A stretch of DNA of 64,000 nucleotides from Alphaproteobacteria bacterium (GCA_963422645.2 CAXXVO010000008.1:32001-96000), one strand, 5' to 3'; counted from the stretch's first letter, positions 1 to 64,000 are shown. The notes: generated by a model from the sequence alone, not told the origin. Numbers and translations are program-made.

Positions 1-111
1 ATTGCGGGCTCGGCGATGGCTCGGCGCCGCCCGCAGAAAGTGTTCCTGTCACGCCCGGATAGGGCGTTCTACATGGGCATCTCTCCGATGCGGCGAGGGA
101 GGGATGCCGGA

Positions 112-1587
112 ATGGACAAGGACGACGCGGGCGCCAGGCGCGAGAAGTGGGCCCGGCTGCGCTTTGCGGTGGTGGGGCCGCTTCTGGCTTCACCGCCGCC
201 TGCAGGCCAGCTGGGGGCCGAGTTCGAGCGTCTGTCGCAGCGCGACTGGGAGCACCCGTCGGGCAAGGGGCCGGTGCGCTTTGCGGCCTCGACGATCGAG
301 CGCTGGTACTACCGGGCGCGGGCAGAGGAGCAGGACCCGGTCAAGGCGCTGCGCCGGAAGCCTCGGACCGACGTCGGCCGCGAGCGGTCCATGTCGGCGG
401 GGCTGATCGCGGCGCTGCGCGAGCAGTACCGGGTCCATCCCTCGTGGGCGGCGCAGCTCCACTACGAGACCCTCAAGGCTCATGTTGCGACCCATCCCGA
501 GCTCGGCCCGATGCCGTCCTACGCGACGCTGACGCGGGCGATGCGCAATCGCGGCCTGGTGCGCGAGCGCCCCAGGAAGTGGCACGAGGGTGAGGACAAG
601 CCGGCGGTCGAAGCCCGCGAGGTCCTTAGCTACGAGGTGTCTCGCAGTCACGCGCTGTGGCACGGGGACTTCCACCACGGCAAGCGCCGCGTGCTGACGG
701 CGTCGGGCGAATGGCAGACGCCCATCCTGCTCGGCTTCCTCGACGACCACTCCAGGCTTGGCTGCCACCTGCAGTGGTACCTGGAGGAGACCGCCGAGGT
801 CTTCGTCCACGGGCTCTGTCAGGCCTTCATGAAGAGGGACTTGCCCAGGTCCCTGCTGACCGACAACGGCGGGCCGATGACGGCGGGCGAGGTCGAGGAG
901 GGCTTGCACCGCCTCGGCATCGTGGGGGCCACGACACTCGCTTACAGCCCCCATCAAAATGGAAAAATCGAGTCGTTCTGGGGCACGGTCGAGGGCCGCC
1001 TGATGGCTCAGCTCGAAGGCGTCGACGCGCTCACCCTGAAGATGCTCAACGACGCCACCATAGCCTGGCTGGAGCAGGACTACCATCGGCGGGTGCACCG
1101 CGAGCTCGGCATGACGCCGCATGAACGCCTCGCCGGGAGCGTCAAGGCATCGAGGCCCTGCCCCGCCTCGGACGAGCTCAAGGCGGCCTTCCGCATCGCC
1201 AGGAAGCGCACGCTCAGGCGCTCGGACGGCACCGTCTCGGTCGAGGGCATCCGCTACCAGGTGCCACAGCCGTGGCGCCACCTGAGGACGCTCTGGGTCC
1301 GCTATGCGCGCTGGGACCTCAGCGGCGTCGATCTGGTGGAAGGCCGAAGCGGCGAGCGGCTGTGCACGCTGTACCCCCTCGACAAGCGCGGCAACGCCGA
1401 TGGCGTCCGCCGTCCTGCGAGACCCGGCAGCGACCATGGCGGCGCCAGCGCGGGCGTCGGCGAACTTCCGCCGCTGCTCAAGGGCGTGCTCGACGCCCAG
1501 GCCGCAACAGGCCTGCCGCCGGCCTGGGTACCCCATAACAAGACGCCCGGTCCGGGCGAGGACGACGATCAGGGAGATCCGTCATGA
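112..1587 (+). CDS. DDE (rve/Mu-like, TnsB-type) integrase/transposase
   Basis: Motifs WHGDFH, LLTDNG and NGKIESFW give the D-D-E triad. N-terminal HTH-like region (STIERWYYR); C-terminal R-x-DGTVS-x-x-G-x-x-Y-x-VP resembles Mu transposase. ATG at 112 follows a GGAGG-like RBS, but the frame is open from position 1. Confidence 0.9.
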   Translation: MDKDDAGARREKWARLRFAVVGPLLASPPPAGQLGAEFERLSQRDWEHPSGKGPVRFAASTIERWYYRARAEEQDPVKALRRKPRTDVGRERSMSAGLIAALREQYRVHPSWAAQLHYETLKAHVATHPELGPMPSYATLTRAMRNRGLVRERPRKWHEGEDKPAVEAREVLSYEVSRSHALWHGDFHHGKRRVLTASGEWQTPILLGFLDDHSRLGCHLQWYLEETAEVFVHGLCQAFMKRDLPRSLLTDNGGPMTAGEVEEGLHRLGIVGATTLAYSPHQNGKIESFWGTVEGRLMAQLEGVDALTLKMLNDATIAWLEQDYHRRVHRELGMTPHERLAGSVKASRPCPASDELKAAFRIARKRTLRRSDGTVSVEGIRYQVPQPWRHLRTLWVRYARWDLSGVDLVEGRSGERLCTLYPLDKRGNADGVRRPARPGSDHGGASAGVGELPPLLKGVLDAQAATGLPPAWVPHNKTPGPGEDDDQGDPS

Positions 1588-2417
1588 ACCGCGAGCTGCT
1601 CACCTTCTACGGGCTCAAATGGAACCCCTTCGCCACCGACCTTCCGGTCGACAGCCTCATGGTGAGCCCCGCCGTCGACAGCTTCTGCCTCAGAATCGAG
1701 CATCATCTTGTGCGCCAGGGCGGCTTCGCGTTGATCGCCGGCGAGCCCGGCACCGGAAAGAGCGTGGCGTTGCGCGTGCTCGCCGACCGCCTCGGCCGCT
1801 CGGACGGGCTCAGGGTCTGTGCCATCACCCACCCCTCTTCCAGGCTGTCCGACTTCTACCGCGAGATCGGCGGGATGTTCGGCGTCGACCTGATGTACAA
1901 CAACCGCTGGGCCAGCTTCAAAAACCTGCGCGAGCGATGGCTCACCCATGTCGACGACACCCGCATGCGGCCCGTGGTGCTCATCGACGAGGCCCAGGAG
2001 CTGCTGCCCTCGGTGATCTCCGAGATCCGCCTGCTGGCGTCCACCGACTTCGACTCGCGCGCCATCCTCTCGGTCGTCTTCGCCGGCGACAGCCGCCTGA
2101 TCGACAGGCTCCGCCAGCCCGACTTGCAGCCCATCGCCTCGCGCCTGCGCCAGCGCCTGGTCATGACCCAGGCAGACGCCGGCGACCTCGCGGCCCTGCT
2201 CGACCATCTGGTCGAGCAGGCCGGCAATCCGGGCCTCATGAGCGCAGAGCTCAAGGACACCCTGGTCACCCACGCCGGCGGCAACCCCAGGGCGCTTACC
2301 GTCATGGGCGACATGCTGCTCGCCGCCGGCGCCGAGAAGAACCGCGAGGTTCTCGACGAGAAGCTCTTCATGGAGATCCTGGGCGAGCCCGCCAAGCCGA
2401 AGAGGGCACGGCGGTGA
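1584..2417 (+). CDS. ExeA-like / TnsC-type AAA+ ATPase, transposition helper
   Basis: N-terminal FYGLKWNPF, Walker A GEPGTGKS, Walker B VLIDEAQ, GNPR motif; ATGA overlap with the transposase. Confidence 0.88.
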   Translation: MNRELLTFYGLKWNPFATDLPVDSLMVSPAVDSFCLRIEHHLVRQGGFALIAGEPGTGKSVALRVLADRLGRSDGLRVCAITHPSSRLSDFYREIGGMFGVDLMYNNRWASFKNLRERWLTHVDDTRMRPVVLIDEAQELLPSVISEIRLLASTDFDSRAILSVVFAGDSRLIDRLRQPDLQPIASRLRQRLVMTQADAGDLAALLDHLVEQAGNPGLMSAELKDTLVTHAGGNPRALTVMGDMLLAAGAEKNREVLDEKLFMEILGEPAKPKRARR

Positions 2418-3412
2418 AGGGCTTCCCGACACGGGCGCCGATGCAGCTCGAGGATCGCCCCCGGGCGCAACAGTGGATGGTGGACACGCTGTGGGCCGAG
2501 CAGGCCGTGGGCATCGTCGGCGGCGAGCCCAAGTGCGGCAAATCCCTGCTCGCGCTCGATCTCGCCGTCGCCGTGGCCACCGGCGTCCCATGCCTGCGCC
2601 ACTACCGCCCCAGCGCAAGCGGCACCGTGCTGCTCTTCGCCGCCGAGGACGCCGGCCACAGGGTGCGCAAGCGTCTGCAGGGGATCGCCCGCGCCGCCGC
2701 CACCCCCTTCGACGAACTCGACATCGCCGTCATCGACGTGCCCACCCTGCGTCTCGACCGGCCCGGCGACCGTCAACGCCTGCAGCAGACCGTGGAGCGC
2801 ATCGAACCGCGCCTCCTGATCCTCGATCCCCTGGTCCGCCTGCACAGCGTCGACGAGAACGCCGTCGCAGAGATCGCCCCCATCCTCGGCTTCCTGCGCG
2901 AACTGCAGCGCCGCTTCGAAACCGCCGTCCTCCTCGTCCACCACGCCCGCAAGAGCGGCGGCACCCGGCCGGGGCAGGCCCTGCGCGGGAGCAGCGAGCT
3001 GCACGCTTGGGGTGACTCAAATCTGTACCTGCGCCGGCGCGACAAGAAGATCGTCATGACGGTCGAGCAGCGCGACGCCCGGGGCCTCAACGACATCGAG
3101 CTGGAACTCGTCGACGGCGGACATGGGCCGGCCTTCCGTCTGCACCAGGACGCGGCAGATGAAGACAGGCACGAGCCCGCCACCGTCGAGCAGCGCGTCT
3201 TCAAGGCGATCGAGCAGGCCGAAAAGCCGCTCTCGAAAGCCCAGATCCGCTCACGCGCCGCTGCCCGCAACGCCACCGTCGTTGCCGCCATCGAGAGCCT
3301 CACCAGGGAGGGGCGCATCGAACGGGCGCCCAGGGGTGGCTATCGCCTCGCAGCCGCCGAGGCGCACCGGGAGCCGCAATCCCCTGCCGCCATCAACGGA
3401 AGTGCGGGATGA
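2414..3412 (+). CDS. RecA-superfamily ATPase/helicase (AAA_25 / RSF1010 RepA-like) with C-terminal winged-helix
   Basis: GTG start overlaps the upstream TGA. Walker A GEPKCGKS, AAED, Walker B LLILD, VHHARK and RGSSEL motifs; HTH-like tail LSKAQIRSR...AIESLTREGRI. Confidence 0.85.
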   Translation: MKGFPTRAPMQLEDRPRAQQWMVDTLWAEQAVGIVGGEPKCGKSLLALDLAVAVATGVPCLRHYRPSASGTVLLFAAEDAGHRVRKRLQGIARAAATPFDELDIAVIDVPTLRLDRPGDRQRLQQTVERIEPRLLILDPLVRLHSVDENAVAEIAPILGFLRELQRRFETAVLLVHHARKSGGTRPGQALRGSSELHAWGDSNLYLRRRDKKIVMTVEQRDARGLNDIELELVDGGHGPAFRLHQDAADEDRHEPATVEQRVFKAIEQAEKPLSKAQIRSRAAARNATVVAAIESLTREGRIERAPRGGYRLAAAEAHREPQSPAAINGSAG

Positions 3413-3473
3413 GGCGTTCCCGTTCCCGTTCCCGGAACTCTTAAGCGTTGAAGGGTACAGGAACGGGAACGCC
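3413..3473. repeat. Perfect 14-bp inverted repeat with CGTTCC tandem units; origin-like
   Basis: GGCGTTCCCGTTCC (3413-3426) and GGAACGGGAACGCC (3460-3473) are exact reverse complements; three tandem CGTTCC units start in the left arm. Confidence 0.8.
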
Positions 3474-3514
3474 GTCAGCCTCCCTTCCAAGCAGACCTTC
3501 GCCGGGACCCGGCA

Positions 3515-4384
3515 ATGAGCGGCGGCGATCCCCTGGCCACCTGCCGCAACATCCCCCTCGACCGGGTCGCCGCCGCCCTCGGCTACCGCAGAGACCCGAC
3601 CGACCGGGCGCGCTTCAAGCGCGGGGGCTCGGTCATCAGCATCAACGGCGAGAAGTTCTTCGATCACCTGCGCGGCACGGGAGGGGGTGGCGCCATCGAC
3701 CTCGTCATCCATGCGACGGGATGCCGCTTCCCGGAAGCCCTCCGCTTCCTCGGAAGCCATGAGGGGCGGAGGGAGATCACCACCATCCCAGCCGCCCCGC
3801 GACGCCTGCGGCTGCCAAGGCCCAGTCCCCGCGCCTGGCCCAGGGTCCGGGACGCCCTCATCCGCCAACGCGCTATCGGCACCGACGTGCTCGAAGCCTG
3901 CCACGGCCGAGGCCTCCTCTACGCCGATGACAGGATCAACGCCGTCTTCATCTGCCGAAACGCCAGCGGGCACACGACCGGCGCCGAGATCCTCGGCACC
4001 GCGCCGCAGCCCGGAACAAAACGCTTCAGGGGCATGGCCCCGGGATCGCGCAAGGCGCGTGGCGGCTTCTGGCTCCACTGCGACCGAAACCAGCCCGCCC
4101 TCGTCATCCTCACCGAGAGCGCCGTCGACGCCATCTCTGCACGAAGCCTGCGCGTCGAGGGGACGCGCGAGAACGGCGCCGTCGTCGCCTCAACCGCCGG
4201 CATCGCCAGCTCGGTCCCGCCCTGGATCAAGGAGTGGAAGCCACGTCGCATCGTCTGTGCCTACGACGCAGACAGCGCCGGCGACACTGCCGCCGAGCAT
4301 CTCGTGCTCAACGATCCAAGGGTGAAAAGGTTGCGCCCACGACACGCCAAGGACTGGAACGAGATGCTCCTGCGGTCTCGATGA
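3515..4384 (+). CDS. Toprim-domain primase-like protein (DUF3991/Toprim architecture)
   Basis: N-terminal GGGAIDLV...F-x-EAL-x-FL resembles primase N-terminal domains; Toprim motifs LTESAVDA, CAYDADSAG and KDWNE. Confidence 0.8.
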   Translation: MSGGDPLATCRNIPLDRVAAALGYRRDPTDRARFKRGGSVISINGEKFFDHLRGTGGGGAIDLVIHATGCRFPEALRFLGSHEGRREITTIPAAPRRLRLPRPSPRAWPRVRDALIRQRAIGTDVLEACHGRGLLYADDRINAVFICRNASGHTTGAEILGTAPQPGTKRFRGMAPGSRKARGGFWLHCDRNQPALVILTESAVDAISARSLRVEGTRENGAVVASTAGIASSVPPWIKEWKPRRIVCAYDADSAGDTAAEHLVLNDPRVKRLRPRHAKDWNEMLLRSR

Positions 4385-4480
4385 AAGCCAGGCCACTCAC
4401 CGCTCTCGCAGATCAACCAAGCGCCGCATCACGAACATCAAATAATCCGAAAACCGCACCATCAAATGCTGGGCGCACGC

Positions 4481-4843
4481 TCACTTTCTCGTCGACGGCT
4501 TGTACCGGTCGAAGTGGGCCTCCTTCCACTCGCCCTCGATGAATTCCCGCAACAGCGGAACAGCGCGTTTCGGCGCGGTCTCTCTGTCGGGCTCAGTAAG
4601 GGACTGCCGCGCGAGGCATTCCTTTCGGGCCTCGGCGATCCCCATTGTCGAGACGGGACCGAGAGAGACGCGCCGTGATACGCCTCCGACATGGCGCAAC
4701 ATGACAAAGGTCCGTGCTCCGGTTGACCGTACCCGGACCCCGAGACCCGGGCTGCGGCTGTCCCAGACGGTATATTCCCGCTCGCGGGGACGCAGGCGGG
4801 CGATGGCGGCATCGGTGAGGCGCATGCGTTTCCTGCCCGCCAT
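4481..4843 (-). pseudogene. Truncated tyrosine integrase (Arm DNA-binding domain only)
   Basis: LTDAAIARLRP...VWDSRSPGLGVRV is paralogous to the N-terminus of 4847..5968; it stops at 120 aa, before any catalytic domain. Confidence 0.8.
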
Positions 4844-4846
4844 GGC

Positions 4847-5968
4847 TCAGCGCTCCAGAATGGCGCCGACGGTCTCGGCGGCGTCCAGCACCATGGCGTC
4901 GGCGGCATGGGTGTATTTGAGCGTGGTTTTCGCACTGCGGTGCCCGAGCAGCCGGCCGATGGCGAGGACGGTCTCGCCCTGCCGCAATGCGATGCTGGCA
5001 TGGGTATGGCGAAGATCGTGAAGACGGACGTCGTTGAGGTCTGCCTCGGCGCGGATCGTAAACCAGAAAGGGTCCAGCCAACTTCTACCCGACGGCCCTC
5101 CGGTCCGGGGCGCCAGGAAGACCCACCGGCCGGTTCGCTCGATCCCGTCGAGGATCTTCCGTGCTGGGTCGGATAGCCAGACGGTTCGGGGACCCGTCTT
5201 GCTGTCGCGCAGGAAGAGACGGCCTTCCCGGTAGTCAGACCATCGCAGCGTCAGGATCTCGCTCTTGCGGCACCCCGTCAGGAGGAGAAGACGGACGGCC
5301 GCGACTTGAAGCGGCTTTCGTTCGGCATGAGCAGACAGTGCTGCGGACAGCCGGCGGATCTCGTCGTCGGACAGGAAGCACTCCCTCCCTTTCCGGCGAT
5401 AGCGCCGGATGCCCCGGCAGGGGTTGGAGCCCTCGGGACGAAGGCCCATCGTCTCCGCCTCTCTCATGATGACGGAGAGCACCGGCATGGAACGATCGGC
5501 CGCGACCGGGATAGCACGGAGCGAGGCGAACCAGTTGCGGACCTCCCGGCTGTCGACGTCGGCAACCGGGCGTCCCGAGAAGCACGGCAGGATCTGATTG
5601 CGCAGGTAGCCGCGGTTCACTTCGAGCGTTCGCGCCTTCCAGACCCGCTGGTAGCGCTCGAACACGGTCTCGGCGACGGCTTCGAAGAGGGTCTCGCCGG
5701 AATGGGGAGGCGTATCCTCCCCCCGCCGGATCGCGGCCTGCATTTCGTCTGCGCGACGCCGTGCCTCCCCGACGCTCATGGAGTTAGCATCCCCGACGAT
5801 CTTCCAGACGCGCTCGCCGCGATGCTGGCAGTGGATGAAGAAGCATTTGCGGCCCGAGGGCGAGACGCGGACGCCGAAGCCGGTGAGCTTGCTGTCGCGG
5901 GTGTCGTATGCGGACTTGCGGGGCCGGAGCGCTGTGACGCGGGCGGCGGTAAGAGTGATTCTGGCCAT
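4847..5968 (-). CDS. Tyrosine recombinase/integrase with Arm DNA-binding domain
   Basis: Catalytic residues R (TGCRKSE), K (DSKTG), HxxR (LHDLRH), H (LGH) and Y (TLKYTH) are all present. Confidence 0.93.
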   Translation of the reverse strand: MARITLTAARVTALRPRKSAYDTRDSKLTGFGVRVSPSGRKCFFIHCQHRGERVWKIVGDANSMSVGEARRRADEMQAAIRRGEDTPPHSGETLFEAVAETVFERYQRVWKARTLEVNRGYLRNQILPCFSGRPVADVDSREVRNWFASLRAIPVAADRSMPVLSVIMREAETMGLRPEGSNPCRGIRRYRRKGRECFLSDDEIRRLSAALSAHAERKPLQVAAVRLLLLTGCRKSEILTLRWSDYREGRLFLRDSKTGPRTVWLSDPARKILDGIERTGRWVFLAPRTGGPSGRSWLDPFWFTIRAEADLNDVRLHDLRHTHASIALRQGETVLAIGRLLGHRSAKTTLKYTHAADAMVLDAAETVGAILER

Positions 5969-6111
5969 TCGTATTCTCCCGGTTGCAGTTGCAGCCAGGG
6001 AACGGAGGGTTGCGGAATCCGTTCACCTGCAACAATTGTCAGGAGAAAAAACGACCCTGTGTCAGATGGTTAGAACCGAAGGTGCGTCGTCCGGTGTGCC
6101 TGACTGCGCAA

Positions 6112-6139
6112 GATGCCCGGAACGAGTCCGGGCATGACG
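6112..6139. repeat. REP-like palindrome
   Basis: GATGCCCGGAACGAGTCCGGGCATGACG has a 9-bp stem (ATGCCCGGA/TCCGGGCAT) and resembles alphaproteobacterial REP units ending in CATGAC. Confidence 0.6.
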
Positions 6140-6249
6140 AGAAGGGGGAAGGACTCGGTTGGAGGGGCAGCGCGTCTCTCCGACCGTATGCGAATGAACT
6201 TCGGAAACCGGACACTAGGTAGGGCCCGAGCTCCAAGAATCCACCCGAA

Positions 6250-7794
6250 CTAAGGCCGCACGGGAAAGCTCGTCGGGCCCTTCAGGTGCGCGAGCAGCGG
6301 CTGGACCCGGGCGATCCAGTCGCAGAGCACGGGGCGGGTCTCGCGCGGGTCGATGAGCTCGTGGATCGAGAAGCTCTCCGCGCGCGGCTCCGGGGACTGC
6401 CGCGCGAGCATCTCCTCCTCAAGCCGCTCGCGCTCGGCGATGGGGTCGTCGGCCTTGGCGATCTGGCGGCCGAAGACCACTGCCACGCCGCCCTCGACCG
6501 GGAGGGCACCCGTCTCGGCGGACGGCCAGGCAACGACGAATCCGTCAGGGCCGAAGTGCGCGGCCACGGCAACGCCATGCGCCTTGCGCACGATCACCGA
6601 CGCCCAGGGCACCACGGAACTCGCGGCAGCCAGCACGGTGGCCGCGCCGAAGCGGATCGTACCGGCCTTCTCCGCCTCCGTCCCGAGCATGAAGCCGGGC
6701 TCGTCGACCAGGCTCACGATCGGCAGGTGAAACGTGTCGCAGAGCTCGATGAAGCGGCGGGTTTTCTGAGAGCCTGCCGCGGTCATCGCGCCGGCCAGGT
6801 GCCAGCAGTCGTTGGCGAGCACGCCGACCGGCTGGCCCGAGAGCCGGGCGAGGCCGGTGATCGTGCCTTGGCCGTAGAGCCGGCCGATCTCGAAGAACGA
6901 GCCCTCGTCCAGCACCAGCGCAATCACGCGCCGCATGTCGTAGAGCTTGCGCCGGTTGCGCGGCACGATCTCGATGAGTTCCTCGGTCCGCCGGCCCGCC
7001 GGGTCGTCGGCCGCCGTGCAGGGCGGGAGCTCCCAGACGTTGGGCGGCAGGTAGCTCAGGAATCGACGGATCTCGGCGAAGGCCGCCGGCTCGTCCGCCA
7101 CAAGATTGTCGACGACGCCGTTCCTGGCATGCACCTTCGGCCCGCCGAGCGCCTCCTTGCTCGGGCGGCGGCCGAGCGCGCGCGCGACCACGGCGGGGCC
7201 CGCGACCATAACCTGCGTCGTCTCGGTCATCACCGAGAAGTGCGAGGCCACCAGGCGCGCCGCAGGCAGGCCCGCCACCGCGCCGAGCCCCGCCGAGGCG
7301 ACCGGCACGGTCGCCATCGCGCGAGCCACGGAGGCGAAGCGCGGCGGGGCGTTGACCGGCGTGCCCACCGTCTTGGAGCCGGAGCCGGCGACGCTGCCGC
7401 CCGCGCCCTGGTGCAGGCGCACCAGAGGCACGCGGTAGGTGCAGGCGAGTTCCTCCGCATAGACGCTCTTGCGCAAGCCGGCCTCGTTGGGCGAGCCGCC
7501 CCGGAGCGTGAAGTCCTCACCGCCAATCACGCAGCGGCGCCCGTCGACCGTGCCGAAGCCGAGCACGAAGTTGGCCGGGGAGAAATCGGTGAGCCGCCCC
7601 TCGCTGTCGCGGGTCGCATCGCCCGAGGCGCCGCCCAGCTCCTGAAAGGAACCGTCGTCGAGCATGGCGTCGATCCGTTCGCGGATCGTGAGCAGCCCCC
7701 TGGCGTGCTGTCGGGCGACGCCCTCCTCCCCGCCCTGCGCCTGCGCGAGCGCCCGCTTCTGCGCGAGCTCGTCGACCTCCTTCTCCCAGCTCAT
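6250..7794 (-). CDS. Acyl-CoA carboxylase carboxyltransferase (beta) subunit
   Basis: RERIDAMLDDGSFQE, DFTLRGGS, LGGPKVH...NGVVD, DEPGFM-x-G and IDPRETR motifs; start at MSWEKEV. Confidence 0.9.
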   Translation of the reverse strand: MSWEKEVDELAQKRALAQAQGGEEGVARQHARGLLTIRERIDAMLDDGSFQELGGASGDATRDSEGRLTDFSPANFVLGFGTVDGRRCVIGGEDFTLRGGSPNEAGLRKSVYAEELACTYRVPLVRLHQGAGGSVAGSGSKTVGTPVNAPPRFASVARAMATVPVASAGLGAVAGLPAARLVASHFSVMTETTQVMVAGPAVVARALGRRPSKEALGGPKVHARNGVVDNLVADEPAAFAEIRRFLSYLPPNVWELPPCTAADDPAGRRTEELIEIVPRNRRKLYDMRRVIALVLDEGSFFEIGRLYGQGTITGLARLSGQPVGVLANDCWHLAGAMTAAGSQKTRRFIELCDTFHLPIVSLVDEPGFMLGTEAEKAGTIRFGAATVLAAASSVVPWASVIVRKAHGVAVAAHFGPDGFVVAWPSAETGALPVEGGVAVVFGRQIAKADDPIAERERLEEEMLARQSPEPRAESFSIHELIDPRETRPVLCDWIARVQPLLAHLKGPTSFPVRP

Positions 7795-7813
7795 ATTGGG
7801 GACTTGTGGGGTC

Positions 7814-8998
7814 TCAGGCGACGACGCCGGCGTCGTGCAGCGCGGCGATCTCGCTGGCGGAAAGCCCGGCCTCGGCAAGCAGCTCGTCCGTTTGCTCGCC
7901 GAGCATGGGCGCGCCGCGGCGGATCGCGCTTGGCGTCGCCTCGAAGCGCGCCGCGGGCCTCGCCTGGCGTATCCTTCCCGCGACGGGATGGTCGGCTTCC
8001 ACCAGCGTGCCGGCGGCGGCGACCTGCGGGTGCTCGACCAGCGCACTCCGGGTCAGCACCGGGGCGCAGGGCACGCTTTCGGCCTCCAGCCGTTCCATCC
8101 ACTCGTCGGTGGTCCGGGTGCGCAGCACCTCCTGGGTGAGCGAGAGGCGGTCGTCGATATTCTCGTCGCGGAGCGCCGGCGTCCTGAAGCGCGCGTCCTG
8201 CAGCCATTCGGGTCGTTCGAGCGCACGGGTGAGGCCGATCCATTCGCGGTCGCTCATCACCGCGACGCTCATGTGGCCGTCCTTCGTCTCGTAGATGAGG
8301 TCGATGAAGCTCGCCGCCCGTTGCTCCGTCGGCGGCTGCTCGAGAAAGGTCTGGTCGCCCATGTCCGACGCCCACAGGAACGAAACGACGACATCGAGCA
8401 TGGAGAGGCGCACGTGCTGGCTCTCGCCCGTGCGTTCGCGCGCGAGGAGCGCGGCGGTAACGGCCTGCGCCGCAGTCACGCCTGTGAGCTTGTCGGGCAG
8501 GATCGTACGCACCAGGCGGGGGCGGGCATCGTCCGATCCACCCTGGACCGAGGCCAGGCCGGACGCGGCCTGAATGATCGGATCGTAGACGCGCTTGTGC
8601 GCGTAAGGCCCGGTCTCGCCGAAGCCGTTGATGGAGACGTAGACGATCTCGGGGCTGACGGCCCGAATGTCCGGCTCGGCGACCCCCAGCCGCTCGACCA
8701 CGCCCGGCCGGAAATTCTGGATGAAGACGTCGGCACTCTGGGCGAGCCGAAGCAGGGCGTCGCGCCCGCGCGGGTCCTTCAGGTTGACGGCGAGCGAGCG
8801 CTTGTTGCGGTTGACGTTCAGAAAGCCCGAGGCCAGCCCGTTGGAGCGGTTGCTGCCCGTGCGCGTGTGATCGCCCTGGCCAATGGTCTCCACCTTGATC
8901 ACCTCGGCGCCCTGGTCGCCCAGCATCATGGTGGCAAAGGGGCCTGAGACCATCGACGTGAGGTCGATGACGCGGTAGCCGTCGAGCGGTCCTGGCAC
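7814..8998 (-). CDS. Family III CoA-transferase (CaiB/BaiF)
   Basis: PLDGYRVIDL, GAEVIKVE, NRNKRSL, NFRPGV and catalytic D in LPDK; AGGAG RBS before GTG. Confidence 0.93.
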   Translation of the reverse strand: MPGPLDGYRVIDLTSMVSGPFATMMLGDQGAEVIKVETIGQGDHTRTGSNRSNGLASGFLNVNRNKRSLAVNLKDPRGRDALLRLAQSADVFIQNFRPGVVERLGVAEPDIRAVSPEIVYVSINGFGETGPYAHKRVYDPIIQAASGLASVQGGSDDARPRLVRTILPDKLTGVTAAQAVTAALLARERTGESQHVRLSMLDVVVSFLWASDMGDQTFLEQPPTEQRAASFIDLIYETKDGHMSVAVMSDREWIGLTRALERPEWLQDARFRTPALRDENIDDRLSLTQEVLRTRTTDEWMERLEAESVPCAPVLTRSALVEHPQVAAAGTLVEADHPVAGRIRQARPAARFEATPSAIRRGAPMLGEQTDELLAEAGLSASEIAALHDAGVVA

Positions 8999-9058
8999 TG
9001 GTCTTCTCCTCGCTGGGCGGAACGGCGCGATGGCTTGCGGGGGGCGGCGGCGCCTGCT

Positions 9059-9436
9059 CTATCGGCCGGCCGGCGTGCGCTTCTTCAACTCGATGGGCTG
9101 GCCGTGGGGGGTGTGGATGGTCGCCTCGGTCCAGTCATCCTTGAGGCTGGCAAGCTCCGCCTCGGAACCGAGTCCCTTGTCGATCACGAGCTTCTCGAGC
9201 GCGTTCAGCCAGTGCTCGTAGTAACGATCGCCGAGATCGAGATCGCCTCTCTGCTTCGCCGCCGCGATCTCCGCTGACAGGTAGTCGACCCACTCCGACC
9301 AGGTGAACTTGCCGGCCTCCGAGAGGCGCACCGCCATGGCGAAGGCGGTCGCCTCCCACGGCTCCTTGAAGACCGGCCCGTCTTCGGCCTCCCAGGGAAG
9401 CTGCGGCAGGTCGTCAGCCGATTCCCCAGCGCTCAT
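9059..9436 (-). CDS. Nitrile hydratase accessory/activator protein (P14K/NhlE-like)
   Basis: PVFKEPWEATAFAM, FTWSEW, YYEHWLNALE and TPHGQPI motifs; ATGA overlap with the upstream gene. Confidence 0.9.
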   Translation of the reverse strand: MSAGESADDLPQLPWEAEDGPVFKEPWEATAFAMAVRLSEAGKFTWSEWVDYLSAEIAAAKQRGDLDLGDRYYEHWLNALEKLVIDKGLGSEAELASLKDDWTEATIHTPHGQPIELKKRTPAGR

Positions 9437-9786
9437 GCGCGATCGATGTAGTCGTCGAAGAGGTCGATGTAGACGCAGGCGTTCGCGTTCGCGTGACCGC
9501 CCCAGAGCTCGCTCCCCTCGAAGCGCACGCTGTAGACATGCTGCGGGTTGCTGTGGGTGCCCGATTCGGCCGAGGTGTCCGGGAACGAGAAGACGCCGTG
9601 ATCGCGCACGATCCGTCCGGTCCTGCCGCGGATGTAGCGCGGCAGCCGGGTGTGGGACACAGGGTTGATGTCGCGGGCCTTGACCGTGTCGCCCACCTTG
9701 AAATTCGGTGCGACGTCCGCATCCATTCGGCATGAGGCGCCGCCGGCCACCAGGCCCGGGACCATGTCAGGCGTGAGCGTTGGCAT
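9433..9786 (-). CDS. Nitrile hydratase beta subunit, C-terminal SH3-like domain encoded as a separate gene
   Basis: FKVGDTV, HTRLPRYIRG, HVYSVRF and ELWG motifs; own GGGAGG RBS and TGATG overlap. Confidence 0.88.
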   Translation of the reverse strand: MPTLTPDMVPGLVAGGASCRMDADVAPNFKVGDTVKARDINPVSHTRLPRYIRGRTGRIVRDHGVFSFPDTSAESGTHSNPQHVYSVRFEGSELWGGHANANACVYIDLFDDYIDRA

Positions 9787-10100
9787 CACGATCCTCCCTC
9801 TTCGCGAAGGCTCGCGATCTTCGTCTCGATCTCGTCCTTGGTCAGAATGCCCCGCTCCACCAGCACGGTCTCGTAGACGTGCAGCCAGTGCTCGTAATAC
9901 GAGGTCTCCAGATACTCGGCCGGGCCCATCCGCTCGATGGCGTGGCGGAACATGTCCACGTTGAAGTGGCCCTCGGCGAAGTTGGTGAAGAACATGCCGA
10001 AGACCCGGCCCTCCCACTCCTCGTGGAACTGGGGCTCGTTTTCCTCGCGCTCGATCGGGCCCATGCACTGCATGCCGCCCATGTCGTGGATTCCGTTCAT
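9786..10100 (-). CDS. Nitrile hydratase beta subunit, N-terminal domain encoded as a separate gene
   Basis: MNGIHDMGG, FHEEWEGRV, FRHAIERM and YYEHWL motifs; AAGGAG RBS. Confidence 0.9.
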   Translation of the reverse strand: MNGIHDMGGMQCMGPIEREENEPQFHEEWEGRVFGMFFTNFAEGHFNVDMFRHAIERMGPAEYLETSYYEHWLHVYETVLVERGILTKDEIETKIASLREEGGS

Positions 10101-10123
10101 CGCTGTGCTCCTTCAGGAACCGG

Positions 10124-10732
10124 CTAGTCAGCCGGCGCTTCAGCCAGCGCCGTGCCGATCATCGAGTCGCGGGTCACCAGTGCCGCGAGCTGGTCCTCGC
10201 CCATGCCCTCGGTGCCTGCGGGCCTTTGCGGCAGCACCAGGTAGCGGAGCTCGGCGTTGCTGTCCCACACCCGCACCTCGATGTCGTCGGAGAGCTCGAC
10301 GCCGAATTCGTTGAGCACGCCACGCGGATCGATGACCGAGCGGGCGCGGAAGGGTGCGCTCTTGTACCAGATCGGCGGCAGCCCCAGCGTCGGCCACGGG
10401 TAGCAGGAGCAGAGCGTGCAGGTGACCAGGTTATGCACCTCGTCGGTGTTCTCGACGACCACCATGTCCTCGCCCTGTACGCCGCTGAAGCCGAGCTCGG
10501 CGATGGCCTTCGTGCCGTGCTCGAGCAGCCTCCGCTTGTAGTCCGGGTCAGTCCACGCGCGCGCCACCACCTGGGCGCCGTTGCGCGGCCCGACGCGGGT
10601 CTCGTAGATCTCCACCAAGGCGTCGATGGCGGCCGGGTCAAGCAGGCCCTTCTCGGAGAGGAGCGTCTCCAAAGCCTTGACCCTCATCGCCGTCTCGGAT
10701 GGCGGAGCGTTATGGGCGTGATCGTGTGCCAT
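10124..10732 (-). CDS. nthA: Cobalt-type nitrile hydratase alpha subunit
   Basis: Metal-binding motif CTLCSCY (Thr/Tyr pattern of Co-type enzymes), VVARAW and GLPPIWYKS. Confidence 0.95.
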
Positions 10733-10848
10733 GGCAGAACATTCCCCCTTATCAGCCCTGCCACGATGGTATCCGCAGGCCGTGGGCCGTTCAACGGACA
10801 TCGTGTCGGCGCGATCGGTGGGCGCCGACGGCGACCGGTTCGCCGTCC

Positions 10849-11553
10849 TTAACTCTCCGGTGAATCGGGGTCGGGCTGCTGGCCGTAGGTCTTCAACATC
10901 TCCAGCACCTCGCCCATCTTGCGCTGTGAGATGATCTTCGGGTCATTGCCAGTGGCAGCACCGATGGCCAGCGTGCGGCAATAGAGCTCCGCCAGATACT
11001 CGACCTCGATGTGCAGGTTGACGCAGTCATCCGGTGTCTCACCCAGGACGATCGCACCGTGATTCTGCAACAGACAGGCGCGTCGATCCTTGAGCGCCTC
11101 GACGGCGACGTCGGAGAGTGCCTGGGTCGTGGGCGTGCGGTAGGGCGCGCAGCGGATGGTTGTACCGCCTGCGGTTCCTACCATGTAGTGAACAGCCGGA
11201 ATCTCCATCCCGTGCACGGCGAGCGCGGTGCAATGAACCGAATGACTGTGGAGGATCGCGTTCACATCTGGCCGCGAGGCGAGGATATCGCGATGGAAGC
11301 GCCATTCGCTGGTGGGGATTCGCGTGCCCCACTGGCGGCCGCCGAAATCCATCTCAACGATGTCGGCGGGTGTCATCGTGTCGTAATCGAGGCCGGAGGG
11401 AGTAACCAGGAAGCGCTCGCCCACCCGGAATCCGATGTTGCCCACGGTCCCGTGATTGAGGCCAACTGCGTCGGTCCTGTGGGCGGCGTCGATGATCGCG
11501 CGCCGCGCTTTCAAATGCGTCAGTCTCTTGCGGGGCATGGCAGCGGTAACCAT
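10849..11553 (-). CDS. Class II aldolase/adducin family protein (fuculose-1-phosphate aldolase-like)
   Basis: GNI, VTPSG, SEWRFH, HSHS and NHG zinc-binding motifs; the start could be 11538. Confidence 0.88.
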
Positions 11554-11581
11554 GGACGACAGGAGAGGCTCGCGCCTCGCC

Positions 11582-12229
11582 TCACTCCTGAAGAGCGGCG
11601 ACAATGGCCGCCGAGATGGCATCGATGCCGCCCGAGCCGTCGACCCGGGCGATACGCCCGCCGGCCTCGTAGTGCGGGATGATCGGCTCCGTCTGCTCGT
11701 GGTAGGCGGCGAGCCGCGCGGTCATGGTCTCGCGATTATCGTCAGCCCGGCGCGTGAAGTTCTTGCTGCCGCACTGGTCGCAGACGCCCTCGGTGCTCGG
11801 CCGGTTGAAGTGGTCGTGGTAGCCGGCGCCGCAGTCGGCACAGGAGAAGCGGCCGACGATGCGCTGGATCAGCGCCTCCTCGTCGACCTCGATGGCAACC
11901 ACTCTGTCGAGCGCGAGCCCGCGCTCCGCCAGCATGGCGTCCAGCGCGTCGGCCTGCGCCACAGTGCGCGGGAAGCCGTCGAGGATGAAGCCATTGGCGC
12001 AGTCGGGTTGCTCGATCCGTTCCGCAATCAGCGCCACCATGAGGTCGTCCGGCACCAGCTCGCCGGCTTCCATGATCGTCTTGGCCTGGGTACCGAGCGC
12101 GGTACCGGCCTTCACGGCCGCCCGCAGCATGTCGCCGGTGGAGATCTGGACAATGTCGAAGCGCTCGACCAGTCGCTGCGCCTGCGTGCCCTTGCCCGCC
12201 CCCGGTGGGCCGAGAAGGATCAGGTTCAA
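11582..12229 (-). CDS. adk: Adenylate kinase with zinc-finger LID
   Basis: [17 protein letters not shown] and LDGFPR motifs, CADC...CDQC; TTG start overlaps the secY stop. Confidence 0.96.
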
Positions 12230-13569
12230 CGTCGGCTCCCTCGCAGCTTCGCCTTCTTGATCAGCCCCTCGTACTGATGCGCGAGGAGGTGGGACTGGAT
12301 CTGCCCGACGGTGTCCATGGTGACGGTGACGACGATGAGCAGACTCGTGCCGCCGAAGTAGAACGGCACCGCGTACTGGGAGATCAGGAGCTCGGGCAGG
12401 AGGCTCACCGAAGTGAGATAGAGCGCGCCCCAGAAGGTCAGCCGGGTCAGCACGTAGTCGAGGTATTCGGCGGTGTTCTTGCCTGGACGGACTCCGGGTA
12501 TGAAACCGCCGTTTTTCTTCAAATTGTCGGCTGTGTCCTCGGGATTGAACACGACCGAGGTGTAGAAGAACGTGAAAAAGATGATCGCCACGGCATAGAT
12601 GATCATGTAGATCGGCTGGCCGCGACCGAGATAGCTGGTGACCGCGGTCAGCCACTCGGGCCCGGTGCCCGCGTTGATGCTGAGCGCGGTGATCGGCAGC
12701 AGCAGGATCGAGCTTGCGAAGATCGGCGGGATCACGCCAGCGGTGTTGACCTTCAACGGCAGATGCGTGCTCTCGCCGCCGAACATCCGCCGCCCCACCT
12801 GTCGTTTGGGGTATTGGACGACGATGCGCCGCTGCGCCCGCTCGATGAAGACGATGAAGCCGATGACGGCGACCGCCATGACGAAGAGCGCGATAAGCAC
12901 GACCGCAGAGATTGCGCCGGTGCGGCCGAGCTCCAGCGTGCTCGCGAGCGCGCCTGGCAGCTCCGCCACAATGCCGGCGAAGATAATCAGCGATATGCCG
13001 TTGCCGACCCCTCTGGCGGTGATCTGCTCGCCCAGCCACATCAGGAAGATGGTGCCGCCAGTTAGTGTCACCACCGTGGTCAAGCGGAAGAAGCCACCGG
13101 GATCCAGTACCAGATCACCGCTCTGGCCGGTGTAGCCCTCAAGGCCCGAAGAGATGCCGAAGGCCTGCAACGCGGCGAGAAAGACGGTGCCGTAACGGGT
13201 GTACTGATTGATCTTCTTGCGCCCGGCCTCGCCTTCCTTCTTGAGCTGGGCGAGGTGCGGCGAGACCGTCGTCATCAGCTGGATGATGATGGCGGCCGAG
13301 ATGTACGGCATGATGTTGAGCGCAAAGATGGTCATGCGCCCGAGCGCGCCACCGGCGAACATGTTGAACATGCCGAGGATGCCGCCGGCCTGCTGCTGGA
13401 ACACCTCGTCGAGCACCACCGGGTCGATGCCCGGGATCGGGATGTAGGTGCCCAACCTATAGATGATCAGGGCGCCGAGCGTGAAGAGCAGGCGCTTCTG
13501 TAGCTCCTTCGCCTTGGCGAAGGCCCCGAAGTTGAGGTTCGCAGCGAGTTGTTCGGCTGCCGAAGCCAC
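12226..13569 (-). CDS. secY: Preprotein translocase SecY
   Basis: [26 protein letters not shown] and GGTSLLI motifs. Confidence 0.98.
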
Positions 13570-13574
13570 GTCCG

Positions 13575-14078
13575 TTAGGTGTCCTTAGCCGTTTCCTCGG
13601 CCGCTTTTTCGGCCTTCGCCGCGCCGCTGAGGATCACCGAGCCGCCGGCCGCTTCAACTGCAGCGATGGCTGCCTTCGATGCGCCGGTGACCTCGACGGT
13701 GACGGCGCTTTCGATCCGGCCCTTGGCGAGCAGCCGCACGCCGTGCCGCCCGCGCCTGAGCCCGGCCGCGGCCAGCGCGGCCTCGGTCACGGGCGCGCCC
13801 GCGTCGATCCGCCCCTGCTCGATCGCCTCCTGCAGGCGCCCGATGTTGACGGCCTCGAAGGTCTTGCGGAAGCGGGCGTTGGTGAAACCCCGCTTGGGCA
13901 GACGCCGATAGAGCGGCATCTGGCCGCCCTCGAAGCCCTTGAGGGCGACGCCGGCCCGCGATTTCTGGCCCTTGTGGCCACGGCCCGAGGTCTTGCCGCG
14001 GCCTGAGCCGATGCCACGCCCGAGCCTGCGCCCCTTCTTGGACGAGCCGTCGCGGTCAGCGAGTTCGTTCAGTCTCAT
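13575..14078 (-). CDS. rplO: 50S ribosomal protein L15
   Basis: [19 protein letters not shown] and FEGGQMPL. Confidence 0.97.
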
Positions 14079-14299
14079 CACTCAGCCTCCGCGTCCACCG
14101 GCTCGGCCCGCACGAGGTGCGAAATCTTGTCGATCATGCCGCGCACCGCGGGCGTGTCCTCGAGCACACGGCTCCGGTGCATCTTATTCAGGCCGAGGCC
14201 CACCAGGGTGGCGCGCTGCTTCGCCGGCCGGCCGATGGGGCTGCCGGTCTGCGTCACCCGCACCCTGGGCGTCGTGGCGGCCTTCTTGCTCCCTACCAT
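14078..14299 (-). CDS. rpmD: 50S ribosomal protein L30
   Basis: SPIGR...GLGL...[10 protein letters not shown]; position in the operon. Confidence 0.95.
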
Positions 14300-14302
14300 G
14301 GC

Positions 14303-14881
14303 CTACGCCTGCTCCTTCTGCTCCTTAGCGGAGTCGTCCTGGCCCAAGATCTGGCTCACCGTGCGGTTGCGCTTGGCGGCCACGGCACGCGGCGAATGGC
14401 AGCGACCGAGCGCATCGAAGGTCGCCTTGACCATGTTCTGCGGGTTCGAACTGCCCACCGACTTGGCGACCACGTCCTTCACGCCGAGCATCTCGAACAC
14501 GGCGCGCATCGGCCCGCCCGCGATGATGCCAGTGCCTGGCGGCGCTGCGCGGATAATCACCTTGCCCGCACCGAAGCGACCTTGGACATCGTGATGCAGC
14601 GTGCGTCCCTCGCGTAGCGGCACGCGGACCATGCGCCGCCTGGCCTGCTCGGTGGCCTTGCGGATGGCCTCCGGCACCTCCCGCGCCTTGCCGGAGCCGC
14701 CGCCAACGCGCCCGCGCTGGTCGCCGACAACGACGAGCGCCGAGAAGCCGAAGCGCCGACCGCCCTTCACCACCTTGGCGACGCGGTTGATGCTGACAAG
14801 CTTGTCCTGGAACTCGGGCTCTTCGCGATCCCGCCCGCGGCCGCCGCGATCCCGATCCCGACTCATGGATGGTCGTGCCAT
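14303..14881 (-). CDS. rpsE: 30S ribosomal protein S5
   Basis: [16 protein letters not shown] and GTGIIAGG. Confidence 0.97.
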
Positions 14882-14895
14882 TCCGGGCCCTTCCC

Positions 14896-15246
14896 CTAGA
14901 AAGAGAGGCCGCTTTCGCGGGCCGCCTCGGCGAGCGCCTTCACACGCCCGTGATACTGATATCCGCCACGGTCGAAGACGACCTCCTTGTGGCCGGCCGC
15001 GAGCGCACGCTCTGCGATGAGTGCGCCGACACGGCCGGCGGCCGCGCGGTCGGCTCCGCCTTCGCTCCTCAGCACGCCCTCCACCGTCGATGCGGCAACC
15101 ACGGTCCTGCCCTCTTCATCGTCGATGAGTTGGGCATAAATGTGGCGGTTGGAGCGGAAGACCGAAAGCCGGGGCCTGCCGCCTGCGACGGTGCGCAGTT
15201 TGAACCGCACCCGCTGCTTGCGCTTATCGTATTCGCTTCTGCTCAT
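14896..15246 (-). CDS. rplR: 50S ribosomal protein L18
   Basis: [14 protein letters not shown] and [13 protein letters not shown]. Confidence 0.97.
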
Positions 15247-15248
15247 CG

Positions 15249-15782
15249 CTACTTCTTCTTGCCCTCCTTGCGCCGGACGTACTCACCGACATAGCGGATG
15301 CCCTTGCCCTTGTAGGGCTCGGGCTTGCGGAAGGCACGTATCTCGGCGGCGGCCTGGCCGACCGCCTGGCGGTCAGCACCGACGACCCTGATCGCCGTCG
15401 GCCGCTCGCACGTGATCTCGATGCCGTCGGGAATCGGGTAGCGGACCCGGTGGCTGTAGCCGAGATCGAGCGTGAGCGTCTTGCCCTCGACCGCGGCGCG
15501 GTAGCCCACGCCCTCGATCTGCAGATCCTTGTGGAAGCCCTGGCTCACGCCCACGACCATGTTGTTGATGATGCTCCGGGTGAGCCCCCACAACTGACGC
15601 GAGCGCTTGTCGCCCCCGCGCGGCGTGACCGAGACCTGGCCGTTGCCGAACTCGGCGATCACCTCGGACGTGATGGTGGCCTCGAGGCGGCCCAGCTTGC
15701 CGCTCACAGCGACCGCCGCGCCGTCGATCGTCACCTCGACGCCATCGGGTACGGGGACCGGGTTTCTGCCGACGCGTGACAT
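15249..15782 (-). CDS. rplF: 50S ribosomal protein L6
   Basis: MSRVGRNPV and [11 protein letters not shown]. Confidence 0.97.
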
Positions 15783-15783
15783 C

Positions 15784-16179
15784 TCAGAACACCCGGCAGA
15801 GCACTTCGCCGCCGACCTTCTGCTGGCGCGCCTCGTTGTCCGAGAGCACGCCCCGCGGCGTCGACAAAATGGAGATCCCGAGCCCGTCGTAGTAGCGGGG
15901 CAGGTCCTTGATGCCCGAATAGACCCGCCGTCCCGGCTTCGACACACGATGGAGCTCGGCGATCACGGGCCGGCCTTCCTGGTACTTGAGCTCGATCGAG
16001 AACGCGGGCTTGCCGGTGTCCGATTCCGCCGACGAGTAGCCGCGGATATAGCCCTCGCGCTTCAGCACGTCGAGCACGGAACTGCGCAGCTTGGACGCCG
16101 GTGACAGGACCGCGGACTTTCGCGCCCGCTGCCCGTTCCGGATACGGGTCAGCATGTCCGCCAGGGGGTCAGTCATCAT
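15784..16179 (-). CDS. rpsH: 30S ribosomal protein S8
   Basis: [12 protein letters not shown] and SKPGRRVY. Confidence 0.97.
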
Positions 16180-16189
16180 GGCTTGCGCC

Positions 16190-16495
16190 TCACCAGCTCG
16201 ATTTGACCATGCCGGGTATCTGGCCCGCCGAGGCGAGCTCCCGGAGTGCGATGCGCGAGAGCCCGAACTTGCGGTAATTGCCGCGTGACCGGCCGGTCAG
16301 CCCGCAGCGGTTGCGCACCCGCACCGGCGCGCCGTTACGCGGCATCTCCGCGAGCTTGAGCTGCGCCGCAAAGCGCTCCTCCGGCGGGAGCTCGCGGTCC
16401 CGCACGATGGCACGCAGGTCCGCCCGCTTGGCCGCGTCACGCTTCGCCATCCGCTGGCGCCGCTTGTTCTTCTCGATCGTGCTCTTCTTCGCCAT
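16190..16495 (-). CDS. rpsN: 30S ribosomal protein S14 (long form lacking the four-Cys zinc motif)
   Basis: RNRCGLTGR...PGMVKSSW. Confidence 0.97.
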
Positions 16496-16518
16496 CTCTC
16501 AACCCGGCCCCTCTGCCC

Positions 16519-17115
16519 TCACTGGCCGACGAACGGCATCTGAAAGGCAGCGAGCAGCGCCCGGCCTTCGTCATCGGTCCTTGCCGTCGTGCAAATGACG
16601 ACGTTCAATCCGCGCACCTGATCGACCTTGTCGTAGTCGATTTCGGGGAAGATGATCTGCTCTTTGAGGCCCAACGCGTAGTTGCCTCGGCCGTCGAAGG
16701 CGCGCCCGGAAAGCCCGCGAAAGTCGCGCACTCGCGGCAGCGCAATCGTGACCAGCCGGTCGAGGAACTCGTACATTCGCTCGCGCCGGAGCGTGGTCTT
16801 GCAGCCGACCTGCATGCCGGTGCGCACCTTGAACGCGGCGATGGACTTGCGCGCCCTGGTGACGATCGGCTTCTGGCCGGCGATCAGCGTCATGTCCTGA
16901 ACCGCGGCATTGATCTTCTTGTTGTCCGAGGCCCCTTCGCCGACACCCATGTTGATCACGATCTTGTCCAGCTTCGGCGCCTGCATGATGTTGGCGTAGC
17001 CGAACTGCTGCATGAGATTGGGCCTGATCTCGCTCTCGTAGAGCAGCCGGAGCCGGCTCTGGCCGTTGGCCTCGCCGTTGGGCTGGCCGCCGTCTCGGCC
17101 GTTCGCTTCAGACAT
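16519..17115 (-). CDS. rplE: 50S ribosomal protein L5
   Basis: [18 protein letters not shown] and FDGRGNY. Confidence 0.97.
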
Positions 17116-17431
17116 CGATCACTTCCCCCGAGCGGGCGGCGGCGCGCACCTTGCGCCCGCCCTCGAGATACTTGTAGCGCACTCGGGTCGGCCGATCGCT
17201 CTCGGGATCGATCAGCGCCACGTTCGAGATATGGATCGGCGCCTCGCGCTCGACAATGCCGCCCTGCGGGTCGGCCTGAGTCGGCTTGACGTGGCGCTTG
17301 GTCATGTTGACTCCCTCGACGAGCACGCGGTCGGTCTTGGTGATGATCCGAAGCACGGCGCCGCGCTTTCCCTTGTCTCGTCCGGTGAGGACGATGACCT
17401 CGTCATCCTTGCGTATCTTTCGCTTGCGCAT
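17108..17431 (-). CDS. rplX: 50S ribosomal protein L24
   Basis: KOW motif GRDKGKRG and EAPIHISNV. Confidence 0.97.
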
Positions 17432-17437
17432 GGCGGC

Positions 17438-17806
17438 CTACAGCACTTCGGGCGCGAGTGAGATGATCTTCATGTACTGACGCTGACGGAGCTCACGGGT
17501 CACCGGCCCGAAGATGCGGGTCCCGATCGGCTCCCCCTGGGCGGTGATGAGCACGGCCGCATTGCGGTCGAAGCGGATCGCGCTGCCGTCTGGGCGCCTG
17601 ATTTCCTTGGCGGTGCGCACGATGACGGCGCGGTGGAGCTCGCCCTTGCGCACCTTGCCGCGCGGGATCGCCTCCTTGACCGTGACGACGATGGTGTCGC
17701 CCACCGAGGCGGTCCTGCGCTTCGAACCACCGAGCACCTTCACGCACTGCACGCGCCGCGCACCGGAATTGTCGGCGACGTCCAGATTCGTCTGCATCTG
17801 AATCAT
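17438..17806 (-). CDS. rplN: 50S ribosomal protein L14
   Basis: [16 protein letters not shown] and SLAPEVL. Confidence 0.98.
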
Positions 17807-17839
17807 GGCTTCCGACCCTTCCGCCGCCTAACGCGGCCC

Positions 17840-18088
17840 TCAGCCCTGCTCGGCGCTAGCATCGTCGAGCACGATCCAGCGCTTGCGCTTTGATATGGGG
17901 GCGCACTCGCGAATCTGTACGATGTCGCCGACCTTGCGACTGTTGCCGTCGTCATGCGCCGTGTAGCGCTTCGAGCGGCGTACGACCTTCTTGTAGAGCG
18001 GGTGCATGACGCGGCGGTCGACGCGGACGACGACGGTCTTGTCCGCCTTGTCGCCGACCACGGTTCCCCGCATTACACGGCGCGGCAT
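17840..18088 (-). CDS. rpsQ: 30S ribosomal protein S17
   Basis: DKTVVV, HPLYKK and PISKRKRW. Confidence 0.97.
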
Positions 18089-18119
18089 GCGAGCTCTCCT
18101 TCACCCATCTCCCAAATCC

Positions 18120-18326
18120 TCAGGCTTCGCCGCCGGCAGCGCGCATGCGCTCGGCAACGATCGTCTTGATGCGGGCCACGTCGCGCCTGACGGCGCGCAT
18201 GCGCGCGGTGTTCTCGAGCTGGCCGGAGGCCCGCTGGAAGCGCAGGTTGAACGCCTCCTTCTTCAACGCGAGCAGCATCGACTTGAGCTCGTCATCGGTC
18301 TTGAGGCGGACTTCGACGCCGTTCAT
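18120..18326 (-). CDS. rpmC: 50S ribosomal protein L29
   Basis: FNLRFQ...[10 protein letters not shown]; TGATG overlap with rplP. Confidence 0.95.
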
Positions 18327-18748
18327 CAGGACGCCCCTTCGCCGAGCCGGGTCACCACCCTGGTCTGCACCCTGAACTTCGCGGACGCGCGGCGGAACGC
18401 CTCTTCCGCTACCGCGCGCGGCACGCCGTCCACCTCGAACATGATGCGCCCGGGCTTCACCCTGGCGACCCAGAATTCCGGCGAGCCCTTGCCCTTGCCC
18501 ATGCGCACCTCGGCGGGCTTGGTCGAGACAGGCACGTCCGGAAAGACGCGGATCCAGATCTTGCCAGCACGCTTCATGTGCCGCGTGATGGTGCGGCGGC
18601 CGGCCTCGATCTCGCGCGCGGTGATGCGGCCGGGCGTGATGGCCTTGAGCCCGTAGGCGCCGAAATTGAGCTGCGTGCCACCCTTGGCCTTGCCGTGGAT
18701 GCGGCCCTTGTGGGCCTTGCGGTACTTGGTGGCTTTCGGCTGCTGCAT
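18326..18748 (-). CDS. rplP: 50S ribosomal protein L16
   Basis: PKATKYRK and [12 protein letters not shown]. Confidence 0.97.
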
Positions 18749-18768
18749 GATCCGGTCCCCGTCCGGCC

Positions 18769-19446
18769 CTAGCGGGGCGAGGCCTGCTCCATGGCGCGCT
18801 TGTCCTGCGCCATGGGGTCGTGCGCCATGATCTCGCCCTTGAAGACCCAGACCTTGACACCGCAGGTACCGTAGGCCGTGCGCGCCGTGGCAAGCCCGAA
18901 GTCCACATCGGCCCGGAGCGTGTGGAGCGGGACCCGGCCCTCGCGATACCACTCGGTCCGCGCGATCTCCGCCCCGCCGAGCCGGCCGCCGCAGTTGATG
19001 CGGATGCCCTGCGCGCCGAGCCTGATCGCGGACTGCACCGCCCGCTTCATGGCCCGGCGGAACGCCACCCGGCGCACCAGCTGCTGGGCGATGTTCTCGG
19101 CAACCAGCTTGGCCTCGATCTCGGGCTTGCGGATCTCGACGATGTTCAGGTGGACGTCGCTCCCCGTCATCTTGGTGATGTCGGTGCGCAGCCGCTCGAT
19201 GTCCGTGCCCTTCTTGCCGATCACGACGCCAGGTCTCGCGGTATGGATGGTGATGCGCGCCTTCTTGGCGGGCCGCTCGATGACGACGCGCCCGATCCCC
19301 GCCTGATTCAGCCGCTTGAACAAGAAACTGCGGATCTGCAGGTCCTCGTGCAGCAGCTGGGCATAATTGTCGTCGGCGTACCACCGCGAATCCCAGGTGC
19401 GGTTGATGCCGAGACGCAGCCCGACGGGATTGACCTTCTGACCCAT
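18769..19446 (-). CDS. rpsC: 30S ribosomal protein S3
   Basis: MGQKVNP and [10 protein letters not shown]. Confidence 0.98.
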
Positions 19447-19826
19447 CAGGCCCCCTTGGCGCGTTCGCGCACAACGATGGTGAGATGGCTGAACGGCTTA
19501 ATCACGCGCCCGACCCGGCCGCGTGCACGCGGCCGCCAGCGCTTCATCACCAAGCCCTTGCCGACCGTCGCTTCCGCAACGACGAGCCGGTCCACATCCA
19601 GCTCGTGATTGTTCTCGGCATTCGCGATCGCCGACTGCAGGCACTTGCGCACGTCGCCGGCGATGCGGCGGCGCGAATGAGCCAGCGTGATCAGCGCCTG
19701 GTCCACCGGGCGCCCACGAATGGTGGCAGCAACCAGGCCGAGCTTCCGCGGGCTGATCCGCAGATTCCGGATCTTGGCCTGGGCCTCGGTCTCGCCGAGT
19801 TGCCGGGGACGCGACATCTTGCCCAT
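19446..19826 (-). CDS. rplV: 50S ribosomal protein L22
   Basis: [17 protein letters not shown] and RPRARGR. Confidence 0.97.
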
Positions 19827-19828
19827 GA

Positions 19829-20107
19829 TCAGCCCCGCCGCGCCCTCTTGTCGCCGGCATGGCCGTGGAAGACCCGCGTCGGCGAGAACTCGCCGAACTT
19901 GTGGCCCACCATGTTCTCGTTGACCAACACGGGCAGGAACTTGCGACCGTTATAGACGCCGAAAGTGAGGCCCACAAACTGCGGCAGGATCGTGGACCGC
20001 CGCGACCAGGTGCGGATGATATCCTTGCGCCCACTTGCCCGCGCCTCTTCGGCCTTCTTGAGAAGATAGCCGTCGACGAAGGGACCCTTCCATACGGAAC
20101 GCGCCAT
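19829..20107 (-). CDS. rpsS: 30S ribosomal protein S19
   Basis: [10 protein letters not shown] and GHKFGEF. Confidence 0.98.
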
Positions 20108-20122
20108 CGACTGTCTCCCGCC

Positions 20123-20950
20123 CTACTTCTTGCCCCGACGCCGCATGATGAAGCGGTCGGTTCTCTTGTTGCTTCGCGTGCGCTTGCCCTTGGTGGGCAC
20201 ACCCCAAGGAGTGACCGGGTGCCGCCCGCCCGAGGACTTGCCTTCGCCGCCGCCGTGGGGATGGTCCACCGGGTTCATGGCGACGCCGCGCACCTTGGGC
20301 CGCCGGCCCTTCCAGCGCATGCGGCCGGCCTTGCCCTGGTTGGTATTCTGATTGTCCTGGTTGGAGACTGCGCCGATGGTGGCCATACATCGGGCATGGA
20401 CCACGCGCTGCTCGCCCGACGGCAGCCGGAGCTGAGCGTAGCCCTGGTCCTTGCCGACCAGCTGCACGTAGTTGCCGGCTGAGCGAGCGATCTGGCCGCC
20501 CTTCCCCGGCTTCATCTCGACATTGTGGATGATCGTGCCGACGGGAATGTTGCTCATCGGCATCGCGTTGCCGGGCTTGATGTCGCAGCGCTCGCCGGAG
20601 ACCACCTTGTCGCCCGGCGAGACCCGCTGCGGGGCAAGGATGTAGGCCTGCTCGCCGTCCTCGTAGCGGATCAGCGCGATGAAAGCCGAGCGGTTGGGGT
20701 CGTACTCGAGCCGCTCCACGGTCGCCGACACATCGAACTTGCGCCGCTTGAAGTCGATCACGCGGTAGCGGCGCTTATGCCCGCCGCCGCGGTGGCGCAT
20801 GGTGATGCGGCCGTCGCTGTTGCGCCCGCCCTTCTGGCTGAGGCCCTCGGTCAGCGCCTTGACCGGCTTGCCCTTCCAGAGATCGGAGCGGTCCACCAGG
20901 ACGAGCTGGCGGCGCCCCGGCGTGGTCGGCCTGTAGTGTTTGAGAGCCAT
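20123..20950 (-). CDS. rplB: 50S ribosomal protein L2
   Basis: EYDPNRSA and [13 protein letters not shown]. Confidence 0.98.
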
Positions 20951-20953
20951 CGT

Positions 20954-21259
20954 CTAGAGCCCGGTCATCACGTCGATCGTATCGCCTTCGCCGAGCGATA
21001 CGGTTGCCTTCTTCCAATCCGAGCGCTTGCCCAGCCGGCCGCCGCGGCCGCGCTTGACCTTGCCCTTGACCAGAATGGTATTGACCTTCTTCACCTTGAC
21101 CTCGAACAGCCCTTCCACGGCTTCCTTGATCTGAGGCTTGGTCGCGTCGGTACGCACCTTGAAGGTGACCTGGTTGTACTCCGAGCCCTGGGTCGACTTC
21201 TCGGTCACCACCGGGCCGAGAATCATGTCGTACCAGCGCTCTTTGGGCTCGACGCTCAT
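20954..21259 (-). CDS. rplW: 50S ribosomal protein L23
   Basis: PVVTEKS, ATKPQIK and WKKATV. Confidence 0.96.
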
Positions 21260-21876
21260 GCGAGCCTCGCCTGCAGGCTTTCCACCGCGCTCCGGGTCAG
21301 CACCAGGCGGTCGCGGCGAAGGATGTCGTAGACATTGGCGCCCAACTGGGGAAGCACCTGAACCTCGGTCAGATTCTGCGCGGCGCGGGCGAAGCCGGCA
21401 TCGACCTCGTCGCCGTCGATGACCAGCGCAGACGACCAGCCCAGGCGCGCGATGCGATCGGCGAGCACCCGGGCCTTGGCCGAACCGAGATCAAGGGAAT
21501 CGACGATCGAGAGCTTGCCATCCGCCTGTTTGGCCGAGAGCGCGGACTTGAGCGCGAGCTTGCGCACCTTCTTCGGCAGCTTGTGCGCATGGTCGCGCAG
21601 CTGGGGGCCGAAGATCGCCACGCCGCCCCGATGGTGCGCTGCGCGGCGAGAGCCTTGGCGGGCGCGGCCCGTGCCCTTCTGCTTGAAGGGCTTGCGGGTC
21701 GATCCGCGAAGCTCCGCCACCGTCTTGGTCTTGTGCGTGCCGGCACGGCGCTTGGCGAGCTGCCAGCGCACGGTGCGGTGCATCAGGTCGGGCCGCACGG
21801 CCACGCCGAACACCTCGTCGGCGAGCTCGATCTCGCCGACGCGCTTGGCCTTGAGGTCGGTGACGTCGACCTTCAC
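21256..21876 (-). CDS. rplD: 50S ribosomal protein L4
   Basis: [11 protein letters not shown]. Confidence 0.97.
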
Positions 21877-22658
21877 GAGGTCTCCTCCTCGTCGCCGTCG
21901 GCGCCGGTTTCGTCTTCCGCCTCGGCGGCGGGAGCCTCATTCTCAGGCTCCGGCTCCGATTGCTCCAGAAGCCCTGCCGGGAAAGGCACATCCTCCGGCA
22001 AGCTGCGCTTCTTCGCGTCCGACAACAGGACGACGCCGCCCTTCGGGCCAGGGACGCCGCCCTTGACCATGATCAGGCCGCGCACCGCATCCGTCGCCAC
22101 CACCTCGAGGTTCTGCACGGTCGCGCGCGCATTCCCCAGATGGCCCGCCATCTTCTTGCCCTTGAAGACCTTGCCGGGGTCCTGGCACTGGCCGGTCGAG
22201 CCGTGGGCGCGGTGCGAAACCGACACGCCGTGGCTCGCGCGCAGACCCGAGAAGTTGTGCCGCTTCATGCTGCCGGCGAAGCCCTTGCCGATGGAGGTGC
22301 CGACCGCATCGACGAACTGGCCGGCGGCGAAGTGTTCGGCGCCGAGCGTGGCGCCCACATCCACCAGCGCATCCTCGCTCACGCGGAACTCGACAACGTG
22401 GCGCTTGGGCTCGACCTTTGACTTGGCGAAGTGGCCGCGCTGGGCGCGGGAGGTGTTCTTGACCTTGACCCGGCCCGCGCCGAGCTGAAGCGCGACATAG
22501 CCGCCCGCATCGGGGGTCCGCTGCGCGATGACCTGGCAACCGTCAACGCGCAGCACGGTCACCGGCACATGCTCGCCGGCGTCGTCGAAGACGCGCGACA
22601 TGCCGAGCTTTTCGGTGATCACGCCCGTGCGCCTGCGCGCTGCTGCCTGGCCGGCCAT
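21873..22658 (-). CDS. rplC: 50S ribosomal protein L3
   Basis: [17 protein letters not shown] and KGKKMAG; acidic C-terminal tail. Confidence 0.97.
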
Positions 22659-22667
22659 GACGCCCTC

Positions 22668-22982
<315 letters not shown>

Positions 22983-23019
22983 TGTGCGTGCCCGGCCTCT
23001 TGTCCGCCTCGGTTAAGCT

Positions 23020-24210
<1,191 letters not shown>

Positions 24211-24250
24211 CGGTGCTCTCTCTCAGAGTGTTCTTGTCGCGGCTACGCGG

Positions 24251-26326
<2,076 letters not shown>

Positions 26327-26356
26327 GATCTTTTTCTTGTCCGCGAACGCCTGCGC

Positions 26357-26848
<492 letters not shown>

Positions 26849-27220
26849 CTATTTCGGCCGTTTGGCGCCGTACTTGGAGCGACGCTGGCGGCGGTCCTGG
26901 ATGCCCTGGGTGTCGAGCAAGCCGCGAATGATGTGATAGCGCACGCCCGGCAGGTCCTTCACCCGCCCGCCGCGAATCATCACCACCGAATGCTCCTGGA
27001 GGTTGTGCCCCTCGCCGGGGATGTAGCTCGTCACCTCGAAGCCGTTGGTGAGTCGCACGCGCGCAACCTTGCGCAGCGCCGAGTTCGGCTTCTTCGGCGT
27101 CGTCGTGTAGACCCGGGTACACACGCCGCGCTTCTGCGGGCAGGCCTGCAGCGCCGGCACCTTGTTGCGGGTAGCAGGCGCCGTGCGCGGCTTGCGAATC
27201 AGTTGGTTGATCGTCGGCAT
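26849..27220 (-). CDS. rpsL: 30S ribosomal protein S12
   Basis: [17 protein letters not shown] and [10 protein letters not shown]. Confidence 0.98.
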
Positions 27221-27399
27221 CGCGGCGGTTCCAAATTCAACAGCTAGTGCGGCGCGTGCAGGTGGACCCGGACAAGCGAAACTGAGCCGCTTCCCCGCCG
27301 CCGGCCTGCGCCGACACATCGGAAACTCTCTCGATCCCAAGGCTTAGCAACAGGCACCCAGAGGCGCACCGACAAGCCCCGTCAGCAAGAAGGTGGCGC

Positions 27400-27428
27400 A
27401 TCCTAGTGACGAGCCTACCCACCGTCAA
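27400..27428 (-). promoter_or_regulatory. Putative sigma70 promoter of the str superoperon
   Basis: Minus strand TTGACG-N17-TAGGAT followed by the GC-rich discriminator GCGCC. Confidence 0.65.
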
Positions 27429-27535
27429 GCGGCAAGAATGGCCAAATTCGTAAGAAATTCCCTAGAGAATAGCGGGCCGGCTGAAGCCCGGGCGTGTATC
27501 GTAGCACGGGCATCAGCCGGTGCGGAGAAGCCTGT

Positions 27536-28798
27536 ATGAACGTCTTGGTCGTGGGCTCGGGTGGGCGCGAGCATGCCCTCTGCTGGCAGCTGGCTGCGTC
27601 GCCGCTGCTGGGAGCGCTCTGGTGCGCGCCGGGGAACGCGGGCATCGAGAACGAGGCGACCTGCGTTGCGCTCGACCCCATGGATTTCGACCGGTTGGTT
27701 GCGTTCTGCCGCGAGCAGGCGATCGACCTGGTCGTGGTGGGGCCGGAGGCGCCGCTCTGCGCAGGTCTGGTCGACCGGCTGGAGGCCGAGGACATCGCCG
27801 CCTTCGGCCCGCGCGCGGGCGCCGCACGGATCGAGGGCTCCAAGGGCTTCATGAAGGACCTCTGCGCACGCTGCGACGTGCCGACTGCTGCCTATCGGCG
27901 GATCGCGTCGCTCGCGGAGGCCGAGGCGTTCATCGCCGAGCTGGGCGCACCCTTGGTGGTCAAGGCAGACGGGCTCGCCGCCGGCAAGGGTGTCGTGCTC
28001 GCTGAGACCGAGGCCGAAGCCCTCGATGCCGCGCAGGCGGCGCTGGGCGGCGCCTTCGGCGAGGCCGGCGCCGCGCTCGTGATCGAGGAGATGCTGGTCG
28101 GCGAGGAGGCGAGCTACTTCGCCCTGGTCGACGGCGAGACCGTGCTTCCGCTGGAGACGGCGCAGGACCACAAGGCGGTGGGCGAGGGCGATACCGGGCC
28201 CAACACCGGCGGCATGGGCGCCTATTCGCCGGCGCCCGCGATGACCCCGGCGCTCTGCGAGGAGACGCGGACAGGCATCGTCGAGCCGCTCGTGCGCGGC
28301 CTGGCGGCGGAGGGGGTGCCCTACACAGGCGTCTTCTACGCCGGGCTGATACTCACCGCCGATGGGCCGAAGCTGCTGGAGGTCAATGCCCGCTTCGGCG
28401 ATCCGGAATGCCAAGTGCTCATGCCCCGGCTCAAGTCCGATCTGCTGGCTGCGCTGGTGGCGGCGCACGATGGCGAGCTCAAGGAGTTCGACCTGCGCTG
28501 GCGCGATGAGGCCGCGCTTTGCGTGGTGCTCGCCACGCGAGGCTATCCGGGCGCCTATGAGAAGGGCAGCGTGATCCGCGGCATCGAAGCAGCAGACGAC
28601 CTCGACGACGCGATGGTGTTTCACGCGGGAACGGCGCGCACCGATGCCGGCGTCGTCGCCGCGGGTGGGCGTGTGCTTGGTGTAACGGCGCTGGGCGCGG
28701 GTGTCGCCGCGGCTCAGAGCCGCGCTTACGAGGCTGTCGGGCACATCGACTGGCCCGAGGGTTTCTGCCGCCGAGACATCGGCTGGCGGGCGGTCTGA
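27536..28798 (+). CDS. purD: Phosphoribosylamine-glycine ligase
   Basis: [28 protein letters not shown] and RFGDPE. Confidence 0.97.
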
Positions 28799-28812
28799 AG
28801 CCAAGCGACTCC

Positions 28813-28840
28813 TTGGCGAACCGCAGCGCGGCCCTATAAT
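28813..28840 (+). promoter_or_regulatory. Putative sigma70 promoter, probably leaderless, for bpt/ate
   Basis: TTGGCG-N16-TATAAT; ATG follows after a 7-nt spacer. Confidence 0.55.
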
Positions 28841-28847
28841 CAAATAA

Positions 28848-29645
28848 ATGACCAACGAAAACCGCCCGCTTGAAAGCCAACACCCGGCGCGGACGCGCGC
28901 GCCGCAGGGTGGCGGTCTCAAGTTTCTGGGCGTGACCCCGCTCCGCCACTGCCCCTACCTGCCGGGGCGTCTGGAGCGCTCGATCGTCACCCCGCTCGCG
29001 GGCCCCCGTGCCGAGACCGCTTACGACGAGATGCTGCGTGGAGGCTTCCGCCGAAGCCACCTTGGCGCCTACCGCCCGGCTTGCCCCGGCTGCCGGGCCT
29101 GCGTCTCCGCACGGGTGCGTGCCGACGCGTTCGTGCCGAGCCGCTCGCTCCGCCGGGTCAGCGCGCGCAACGCGGGAATCACGCTCAACGTGCTGCCGGC
29201 TCTGGCGCGACCCGATCACTACACCCTGTTCAGGCGCTATCTGGCGGCACGGCACCCCGACGGCACCATGGCGGCCATGGGACGCGAGGGCTACGGCGCG
29301 CTCGTCGAGGAGAGTGCGGTCGAGACCCGCCTCGCCGAGTTCCGCAGCCCCGGCGGAGGGCTCTACGGCGTCTGCGTGTTCGATGTCGTCGCCGACGGGC
29401 TGTCGGCGGTGTATTCCTTTTATGAACCCACGCGGGTCAAGGACAGTCCGGGCAGCTACATGATCCTCAGGCTCGTGGAAGAGGCGCGCGCGCAAGCGCT
29501 GCCCTACCTCTATCTCGGCTACTGGATCGACGGTTGCGACAAGATGGACTACAAGGCCCGCTTTCGCCCGCTCGAGGTGCACGGCCCGAAGGGCTGGACC
29601 ATCCTGGACGCCCGACCGGATGGTCGGGGCGTCTCGGATCATTGA
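28848..29645 (+). CDS. bpt: Arginyltransferase-family N-degron transferase (Ate/Bpt)
   Basis: CPYLPG, GFRRS, YRPACPGCRAC, SAVYSFY, YLYLGYWI and KMDYK. Confidence 0.9.
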   Translation: MTNENRPLESQHPARTRAPQGGGLKFLGVTPLRHCPYLPGRLERSIVTPLAGPRAETAYDEMLRGGFRRSHLGAYRPACPGCRACVSARVRADAFVPSRSLRRVSARNAGITLNVLPALARPDHYTLFRRYLAARHPDGTMAAMGREGYGALVEESAVETRLAEFRSPGGGLYGVCVFDVVADGLSAVYSFYEPTRVKDSPGSYMILRLVEEARAQALPYLYLGYWIDGCDKMDYKARFRPLEVHGPKGWTILDARPDGRGVSDH

Positions 29646-30726
29646 CCCGAACCATCGAAGGGAGACCAAGGACATGAGCACGAAGATCGGACGACGCAGC
29701 CTTCTCAAGGGAACGGCCATCGCCGGAGCCGCCGTGGCGGCCGCAGCGGCATCGAACTTTCCCGCCCCCGCCGTCTCGCAGGGCAAGATTCAGCTCAAGC
29801 TGGCCACCTCCTGGCCCAAGCAATTCCCCGGCCTCGGCACCGGCGCGCAACGGCTCGCCGATCGCATCACCAATGCGACCGAGGGACGGATCGAGGTCAA
29901 GCACTACGGCGGCGGCGAGCTGGTGCCGCCTCTCGGCTGCTTCGACGCGGTCTCGGAGGGCGCCGCGGACATGTACCACTCCGCCGAGTACTACTGGCAG
30001 GGCAAGTCCAAAGCCTTCAACTTCTTCGCGACCGTCCCCTTCGGGCTGACCGCGGACGAGGTCAACGCCTGGATCTACCACGCGGGCGGGCAGGAGCTCT
30101 GGGACGAGCTCGGCGCCGACTTCAATGTGAAGCCACTGATGGCCGGCAACACCGGCGTCCAGTGGGGCGGGTGGTTCAACAAGGAGATGAACTCGCTCGA
30201 GGACTACAAGGGCCTCAAGATGCGCATGCCGGGCCTCGGCGGCGAGGTGCTGCGCCGCGTCGGCGCGAACGCCCTGCTGCTGCCGGGCGGCGAGATCTAT
30301 CCGGCGCTCGAGGCCGGCACGATCGACGCCACCGAATGGGTGGGGCCGTGGAACGACCTCGCCTTCGGGTTCTACAAGATCACCAAGTACTACTACTGGC
30401 CCGGCTTCCACGAGCCCGGCACGATCCTCACCTGCGGCATCAACCGGGGCGTGTGGGAAAGCTTGAGCGCCGCGGACCAGAGCCTGATCGAGAGCTGCTG
30501 CGCAGCCGACAACGCGACCATGCTGGCAGAGTTCAACGCACGCAACGCGGGAGCGCTCGACACGCTCATCAACGAGCACGGCGTGCAGGTGCGGCAGGTA
30601 TCGGACGAGATGTTGAAGGCACTCGGAGAACAGTCGGCTGAGGTGGTCGCCGAAGTCGGCGCCGAGGGCGGAATCACGCAACGCGTCTACGAGAGCTTCA
30701 GCAACTTCCGCAAGACGGCGATATCC

Positions 30727-33241
30727 TCAGACTTCCTGACCTCGTGATGCTGGCTGTTCTGGGCAGCGTGCCGGGAACTCCTTGAATTCTGATACATTTC
30801 GGTTGTTTCAGGCGGTTTTTCGCTGGGTGTCGCGCCCGAGGTCTGATAGTATAATTTGATACCAATTGCACGGTCTCAACCATGCCCAGTACCCTCCCAA
30901 TGTGCCCTCCAGAGGCGGTCTCGATCGGCAACAGCTGCTTCGCCGTCCTGATCTCGGACGACACCTTCACCTACTTTTCCAACCTCATTCCCTTTGACAG
31001 CCACGCCGCCGATGACCGCACGGCCATGCTCTTGCGGATCGGCCGCCTCGCGGCGATCAGCGCGGTCTCGCCGCAGGAACTGGCTGACGCTTTCGCTGTC
31101 TCGCGCGCGACGGTGCAGCGCGCACGACGGCGCTACCTGGCCGAGGGCGAAGCGGGGTTCATGAAGCCCCGGCGCGGTCGCGGGCCGTCGGTGTTCACTC
31201 CGGAGTTGGCGGAGAAGGCGACGGCGTTGCTGGCATCGGGCCTGAGCGGCTCTGCGGCGGCCCGGGTTCTCGGCGTGTCAGCGCCATCGGTCAACAAGTG
31301 GCGCCGTCAGGGACTGATCGGCAACACGGAGGCGGATGGGGAGCCCGGACGCTCAGCGCTGGCTGCGCCGCCTGACGCGGGTGCGGCTCCTGAAGGCCGT
31401 GTCGATGAAGAGAGTACCGGTGCCCCGGGGCCGGAGACGGCGCCGGGGCTGGAAGCGCAGCCGCAAACGGATCGCAGCGCGCGCGATCGGCGGGACCGGC
31501 AGGCGCCGATGGGGCGTGCGACTTGCGATGTTCCGGCTCGGGTTCTGGCCAGTTGTGGACAGGCGGGGCCGGTCGAACCGCAGTTCGCCGCCGCCGCCCG
31601 CGGTGTCCGCTTCGGCGGCGTGCTCGCCGCCCTGCCGGCCCTGCTGAAGGAAGGTCTTCTCTCCGAGACCGGTCTCCTGCCATTGCTGCCGAAGGGCTAT
31701 TACGGCTTGCCTACGATCCTGCTCTTCCTGGCCTTCATGACCTTGGCGCGGGTGCGCAACCCCGAGAGCCTGCGCTACCAGGCGCCGGGCGAATGGGGCG
31801 CCATTCTCGGCCTCGATCGCTGCCCCGAGGTCAAGACGCTGCGCCGCAAGATCGCTCTCATCGCCGACGACGAGGCCGGCGTGCGGGCGTGGCAGCTCGC
31901 CCTTGCCAGGCGCTGGCAGGCGCCGACGAGCCGGAGCTCTGGGCGACGCTGGCCATCGACGGGCACGTCAAGGTCTACTCCGGCCGCAAGGGGCGCTTGC
32001 CCAAGCACTTCGTCTCGCGCGAGAAGCTGTGCCTGCCGGCGAGCGCCAGCTACTGGATCAACGCTCTGGGCGGCAAGCCGCTGCTCTGTCTGCACAAGCC
32101 GCTGGACCCGAAGATGGTCGCGGCCATCGAAGCCGACGTGGTGCCGGCGCTGCAGGAGCTTGGGATCGTTGGCGCCGGGGCGCCGGACCTGACCGCCGAG
32201 CATCCCGGCCAGCCGGCGCTCACCCTGGTCTTCGACCGCGAGGGCTGGAGCCCGGATCTGTTCCGCCGGCTGGCGAGGCGCGGCGTCGCCTGCCTGACCT
32301 GGCACAAGAACTTCAGGGGCGAGGACTGGCCGGCCGAGGACTTCGGCGCGATGACCGTTCCCATTCACGGACCGGCGGCGGACGGCAGCGCCACCATGCG
32401 GCTGGCTGAGAAGCCGGTGACGTTGCCGAACGGCTTCAGGGTGCGCCAGATCCGCCGCCTGCTCGACAACGGCCGTCAGGTGCCGCTGATCACCACCGAT
32501 CCGCACAAGCCGATGGCTGAGGTTGCGGGCGCCATGTTCTCGCGCTGGTCGCAGGAGAACTTCTTCAAGTACATGCGTGACGAGTTCAATCTCGACGCCC
32601 TGCCGACCCACGAGCTCGAGCCTCTCGATCCCGCCGCCATGGTCGTCAACCCGCTGCGGCGGGCCTATGACAAGGCAATCCATCGCCTCGACCGCCAGCT
32701 TGGCCGCCTGCGCAACCGCATCGCCGACACGGCCCGGAAGAAGCAGCCGACGGCGGAACTCAGGAGGGAAGTCAGGGACCTCCAGGATGTCCGCGACATC
32801 GTCAGGGCCAGCCGCAGGGAGACGCCCAAGCACTGCCGGGCCGGCGACCTCGACGAAGCCGAGCAGCTCGATGCCTTGCCCGCGCGCGAGCGCCTCCTCC
32901 TCGACGTCATCCGGATGATCGCCTACCGCGCCGAAACCCGCATGATGCTTCCCGTCATGCAGGCGCAGGGCCACAAGCCCCATCCCCGGAAACTGCTTCA
33001 AGCGCTGCTCACCGCCGATGCCGACATCCTGCCGGATCCTGGCAATGGCCTCCTGCGGGTCCACATTCTTGGCCTCGCAAACGACGCCTGCGACCGTTGG
33101 ATCGATGCGGTTCTGAGCGACCTGAACGCCACCGAAACGGTCTTCCCCGGCACCCGTCTGCGCATAGTCTACGACATCGACGGGGCCTCGGAATCCGCGC
33201 GGCTCGTGTCACCTAAAATCAGCAGAGGTCAGGAAGTCTGA
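30727..33241 (+). mobile_element. Insertion sequence (about 2.5 kb, IS4-superfamily-like DDE, family unassigned)
   Basis: Perfect 17-bp inverted repeats TCAGACTTCCTGACCTC (30727-30743) and GAGGTCAGGAAGTCTGA (33225-33241); flanks TCC/CCC. Confidence 0.92.
30882..33241 (+). pseudogene. Transposase with N-terminal HTH domains, frameshifted near 31920
   Basis: HTH motifs VSRATVQR and VSAPSVNKW; catalytic-like LAIDGH, VFDREG and RWSQENFFK. The frame changes (-1/+2) at ...RWQA / ADEPELW. Confidence 0.82.
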
Positions 33242-33317
33242 CCCTATAACGAGCGCTCGGAGCTTGCCTACGCGAGGGCCCGGCTCCTGACCGCGTAGTA
33301 CGTCGGCAAGGTGTGCG

Positions 33318-33348
33318 TTCGGGGCGGGCGGTCGTCGCCCGCCCCGAA
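33318..33348 (+). terminator. Strong hairpin between the TRAP binding-protein gene and the small permease gene
   Basis: TTCGGGGCGGGCG-N5-CGCCCGCCCCGAA, a 13-bp stem with no U-tract; it may be an mRNA stabiliser or attenuator. Confidence 0.6.
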
Positions 33349-33469
33349 TGGCGCCGGCGGGACAGGATTGGCCCTGCGCCACTGCGGGGCATCGGGGAGG
33401 CGGGCATGAGGGTCGCCGCCGCGCTTGAGCGCGGGCCGCCTGAAAGGAGCACAGGCCGGCTGAAATGAG

Positions 33470-34033
33470 ATGCAGGCGTCTCTCTCCGCATTAGCCGCGC
33501 TCACGCGCGCAATAGATGTGGCCAACGAGCACATCGGCCGCGTCGCGTCATGGCTCGCCCTCCTCATGGTGCTTCTCCAGTTCGTCGTCGTGGTGATGCG
33601 CTACATCTTCGGCGTGGGCTTCATCGCGATGCAGGAAGGGATCATCTACCTTCACGCCACCCTCTTCCTGGTCGGCGCAGGCTATACGCTGCTCCACGGC
33701 GGCCACGTCCGGGTCGATATCTTCTATCGCGACGCACGCCCGCGCCTGCGCGCGCTCATCGATCTCCTGGGCGTGATTCTCTTTCTGATGCCGGTCTGCG
33801 TGATCATCGGCTGGGCGAGCTGGCCCTATGTGGAGCAGTCCTGGTCGGTGTTCGAAAAGTCGGCGGAAACCAGTGGCATTCCGGCGATCTACGCGCTCAA
33901 GTCGATGATTCTCGCGTTCGTGGTGCTTATCGCCTTCCAGGGCCTCTCGCTCGCGTTTCACGCGGTGCTGACCCTCGCCGGCCGCCAACAACGCCACGAC
34001 GACATCGCAGAAGCCGGCAGCAAGGCTGCCTGA
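33470..34033 (+). CDS. TRAP transporter small permease (DctQ)
   Basis: VVVMRYIF, GHVRVDIFY and four transmembrane segments. Confidence 0.92.
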   Translation: MQASLSALAALTRAIDVANEHIGRVASWLALLMVLLQFVVVVMRYIFGVGFIAMQEGIIYLHATLFLVGAGYTLLHGGHVRVDIFYRDARPRLRALIDLLGVILFLMPVCVIIGWASWPYVEQSWSVFEKSAETSGIPAIYALKSMILAFVVLIAFQGLSLAFHAVLTLAGRQQRHDDIAEAGSKAA

Positions 34034-34039
34034 CCCGCC

Positions 34040-35632
<1,593 letters not shown>

Positions 35633-35642
35633 GGCGCGCGGC

Positions 35643-35677
35643 CCAGAGCGTTTCCATCTTCGACTGAAACGCTCTGG
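35643..35677. repeat. Inverted repeat (12-bp stem) between convergent dctM and bioA
   Basis: CCAGAGCGTTTC-N11-GAAACGCTCTGG. Confidence 0.7.
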
Positions 35678-35729
35678 CTATTTGTCGCTCACGGCAGCCG
35701 GCCGGCGCCTGCGCGGGCGCGCCGCAATA

Positions 35730-35757
35730 GCGGCGGGCCGCGGTCGCGGCCCGCCGC
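35730..35757. terminator. GC-rich hairpin downstream of bioA
   Basis: GCGGCGGGCCGCG-GT-CGCGGCCCGCCGC. Confidence 0.5.
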
Positions 35758-35781
35758 GCGTCCGTCAATGTCGGACGCGCT

Positions 35782-37077
35782 CTAACGCTCCCGCGACCAG
35801 GCGGTCACGACGTCGATCAGCGCGTCCGTAAGCCGGGCGAGGTCGCCTTCGTCGATGGTGAGAGCGGGCGTGACGTAGACGATATCGGCGAAGGGGCGGA
35901 CCCAGACGCCGGAGTCCACGAAGCGCTGCTTGAGCCAGTCGATGCGGCTCATGTCGTCGAGCTGGATGACGCCGATCGCGCCCCGCACCCGCACATCGAC
36001 CACACCGGGCAGTCCCCGCGCGGGCGCCAACGCGGCGGCGAGATGGCTCTCGATGGCGCGCACCTGGGCGAGGCGGGGCTCGCTCTCGAAGAGATCGAGA
36101 GAGGCGTTGGCGGCGGCGCAGGCCAGGGGATTGGCCATGAAGGTCGGCCCGTGCATGAGCGCCGCGTCAGGATCGTCCGACAGGAAGGCCTCGAAGACCC
36201 TCTCGCTCGCCACGGTCGCAGCCAGCGCCATGGTGCCGCCGGTGAGCGCCTTGGAAAGCGTGACGATATCCGGCACCACCCCCGCTTGCTCGCAGGCGAA
36301 GAGCGTGCCGGTGCGGCCGAACCCGGTCATGATCTCGTCGGCAATCAGCAACAGGCCGTGCCTGTCGCAGGCTACGCGCAGCGTGCGCAGCACCTCCGGC
36401 GCGTGGAAGCGCATGCCGCCCGCGCCCTGGACCAGCGGCTCGACGATGACCGCCGCCACGTCCCCCCCATTGCGGGCGAGGTAAGCGTCGAAGGTTGCGA
36501 TGCCCGCCTCGTCCCCAGGCAATGGCACGACGTGCTGCTCCGGCAGCGCGCCGGCGAAGAGGCTGTGCATGCCCTCCTCGGGATCGCATACCGACATGGC
36601 GGCGAAGGTGTCGCCGTGATAGGCGCCCTGGAAGCTCACGAAGCGGTGGCGCCCGCGAACCCCCTGGTTGAGCCAGTACTGCAGCGCCATCTTGAGCGCG
36701 ATCTCCACCGCGACCGAGCCTGACTCCGAGAAGAACACCCGGCTGAGTGGATCGGGAAGCATGCCGGCCAAGCGGCGGGCCAGCCGGAGCGCGGGCTCGT
36801 TGGCGAGGCCGCCGAACATGACGTGGGGCATGCGCTCCAGCTGCTCGGCCACGGCGGCGCGGATGTGGGGATGGTTGTAGCCGTGGCAGGCGGTCCACCA
36901 CGACGCGATGCCGTCGATCAGCTCGCGGCCATCGGCGAGGACGATGCGTGTGCCCCTGGTCGCAGCCACGGGCAGCGGCGGCGGCACGCTCGCCATCTGG
37001 GTATAGGGCAGCCAGACGTGGCCGTAGCCCTCGGCCAGCCAGTCGGGCGCTTGCGGCGCGGAGGAGTCGGCAGGCAT
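35782..37077 (-). CDS. bioA: Adenosylmethionine-8-amino-7-oxononanoate aminotransferase
   Basis: WLPYTQ, SWWT, SGSVAVE, YHGDT, DEIMTGFGRTG, PLP-binding lysine in LSKAL, and HGPTF. Confidence 0.95.
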   Translation of the reverse strand: MPADSSAPQAPDWLAEGYGHVWLPYTQMASVPPPLPVAATRGTRIVLADGRELIDGIASWWTACHGYNHPHIRAAVAEQLERMPHVMFGGLANEPALRLARRLAGMLPDPLSRVFFSESGSVAVEIALKMALQYWLNQGVRGRHRFVSFQGAYHGDTFAAMSVCDPEEGMHSLFAGALPEQHVVPLPGDEAGIATFDAYLARNGGDVAAVIVEPLVQGAGGMRFHAPEVLRTLRVACDRHGLLLIADEIMTGFGRTGTLFACEQAGVVPDIVTLSKALTGGTMALAATVASERVFEAFLSDDPDAALMHGPTFMANPLACAAANASLDLFESEPRLAQVRAIESHLAAALAPARGLPGVVDVRVRGAIGVIQLDDMSRIDWLKQRFVDSGVWVRPFADIVYVTPALTIDEGDLARLTDALIDVVTAWSRER

Positions 37078-37119
37078 GCGGCGCGCCGCGGCGTGCGCTG
37101 GGAGCGCCGCCTTCGCGCC

Positions 37120-38115
37120 CTAAGCCGGCATCGGCGCGATGCCGAGGCGGGCGAAGAGCTGGGTGTCGCGTTCGCGCCCGGGGTTGGGCGTCGTGAGCAG
37201 CTCAGGCCCGACGAACACCGAGTTGGCGCCGGCGAGGAAGGCCAGAGCCTGCATCTCGTCCGACATCTGCTCGCGCCCGGCCGAAAGCCGGACCACCGAG
37301 CCCGGCATGGTGATCCGCGCCACCGCCACCGTGCGCACGAACTCGAAGGGATCTAGCGCGTCCATGCCGTTGAGCGGCGTGCCCTCCACCTGCACCAGCA
37401 TGTTGATGGGCACGCTCTCGGGATGGCTCGGCAGGCTCGCGAGCGTCGCGATCATGTCCGCGCGGTCGCGGCGCGATTCGCCCATGCCGACGATGCCGCC
37501 GCAGCAGACGTTGATACCCGCGTCCCGCACATGGCCCAGGGTCTCGAGCCGGTCCTGGTACGTGCGCGTGGTGATGATCTCGCCGTAGAACGATTCGGAG
37601 GTGTCTAGATTGTGGTTGTAGTAGTCGAGGCCGGCATCGGCGAGGCGTTCAGCCTGGGGCTCGCTCAGCATGCCGAGGGTGACGCAGGTCTCCATGCCGA
37701 GCGCCTTGACGCCCGCGACCATCTCGGCCACCGCCTCCAGATCGCGGTCCTTGGGGCTGCGCCAGGCGGCGCCCATGCAGTAGCGGGTGGCGCCGGCTTC
37801 GCGGGCGCGCCGGGCCTCGGCCAGCACCTCGTCGCGGGACATCAGCTTGCCCGCTTCGAGCCCGGTGTCGTAGCGCGCGCTCTGCGGGCAATAGGCGCAG
37901 TCCTCCGGGCAGCCGCCGGTCTTGATGCTGAGCAGCGTCGACATCTGCACCTGGTTCGGGTCGAAGTGGCGGCGATGCGCGGTCTGCGCGCGGAACATCA
38001 GCTCGGCGAAGGGCAGCGCGAGCAATGCCTCGACCTCCGCCGCCGACCAGTCATGCCTGAGCGCGGGCGCAACACTCGGCGGCGCGTCCGCGCCGATCGC
38101 CTCGACAGTTTCCAT
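37120..38115 (-). CDS. bioB: Biotin synthase
   Basis: Radical SAM motif [15 protein letters not shown] and RLSAGR. Confidence 0.97.
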
Positions 38116-38250
38116 GATCGCTCGTCTCCGGCTCTCGCCCGGCGCAGGATAGGCCCGCCCGCCGCCGGGTCAAGGAATCCGGCAGGGATATCGAAGCCGT
38201 GTCTTGAGCACGCGCGGGGCGCCGCGTCGAGCGTCCCGCCTCACATCTGT

Positions 38251-40620
38251 CTACACGCGGTTATCGGAAGCGACCCGGATCGCGCGCCAGACGCGCTCGG
38301 GCGTGAACGGCATTTCCACATGGCGGACGCCGAGGTGCCAGAGCGCATCGAGGATGGCGTTGCCGATCGCGGCCGGCGGCCCGGAGGTGCCGAGCTCGCC
38401 CACGCCCTTGACGCCGAGCGGGTTGGTCTCGGTCAGCGTCACGTGGCCGTCCAGCGTGAAGTCGGGCAGGTCGTCGGCGCGGGGCATCGTGTAGTCCATG
38501 AAGGTACCGGTGAGCAGCTGGCCCGACTCCGGCTCGTAGCGCACGTGTTCCAGCAGCGCCTGGCCGATGCCCTGGGCGGCGGCCCCGTGGCGCTGGCCGT
38601 CCACCACCAGTGGGTTGATCACGAGGCCCGTGTCCTCCACCGAATAGTAGGCGGTGAGCCGCACCGCGCCGGTCTCGGCATCGACGGTGACGGTGGCAAC
38701 GTGGGTGCCGTAGGGATAGTTGAAGTCGTCCGGATCGAAGAACGCCGCCTCTTCCAGCCCGAGCTCGAAGCCATCGGGATAGTCGGCGCCGCGGTAGGCC
38801 ATGTCGGCGATCTCCACGAAGGTCATCCGCCGATCGGTACCGCGCACGGAATAGGCGCCGGCCCCGAATTCGATGTCGTCCACGGCGCATTCCATGAGAT
38901 GCGCGGCGAGGCGGCGGCCCTTGTCGATAACGCGGTCGGAAGCGACGGCGAGCGCCGAGCCCACCACCGTGATCGAGCGCGAGGCCCAGGTGCCGAGGCC
39001 GTGGGGGATCCGGTCCGTATCGCCTTCGACGACGTCGATGTCGACCATGTCGCAGCCGAAGCGGTCCGCGACGATTTGCGCGTAGGTGGTGGCGTGGGAC
39101 TGGCCGTGGCTGTGGCTGCCGCAGAGCACGGTGATCTTGCCGCTGGGGTGGATCCGCACGGTGGCGACGTCCCAGAACCCCATGCGGCTGCCAAGGGCGG
39201 CGGCGAGCCGGCTCGGCCCGGCGCCGCCGGAACGGACGAAGGCCGCCATGCCGATCCCCATCATCTCGCCGTCCTCCCTGAGCCTGGCCTGCTCGGCCCG
39301 CAGCGCGTCGAGATCGGCCAACGAACGGGCCTTCTCGAGCACCGCCGGGAAGTCGCCGACGTCGTAAGTGACCCCGGTCGCGCTCGCATAGGGCATGGCG
39401 GCAGCGGGCACGAGGTTGCGGGCGCGGGCCTCGACCGAATCGCCCGCACGCTCCCGCGCGCCGTTCTCGATCAGGCGCTCGATGACGTAGGTGATCTCGG
39501 GGTTGCCGGCGCCGCGATAGGCATCGATCGGCGTGGTGTTGGTGTAGACGCCGAGCACTCGGCAATGCAGCGCGGGGATCGCATACTGGCCGGAGAACAT
39601 GCTGACGCAGAAGAGCGTCGGGATGCACGCGGCGAACTGGCTCTGATAGGCGCCGAGGTTGGCGATGATGTCGGCCTCGACGGCGGCGATGCGACCGTCG
39701 GAGTCGAAGGCCATGCGCGCCTCGGTGACGTGGTCGCGCGCGTGGATGTCCACCGCAAGCGTCTCGGCACGGGTCGCGGTCCAGCGCACCGGCCGGTCCA
39801 CCAGCCGCGCGGCCCAGGGGAGGCTCGCTTCCTCGGGGTAGTGATAGGTTTTTTGGCCGAAGCCCCCGCCGACATCGGGCGACACCACCCTGATCGCGTG
39901 CTCGGGCGCGCGCAGCGTGTCGCGCGAAAGCCACTGGCGGACCAGATGCGGGTTCTGCGTGGTGGACCAGAGGGTGTAGCGCCCGTCGCCACGGTCGTAC
40001 GCACCGATGGCCGCGCGCGGCTCCATGGCGCTGGGCGCGAGACGGTTGTTGACGAGCTTGAGCGAGGTGACGTGGGCGGCAGCGGCGAAGGCGGCCTCCG
40101 TCGCCTCGGCGTCGCCGAGCCGCCAGTCATAGGCGATGTTGCTACCGAACTCTTCGTGGACCAGCGGCGCATCGGCCTCGACCGACGCCGCCAGGTCGGT
40201 GATCGAGGGGAGCGGCTCCCACGCGACCTCGACTGCGGCCGCGGCGTCGGCGGCCGCGTGCGGGTCTTCGGCGACGACGAGGGCCACCGTATCGCCCACG
40301 TGACGGGCCTCGCCCAAAGCGAACACCGGCCGGCGGGCGAGCGCCATCGGAGTGCCGTCGTGGGAGTTGATGTCCCACAGCACGTCGGTCTCGCCGCCCC
40401 CGTCGCGCCGCCAATCCTCGCCGGTGAGGACGGCCAGCACTCCCGGCATGGCGCGCGCCTGGTCGGTGGCGACCGTCCCGACGCGGGCACGGGCGTGGGG
40501 GCTGCGGACGAAGGCGGCGTAGGCCTCCCCCGGCAGGCGGATGTCGTCCACGAAGCGGCCCTGGCCGGTCAGGAACCGGTCGTCTTCAACGCGCGTGTGC
40601 GCCGCACCGACGTGCGCCAT
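38251..40620 (-). CDS. Xanthine dehydrogenase family molybdopterin-binding large subunit (form II CoxL-like)
   Basis: RVEDDRFLTG, RSPHARA, VGGGFG, AYRGAG, HGQSH and KGVGE. Confidence 0.92.
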   Translation of the reverse strand: MAHVGAAHTRVEDDRFLTGQGRFVDDIRLPGEAYAAFVRSPHARARVGTVATDQARAMPGVLAVLTGEDWRRDGGGETDVLWDINSHDGTPMALARRPVFALGEARHVGDTVALVVAEDPHAAADAAAAVEVAWEPLPSITDLAASVEADAPLVHEEFGSNIAYDWRLGDAEATEAAFAAAAHVTSLKLVNNRLAPSAMEPRAAIGAYDRGDGRYTLWSTTQNPHLVRQWLSRDTLRAPEHAIRVVSPDVGGGFGQKTYHYPEEASLPWAARLVDRPVRWTATRAETLAVDIHARDHVTEARMAFDSDGRIAAVEADIIANLGAYQSQFAACIPTLFCVSMFSGQYAIPALHCRVLGVYTNTTPIDAYRGAGNPEITYVIERLIENGARERAGDSVEARARNLVPAAAMPYASATGVTYDVGDFPAVLEKARSLADLDALRAEQARLREDGEMMGIGMAAFVRSGGAGPSRLAAALGSRMGFWDVATVRIHPSGKITVLCGSHSHGQSHATTYAQIVADRFGCDMVDIDVVEGDTDRIPHGLGTWASRSITVVGSALAVASDRVIDKGRRLAAHLMECAVDDIEFGAGAYSVRGTDRRMTFVEIADMAYRGADYPDGFELGLEEAAFFDPDDFNYPYGTHVATVTVDAETGAVRLTAYYSVEDTGLVINPLVVDGQRHGAAAQGIGQALLEHVRYEPESGQLLTGTFMDYTMPRADDLPDFTLDGHVTLTETNPLGVKGVGELGTSGPPAAIGNAILDALWHLGVRHVEMPFTPERVWRAIRVASDNRV

Positions 40621-40764
40621 GCGTGCTCCCCCTCCACTGCGGCCGCTGCAGACCGCCGCTGGCAGGCTAGTGAGCCGGCGGACGGGCGTCCACCCTCGGT
40701 GCAGGGCGCGTGCTATGGTGAGCGCCAGCGCGGCAGGCCAGCGCGGCTGGACACGGGGGCGACG

Positions 40765-41832
40765 ATGTTGAAGCCGGAAACCGACGTTTTCGTATCGCAG
40801 CTCGACCGGGTGCTGAACGACCACGTGGAGCGGGGCATCGTCGGCGCCTCGCTCGCCCTTGTCCGGCCGGGCGAGGAGGTGCTGACGCTCGCCGCCGGCT
40901 GCGCCGATCGCGCGACGGGAACGCCGCTCGCCCCGGATCACCTGTTCAAGACGGCGAGCACCAAGAAGACCTGGACCGCGGTCGCCGTGCTCGCGCTGGT
41001 GAGCGAAGGGCGCGTGCGGCTGGATCAGACCATCGAAGGGTGGTTCCCGCAGCTGCCGCGCGCGAACGAAATCCGCGTGCGTCATCTGCTCAGTCACCGC
41101 AGCGGCCTGCCCGAATACGAAGCGTTCATGCCGAAGGGCGCGGCGGACGACTGGACGCCGGAGCGGATCATCGACTTCGCGCTCGCCAACGGCACGCAGA
41201 TCGGGCCGGGCGAGGCCTTCATCTATTCCAACCCCGGCTACGTGCTGGCGGGCGAGATCGTCGCCAGCGAGCGGGGCGAGACGCTCTCCCAATGGCTCGG
41301 GCGGGCTGTCTTCGAGCCGGCCGGCATGGGCGAGACCTGGAGCGGCGGGGACGAGGCCTTCCCGCGCGAACGCCTGGCCCGCGCCTACGTCTTCGATTCG
41401 GGTCAGCCCGAGACTCCGCTGGAGGACTCCTCCGACTGGTTCCCCCTATCCGGCATCGGGGCTGCGGGCGATCTGGTGACGACACCGCGCGACCTCGCGC
41501 GCGGCTACCATGCGCTGTTCACGGGGCAGGTGCTGGAGCCCGGCGCCCTCGCCATGCTGCGAGGCCCGCTGCTGCCGGCCGCTTTTCCGGGCACGAACAT
41601 CACCCATTGCGGCCACGGGGTCCTGGTCTCCCGCTTCGGCGACCTCACGATCGAGGGCCACCTCGGCCAGTTGCGCGGCCACGTCACCATGGCCGGCCAT
41701 CACGAGCCGAGCGGGATCACCGCCGTGCTCAGCCAGAACTCGTGCTCAAGCGACCTGGAGGCCTTCGGCGCGGCCGGCATTCACCCAGCTTTCGCCGAGA
41801 TATTCCGCCTGGCCGGGAGCTTAGCCCCCTAG
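40765..41832 (+). CDS. Serine hydrolase, beta-lactamase/PBP-like family
   Basis: SxxK (STKK), LLSHRSG, YSN and HxG (GHLG); no signal peptide is evident. Confidence 0.88.
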
Positions 41833-41907
41833 ACGCGCGCGGCCGCCCGCCTGGGCGCGCAGATGCGCTCAGGCGGTGACGGTCCGCCGTCGTCGGTCGG
41901 GACGCGC

Positions 41908-42327
41908 TCAGTCGAGCCCGTCGAGCGCCTTCTGGAAGCGCCCGGCGTGGGACTTCTCGGCCTTCGCCAGGGTCTCGAACCAATCCGCGATCTCGTCGAA
42001 ACCCTCGTCACGGGCGGTGCGTGCCATGCCCGGATACATGTCGGTGTACTCGTGGGTCTCGCCGGCCACCGCAGCCGCCAGATTTTCGCCGGTCTGGCCG
42101 ATCGGCATGCCGGTGGCCGGGTCGCCGGTCTCGGCCAGGTAGTCGAGATGGCCGTGGGCGTGGCCGGTCTCGCCCTCGGCGGTCGAGCGGAAGAGCGCCG
42201 AAACGTCGTTGTGACCCTCCACGTCGGCCTTGCGGGCGAAGTAGAGATAGCGGCGGTTGGCCTGTGACTCGCCGGCGAAGGCGTCCTTGAGGTTTTGCTC
42301 GGTCTTGCTTCCACCCAATGCTGGCAT
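41908..42327 (-). CDS. Rubrerythrin (short form, no rubredoxin domain)
   Basis: [29 protein letters not shown] and AEKSHA. Confidence 0.93.
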
Positions 42328-42410
42328 GGCTTTGTTCCCCCTGACTGATGGTTCGAGATGCTTGGCCGCCGCAGCGCAGGACGCGAGCACGGCCGGTGTG
42401 TTCATTACCC

Positions 42411-42439
42411 TATATGACGCAGCGCAGCGCAGCCGTCAA
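42411..42439 (-). promoter_or_regulatory. Putative sigma70 promoter for rubrerythrin
   Basis: Minus strand TTGACG-N17-CATATA. Confidence 0.5.
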
Positions 42440-42442
42440 CGG

Positions 42443-42459
42443 ATTGGAATCATTCCAGG
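42443..42459. promoter_or_regulatory. Irr box (iron control element)-like site
   Basis: ATTGGAATCATTCCAGG matches the core of the ICE consensus TTTRGAAYNRTTCYAAA and lies just upstream of the -35. Confidence 0.65.
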
Positions 42460-42911
42460 GTGCGCGCGCGGCGCGGGGCCTTCGAGCCCTCTTCCGCCCC
42501 TTCGCCGGTCACCCGGATGACGACGTCGATGCGCGAGACCCTGGTCCCCGGAGGCGCAGGCGGCAGGTCGCTCACGGAGACGCGATCACCCGGCACGTCG
42601 ACCAGACGGCCGGTCTCCTCCAGGAAGAAATGCTGGTGATGCGTGGTGTTGGTGTCAAAGAAGGAGGGCCCCGCATCCACCACCAGCTCGCGCAGCAGCC
42701 CGGCCTTCGTGAACTGGTGCAGGGTGTTGTAGACCGTGGCGAGGGAGACGCCCGCCTCCTCGCTGAGCACTTCGGCATGAAGCTCGGCGGCGGTGACGTG
42801 GCGGTCCGGCCCGCCGAAAAGCCGGCGAGCGAGCACGATGCGCTGGCGCGTGGGCCGCAATCCGGCCTCGCGCAGGCGCGCCGCAGCGTCGCTGTCAGGC
42901 AGTGTCGTCAT
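42450..42911 (-). CDS. irr: Fur-family iron response regulator Irr
   Basis: GLRPTRQR, RHVTA, SLATVYNTLHQF, FFDTNT-x-HHQHFF and IDVVIRV. Confidence 0.88.
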   Translation of the reverse strand: MTTLPDSDAAARLREAGLRPTRQRIVLARRLFGGPDRHVTAAELHAEVLSEEAGVSLATVYNTLHQFTKAGLLRELVVDAGPSFFDTNTTHHQHFFLEETGRLVDVPGDRVSVSDLPPAPPGTRVSRIDVVIRVTGEGAEEGSKAPRRARTLE

Positions 42912-43071
42912 CTCTATGCCGTACCCTTGATGAGAAGATTCATAGCACAAGTTTGCAGCAAGTGCCGCGCCGCGCCCGATGGGCTACCATGGGGCATCGG
43001 ATCGGGAGGGTCGCCGCAGGCCGGCTTGGCATCGGCACGGCATGCGGTCTTGGCCCCGAGGAGGACGCGCC

Positions 43072-45165
43072 GTGTCAAGTGAATTCGTTGCCACCGCCTG
43101 CCCCCACGACTGCCCGTCGACCTGCGCGCTGGAGGTGGAGCGGCTTGCGCCGGACCGGATCGGCGCGGTCAGAGGCGCGCGGGAGAACGACTACACGGCG
43201 GGCGTCATCTGCGCCAAGGTCGCGCGCTATGCGGAGCGCGTGCACCATCCGGGGCGTCTCGCGCAGCCGCTGCAGCGAAGCGGCGAGAAGGGCGCGGGCG
43301 AGTTCCGTCCCATCGGCTGGGACGACGCGCTCGACCTGATTGCCGACTCCTTCGTCCGCGCCGAGGAGAAACACGGCCCCGAGGCCGTCTGGCCCTACTA
43401 CTACGCCGGCACCATGGGCCTGGTGCAGCGCGACGGGATCAACCGCCTGCGCCACGTGATGAAGTACTCGGGGCAGGACGAGACCATCTGCTCGCGTCTT
43501 TCCAGCGACGGCTGGTGGGCCGGGGTCGGCACCTACGTGGGGTCCGACCCGCGCGAGATGGCGAAGGCGGACCTGATCGTCGTCTGGGGCTGCAATCCGG
43601 CGTCCACCCAGGTCAACGTGATGACCCACATCGCGAAGGCGCGGAAGACGCGGGATGCCGCGCTCGTCGTGGTCGATCCTTACGAGACGCGGACCGCCAA
43701 GGTCGCCGACCATCACGTGGCCTTGCGGCCCGGCACCGACGGCGCGCTCGCCTGCGGCATCATGCATGTGCTCTTCGCCGAGGACTTCGCCGACCGCGGC
43801 TACCTCGCCCGCCACACTGATTGTCCGGGCGAATTCGAGGCTCATCTCGCGAGCCGAGACCCCGCGTGGGCGTCCGCCATCACCGGCATTCCGGCAGCCG
43901 AGATCGTCGCGCTCGCCCGCATGATCGGCCGCATCAAGCGCACCTACATCCGCCTTGGCTACGGCTTCACACGCTCGCGCAACGGGGCTGCGAATATGCA
44001 TGCCGCCACCTGCATCGCGGCAGTCACCGGCGCCTGGCAGTACGAGGGCGGCGGCGCCATGCACACCAACAAGAGCGTCTACGGCGTCGATGCCACCCTG
44101 ATCGAAGGGCTCGACGCGCGTGACCGCTCGGTGCGGCTCCTCGACATGTCGCGCATCGGTCCGGTGCTGACCGGCGACGCGAGCGACCTCGGTGACGGCC
44201 CGCCGGTCACCGCCATCGTCATGCAGAACGTCAACCCCGCGTCGGTGGCGCCGGAATCGGCCAAGGTGCGTGAGGGACTCATGCGCGATGACCTCTTCCT
44301 CGCCGTGCACGAGCAGTTCATGACCGACACCGCGCGCTACGCCGACATCGTGCTGCCGGCGACGACCTTCCTCGAGCATGACGACATTTACGTGGGCGGC
44401 GGCCACAGCTACCTGCTGATGGGCGCCAAGGTGATCGAGCCTTACGCGGAAACCCGCTCCAACCACGACGTGATCCGCGCACTCGCAAAGCGGCTCGGCG
44501 CCGAGCATCCGGGCTTCGACATGACCGCGTGGGAGATGATCGACGCGACGCTGAAGCGCTCAGGCCACCCCGACGCGGCGACGCTCAAGGCCATGCGCTG
44601 GAAGGACTGCATGCCGGAATTCGAGAGCGCCCATCACCTGAACGGCTTCGGTTGGCCGGACGGGCGCTTCCGCTTCAAGCCGGACTGGACCAGGATGGGG
44701 CCGCGCGGGGCCGAGATGCCGGCCTTGCCCGACCACATGGCGGTGACCGAGGCGCCGGACGCGGAACACCCCTTCCGCCTCGTCACCGCGCCCGCTCACA
44801 ACTACCTCAATTCGAGCTTCACCGAGACGCCCACCAGCATAGCCAAGGAGGCCAGGCCCTCCGCCCTCTTCCATCCCGGCGACGCCCGTGACCTGGGCTT
44901 CGAGGACGGCGATCGCATCCGCATCGGCAACCGGCGGGGCTCGATCCTGCTTCACGCCCGCATCGCCGGCGCCAACGGCAAGGTGTCGGACAACGGCACC
45001 ACCCAAGGCCAGCAGCGCGGCACCGTCATCGTCGAGAGCGTCTGGCCCAACACCGCCTTCGAGGAGGGGCTCGGGATCAACACGCTGACCTCGGCCGATC
45101 CCGGCTATCCCAACGGCGGCGCGGTGTTCCACGACACCGCCATCTGGGCCCGGCCTGCGAACTAG
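43072..45165 (+). CDS. Molybdopterin (bis-MGD) oxidoreductase family protein
   Basis: 4Fe-4S motif CPHDCPSTC...C, WGCNP, TDGALA, ADIVLPAT and a C-terminal dinucleotide-binding domain; GAGGAGG RBS before GTG. Confidence 0.92.
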   Translation: MSSEFVATACPHDCPSTCALEVERLAPDRIGAVRGARENDYTAGVICAKVARYAERVHHPGRLAQPLQRSGEKGAGEFRPIGWDDALDLIADSFVRAEEKHGPEAVWPYYYAGTMGLVQRDGINRLRHVMKYSGQDETICSRLSSDGWWAGVGTYVGSDPREMAKADLIVVWGCNPASTQVNVMTHIAKARKTRDAALVVVDPYETRTAKVADHHVALRPGTDGALACGIMHVLFAEDFADRGYLARHTDCPGEFEAHLASRDPAWASAITGIPAAEIVALARMIGRIKRTYIRLGYGFTRSRNGAANMHAATCIAAVTGAWQYEGGGAMHTNKSVYGVDATLIEGLDARDRSVRLLDMSRIGPVLTGDASDLGDGPPVTAIVMQNVNPASVAPESAKVREGLMRDDLFLAVHEQFMTDTARYADIVLPATTFLEHDDIYVGGGHSYLLMGAKVIEPYAETRSNHDVIRALAKRLGAEHPGFDMTAWEMIDATLKRSGHPDAATLKAMRWKDCMPEFESAHHLNGFGWPDGRFRFKPDWTRMGPRGAEMPALPDHMAVTEAPDAEHPFRLVTAPAHNYLNSSFTETPTSIAKEARPSALFHPGDARDLGFEDGDRIRIGNRRGSILLHARIAGANGKVSDNGTTQGQQRGTVIVESVWPNTAFEEGLGINTLTSADPGYPNGGAVFHDTAIWARPAN

Positions 45166-45198
45166 GGCGAGGGGGAGTCAACCGCTCACCTCTTCTGG

Positions 45199-45426
45199 AG
45201 TAGTCCCCCGCCAGTAGTCCCCACCTCCCCCTGTCCCCCTCCCGACTTCTTCATTCCCCTCAGTCGGCGGGCGCTCGCTCCGCTCTCTTGCCTACGCGCG
45301 TACGCGCGCGGCGCAGTCGCGCCGTCCGGGCCTGCGGCCCAGGAGGGCGGAGGGGGAACGCAATCAGCCAAAGCGAGCTCTCCCTCTCCGCCCCTGGGGG
45401 CGGAGAGGGCCGGGGTGAGGTGGGGG
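45199..45426. repeat. REP/REPIN-like palindromic cluster between convergent genes
   Basis: Hairpin CCCTCTCCGCCCC-TG-GGGGCGGAGAGGG (45382-45409) followed by GGGGTGAGGTGGGG; its inverted counterpart CCCCACCTC lies near 45219, and AGTAGTCCCC is duplicated. Confidence 0.7.
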
Positions 45427-45448
45427 ACAGCGCGTCAAGCGACGCCGA

Positions 45449-47020
45449 TCAGCAGGTCTTCCAGTCCTTCGCGGCCTCCAGGGCTGCAGCCACCTGGAGC
45501 ACCTTCGCATCCTCGAAGTGGCGGCCGACGATCATGCAGCCGATGGGCAGGTCGTCGGAGCGCCCGCACGGCACCGAGATGGCCGGGTGCCCGGTCACGT
45601 CGAACTGGCAGGTGTTGTGGATCATGTCGAGCGTGCGGAGGATACGCTCCTTGAGCGGCGCGTCGTTGCCGGGGATCGGCGTCGGCAGGATCGCCGTGGT
45701 GGGCATCACCAGCACGTCGCAGGATTCCAGCAGGTCGTCGTAGCTCTGCACGATCTGGCCCCGGATGTTCTGCGCCTTCGCGTAGTAGCGGTTGTAGTAC
45801 TCCGACTGCATGTATTCGCCGAAGAGCAGCACGTACTTCACCATCACGCCCATGTCGTTGGGCCTGGCGCGCGCGGCCTTCGCCACGTTGTCGAGCAGCT
45901 GGGTGTTGTAGAAGCCGCGCCAGTTGGTGCCGGTGTTGTTGCCTTTCAGCATGACCGCCTGCGCGCCTTCGGTGCACATCGGCACCCAGACGTGATAGGC
46001 GTCCTCGTGGCGCGGGTTGGAGACTTCGGTCACCTCGGCGCCTTCGCCGGCAAGGCGGTCGACGGCGGCACGGACGCTATCCGAGACCACCTTGTCGCCC
46101 GGCGGGAGCCCGGTATCGCCCCAGGTCTCCTCACCGGCACCTTGGTCGAAGCCTTCCTTCAACACGCCGATCTTGATGCCCTTGCAGCCCGCATCGAGGC
46201 CGGTGACGTAATTCGTGTCCAGCCCCGCCGGGATCATGCCCCGCTGGCGCGGGTCCAGAGGGTCTTCGCCGGCGATCGCGGTGAGCATGCGGGCGGCATT
46301 CTCCACCGTGTCGGCCATGGGGCCGAGGTGGTCCATGGTCATCTCGATCATCATGGCGCCGGTGTAAGGCACGAGGCCGTAGGTGGGCTTGAGCCCGACA
46401 ATGCCGCTCCAGCTTGCCGGGATACGGATCGAGCCACCCTGGTCGCCGCCGATGGACACATCGATATCGCCGGCCGCGACCGCAGCGCCGTTGCCGTTGG
46501 AGGACGCGCCGGTCGAATGGGTCGGCTTGTGCGGATTGCGCACGGGCCCGTAGGCTGAGGTATGGCTGCCGCCGGAGAACGAGCAGTCCTCGCTATTGGT
46601 CTTGCCGAGGATGGTCCCCCCGGCATCGAGCACGCGCGTCACCACGGTGGCGTCGATATCGGGGATGTAGCCCTCCATCCCCTTGGCGCCGTTGATCATG
46701 GGGAAGCCCGCGACGCAGATCGCATCCTTGATGCCGACCCGCTTGCCGGCGAGTACGCCTTCGCCTGAGCCCTTGATCTCGCCCTTCACGAACCAGGCGT
46801 TGTAGGGGTCCTCCTCAGGCCCCGGCCGGTAGGAACCAGCGCGCGGATATTTCACCGGCGGCTTGGTTTCCTGCATCGTGTCGAGGCGGCGGTAGCTCTG
46901 CAGCGTGCCCGCCATCATTTCGCTGTAGAGGGCGGCGTCCGCATCGCTCATGGTGAAGCCGAACGACTCGGCCAACTCCTGGACCTTGTTGGCGCTCGGC
47001 GCTACTGGACCTGTCGGCAT
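45449..47020 (-). CDS. Amidase (amidase-signature family)
   Basis: Lys-cisSer-Ser triad contexts GIKDAI, GASSNG and GGDQGGSIRIPAS; GLKPTYG. Confidence 0.93.
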   Translation of the reverse strand: MPTGPVAPSANKVQELAESFGFTMSDADAALYSEMMAGTLQSYRRLDTMQETKPPVKYPRAGSYRPGPEEDPYNAWFVKGEIKGSGEGVLAGKRVGIKDAICVAGFPMINGAKGMEGYIPDIDATVVTRVLDAGGTILGKTNSEDCSFSGGSHTSAYGPVRNPHKPTHSTGASSNGNGAAVAAGDIDVSIGGDQGGSIRIPASWSGIVGLKPTYGLVPYTGAMMIEMTMDHLGPMADTVENAARMLTAIAGEDPLDPRQRGMIPAGLDTNYVTGLDAGCKGIKIGVLKEGFDQGAGEETWGDTGLPPGDKVVSDSVRAAVDRLAGEGAEVTEVSNPRHEDAYHVWVPMCTEGAQAVMLKGNNTGTNWRGFYNTQLLDNVAKAARARPNDMGVMVKYVLLFGEYMQSEYYNRYYAKAQNIRGQIVQSYDDLLESCDVLVMPTTAILPTPIPGNDAPLKERILRTLDMIHNTCQFDVTGHPAISVPCGRSDDLPIGCMIVGRHFEDAKVLQVAAALEAAKDWKTC

Positions 47021-47081
47021 TCTGCTCTCCCTTGCTTCCCGAGGCCGCCGGGCAATGCCCGAACGGCGCGTCGCATTCTAG

Positions 47082-49055
47082 CCTGAACTTCCGGAGCGGA
47101 TATTGAGCTAAGCCATTGCGGTTGCTTTGGAAAGCACCGTTTCGCGGAGTCGCGTACTGGGTACGCTACAGGCTGACGCCGAGCAGGTCGAGCGCCTGGC
47201 GCTGCAGCTTCGTCGGTTTGGTGACCAGGTCGAAGGGCGGTGCTCCGGGCAGTTTCGGCTGAACTCTGTTCCTGGCGATGGTCGCCAGGTCTTCGAGGAG
47301 GGTGCGGAAGCTATGCACCGGCACGCCGTCTGGTGTGCGCTTGGCGGCGGCCTTGCGCCGGGCCGAAGGCGAGGGCTTTGCCGGTGCGACGATGGAGGCG
47401 CGCGCGGCGTCCGCGCCCGCCGGGTCGTCCTCGTCGAACAGGATGGGGGCGAGCCTTTGGCGCATGTGCCACTCGACATGGTAGGCGAGCATGCACAGCA
47501 GGACGTGGGCGCGCACGCGCTCAGGCCGATAGTGGTGGATGGGCCGCACCTTGAGGTCGACCGTCTTGACGCTTCGGAAGGCGCGCTCGATGCGGCTCAA
47601 TCCCTTGTAGGCGCGCACCGTGTCCTCGGCCCCGAGCTCGCGCTCGGACAGGCTGGTGCGGATGACGTAGAGGCCATCGAGCGCCGCCTCTTCGGCGATC
47701 CGCTCTGCGTTGCGCCGCCAGGCGAAGCCGTCATCGGCGATCTCCAGGTCGAAGTGCTTTCCGACCTTGTGCTTGCCGATGACCTTGCCCACGCGCAGCC
47801 CGATCTTGTCCTTGCCGGCGAGACGGCGCTTGTCGCGCCGGGTTGCCGCACGGATCGCGTCGAGATCGCTCTCGGTGGCCTGGAGCAGGGCCTCGCGCTT
47901 GCGCGCGCGCTCTTCGGCGAGCAGCGGGTTGCGGCAGGCGATCAGGCGCTCGCCGGGGAAGTCGGGATGATGGATCTCGGCCAGGGCGCGCTCGTCGAAG
48001 AGCGAGAGCTGCAGCGTCCCGCCGGAGGCCAGCTCGCGGATCGCCGGCGCCCGCAGCGCGCTGATCCACTCCAGCCCGGCCGGCTTCACCTCCTCGCGGA
48101 TGCGCGCCTCGGTGAGCATGCCGCGATCGCCCACGAGAACGACCCGCGAAAGCCGGAAGCGCCGGCGCAGCTTGTCGATCTGCGTGCCCAGTGTGGCCGG
48201 ATCGGCGGTGTTGCCCTCGAACACCTCCACCGCCACCGGGCAGCCCTGCGCGTTGCACAGAAGCCCGAACACGATCTGCAGCTTGCCGCGCTTGCCGTCG
48301 CGGGAGTAGCCGTGACGCGCCAGCGGACAGCAGCGCCCCTCCAGCCAGGTCGAAGTGACGTCGTAGAGCACCAGCGCGCCGTCCTCGAGATGACGCTCGG
48401 CCAGACCCCGCTCGATCCTGGGCTGGCGCTGCAGTAGCCAGTCCATCGCCTCGTAGAGCTCGTCTTCGCCGACCTCGCCCAGGGCGAGCGCCTCGCCGAG
48501 GCCGTGGCCAAGCGTGTCCTCGCTGAGCCCGCGCGCGGTGGCGAGCTTCGAGCGCGGCGCCACGATGCGGGCGACGATCATGGCCACCACGAGATCGCGC
48601 AGCCGCGAGCGCCTGGCGCCGATCAGCCGTTCCAGACCGAGGCCGCGCAGGGCGCCGAGCACCGCTGCCACATGGCCGAAGGGACGCGAGCGGGTGATGT
48701 CGAAGCCGTCGTGCTCGCGGATCGTCTCGCCTCGGGGCACTGCGGTTCCGCCGCGCAGCAGGATGCGCAGACCGTCGATCAGGTGCGGCGGCCACTTGGA
48801 CAGATTGGCCAGGGTGCGTTTTCTGATTTTTCCGCCCGCGCGCCATGATTCGCGCAGGAGGATTGCGGGCGGGGAGTTCCGGTTTGGGACGCTCTCGATA
48901 TACATGGGGACGGAACATAGCCCACCTCCCGCCTCATATCAACCACCTCTCTCCATTTACATGGGTACACTTTGCATCTGCGCCGAAGGCCGATACGCCC
49001 GTAAGATCAACGGCTTAGCCCCGAAAATCAGCCCATTTCCGGGGGGAAGTTCGGT
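47082..49055 (-). mobile_element. IS1634-family insertion sequence
   Basis: Flanked by CTAG direct repeats (47078-47081 and 49056-49059); imperfect inverted repeats CCTGAACTTCC and GGAAGTTCGGT. Confidence 0.88.
47166..48905 (-). CDS. IS1634-family transposase, apparently intact
   Basis: MYIESVPNRNSPPAILLRES, LYDVTSTW, GYSRDG, VGDRGM and YKGLSRIERAFR. Confidence 0.93.
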   Translation of the reverse strand: MYIESVPNRNSPPAILLRESWRAGGKIRKRTLANLSKWPPHLIDGLRILLRGGTAVPRGETIREHDGFDITRSRPFGHVAAVLGALRGLGLERLIGARRSRLRDLVVAMIVARIVAPRSKLATARGLSEDTLGHGLGEALALGEVGEDELYEAMDWLLQRQPRIERGLAERHLEDGALVLYDVTSTWLEGRCCPLARHGYSRDGKRGKLQIVFGLLCNAQGCPVAVEVFEGNTADPATLGTQIDKLRRRFRLSRVVLVGDRGMLTEARIREEVKPAGLEWISALRAPAIRELASGGTLQLSLFDERALAEIHHPDFPGERLIACRNPLLAEERARKREALLQATESDLDAIRAATRRDKRRLAGKDKIGLRVGKVIGKHKVGKHFDLEIADDGFAWRRNAERIAEEAALDGLYVIRTSLSERELGAEDTVRAYKGLSRIERAFRSVKTVDLKVRPIHHYRPERVRAHVLLCMLAYHVEWHMRQRLAPILFDEDDPAGADAARASIVAPAKPSPSARRKAAAKRTPDGVPVHSFRTLLEDLATIARNRVQPKLPGAPPFDLVTKPTKLQRQALDLLGVSL

Positions 49056-49173
49056 CTAGCCTGGACCTTTCTTCAGGGTCATGGCTCGGCGGGCATGGCG
49101 CAACACCCGGTATACATGGCGGAGGGCTGCTTTCGCTTGCCCACCGGAAGAATCGGGATAATGTTGCCGCGCC

Positions 49174-49935
49174 GTGACACCAAATCCTTCCATCCGAGTC
49201 GTTAAGCGGGCCTGCGCGCGGTCCCTTCTCTTCCTCGTTGCAGCCCTTCTGTCGGCGGCCGCGGGGCACGGGCCAGTCATGGCGGCCGACCTGCTGGCCG
49301 AGGGAGCCGCGGCCTATGAGGCGGGCAGCTACGGCGAGGCAGCCTCGATCTGGCGCCCGCTCGCCGAAGAGGGCGACCCCAAGGCGCAGTTCAATCTGGG
49401 ACTCCTCCACGAGACCGGCCGCGGCGTAGCTGACGACCCGGCCGAGGCCTCGGCGTGGTACGAACGGGCCGCCCGGCAGGGCGTGACCCAGGCGCAGCTC
49501 AATCTGGCATCGCTCCACCAGACCGGGCGCGGCGTCGCGCAGGACCCGGAGGAAGCGCTCTACTGGCTGGAAGTCGCGGCGCGGCTCGGCGAAGGCGCGG
49601 CGCGAGAGCAGGCGGCGGCCGCCGCCGCCGATTTGGCGCCCTTACTGGAGGACGGTGAGGCCCAAGCCGCCCAGTCCCGCGCGAGTGCCTTCGCGCCACG
49701 CCTGGAGGAACCTTCGATCCAGCGGGCAGCGGTCACTCTCATTCTCTCCGAGCGCCAAGTCGAGGACTTGCAGAGGCGGCTCGCGGCGCACGGTTACGAC
49801 CCTGGTCCGGCGGACGGCATTCCTGGCGAGATGACGAGAAACGCCGCACGCCGCTATCTCGCCGACCGCGGCCTCGAATGGCCCGAGGGCGAACTCCTGA
49901 CCCAGCGTCTTCTGGATCTCGTCGTCGAACCCTAG
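49174..49935 (+). CDS. Secreted Sel1-repeat protein with C-terminal peptidoglycan-binding domain
   Basis: Signal peptide; Sel1 repeats AQFNLGLLHETGRGV and AQLNLASLHQTGRGV; LQRRLAAHGYDPGPADG. Confidence 0.85.
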   Translation: MTPNPSIRVVKRACARSLLFLVAALLSAAAGHGPVMAADLLAEGAAAYEAGSYGEAASIWRPLAEEGDPKAQFNLGLLHETGRGVADDPAEASAWYERAARQGVTQAQLNLASLHQTGRGVAQDPEEALYWLEVAARLGEGAAREQAAAAAADLAPLLEDGEAQAAQSRASAFAPRLEEPSIQRAAVTLILSERQVEDLQRRLAAHGYDPGPADGIPGEMTRNAARRYLADRGLEWPEGELLTQRLLDLVVEP

Positions 49936-49965
49936 CTCAGAGTTCGTGCGATCGTCGCGGGCACG

Positions 49966-50910
49966 CTATACCGCGCGCGGACCACGCCGGGTCACCAGAA
50001 AGAGACCTGCGAAGAGCAGCGCCAGTGCGCCCCAGATGTAGACGCTGTGACTCTCTCCCAGGATCAGGATGCCCCAACCAATCCCCGCCAGGGTGGCGAC
50101 ATAGTTCTGGGTTGAGAAGAAGACCGGCCCGGCGCGCCTGACGATCTCCAACAGCAGATAGAAGAACGCGGCGTTGATCAGGATGGCGCCGATCTGCGCC
50201 CAGTCGCTGTCGCTCATCGGGCCTGAGAAGAACCACCACTGCCCGCTCCCCGCCATGAAGGGCAAGACCATGATCGACGAGGCAAAGAGCAGCCCGCTTC
50301 CCATCGTGAGCGAATCGCTCCCGGCCGGCGCCAGGCGAGCGGCGGCGATCGTTCCGGAGGCGTAGCTGACCGGGACCAGCAGGCTGAGCAGCACCCAGCC
50401 GGCCATGTTGGATTGGGGCAGACTCGTCTCCGGCAGGACCACCAACAGAACGCCCGCAAGCCCGAGCGAGATTCCGCCGATCCGGAGCCAACGAAAACGA
50501 TCCATCGCGAGCGCCAGCGCCAGGATATAGGTGATCGTCGGGCTGAGCGTCCCGCCCAGGCTGATCACCCCGGCCGGCAGCTTGGGGGCGATAAAGGCCA
50601 GGAGAACGAACGGAAAGGCGAGAGTGAAGAAGCCGATCACGAAATAGGCCCTGACATAGGGCCAACTCAAGCGCGGGCGCCGGCGAAGCACACCGGCAAA
50701 CAGCAACAGAACGAGGCCCGCGCCGAGCGTCTGCCAAAAGACGTAGGCGAAGAAGGGGATGCCCCCGGTGACGGCGATCTTGTTGGCCGAGAAGATCAGC
50801 CCGAATATGCCGCCGCAGACGATGAGCAGGGCGAACGAAACGAGACGGTGTCGAAGCGGCGGCGGTGGTTCTTGCACGGTCGTCGCTTCTCTGGGCGCCA
50901 CGTCGCTCAC
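49966..50910 (-). CDS. DMT/EamA-family transporter
   Basis: About ten hydrophobic segments in two repeats; GILILGE and RAGPVFFS. Confidence 0.88.
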   Translation of the reverse strand: MSDVAPREATTVQEPPPPLRHRLVSFALLIVCGGIFGLIFSANKIAVTGGIPFFAYVFWQTLGAGLVLLLFAGVLRRRPRLSWPYVRAYFVIGFFTLAFPFVLLAFIAPKLPAGVISLGGTLSPTITYILALALAMDRFRWLRIGGISLGLAGVLLVVLPETSLPQSNMAGWVLLSLLVPVSYASGTIAAARLAPAGSDSLTMGSGLLFASSIMVLPFMAGSGQWWFFSGPMSDSDWAQIGAILINAAFFYLLLEIVRRAGPVFFSTQNYVATLAGIGWGILILGESHSVYIWGALALLFAGLFLVTRRGPRAV

Positions 50911-51084
50911 CCTGCCGTTGCCCAGGCACCGTAGCACGCGTCAGCACAGCGTCCCGAGCGGCAGCCGGCGCCGCCATGGTCGGATGAGTTATGTAATCAG
51001 TTCACCGAGTTGCGCGAGACTTGGAATGGATTCGCGAAATTCCGTGTCGCGTCACGGCTTCGGTCGCGCCGAAAGGGCCGCAGC

Positions 51085-53067
<1,983 letters not shown>

Positions 53068-53228
53068 GCGGCTCGTTCCTTTCCGGACCTTGGGATCGGG
53101 CGGGCACCGCTTGGGCTCGCACACGCGCTGGACCCAGCGGACGATTCGGGGCGCACTTGCGCCCTTCGCGCCCGATTCGGGAGATGTGGGGTCGGGAGCC
53201 TCCGGGTCAAGTCACCCCTTCGCCAACC

Positions 53229-53257
53229 AGTCTGAAAAACCCGTGGGCGGGTGTCAA
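53229..53257 (-). promoter_or_regulatory. Putative sigma70 promoter for rpoD
   Basis: Minus strand TTGACA-N17-CAGACT. Confidence 0.45.
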
Positions 53258-53306
53258 GCAAACCTTGACTGACGACATAGCAGGGTCGATGGAGCCGTGC
53301 GTACCG

Positions 53307-55133
53307 CTACGCCCTGCTTGCCCTGGGCGCTGCGCCCAAGTCGGGTATGTCCGTCTCCGCCTTCGCATTCTCCTGCAGGCGCAGAATACGTTCACGGGTG
53401 TGCTGCCACGTCTCTTCGTCGGTGTGGGCCCCTTCGGCTTCGGCCCGCGCCGCCTGCTCTTCGAGGCGTTGGTGCTGTCTCTTCAGGGCGTCCACGAACA
53501 AGTCACGGGCGTGGTCGATGCTGGCTGGCCTATCCAGAAAATGGGCGCCCTGCCCCGCCAGCTCTTCGACCACGTTGTCCAGACCCTGCTCTGCGAGGGC
53601 CGAACGAAGGCTCGCGCTCTCCGGCTCCGGCCCCGACTCGGCCCAGTCGATCAGCGCGGCGACGGCGGCGGCGAAACGAGGCGTTTCCAGGTGGAGCCCG
53701 GCCAGCGCCTCGTGCTGCTCCACCGCCAGCGCGGGAAAGCCGAGCAGGATCTGAAGCAGCGCGCGCTCGCGGGGCTGCGCCGTGCCGTGCCCCTCGGGGC
53801 CGAGCGCCTCACCCCGCCGCACCGGCGCCTCGGGCGTCGCGGACGATGGTGCGCCGCCCGGCCGCCGCCCTTGCCACGGCAGTCGCAGGCGCTGCCGAAA
53901 ATCCTCCATATAGCGGAAGCCGAGGTCGCGGTCGGGGATGCGCGCGACCTGGTCCTGCAGGTGCTTGTGGGCCCGTGCGCGCGCCTCGGGCGTGTCGAGC
54001 GTGCGGCCGCCCAACGCCAGTTTCCAGAGCTGGTCGGAGAGCGGGATCGCGGCGTCGACGACATCGGCCATCGCCCGGGGGCCTCGATCGCGCACCATCG
54101 TGTCAGGGTCCTGGCCCGCTGGGAGCGTCGCGAAACGTAGTGAGCGCTTCGCGCTGAGCCCGGGCAATGCCCGCTCGACAGCACGTGCGGCGGCACGGAC
54201 ACCTGCTTCGTCGCCGTCGAAGCAAAGCACCGGATCCTCCCCGAGCCGCCAGAGCGCCTCCAGCTGCTGTTCAGTCAGCGCGGTGCCGAGCGGCGCCACC
54301 GCCTCGGCGATGCCCGCCTGGTGCAACGCGATCACGTCCATGTAGCCCTCGACCGCGATGACGCGGCCGGCCTTGCGGGCGGCAGGCGCGGCGAGGTGCT
54401 GACCGTAGAGCAGGCTGCCTTTGGCGAAGAGCGGTGTTTCCGGCGAGTTGAGATATTTCGGCTGGCGCTCGCCCAGCGCCCGGCCGCCGAAGGCGACGAC
54501 CCGGCCGCGCCGGTCGCAAATGGGAAAGATCACCCGGCCCCGGAAGCGGTCGTAGGGCGCGCCGCCATCCTCCGGCGCGATCACGAGGCCGGCTTCCATC
54601 GTCGTCGCCTGGGTGACTCCCTCCCCTTCCAGCTTGGTGCGGAGCGCCGTGCGGCTGTCGGGCGCGAAGCCCAGGCGGAACGTGGCACGGGTTTCCTCAT
54701 CGACGCCACGCGCGTCCAGGTAGCGGCGTGCCGCCGCGCCGCGCGGCCCCGCGAGCTCGGCTTCGAACCAGGCGGCAGCAGCCTCGGTAACGCTGTAGAG
54801 CGAGTGCCGCTCCTTCTCCCGTGCCTGGGCGCGCGGGTCGCGCGCGGGAAGTGCCAGGCCCGCATCGCCCGCCAACCGCTCGACCGCCTCCGGGAACGGA
54901 AGGCCCTCGTCCCGCATGAGGAAGCCGATGACGTCGCCGTGGGCGCCGCAGCCGAAGCAGTGGAAGAAGCCCTTCTCCTCGTTCACCGTGAAGGAGGGCG
55001 TTTTCTCTTTGTGGAAGGGGCAGAGGCCGATCGATTCCCGCCCGCGGCGCACCAGCCGCACGCGCTTGGCGATCACGCCTTCCAGAGGAACGCGTGCGCG
55101 AATCTCGTCCAGAAATTGCGGTGGGAACGTCAT
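53307..55133 (-). CDS. dnaG: DNA primase
   Basis: Zinc finger CPFH...CFGC, KYLNSPET, EGYMD, FDGD and DPD. Confidence 0.97.
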   Translation of the reverse strand: MTFPPQFLDEIRARVPLEGVIAKRVRLVRRGRESIGLCPFHKEKTPSFTVNEEKGFFHCFGCGAHGDVIGFLMRDEGLPFPEAVERLAGDAGLALPARDPRAQAREKERHSLYSVTEAAAAWFEAELAGPRGAAARRYLDARGVDEETRATFRLGFAPDSRTALRTKLEGEGVTQATTMEAGLVIAPEDGGAPYDRFRGRVIFPICDRRGRVVAFGGRALGERQPKYLNSPETPLFAKGSLLYGQHLAAPAARKAGRVIAVEGYMDVIALHQAGIAEAVAPLGTALTEQQLEALWRLGEDPVLCFDGDEAGVRAAARAVERALPGLSAKRSLRFATLPAGQDPDTMVRDRGPRAMADVVDAAIPLSDQLWKLALGGRTLDTPEARARAHKHLQDQVARIPDRDLGFRYMEDFRQRLRLPWQGRRPGGAPSSATPEAPVRRGEALGPEGHGTAQPRERALLQILLGFPALAVEQHEALAGLHLETPRFAAAVAALIDWAESGPEPESASLRSALAEQGLDNVVEELAGQGAHFLDRPASIDHARDLFVDALKRQHQRLEEQAARAEAEGAHTDEETWQHTRERILRLQENAKAETDIPDLGAAPRASRA

Positions 55134-55254
55134 CCCCTCACGCCTGGCTGAGCGCTCATCATGACCCGGCTCGCGCCGCTTTCCCAGCCCTTGTAACTCT
55201 TACGGGGCGGGCCTCCCCCCGTCTGCCGGCGCTGCGGCGGCCGGCCCCGGAGGA

Positions 55255-55713
55255 TCAGCCGGAAGCGAGCAGCTCCCTCACCAGCCCGCTCGCCTTGGCG
55301 AAATCCATGCGGCCCGAATACTTTTGCTTCAGGCACGCCATCGTGCGGCCCATGTCCTTGATTGTGCACGCATTTAAGTCGCTCACGACGCTGCGCACGG
55401 CCGAGACCAGATCCTCGCCCTCGATCGCTGGCGGCATGAAACTCTGGATCACGACGATCTCCTCGGCCTCGCGCTCGGCGAGGTCGACCCGGCCGCCCCG
55501 TTCGTACTGCTCAATGCTCTCGCGCCGCTGGCGAATCATCGTCTGCAACAGGGCCAAGATTTGGCCGTCGTCCAGCTCGACGTTGCCCTTGCCGCGCTCG
55601 GCAATGTCGCGATCCTTGAGCGCCGCCAGGATCAGCCTGACGGTCGCCACCCGGCACTTCTCTCGCGCCTTCATTGCGCGTTTGAGCGCGTCCTCCAGCT
55701 GCGGTCGCAGCAT
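55255..55713 (-). CDS. GatB/YqeY domain protein
   Basis: RQRRESIEQY and KDMGRTM; conserved position beside dnaG and carA. Confidence 0.92.
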   Translation of the reverse strand: MLRPQLEDALKRAMKAREKCRVATVRLILAALKDRDIAERGKGNVELDDGQILALLQTMIRQRRESIEQYERGGRVDLAEREAEEIVVIQSFMPPAIEGEDLVSAVRSVVSDLNACTIKDMGRTMACLKQKYSGRMDFAKASGLVRELLASG

Positions 55714-55873
55714 GGGCAGTCTCCCGTCGCTTGGAACGGCACGGACTATAGAGGCCCGTCCCCGGCGATCAACGACGATTCGCCCTTGACAAGTATCTTG
55801 TGTCCCAACCAGACCTTCGGGCGACCGACTTGGGCACCCCAGGGGTCCACAATCGAGAAGTTGGGGGCGATGC

Positions 55874-55901
55874 TTGACCCCGGCATGGCCCCGACTACAC
55901 T
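55874..55901 (+). promoter_or_regulatory. Putative sigma70 promoter for carAB
   Basis: TTGACC-N16-TACACT followed by GCGCCC. Confidence 0.5.
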
Positions 55902-55962
55902 GCGCCCAGCTTTGATTCGGACGGGGCGGCGGGGACGCGCGGCCGGTCCGCAGGAACCCTCA

Positions 55963-57114
55963 ATGTCAGGGACTGGATCGCCTACCGCCACTGCGGCGCT
56001 TGCGCTCGCCGACGGAACGGTCTTTCGCGGCCGCGGCCTGGGCGCGCGGGGCGAAGCTGTGGGCGAAATCTGCTTCAACACCGCGATGAGCGGCTACCAG
56101 GAGATCCTGACCGACCCCTCCTACGCCGGGCAGATCATCACTTTCACTTTTCCCCATATCGGCAACGTCGGAACCAACGAGGACGACCTGGAATCGGGGA
56201 CACCGGCGGCGCTCGGGCTCGTGCTCCGCGCCGATGTCACCGAACCCTCGAACTGGCGCGCCGTGCAGCACCTCGAAGGCTGGCTGGAGCGGCGCGGCCT
56301 CATCGGCATCGCCGGCGTCGATACCAGGCGGCTGACCCGCCTGCTCCGCGCAGGCGGCGCGCAGGACGGCGCGCTCGTGCACACCTCCGAGTCCGAGGCC
56401 GTCGACGAAGCCGCGCTCATCGCCAAGGCGCGCGCCTGGCCGGGGCTGGAAGGCATGGACCTTGCCAAGGAGGTCTGCTGCCGCCAGGCCTACGGCTGGA
56501 CGGAGACCACCTGGGACCACGAGACCGGCGCCTACGGCACTCTCGCCACGCCGCGCCACCGCGTGGTCGCGGTCGATTATGGCGCCAAGCGGAACATCCT
56601 GCGCTCGCTTGCCTCCTCCGGGTGCGAGGTCACCGTCGTGCCCGCCACGGCAGATGCAGACACGATCCTCGCTCACGAGCCGGAGGGAATCTTTCTCTCG
56701 AACGGGCCGGGGGATCCCGCCGCGACTGGCGAATATGCGGTGCCGATCATCGAGGGGCTGATCGCGAGCGGGCTGCCGATCTTCGGCATCTGCCTCGGCC
56801 ATCAGCTGCTCGCGCTCGCGCTCGGCGCTGAGACCAAGAAGATGCCCTTCGGCCATCGCGGCGCCAACCACCCGGTCAAGGAGCTCAAGACCGGGCGGGT
56901 CGAGATCACGAGCCAGAACCACGGCTTCGAGGTCATGGCCGATTCGCTTCCTGCGGGCGTCACGGCCACCCACGTCTCCCTCTTCGACGGCACGCTGGAA
57001 GGGCTCGCCGTCGACGATCGGCCGATCTTCTCGGTCCAGTACCATCCGGAAGCGTCGCCCGGCCCGCAGGATGCCCAGCATCTCTTCGCCCGGTTCGTGG
57101 CACTGATGGGCTGA
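55963..57114 (+). CDS. carA: Carbamoyl-phosphate synthase small subunit
   Basis: [25 protein letters not shown] and QYHPE. Confidence 0.97.
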
Positions 57115-57131
57115 GGGCAGGCGCACGCACG

Positions 57132-60398
<3,267 letters not shown>

Positions 60399-60471
60399 CG
60401 CCGGCAGCGGGGAATCATCGACAGGCTCGGGAGGGGACGCGCCCCGGATTCGGGCGCGCGGCGGTCCAGCG

Positions 60472-60942
60472 ATGGACAGACACTTAATTACGCCCGAGGG
60501 GCACAAGCACCTGAAGCAGGAGCTCAGCCGGCTCAAGGCGGAGCGACCCCGCATCGTGCGCGAGATCGCAGCCGCCCGTGAGCACGGCGACCTGTCGGAG
60601 AACGCCGAGTATCACGCCGCGAAGGACCGCCAGGGCCTCACCGAGGCGCGCATTCTGGAGCTGGAAGCAAAGCTCGGAGGCGCCGAGGTAATCGACACCA
60701 GCACGCTCTCCGGTGATCGCGTGCAGTTCGGTGCAACGGTTTCCATCGTCGACGAGGACACGGAAGCAGAGAGTACCTACCAGATCGTCGGCGCCGACGA
60801 GGCCGACGCGAGCGAGGGCCGGCTCTCTATCACCTCGCCGTTGGCGCGCGCGCTGGTCGGCAAGTCTGCCGGCGATTCCGTGGAGCTCGAGACCCCCGGC
60901 GGGCGCCACACCTACGAGATCACCGCCGTCTCCTACGGCTGA
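60472..60942 (+). CDS. greA: Transcription elongation factor GreA
   Basis: HGDLSENAEY and SITSPLARAL. Confidence 0.96.
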   Translation: MDRHLITPEGHKHLKQELSRLKAERPRIVREIAAAREHGDLSENAEYHAAKDRQGLTEARILELEAKLGGAEVIDTSTLSGDRVQFGATVSIVDEDTEAESTYQIVGADEADASEGRLSITSPLARALVGKSAGDSVELETPGGRHTYEITAVSYG

Positions 60943-61246
60943 GCCTTGCGGGTCCCCGCAAGCGGCGGAAGAAATCCATCTCGCCGATCATTTGCGGGAT
61001 GGTGAACGCGCGCAGGACGCCGTCGAACTTGAAGTGTGTGGTCGCCAGCGGTGTCGGCTCTTGCCCCCGCTGGAATTCGCACGACCAGACACTGTGACTG
61101 TCGTAGAGCGTGTGGTCCTGATAGCGACACTGCCTTTTGTCGTTTGTCACGAAGGCGTCGCCCAGGACCCAGCGATGCTGAAAAGGAAAGCGATAGAGCT
61201 CGTTTTGCACATCGAGCCCAACTTTCCAGTTCGCGCGCTCCTCCAC
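60920..61246 (-). CDS. Hypothetical protein or gene fragment
   Basis: Protein-like composition (rich in W/F/Y/D) up to ...GEMDFF, then it runs through the greA hairpin. It lies 22 bp downstream of dadA in the same orientation. Confidence 0.3.
   Translation of the reverse strand: MEERANWKVGLDVQNELYRFPFQHRWVLGDAFVTNDKRQCRYQDHTLYDSHSVWSCEFQRGQEPTPLATTHFKFDGVLRAFTIPQMIGEMDFFRRLRGPARLSRRRRR
60945..60962 (+). terminator. Hairpin immediately after greA
   Basis: CTTGCGGG-TC-CCCGCAAG. Confidence 0.4.
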
Positions 61247-61268
61247 GCGGTAGGTCTGTACCCTCGGC

Positions 61269-62309
61269 TTAGCGGCCCTGCAGCGTCAGGCCAGAGAGGT
61301 CGATGTCCGGATCACGGCCGCAGATGAGGTCCGCCACGATGCGGGCCGATCCGCAGGCCATCGTCCACCCGAGATGACCGTGACCGGTATTGAGGTGCAG
61401 GCCTTCGATGGGCGTCGGGCCCAGATAGGGGCAGCCGTCCGGCGTCACTGGCCGGAGGCCGGTCCAGCCCTCGCCAGCCGCCCGGTCCGGATAGTCGGGA
61501 AAGAGAGAGAAAAAGAAGTCCTGAAGATGGCGGATACGATTCGGATTGAGCGTCGTATCGTAGCCCGCGAACTCCGCAGTGCCGGCGACGCGAATACGAT
61601 CGCCGATGCGGACGACCCCCACTTTATATCCCTCATCGGAAAAGGGAATGAGGGGCGCTGCGTTCCAGTCGCCCACGGGGAACGTGACCGAGTAACCCTT
61701 GACCGGATAAATCGGAAGCCTGATGCCCAGCCCACGCAGTTGGGCGGCGCTGCCAGTGCCCAGGGCCACGACGCAGGCATCCGCGTCCAATCGCCCGGCG
61801 TCGGTCCGTACTCCCGAGACTTTGCCCCCAGCCAGATCGATCGCTTCCACCGTCTCGCCGTAGCGAAACGCCACCCCGTTTGACGCGCATTCCTGTGCCA
61901 GCCCTTGGGTAAAGACGTGTGCGTCTCCGGCTTCGTCGTCGGGGTAGTGAATGCCACCGGCGATCCGGTCCGCCTGATCCCTCAGCGCAGGTTCCAGCGC
62001 GACACATTCCTCGGGATCGAGCGCATGCAGTCGCACCCCAAGTTCCTGCAGCATGTCGGCTGCCATGCGGGTCTTCTGCACGGACAGCCGGTCGCGAAGC
62101 AGCCGCAGCGTTCCGCGGGCATTGGCGTCATAGTCGATGCCGGTCTCCTGGACGAGCCGGTGCAGACATTCACGACTGAAGCTGCTCAATCGAAGAGTGT
62201 TACGGGTGTTTCTGCGCCAATGGCCGTCCTGGCACTGGCGAACGAACTTGATCCCCCAGGAGAGGAGGCCCGGCACCGCACCCAATCGGACCAGCATGGG
62301 TGAGTTTTC
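61269..62309 (-). pseudogene. dadA: D-amino acid dehydrogenase (DadA-like), 5'-truncated by IS66
   Basis: IYPVKGYS, RVAGTAE, WTGLRP and NTGHGHLGWT are present. The N-terminal GxGxxG FAD motif is missing because the frame runs into the IS66 end at 62310. Confidence 0.85.
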
Positions 62310-63940
62310 GTAACTGCCCAGGTCGTCTGATTTGTCATTTTGGGCCAGTGGATTGAGGCGTTTCTCGTTCGGAGTTGGTGGAAAGGGCTTGACGGGAATT
62401 TCGGGAAATGACTCAACAACGACATGAGCAATCCCGAGTCGCCGCGCGGCCCTTCGACGGGAGCAGCGCCCGAAACGCCCGCGCAGAAGATCGCCCGCCT
62501 GGAGGAGGAGAACGCCCGGCTTCGGGAGGAAAATGCCTGGCTTCGGCAGCAGAACGCGCGGCTGGAAGAGCAAGTCGCGCGTCTCGTCGAGCGCATCGAG
62601 GAGTTGGAGCGCCGTCTCGGCCTCAACAGCGGCAACAGCGTCAAGCCGCCTTCGAGCGATGGGCTGAGGAAGCCGAATTCGAAGCGGCGAACCCGAAGCC
62701 TGCGCGGCAAATCGGGCCGCAAGCCCGGTGGCCAGCCCGGCCACAAGGGCAAGACGCTGCGCCGCGCCGATCACCCGGATCGGGTGAAGGATCACGTCCC
62801 GGCTTCCTGCAAGGGATGCGGTTCGCCGCTTTCGGACGCGGCCAGGGCGGGAACGCCCGTCGCCCGCCAGGTGTTCGATCTGCCCGAGCCGAGCCCCCTG
62901 GAGGTGACCGAGCACCGGGCGCATGCCAAGTGCTGCGGGCATTGCGGGACGGTGACCCGGGCGGCGTTCCCCGACGGGGTGTCGGCGCCGGTGCAGTACG
63001 GCCCGCGCATTGCCGGGGTGGCGGTCTACCTTCAGCACGCTCACTTCCTGCCGGAGGATCGGCTGTCGCAGGTGATGGCCGAGCTCTTCGGCGCGCCGGT
63101 GACGGCTGCGACGTTGGCGACGATGAGCGAGAGGGCGGCCGAGCGGCTTGCGGGACGCGGCCTTGCACATACAGGACCTGGCGGCGGGCACGGCGCGGGT
63201 GAAACACATGGACGAGACCGGCTTGCGGATCGGCGGTCAGACGCAGTGGCTTCATGTGATCTGCACGCCGCTGCTGGCGGCGTACCGGGTCAGCGGCAAG
63301 CGCGGCGCCCTGCTCTCGGGTGTCTCCGGCATCGTCGTGCACGATCACTGGAAGCCGTACTTCGCGATGGAAGGGGTGGAGCACGGCCTGTGCAACGCCC
63401 ATCACCTGCGGGAGTTGCAGGCGCTGGTGGACATCGAAGGGGAGGCTTGGGCCCGGCGGATGCAGCAGCTCCTGCGCCGAGCCAATCGCGCCGCCCGCAT
63501 CGCGCTGGACAAGGATATCGCCGTTCCGGCGAGGCTTGTGGCGCTGATCGAGCGCCGATACGACGAGGTCATCGCCGATGCGCTGGCCTTTCACGAGAGC
63601 CAACCACCGTTCTCGCCTGGCAAGAGGAAGAAGCGCCGGAAGCGAAGGATCGGTCACAATCTGGCCTTGAGGCTGCGCGACCACAAATGCGCGGTGCTCC
63701 GGTTCCTGATCGACCTCGAGGTCGGGTTCACGAACAACGAGGCCGAGCGCGACCTTCGGATGATGAAGCTGCGCCAGAAGATCTCCGGGGGCTTCCGGTC
63801 CGCGCAGGGGGCCGAGAACTTCGCCATCCTGCGCAGCGTCATCACCACCGCCAGAAAGCAGGGCTGGAATATCATCGAAGCCCTGACCAGCCCATCGGAT
63901 CGGCTCATCGCCACCGTCAAGTGCGCGTAAGCTCACCTGG
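62310..63940 (+). mobile_element. IS66-family element (single-ORF type), right inverted repeat incomplete
   Basis: Left end GTAACTGCCCAGGT; only ACCTGG of the expected ACCTGGGCAGTTAC follows the transposase. Confidence 0.8.
62424..63930 (+). pseudogene. IS66 transposase with a +1 frameshift near 63147
   Basis: Coiled coil, NSGNSVKPPSSD, GGQPGHKG and zinc ribbon, then HMDETG, VHDHW, CNAHHLREL and TNNEAERDLR in the next frame. Confidence 0.88.
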
Positions 63941-64000
63941 CACGGGTTCTCCAACAGCGGAGCCATTCTCATAAACGATCATGGTCGACGCCGTGCTGGA

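Follow-up and report, generated by a model that had tools for sequence, protein, structure and literature searches.

Within a stretch of 64,000 nucleotides from an Alphaproteobacteria bacterium (GCA_963422645.2, CAXXVO010000008.1:32001-96000), referred to here as the window, genes for a DDE transposase and a helper ATPase are followed by a helicase-like gene, a palindrome and a primase-like gene. The locus raises the question of whether these components constitute a single mobile element and, if so, which role replication-type proteins could have in a transposon. An initial annotation, made from the sequence alone, had proposed one compact, four-gene element that primes its own DNA synthesis. 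Positions below are counted from the first nucleotide of the window, negative numbers referring to the contig upstream, and the features are collected in Table 1.

A repeated unit of 5189 bp

Comparison of the region with its own genome (blastn) revealed a repeated unit of 5189 bp, which spans positions -705 to 4483 of the window (G000:C9:31295-36483, equivalent to L003:295-5483). The boundaries of this unit are sharp and common to the copies, with 24 left ends and 26-27 right ends. In total, 43 HSPs were found, which together amount to 119.6 kb, i.e., ~23 copy equivalents, at an identity of at least 99.4%, and eight copies are full-length and uninterrupted. In all full copies the helicase-like and primase-like genes reside within the mapped ends and move together with the transposase gene, i.e., the 5189-bp unit is mobilized in its entirety. 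The proposal of a single compact mobile unit is thereby borne out. The proposed extent (112 to 4464) requires revision. Position 112 is the start of a gene, while the element begins 817 bp upstream, outside the window, where the contig supplied the left end. At the other side, position 4464 falls 19 bp short of the repeat boundary at 4483, which is located 99 bp past the primase stop codon.

Table 1. Features of the transposon and of its right-hand flank (window coordinates)
Feature	Position	Strand	Basis
ORF0, first gene, 205 aa, Cys-rich (zinc-ribbon-like) with HTH	-555..62 (in window 1..62, the 3' end)	+	sequence, Tn6049 similarity
In-window part of the 5189-bp transposon	1..4483	+	common repeat boundaries, blastn against own genome
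DDE transposase	112..1587 (open frame from 16)	+	Pfam, NCBIfam, PHROG, Tn6049 similarity
ExeA/GspA-like AAA_22 helper ATPase	1584..2417	+	AAA_22 6.2e-19 (Pfam)
AAA_25 (RecA/DnaB-superfamily) ATPase with C-terminal winged-helix-like tail	2414..3412	+	AAA_25 2.5e-36 (Pfam)
Hexamer-repeat palindrome	~3398..3488, core ~3417-3475		fold, conservation; begins at AAA_25 stop codon
DUF3991-Toprim protein, 289 aa, read as a compact DnaG/T7-gp4-type primase	3515..4384	+	DUF3991 1.7e-10 and Toprim_2 3.3e-9 (Pfam)
Right end	4385..4483	+	sequence; identical termini in 26 right ends
Integrase stump, 120-aa N-terminal part (Arm-DNA-binding), outside element	4481..4843	-	Arm-DNA-bind_3 4.2e-9
Tyrosine integrase, outside element	4847-5968	-	Pfam

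The four open reading frames originally described are real, including their ATGA and GTGA overlaps, and ORF0 is added to these as a fifth gene. The order is thus the Cys-rich/HTH ORF0, the DD35E transposase, the ExeA-like AAA_22 ATPase, the AAA_25 gene, the palindrome and the primase gene; no further gene was found in the element. This order is kept in other genomes, where the five-gene unit is found without the integrase that adjoins it here.

The element has TG..CA ends. Its right end carries two copies of the subterminal repeat CATCAAAT and terminates in GGGCGCACGCTCA; together with the left terminus TGAGCGCGCGC this forms an imperfect inverted repeat of 11 bp. Related ACCATCA motifs are found at the ends of variant elements. 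A target duplication of 4-5 bp is seen in five of 13 paired copies (5 bp in three and 4 bp in two). It is missing or mismatched in the other eight, for which replicative events and recombination between copies are equally good explanations.

Directly to the right of the element are found a tyrosine integrase gene and an integrase stump, and integrase, primase and helicase genes commonly occur together in genomic islands. The locus could therefore be read as two neighbours, i.e., a transposon composed of transposase and ATPase beside what is left of a prophage or integrative element, to which helicase, primase and integrase would belong. However, the boundary at 4483 falls between the primase gene and the stump in all 26 right ends, with a different flank each time, the transposon terminus provides the stop codon of the stump, and the five-gene unit occurs elsewhere without that integrase. 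Two side-by-side elements are refuted already by the repeat boundaries, and we assign this reading practically no weight. Because the stop codon of the stump is the terminal TCA of the transposon, the integrase gene was the target of the insertion and was cut by it. As the integrase is located outside the repeat, the separate prophage or plasmid remnant that the initial annotation had named as an argument against itself is not what was found.

The transposition core and its relation to Tn6049

The transposase contains the catalytic triad D218, D283 and E319 (numbering of the 523-aa frame), and a start at position 112 agrees with the N-termini of homologues. Its match to Pfam rve (2.7e-6, 28 bits) is under the cut-off of 32.6, and the NCBIfam models for IS21, IS3 and IS481 each remain under their own cut-offs. 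The best of these matches is IS481 (NF033577, 9e-34), followed by IS3; at 117.3 bits, far under the curated cut-off of 224, membership of the IS481 family was rejected. The start codon of the helper ATPase is placed on the transposase stop codon (ATGA, 1584-1587), and the protein matches TIGR03015 (6.8e-28) below the cut-off. For ORF0, Pfam yielded only a weak HTH_23 match (0.0018). Some neighbours of ORF0 in the ESM Atlas carry DUF6431, which is mentioned here as a lead only.

A closer relationship was found with Tn6049, compared here as present in Cupriavidus metallidurans CH34 and on the Pseudomonas aeruginosa plasmid pHS87a. ORF0 shows 41% identity to the ORF that comes first in the pHS87a copy of Tn6049 (152 aa, E 2e-33), the transposase is 47.8% identical to that of the Tn6049 copies on pHS87a and the CH34 replicons (95% of the query, E 3e-131) and the ATPase matches its Tn6049 counterpart along the full length (277 of 277 aa) at 50% identity (E 3e-94). 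Because of these identities (41%, 48% and 50%, respectively), the core is assigned to the named Tn6049 family. Tn6049 has been described as a 3.5-kb element with a gspA ATPase, a 12-bp imperfect inverted repeat that starts with TG, a 4-bp duplication and 12 copies in CH34 (PMC2864759, PMC4739549). The element studied here shares with it the small Cys-rich ORF, the DDE transposase and an ExeA/GspA-like ATPase that overlaps the transposase gene and is likewise 277 aa long, as well as TG..CA ends, a short imperfect inverted repeat, a duplication of 4 bp (here 4-5 bp), a high copy number in the host and an association with genomic islands and integrase genes. In contrast to the 3.5 kb of Tn6049, with a last ORF of 90 aa, the element here comprises 5189 bp and carries the AAA_25 gene, the palindrome and the primase gene instead; the 90-aa fourth ORF displays no similarity to either the AAA_25 protein or the primase. 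Given this size and the unrelated fourth ORF, the element is a variant within the Tn6049 family and not Tn6049 itself.

The original statement that the architecture belongs to no named family thus fails for the core, at 41-50% protein identity to Tn6049, and stands for the added part, i.e., no paper describing a transposon with a helicase/palindrome/primase architecture was found in the literature searched. As judged from the sequences compared, the AAA_25 and primase genes appear to be new to the Tn6049 family.

More distant parallels are found in phage Mu, Tn552, Tn7 and IS21, where a DD35E transposase of the retroviral-integrase type is likewise followed directly by a helper ATPase gene, with TG..CA ends and a duplication of ~5 bp. 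Mu-like PHROG families match both proteins (PHROG 310, transposase, 6.2e-35; PHROG 296, 'DNA transposition protein', 6e-19). However, the protein similarity to these systems is remote, and the element encodes no TnsA, TniQ or resolvase. To our knowledge, neither phage Mu nor Tn552, Tn7 or IS21 encodes a helicase or a primase.

The AAA_25 gene, the palindrome and the primase gene

The AAA_25 domain was recognized at 125.6 bits (cut-off 27). In the PDB this protein has a single relative, the helicase RepA of RSF1010 (1g8y; sequence search 1.9e-8, profile search 4e-11), and its PHROG matches are in the helicase halves of phage primase-helicases. Among 36 AAA_25 sequences many core columns are invariant, and the Walker A and B motifs, GGEPKCGKS and LDPLVRLH, are invariant or nearly so. 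Modelling of the protein with AF2 gave a structure of low quality (pLDDT 56). On the similarity to RepA, we infer that the AAA_25 protein is a RepA-like helicase. Its gene starts on the stop codon of the helper ATPase (GTGA, 2414-2417), and the two genes abut in relatives.

The palindrome is composed of (GTTCCC)3 ... (GGAAC/GGGAAC)2-3, with a folding energy of -61 kcal/mol (z -4.03) that was not reached by any of 200 shuffled sequences. It is present after the AAA_25 gene in 17 of 19 close loci, TTCC-type arms are found in 12 of 15 distant loci, and compensatory changes from C:G to A:U or U:A are seen at two of the 12 predicted pairs. No matching family was found in Rfam. These data support the palindrome, described earlier as origin-like, as a conserved partner of the AAA_25 gene that travels with it in all backbones; it could equally be an operator or a hairpin at a transcript end.

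The predicted model of the DUF3991-Toprim protein (pLDDT 86.8) retrieved only primases in Foldseek (40 of 40 matches at E<=1e-3). Among the best eight VIA-align matches all are DnaG-type primases, which cover residues ~85-289 (Z 14.4 to 10.0); the top one is the T7 primase fragment 1nui (Z 14.4, rmsd 6.3, 183 residues aligned), and Aquifex DnaG yields Z 13.1. Non-primase Toprim enzymes, in contrast, align only to the last ~100 residues (~185-289) at Z<=8.8. Residues 3-84 align to the DnaG zinc-binding domain 1d0q (Z 7.4). In an alignment of 40 sequences, the Toprim residues E201 and D251 are invariant and D253 is nearly so. The cysteine zinc ligands are absent although the fold similar to the zinc-binding domain is kept, and D50, H51 and H66 are invariant instead (40 sequences). 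A helicase-binding (DnaB-binding) C-terminal domain is also lacking in the protein. From the model and the conserved residues, the protein is read as a zinc-less, otherwise complete primase of the DnaG/T7-gp4 type, with a zinc-domain-like N-terminus, the N-subdomain of the RNA-polymerase domain and Toprim.

An ATPase gene that directly precedes a Toprim gene is also suggestive of defence or conflict cargo, i.e., an ATPase and Toprim nuclease pair in the manner of OLD/Gabija or PARIS, which the transposon would carry much as Tn7-like elements do their defence genes. Transposons frequently have Toprim nucleases and partner ATPases among their cargo (PMC8649781). A search with PADLOC gave no significant match to a defence system; the best matches, to the DnaG-like domain of a DRT model (3e-9, Toprim part) and to AbiEi (0.0055, winged-helix tail), are marginal or restricted to a domain. 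Moreover, the fold is that of a full primase core, including the zinc-binding-like part and the RNA-polymerase domain, rather than that of a bare Toprim nuclease, the ATPase is of the RepA/DnaB and not the ABC/OLD kind, and each gene occurs without the other. A role in defence is therefore very improbable.

Among the metagenomic relatives that are informative (45), 17 have the AAA_25 gene behind the helper ATPase (39-71% identity), always in the same place in the element, and one of these 17 also has the primase gene. Among 35 genome loci, it follows a Tn6049-type ATPase in 29 and a different transposase/ATPase pair (27-30% identity) in four more. Elements with the helicase gene only are common, e.g., seven identical 4.38-kb copies in one MAG chromosome. 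A related primase is the last gene of a multicopy 4242-bp IS21-family element with the order CysORF-IstA-IstB-primase; genome G005 contains 11 identical primase matches of this element, three of which were aligned over the whole element and are identical, and it is also present in G011, in G004 and on another contig (C22) of the own genome. Judging from these sequences, the primase was probably recruited independently into the IS21-family element. Since helicase-only elements are common and a primase-only IS21 type exists, the two proteins need not act as a pair. Across three different DDE backbones assisted by an ATPase, it is these two kinds of gene alone that are found repeatedly, each time in the terminal position.

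Both extra genes are missing in Tn6049 and in 27 of the 45 relatives and are therefore dispensable for transposition as such. This absence would be expected if the AAA_25 gene with the palindrome, and the primase gene, were cassettes from plasmids or integrative elements that have no role in transposition and persist by helping, e.g., in priming the second strand once the carrier replicon has entered as a single strand, by conjugation or otherwise, or simply hitch-hike. The exchange of cassettes between unrelated backbones is consistent with such passengers, as are the plasmid homologues of the primase (30-38% identity), which form part of MobV relaxase genes of small mobilisable plasmids. So is a mosaic between this element and that of genome G008, in which the ATPase is 66% and the neighbouring genes 86-91% identical, and which indicates frequent recombination among elements. 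We nevertheless regard passengers as unlikely. Translation of the AAA_25 gene is coupled to that of the ATPase gene, the element contains no gene beyond these two and its core, and the AAA_25 lineage has nearly no plasmid relatives (four weak matches among 72,556 plasmids). The same two gene kinds occupy the same terminal position in three backbones. In addition, the dN/dS values of the AAA_25 (0.24-0.29) and primase (0.32-0.39) genes are like that of the transposase (0.24), i.e., purifying selection is equal. The fixed position of the AAA_25 gene, its start/stop overlap and the transposase-like dN/dS indicate that the module is integrated into the element and is not loose cargo.

Possible roles of the module in transposition

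The explanation that we favour, which taken as a whole we place a little above even, is that we are dealing with a DDE transposon of the Tn6049 family that is active, has a high copy number and carries a replication-type module in addition. A transposon that carries a helicase, a palindrome and a primase suggests an element that brings its own tools for DNA copying. This idea is shared with casposons and Polintons, which have a protein-primed family B DNA polymerase together with Cas1 or a retroviral-type integrase. The element here would contribute helicase and primase only; because no DNA polymerase domain was found among the five products (Pfam, NCBIfam and PHROG searches), a self-synthesising transposon of that kind was rejected.

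Parts of the module have counterparts in other replication systems. The IncQ plasmid RSF1010 replicates by means of the RepA helicase, the RepB' primase, the RepC initiator, iterons and ssi hairpins. As in RSF1010, a RepA-related AAA_25 gene is found here alongside a dedicated primase gene, with an adjoining repeat-built, hairpin-forming site, and relaxase fusions (MobV) are found for the plasmid relatives of the primase, as for RepB', which is fused to MobA. The differences are that none of the five ORFs encodes a RepC-like initiator, that the primase is of the DnaG/Toprim type, which RepB' is not, and that the module resides in a DDE transposon rather than in a plasmid. Given the missing RepC-like ORF and repeats that are arranged palindromically and not as direct iterons, an IncQ-type replicon was rejected. 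The primase fold, with the T7 gp4 fragment as best match, and the adjoining gene for a RecA-fold, hexameric-helicase-like partner recall T7 gp4/Twinkle and DnaG-DnaB. Here, however, the genes are separate, helicase then primase, zinc ligands and DnaB-binding domain are lost, and each gene is also found alone in related elements.

We infer that it is the helicase, together with the palindrome and the primase, that drives DNA synthesis during transposition. In this scheme, the transposase and its ATPase would make the intermediate, either by strand transfer or, as in IS3/IS481, by copy-out. The AAA_25 protein could recognize the palindrome via its winged-helix tail, load as a helicase and unwind the element, while the primase would lay RNA primers for the discontinuous strand. 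In this way, DNA would be synthesized across the element with the help of its own proteins, which would replace or supplement the PriA-dependent restart primosome of the host, and the outcome would be a replicative, i.e., copy-retaining, transposition that is less dependent on the host. A precedent for the need for such functions is Mu, the replicative transposition of which relies on the host PriA primosome (PMC5778457).

A different use of the same proteins is conceivable, where the AAA_25 protein acts as an initiator-helicase, the palindrome is an internal origin that this protein opens and the primase starts synthesis there. The element would then be amplified in a circle that has been excised or copied out, as in copy-out-paste-in of the IS3/IS481 type, or through local over-replication within the chromosome, before the transposase inserts the additional copies. 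The IS3 and IS481 families, which give the best NCBIfam matches of the transposase, are linked with circular intermediates, a link that is established for IS3. A DNA-binding tail next to a repeat palindrome follows the logic of an initiator-helicase, the AAA_25 gene and the palindrome pass between backbones as a cassette, and both proteins have relatives in plasmid replication or mobilisation, i.e., RSF1010 RepA and the MobV relaxase-primase fusions. Yet the IS481 score (117 bits) is far under 224, the presence of a MuB/TnsC/IstB-type helper ATPase speaks for target capture of a chromosomal donor, a separate initiator of the RepC kind is lacking and the module is missing from most family members. 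Amplification from an internal origin is thus quite unlikely.

If synthesis across the element during transposition is indeed served by its own helicase and primase, the lower dependence on the host would fit the ~23 copies found here and the multicopy states in several other genomes.

The transposon and its Tn6049-type core

When the window and its surroundings (positions -2999 to 7000, negative numbers lying upstream of the window start) are compared with the source genome itself, a block from about -705 to 4483 is found repeated on 16 contigs with at least 99.4% identity, while the integrase region to its right is not repeated. End probes identified 24 left ends, every one beginning TGAGCGCGCGCGG, and 27 right ends terminating GGGCGCACGCTCA (one diverged), with a different flank at each; counting exact matches gives 24 left and 26 right ends. 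These common ends define an element of 5189 bp, from -705 to 4483, which has the termini TG..CA and an imperfect inverted repeat of 11 bp. The initial annotation described a unit of four genes. All four ORFs are present on the forward strand, with the translational overlaps it reported (ATGA at 1584-1587 and GTGA at 2414-2417), but the count did not stand because a fifth gene, ORF0, begins outside the window. The annotation had also asked whether the helicase and primase genes belong to the element. The mapped ends enclose both and leave out the integrase, so that a transposon and a separate neighbouring element placed side by side are ruled out by the repeat boundaries.

Positions of the features discussed (without prefix, window positions, the window being G000:C9:32001-96000; G000, source genome; other G numbers, other genomes; C, contig; L, fetched locus)
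Feature	Position	Strand	Remarks
ORF0, fifth gene, 205 aa	-555..62		mostly upstream of window; Cys-rich, weak HTH match
First ORF, transposase	16/112-1587	+	Pfam rve 2.7e-6, below cut-off (weak integrase core)
Second ORF, helper ATPase	1584-2417	+	Pfam AAA_22 6.2e-19
Third ORF, AAA_25	2414-3412	+	Pfam AAA_25 2.5e-36
Fourth ORF, primase	3515-4384	+	Pfam DUF3991 1.7e-10, Toprim_2 3.3e-9
Integrase stump, 120 aa	4481-4843	-	stop codon supplied by transposon right terminus
Complete tyrosine integrase, 373 aa	4847-5968	-	in tandem with the stump cut by the transposon
Truncated-copy breakpoints at TGTTGTTAAGCGTGG	C15:357692, C8:254777, C8:559770, C9:508263, C21:52138, C3:162385, C8:417696		G000
IS21-family element	L014:3004-7245 (G005:C1); also L062, L063, L016, L064, L017
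IS21-family element, own genome	L018:~3479-7253 (G000:C22)
Second backbone	L028:969-4792, L037, L038:1826-5570, L059

The core of the element, i.e., ORF0, the transposase and the ATPase, resembles Tn6049, a named transposon of Cupriavidus that is also found on the Pseudomonas plasmid pHS87a. The transposase, whose DDE triad is formed by D218, D283 and E319 (numbering of the 523-aa frame), shares 47.8% identity across 95% of its length with the copies on pHS87a and on Cupriavidus replicons, and ORF0 and the ATPase are 41% and 50% identical to their Tn6049 counterparts. In NCBIfam the transposase is nearest to IS481, below the cut-off (117 bits against 224), and in PHROG it matches a transposase family (6e-35) and the ATPase a "DNA transposition protein" family (6e-19). 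The annotated order on pHS87a is a small ORF, the transposase, a 277-aa ATPase and a 90-aa ORF. Gene order and identities thus make the core a member of the named family. Tn6049 has a length of 3.5 kb and is found in 12 copies in strain CH34 (PMC2864759), with an imperfect inverted repeat of 12 bp beginning TG and a 4-bp duplication (PMC4739549). The difference lies behind the ATPase gene, where Tn6049 has the 90-aa ORF, which showed no resemblance to AAA_25 or the primase in a protein comparison, while the window's element has these two genes instead.

In the source genome the element accounts for 43 alignment blocks totalling 119.6 kb, or 23 copy equivalents; eight copies are complete without interruption, and insertion sequences of other kinds split a further four. 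In the Logan contigs of run X2, word depth, which is not a copy number, is about 1081 over the element and about 35-40 on the flanks, in agreement with a multicopy element. Among the 13 copies with both ends within 12 kb, a target duplication is found as a perfect 5-bp repeat in three and as a 4-bp repeat in two, and is absent in eight, the window's copy included. Since the stop codon of the integrase stump comes from the right terminus, the window's copy was inserted into an integrase gene; in a search for the other half of that gene, a paralogous integrase region beside another copy proved heavily broken. Paralogous integrase regions on contigs C8 and C18 are also found within a few hundred bases of element copies, reminiscent of the association with genomic islands reported for Tn6049. 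No tRNA gene was found by a tRNA scan of the window and the 20 kb upstream, so there is no tRNA-linked island boundary in this region.

Truncated copies were considered as products of aborted replication, a reading that was rejected because most breakpoints border on a second copy or on the terminus of a different insertion sequence. Seven of them adjoin one and the same foreign terminus, TGTTGTTAAGCGTGG..., which indicates that another insertion sequence landed repeatedly in the element, and the truncated halves probably arose through recombination between these foreign insertions. At C3:164349/164350 and C6:432375 an end of one copy meets the interior of another (at element positions 3358 and 3608, which both lie within the AAA_25 gene); read as self-insertions, these junctions would point to weak target immunity, or to none, even though the ATPase resembles MuB/TnsC.

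Some flanking sequences are shared between copies. The left flank at C8:812891, GCCGT, equals the right flank of the copy at C13:41706 on another contig, and the left flanks at C19:156077 and C8:253270 (GCCGG) both equal the right flank at C22:106271. Such split duplications are expected from replicative intramolecular events and equally from recombination between copies.

The AAA_25 ATPase, its palindrome and the primase

The only solved relative of AAA_25, a RecA/DnaB-superfamily ATPase, is the RepA helicase of RSF1010 (1.9e-8 by sequence, 4e-11 by profile), and in PHROG it matches the helicase half of phage primase-helicases. It belongs to a large family (7800 of 8000 scored candidates at E<=1e-5, the best 120 all at least 68% identical), with an almost frozen ATPase core and a variable, winged-helix-like C-terminal tail; the AF2 model (mean pLDDT 56) was too poor for a fold search. 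The dN/dS ratio was estimated against relatives from G008, a genome of the same genus, and locus L027: AAA_25 has 0.24-0.29 and the primase 0.32-0.39, next to 0.24 in the transposase and 0.48 in the helper ATPase. The RepA-related ATPase is under strong constraint.

The palindrome that had been noted between the third and fourth genes is borne out as a hairpin of -61 kcal/mol (z -4.03, with none of 200 shuffles as good). It is conserved and tied to the AAA_25 gene: a hexamer-repeat palindrome directly follows this gene in 17 of 19 close relatives examined, and among 15 distant elements from metagenomes 12 again have arms of TTCC-type repeats. When eight sequences are folded to a consensus, two pairs have compensatory double changes, and Rfam returned only chance-level miRNA matches. 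The hexamer varies jointly in both arms, as GTTCCC/GGGAAC, GTTACC/GGTAAC or GTTTCC/GGAAAC, and because all repeats change in concert around a fixed TTCC core, the palindrome looks more like a symmetric recognition site for a protein than a mere stem. The winged-helix tail of AAA_25 would be the obvious candidate for its reader.

A search of 5.8 billion proteins with the 289-aa primase gave 1316 relatives at E<=1e-5 among 8000 scored candidates, the majority with both DUF3991 and Toprim_2. Across an alignment of 40 sequences, E201, D251 and the GSRK and NAVF motifs are invariant and D253 is almost so; the N-terminal domain has no conserved set of cysteines. With the predicted structure (pLDDT 86.8) as query, Foldseek gives 40 matches at E<=1e-3, each of them a DnaG, T7 gp4, Twinkle or T4 primase, the first non-primase Toprim protein following only at E 9e-3. 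An independent all-against-representatives structural alignment likewise places primases in the top eight positions, covering residues ~85-289, from the T7 primase fragment 1nui (Z 14.4, rmsd 6.3, 183 aligned) and Aquifex DnaG (Z 13.1) down to T4 gp61 (Z 10.0); gyrase, topoisomerase, RecR and RNase M5 match over the last hundred residues only, with Z<=8.8. Residues 3-84 align with the DnaG zinc-binding domain 1d0q (Z 7.4). The model thus predicts an intact DnaG-type fold with its catalytic residues, and the fold matches together with the conserved motifs describe a small but complete primase that has neither zinc ligands nor a tail for helicase binding. Prediction of a complex between AAA_25 and the primase (alignments A2 and A1) scored 0.00, a value that speaks neither for nor against an interaction. 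A role of these genes in defence is very unlikely, as PADLOC gave no significant match and both structural comparisons return primases.

Occurrence in relatives and on other backbones

The order of the genes is kept elsewhere, as the single-unit reading had anticipated. In G008, which has 12 identical primase matches, one locus has all five genes in unchanged order (66-91% identity), and a short locus of G014 (also of this genus) has the ATPase, AAA_25 and primase in order. Relative to the window's element, the G008 locus is 66% identical in the ATPase, 68% in ORF0 and 86-91% in the transposase, AAA_25 and primase, a mosaic that points to recombination between related elements.

Among 35 AAA_25 loci from species genomes, which are not independent since several are copies inside one genome, 29 have a Tn6049-type ATPase directly upstream and, where the contig permits, the transposase. 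In four the Cys-ORF, transposase and ATPase form a different set, with only 27-30% identity to the window's, and two have neither. The primase lies downstream in six of the 35 and is absent in 17 with ample flank. Within-genome copies delimit four-gene elements without the primase, of 4.36-4.41 kb (7, 3 and 6 copies), and a five-gene element of 4.92 kb (3 copies). The primase-less elements end in about 300 bp of non-coding DNA (L029:6940-7272, L039:6958-7316), in which a GC-rich structured stretch is common to two diverged elements.

A less biased sample comes from metagenomes, in which a search with a transposase alignment yielded 553 confirmed relatives, the best 80 contigs being kept. In 45 of these the ATPase gene is followed by at least 600 bp; the other 35, too short or without an ATPase match, were left out. 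AAA_25 alone follows in 16 of the 45, AAA_25 and primase in one (44% and 36% identical to the window's), 27 have neither and one is Tn6049 itself. In a class-wide sample of 400 genomes, AAA_25 was found at E<=1e-20 in one genome besides the source genome; the lineage is patchy, and even sampling is ill-suited to it. A plasmid search with AAA_25 gave four weak matches. Plasmid relatives of the primase (30-38% identity) are often found inside genes annotated as MobV relaxase, which is the arrangement of conjugative primases.

The same kinds of gene are found on other backbones. An IS21-family element of 4242 bp with ends TGTTG..CAACA consists of a Cys-rich ORF, IstA (274 bits in the IS21 model, cut-off 160), IstB (212 bits, cut-off 200) and a DUF3991-Toprim primase that shares 47% identity with that of the window. 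It is present in four genomes of the genus, namely G005, G011, G004 and, on contig C22, the source genome. G005 has 11 identical primase matches; three aligned copies are identical across the whole element, two of the three being flanked by a 7-bp duplication. The second backbone consists of a Cys/His ORF (210 aa), a transposase (442 aa) and an ExeA-like ATPase (266 aa), with no more than 27-30% identity to the window's. It also contains an AAA_25 gene of 69-73% identity and a palindrome of the same kind, so this cassette moves between backbones. Thus, three ATPase-assisted DDE backbones have recruited one or both kinds of gene downstream. The window's element is a single mobile unit, and the accessory association is recurrent and fixed in position across deep divergence and different backbones.

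Proposed role of the accessory genes

In Mu, the PriA primosome of the host starts DNA synthesis at the strand-transfer fork (PMC5778457). On balance, we think that the module of helicase, palindrome and primase serves the DNA synthesis needed in replicative transposition; in one form of this proposal it would build the fork at the transposition intermediate. An essential role is disfavoured because most relatives lack the module, AAA_25 and the primase are each also found alone, and the element has neither a polymerase nor a resolvase. That the module is a passenger is unlikely. A second form of the proposal, in which the palindrome is an internal origin that fires in place or on a circle, is rather improbable. 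The Logan contigs of four runs, which are blind to rare forms, gave no joint of right to left end. More tentatively, the elements may form a widespread, undescribed class of bacterial DDE transposons with their own replication-start module, composed of an initiator-like RepA-family helicase and a cognate TTCC-repeat palindrome that serves inside the element as loading site or origin; a DnaG-type primase may or may not be added. Such an element would build a fork on itself and be copied with little host restart help, at the strand-transfer intermediate or by origin firing before insertion, and the related primase on the unrelated IS21 backbone would represent convergence to self-primed transposition.

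In a search of the open-access literature, no paper turned up on DDE transposons that carry a primase or a helicase; in a paper on transposon cargo (PMC8649781), Toprim appears solely as the OLD/Gabija nuclease. What is new is the helicase-plus-palindrome cassette, the commoner accessory, together with the five-gene form, the census and the parallel IS21 case.

The picture of bacterial replicative transposition drawn from Mu is one of complete dependence on the replication-restart proteins of the host. If the proposed role is true, this would be the first bacterial cut-and-join transposon to supply its own fork-building parts, i.e., helicase, loading site and primase. Since elements that lack the two genes, have one of them or have the pair coexist in nature, the proposal lends itself to a clean test by genetics. 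Studies of primosome assembly may also profit from the zinc-less primase, which is compact, and from the helicase-plus-palindrome cassette, both being small and self-contained. The element makes up about 2% of the genome and has cut genes as well as its own copies, and matters for the assembly and annotation of these alphaproteobacterial genomes. Self-supplied fork building could also explain how 10-25 copies are reached in hosts that possibly lack parts of the enterobacterial restart pathway.
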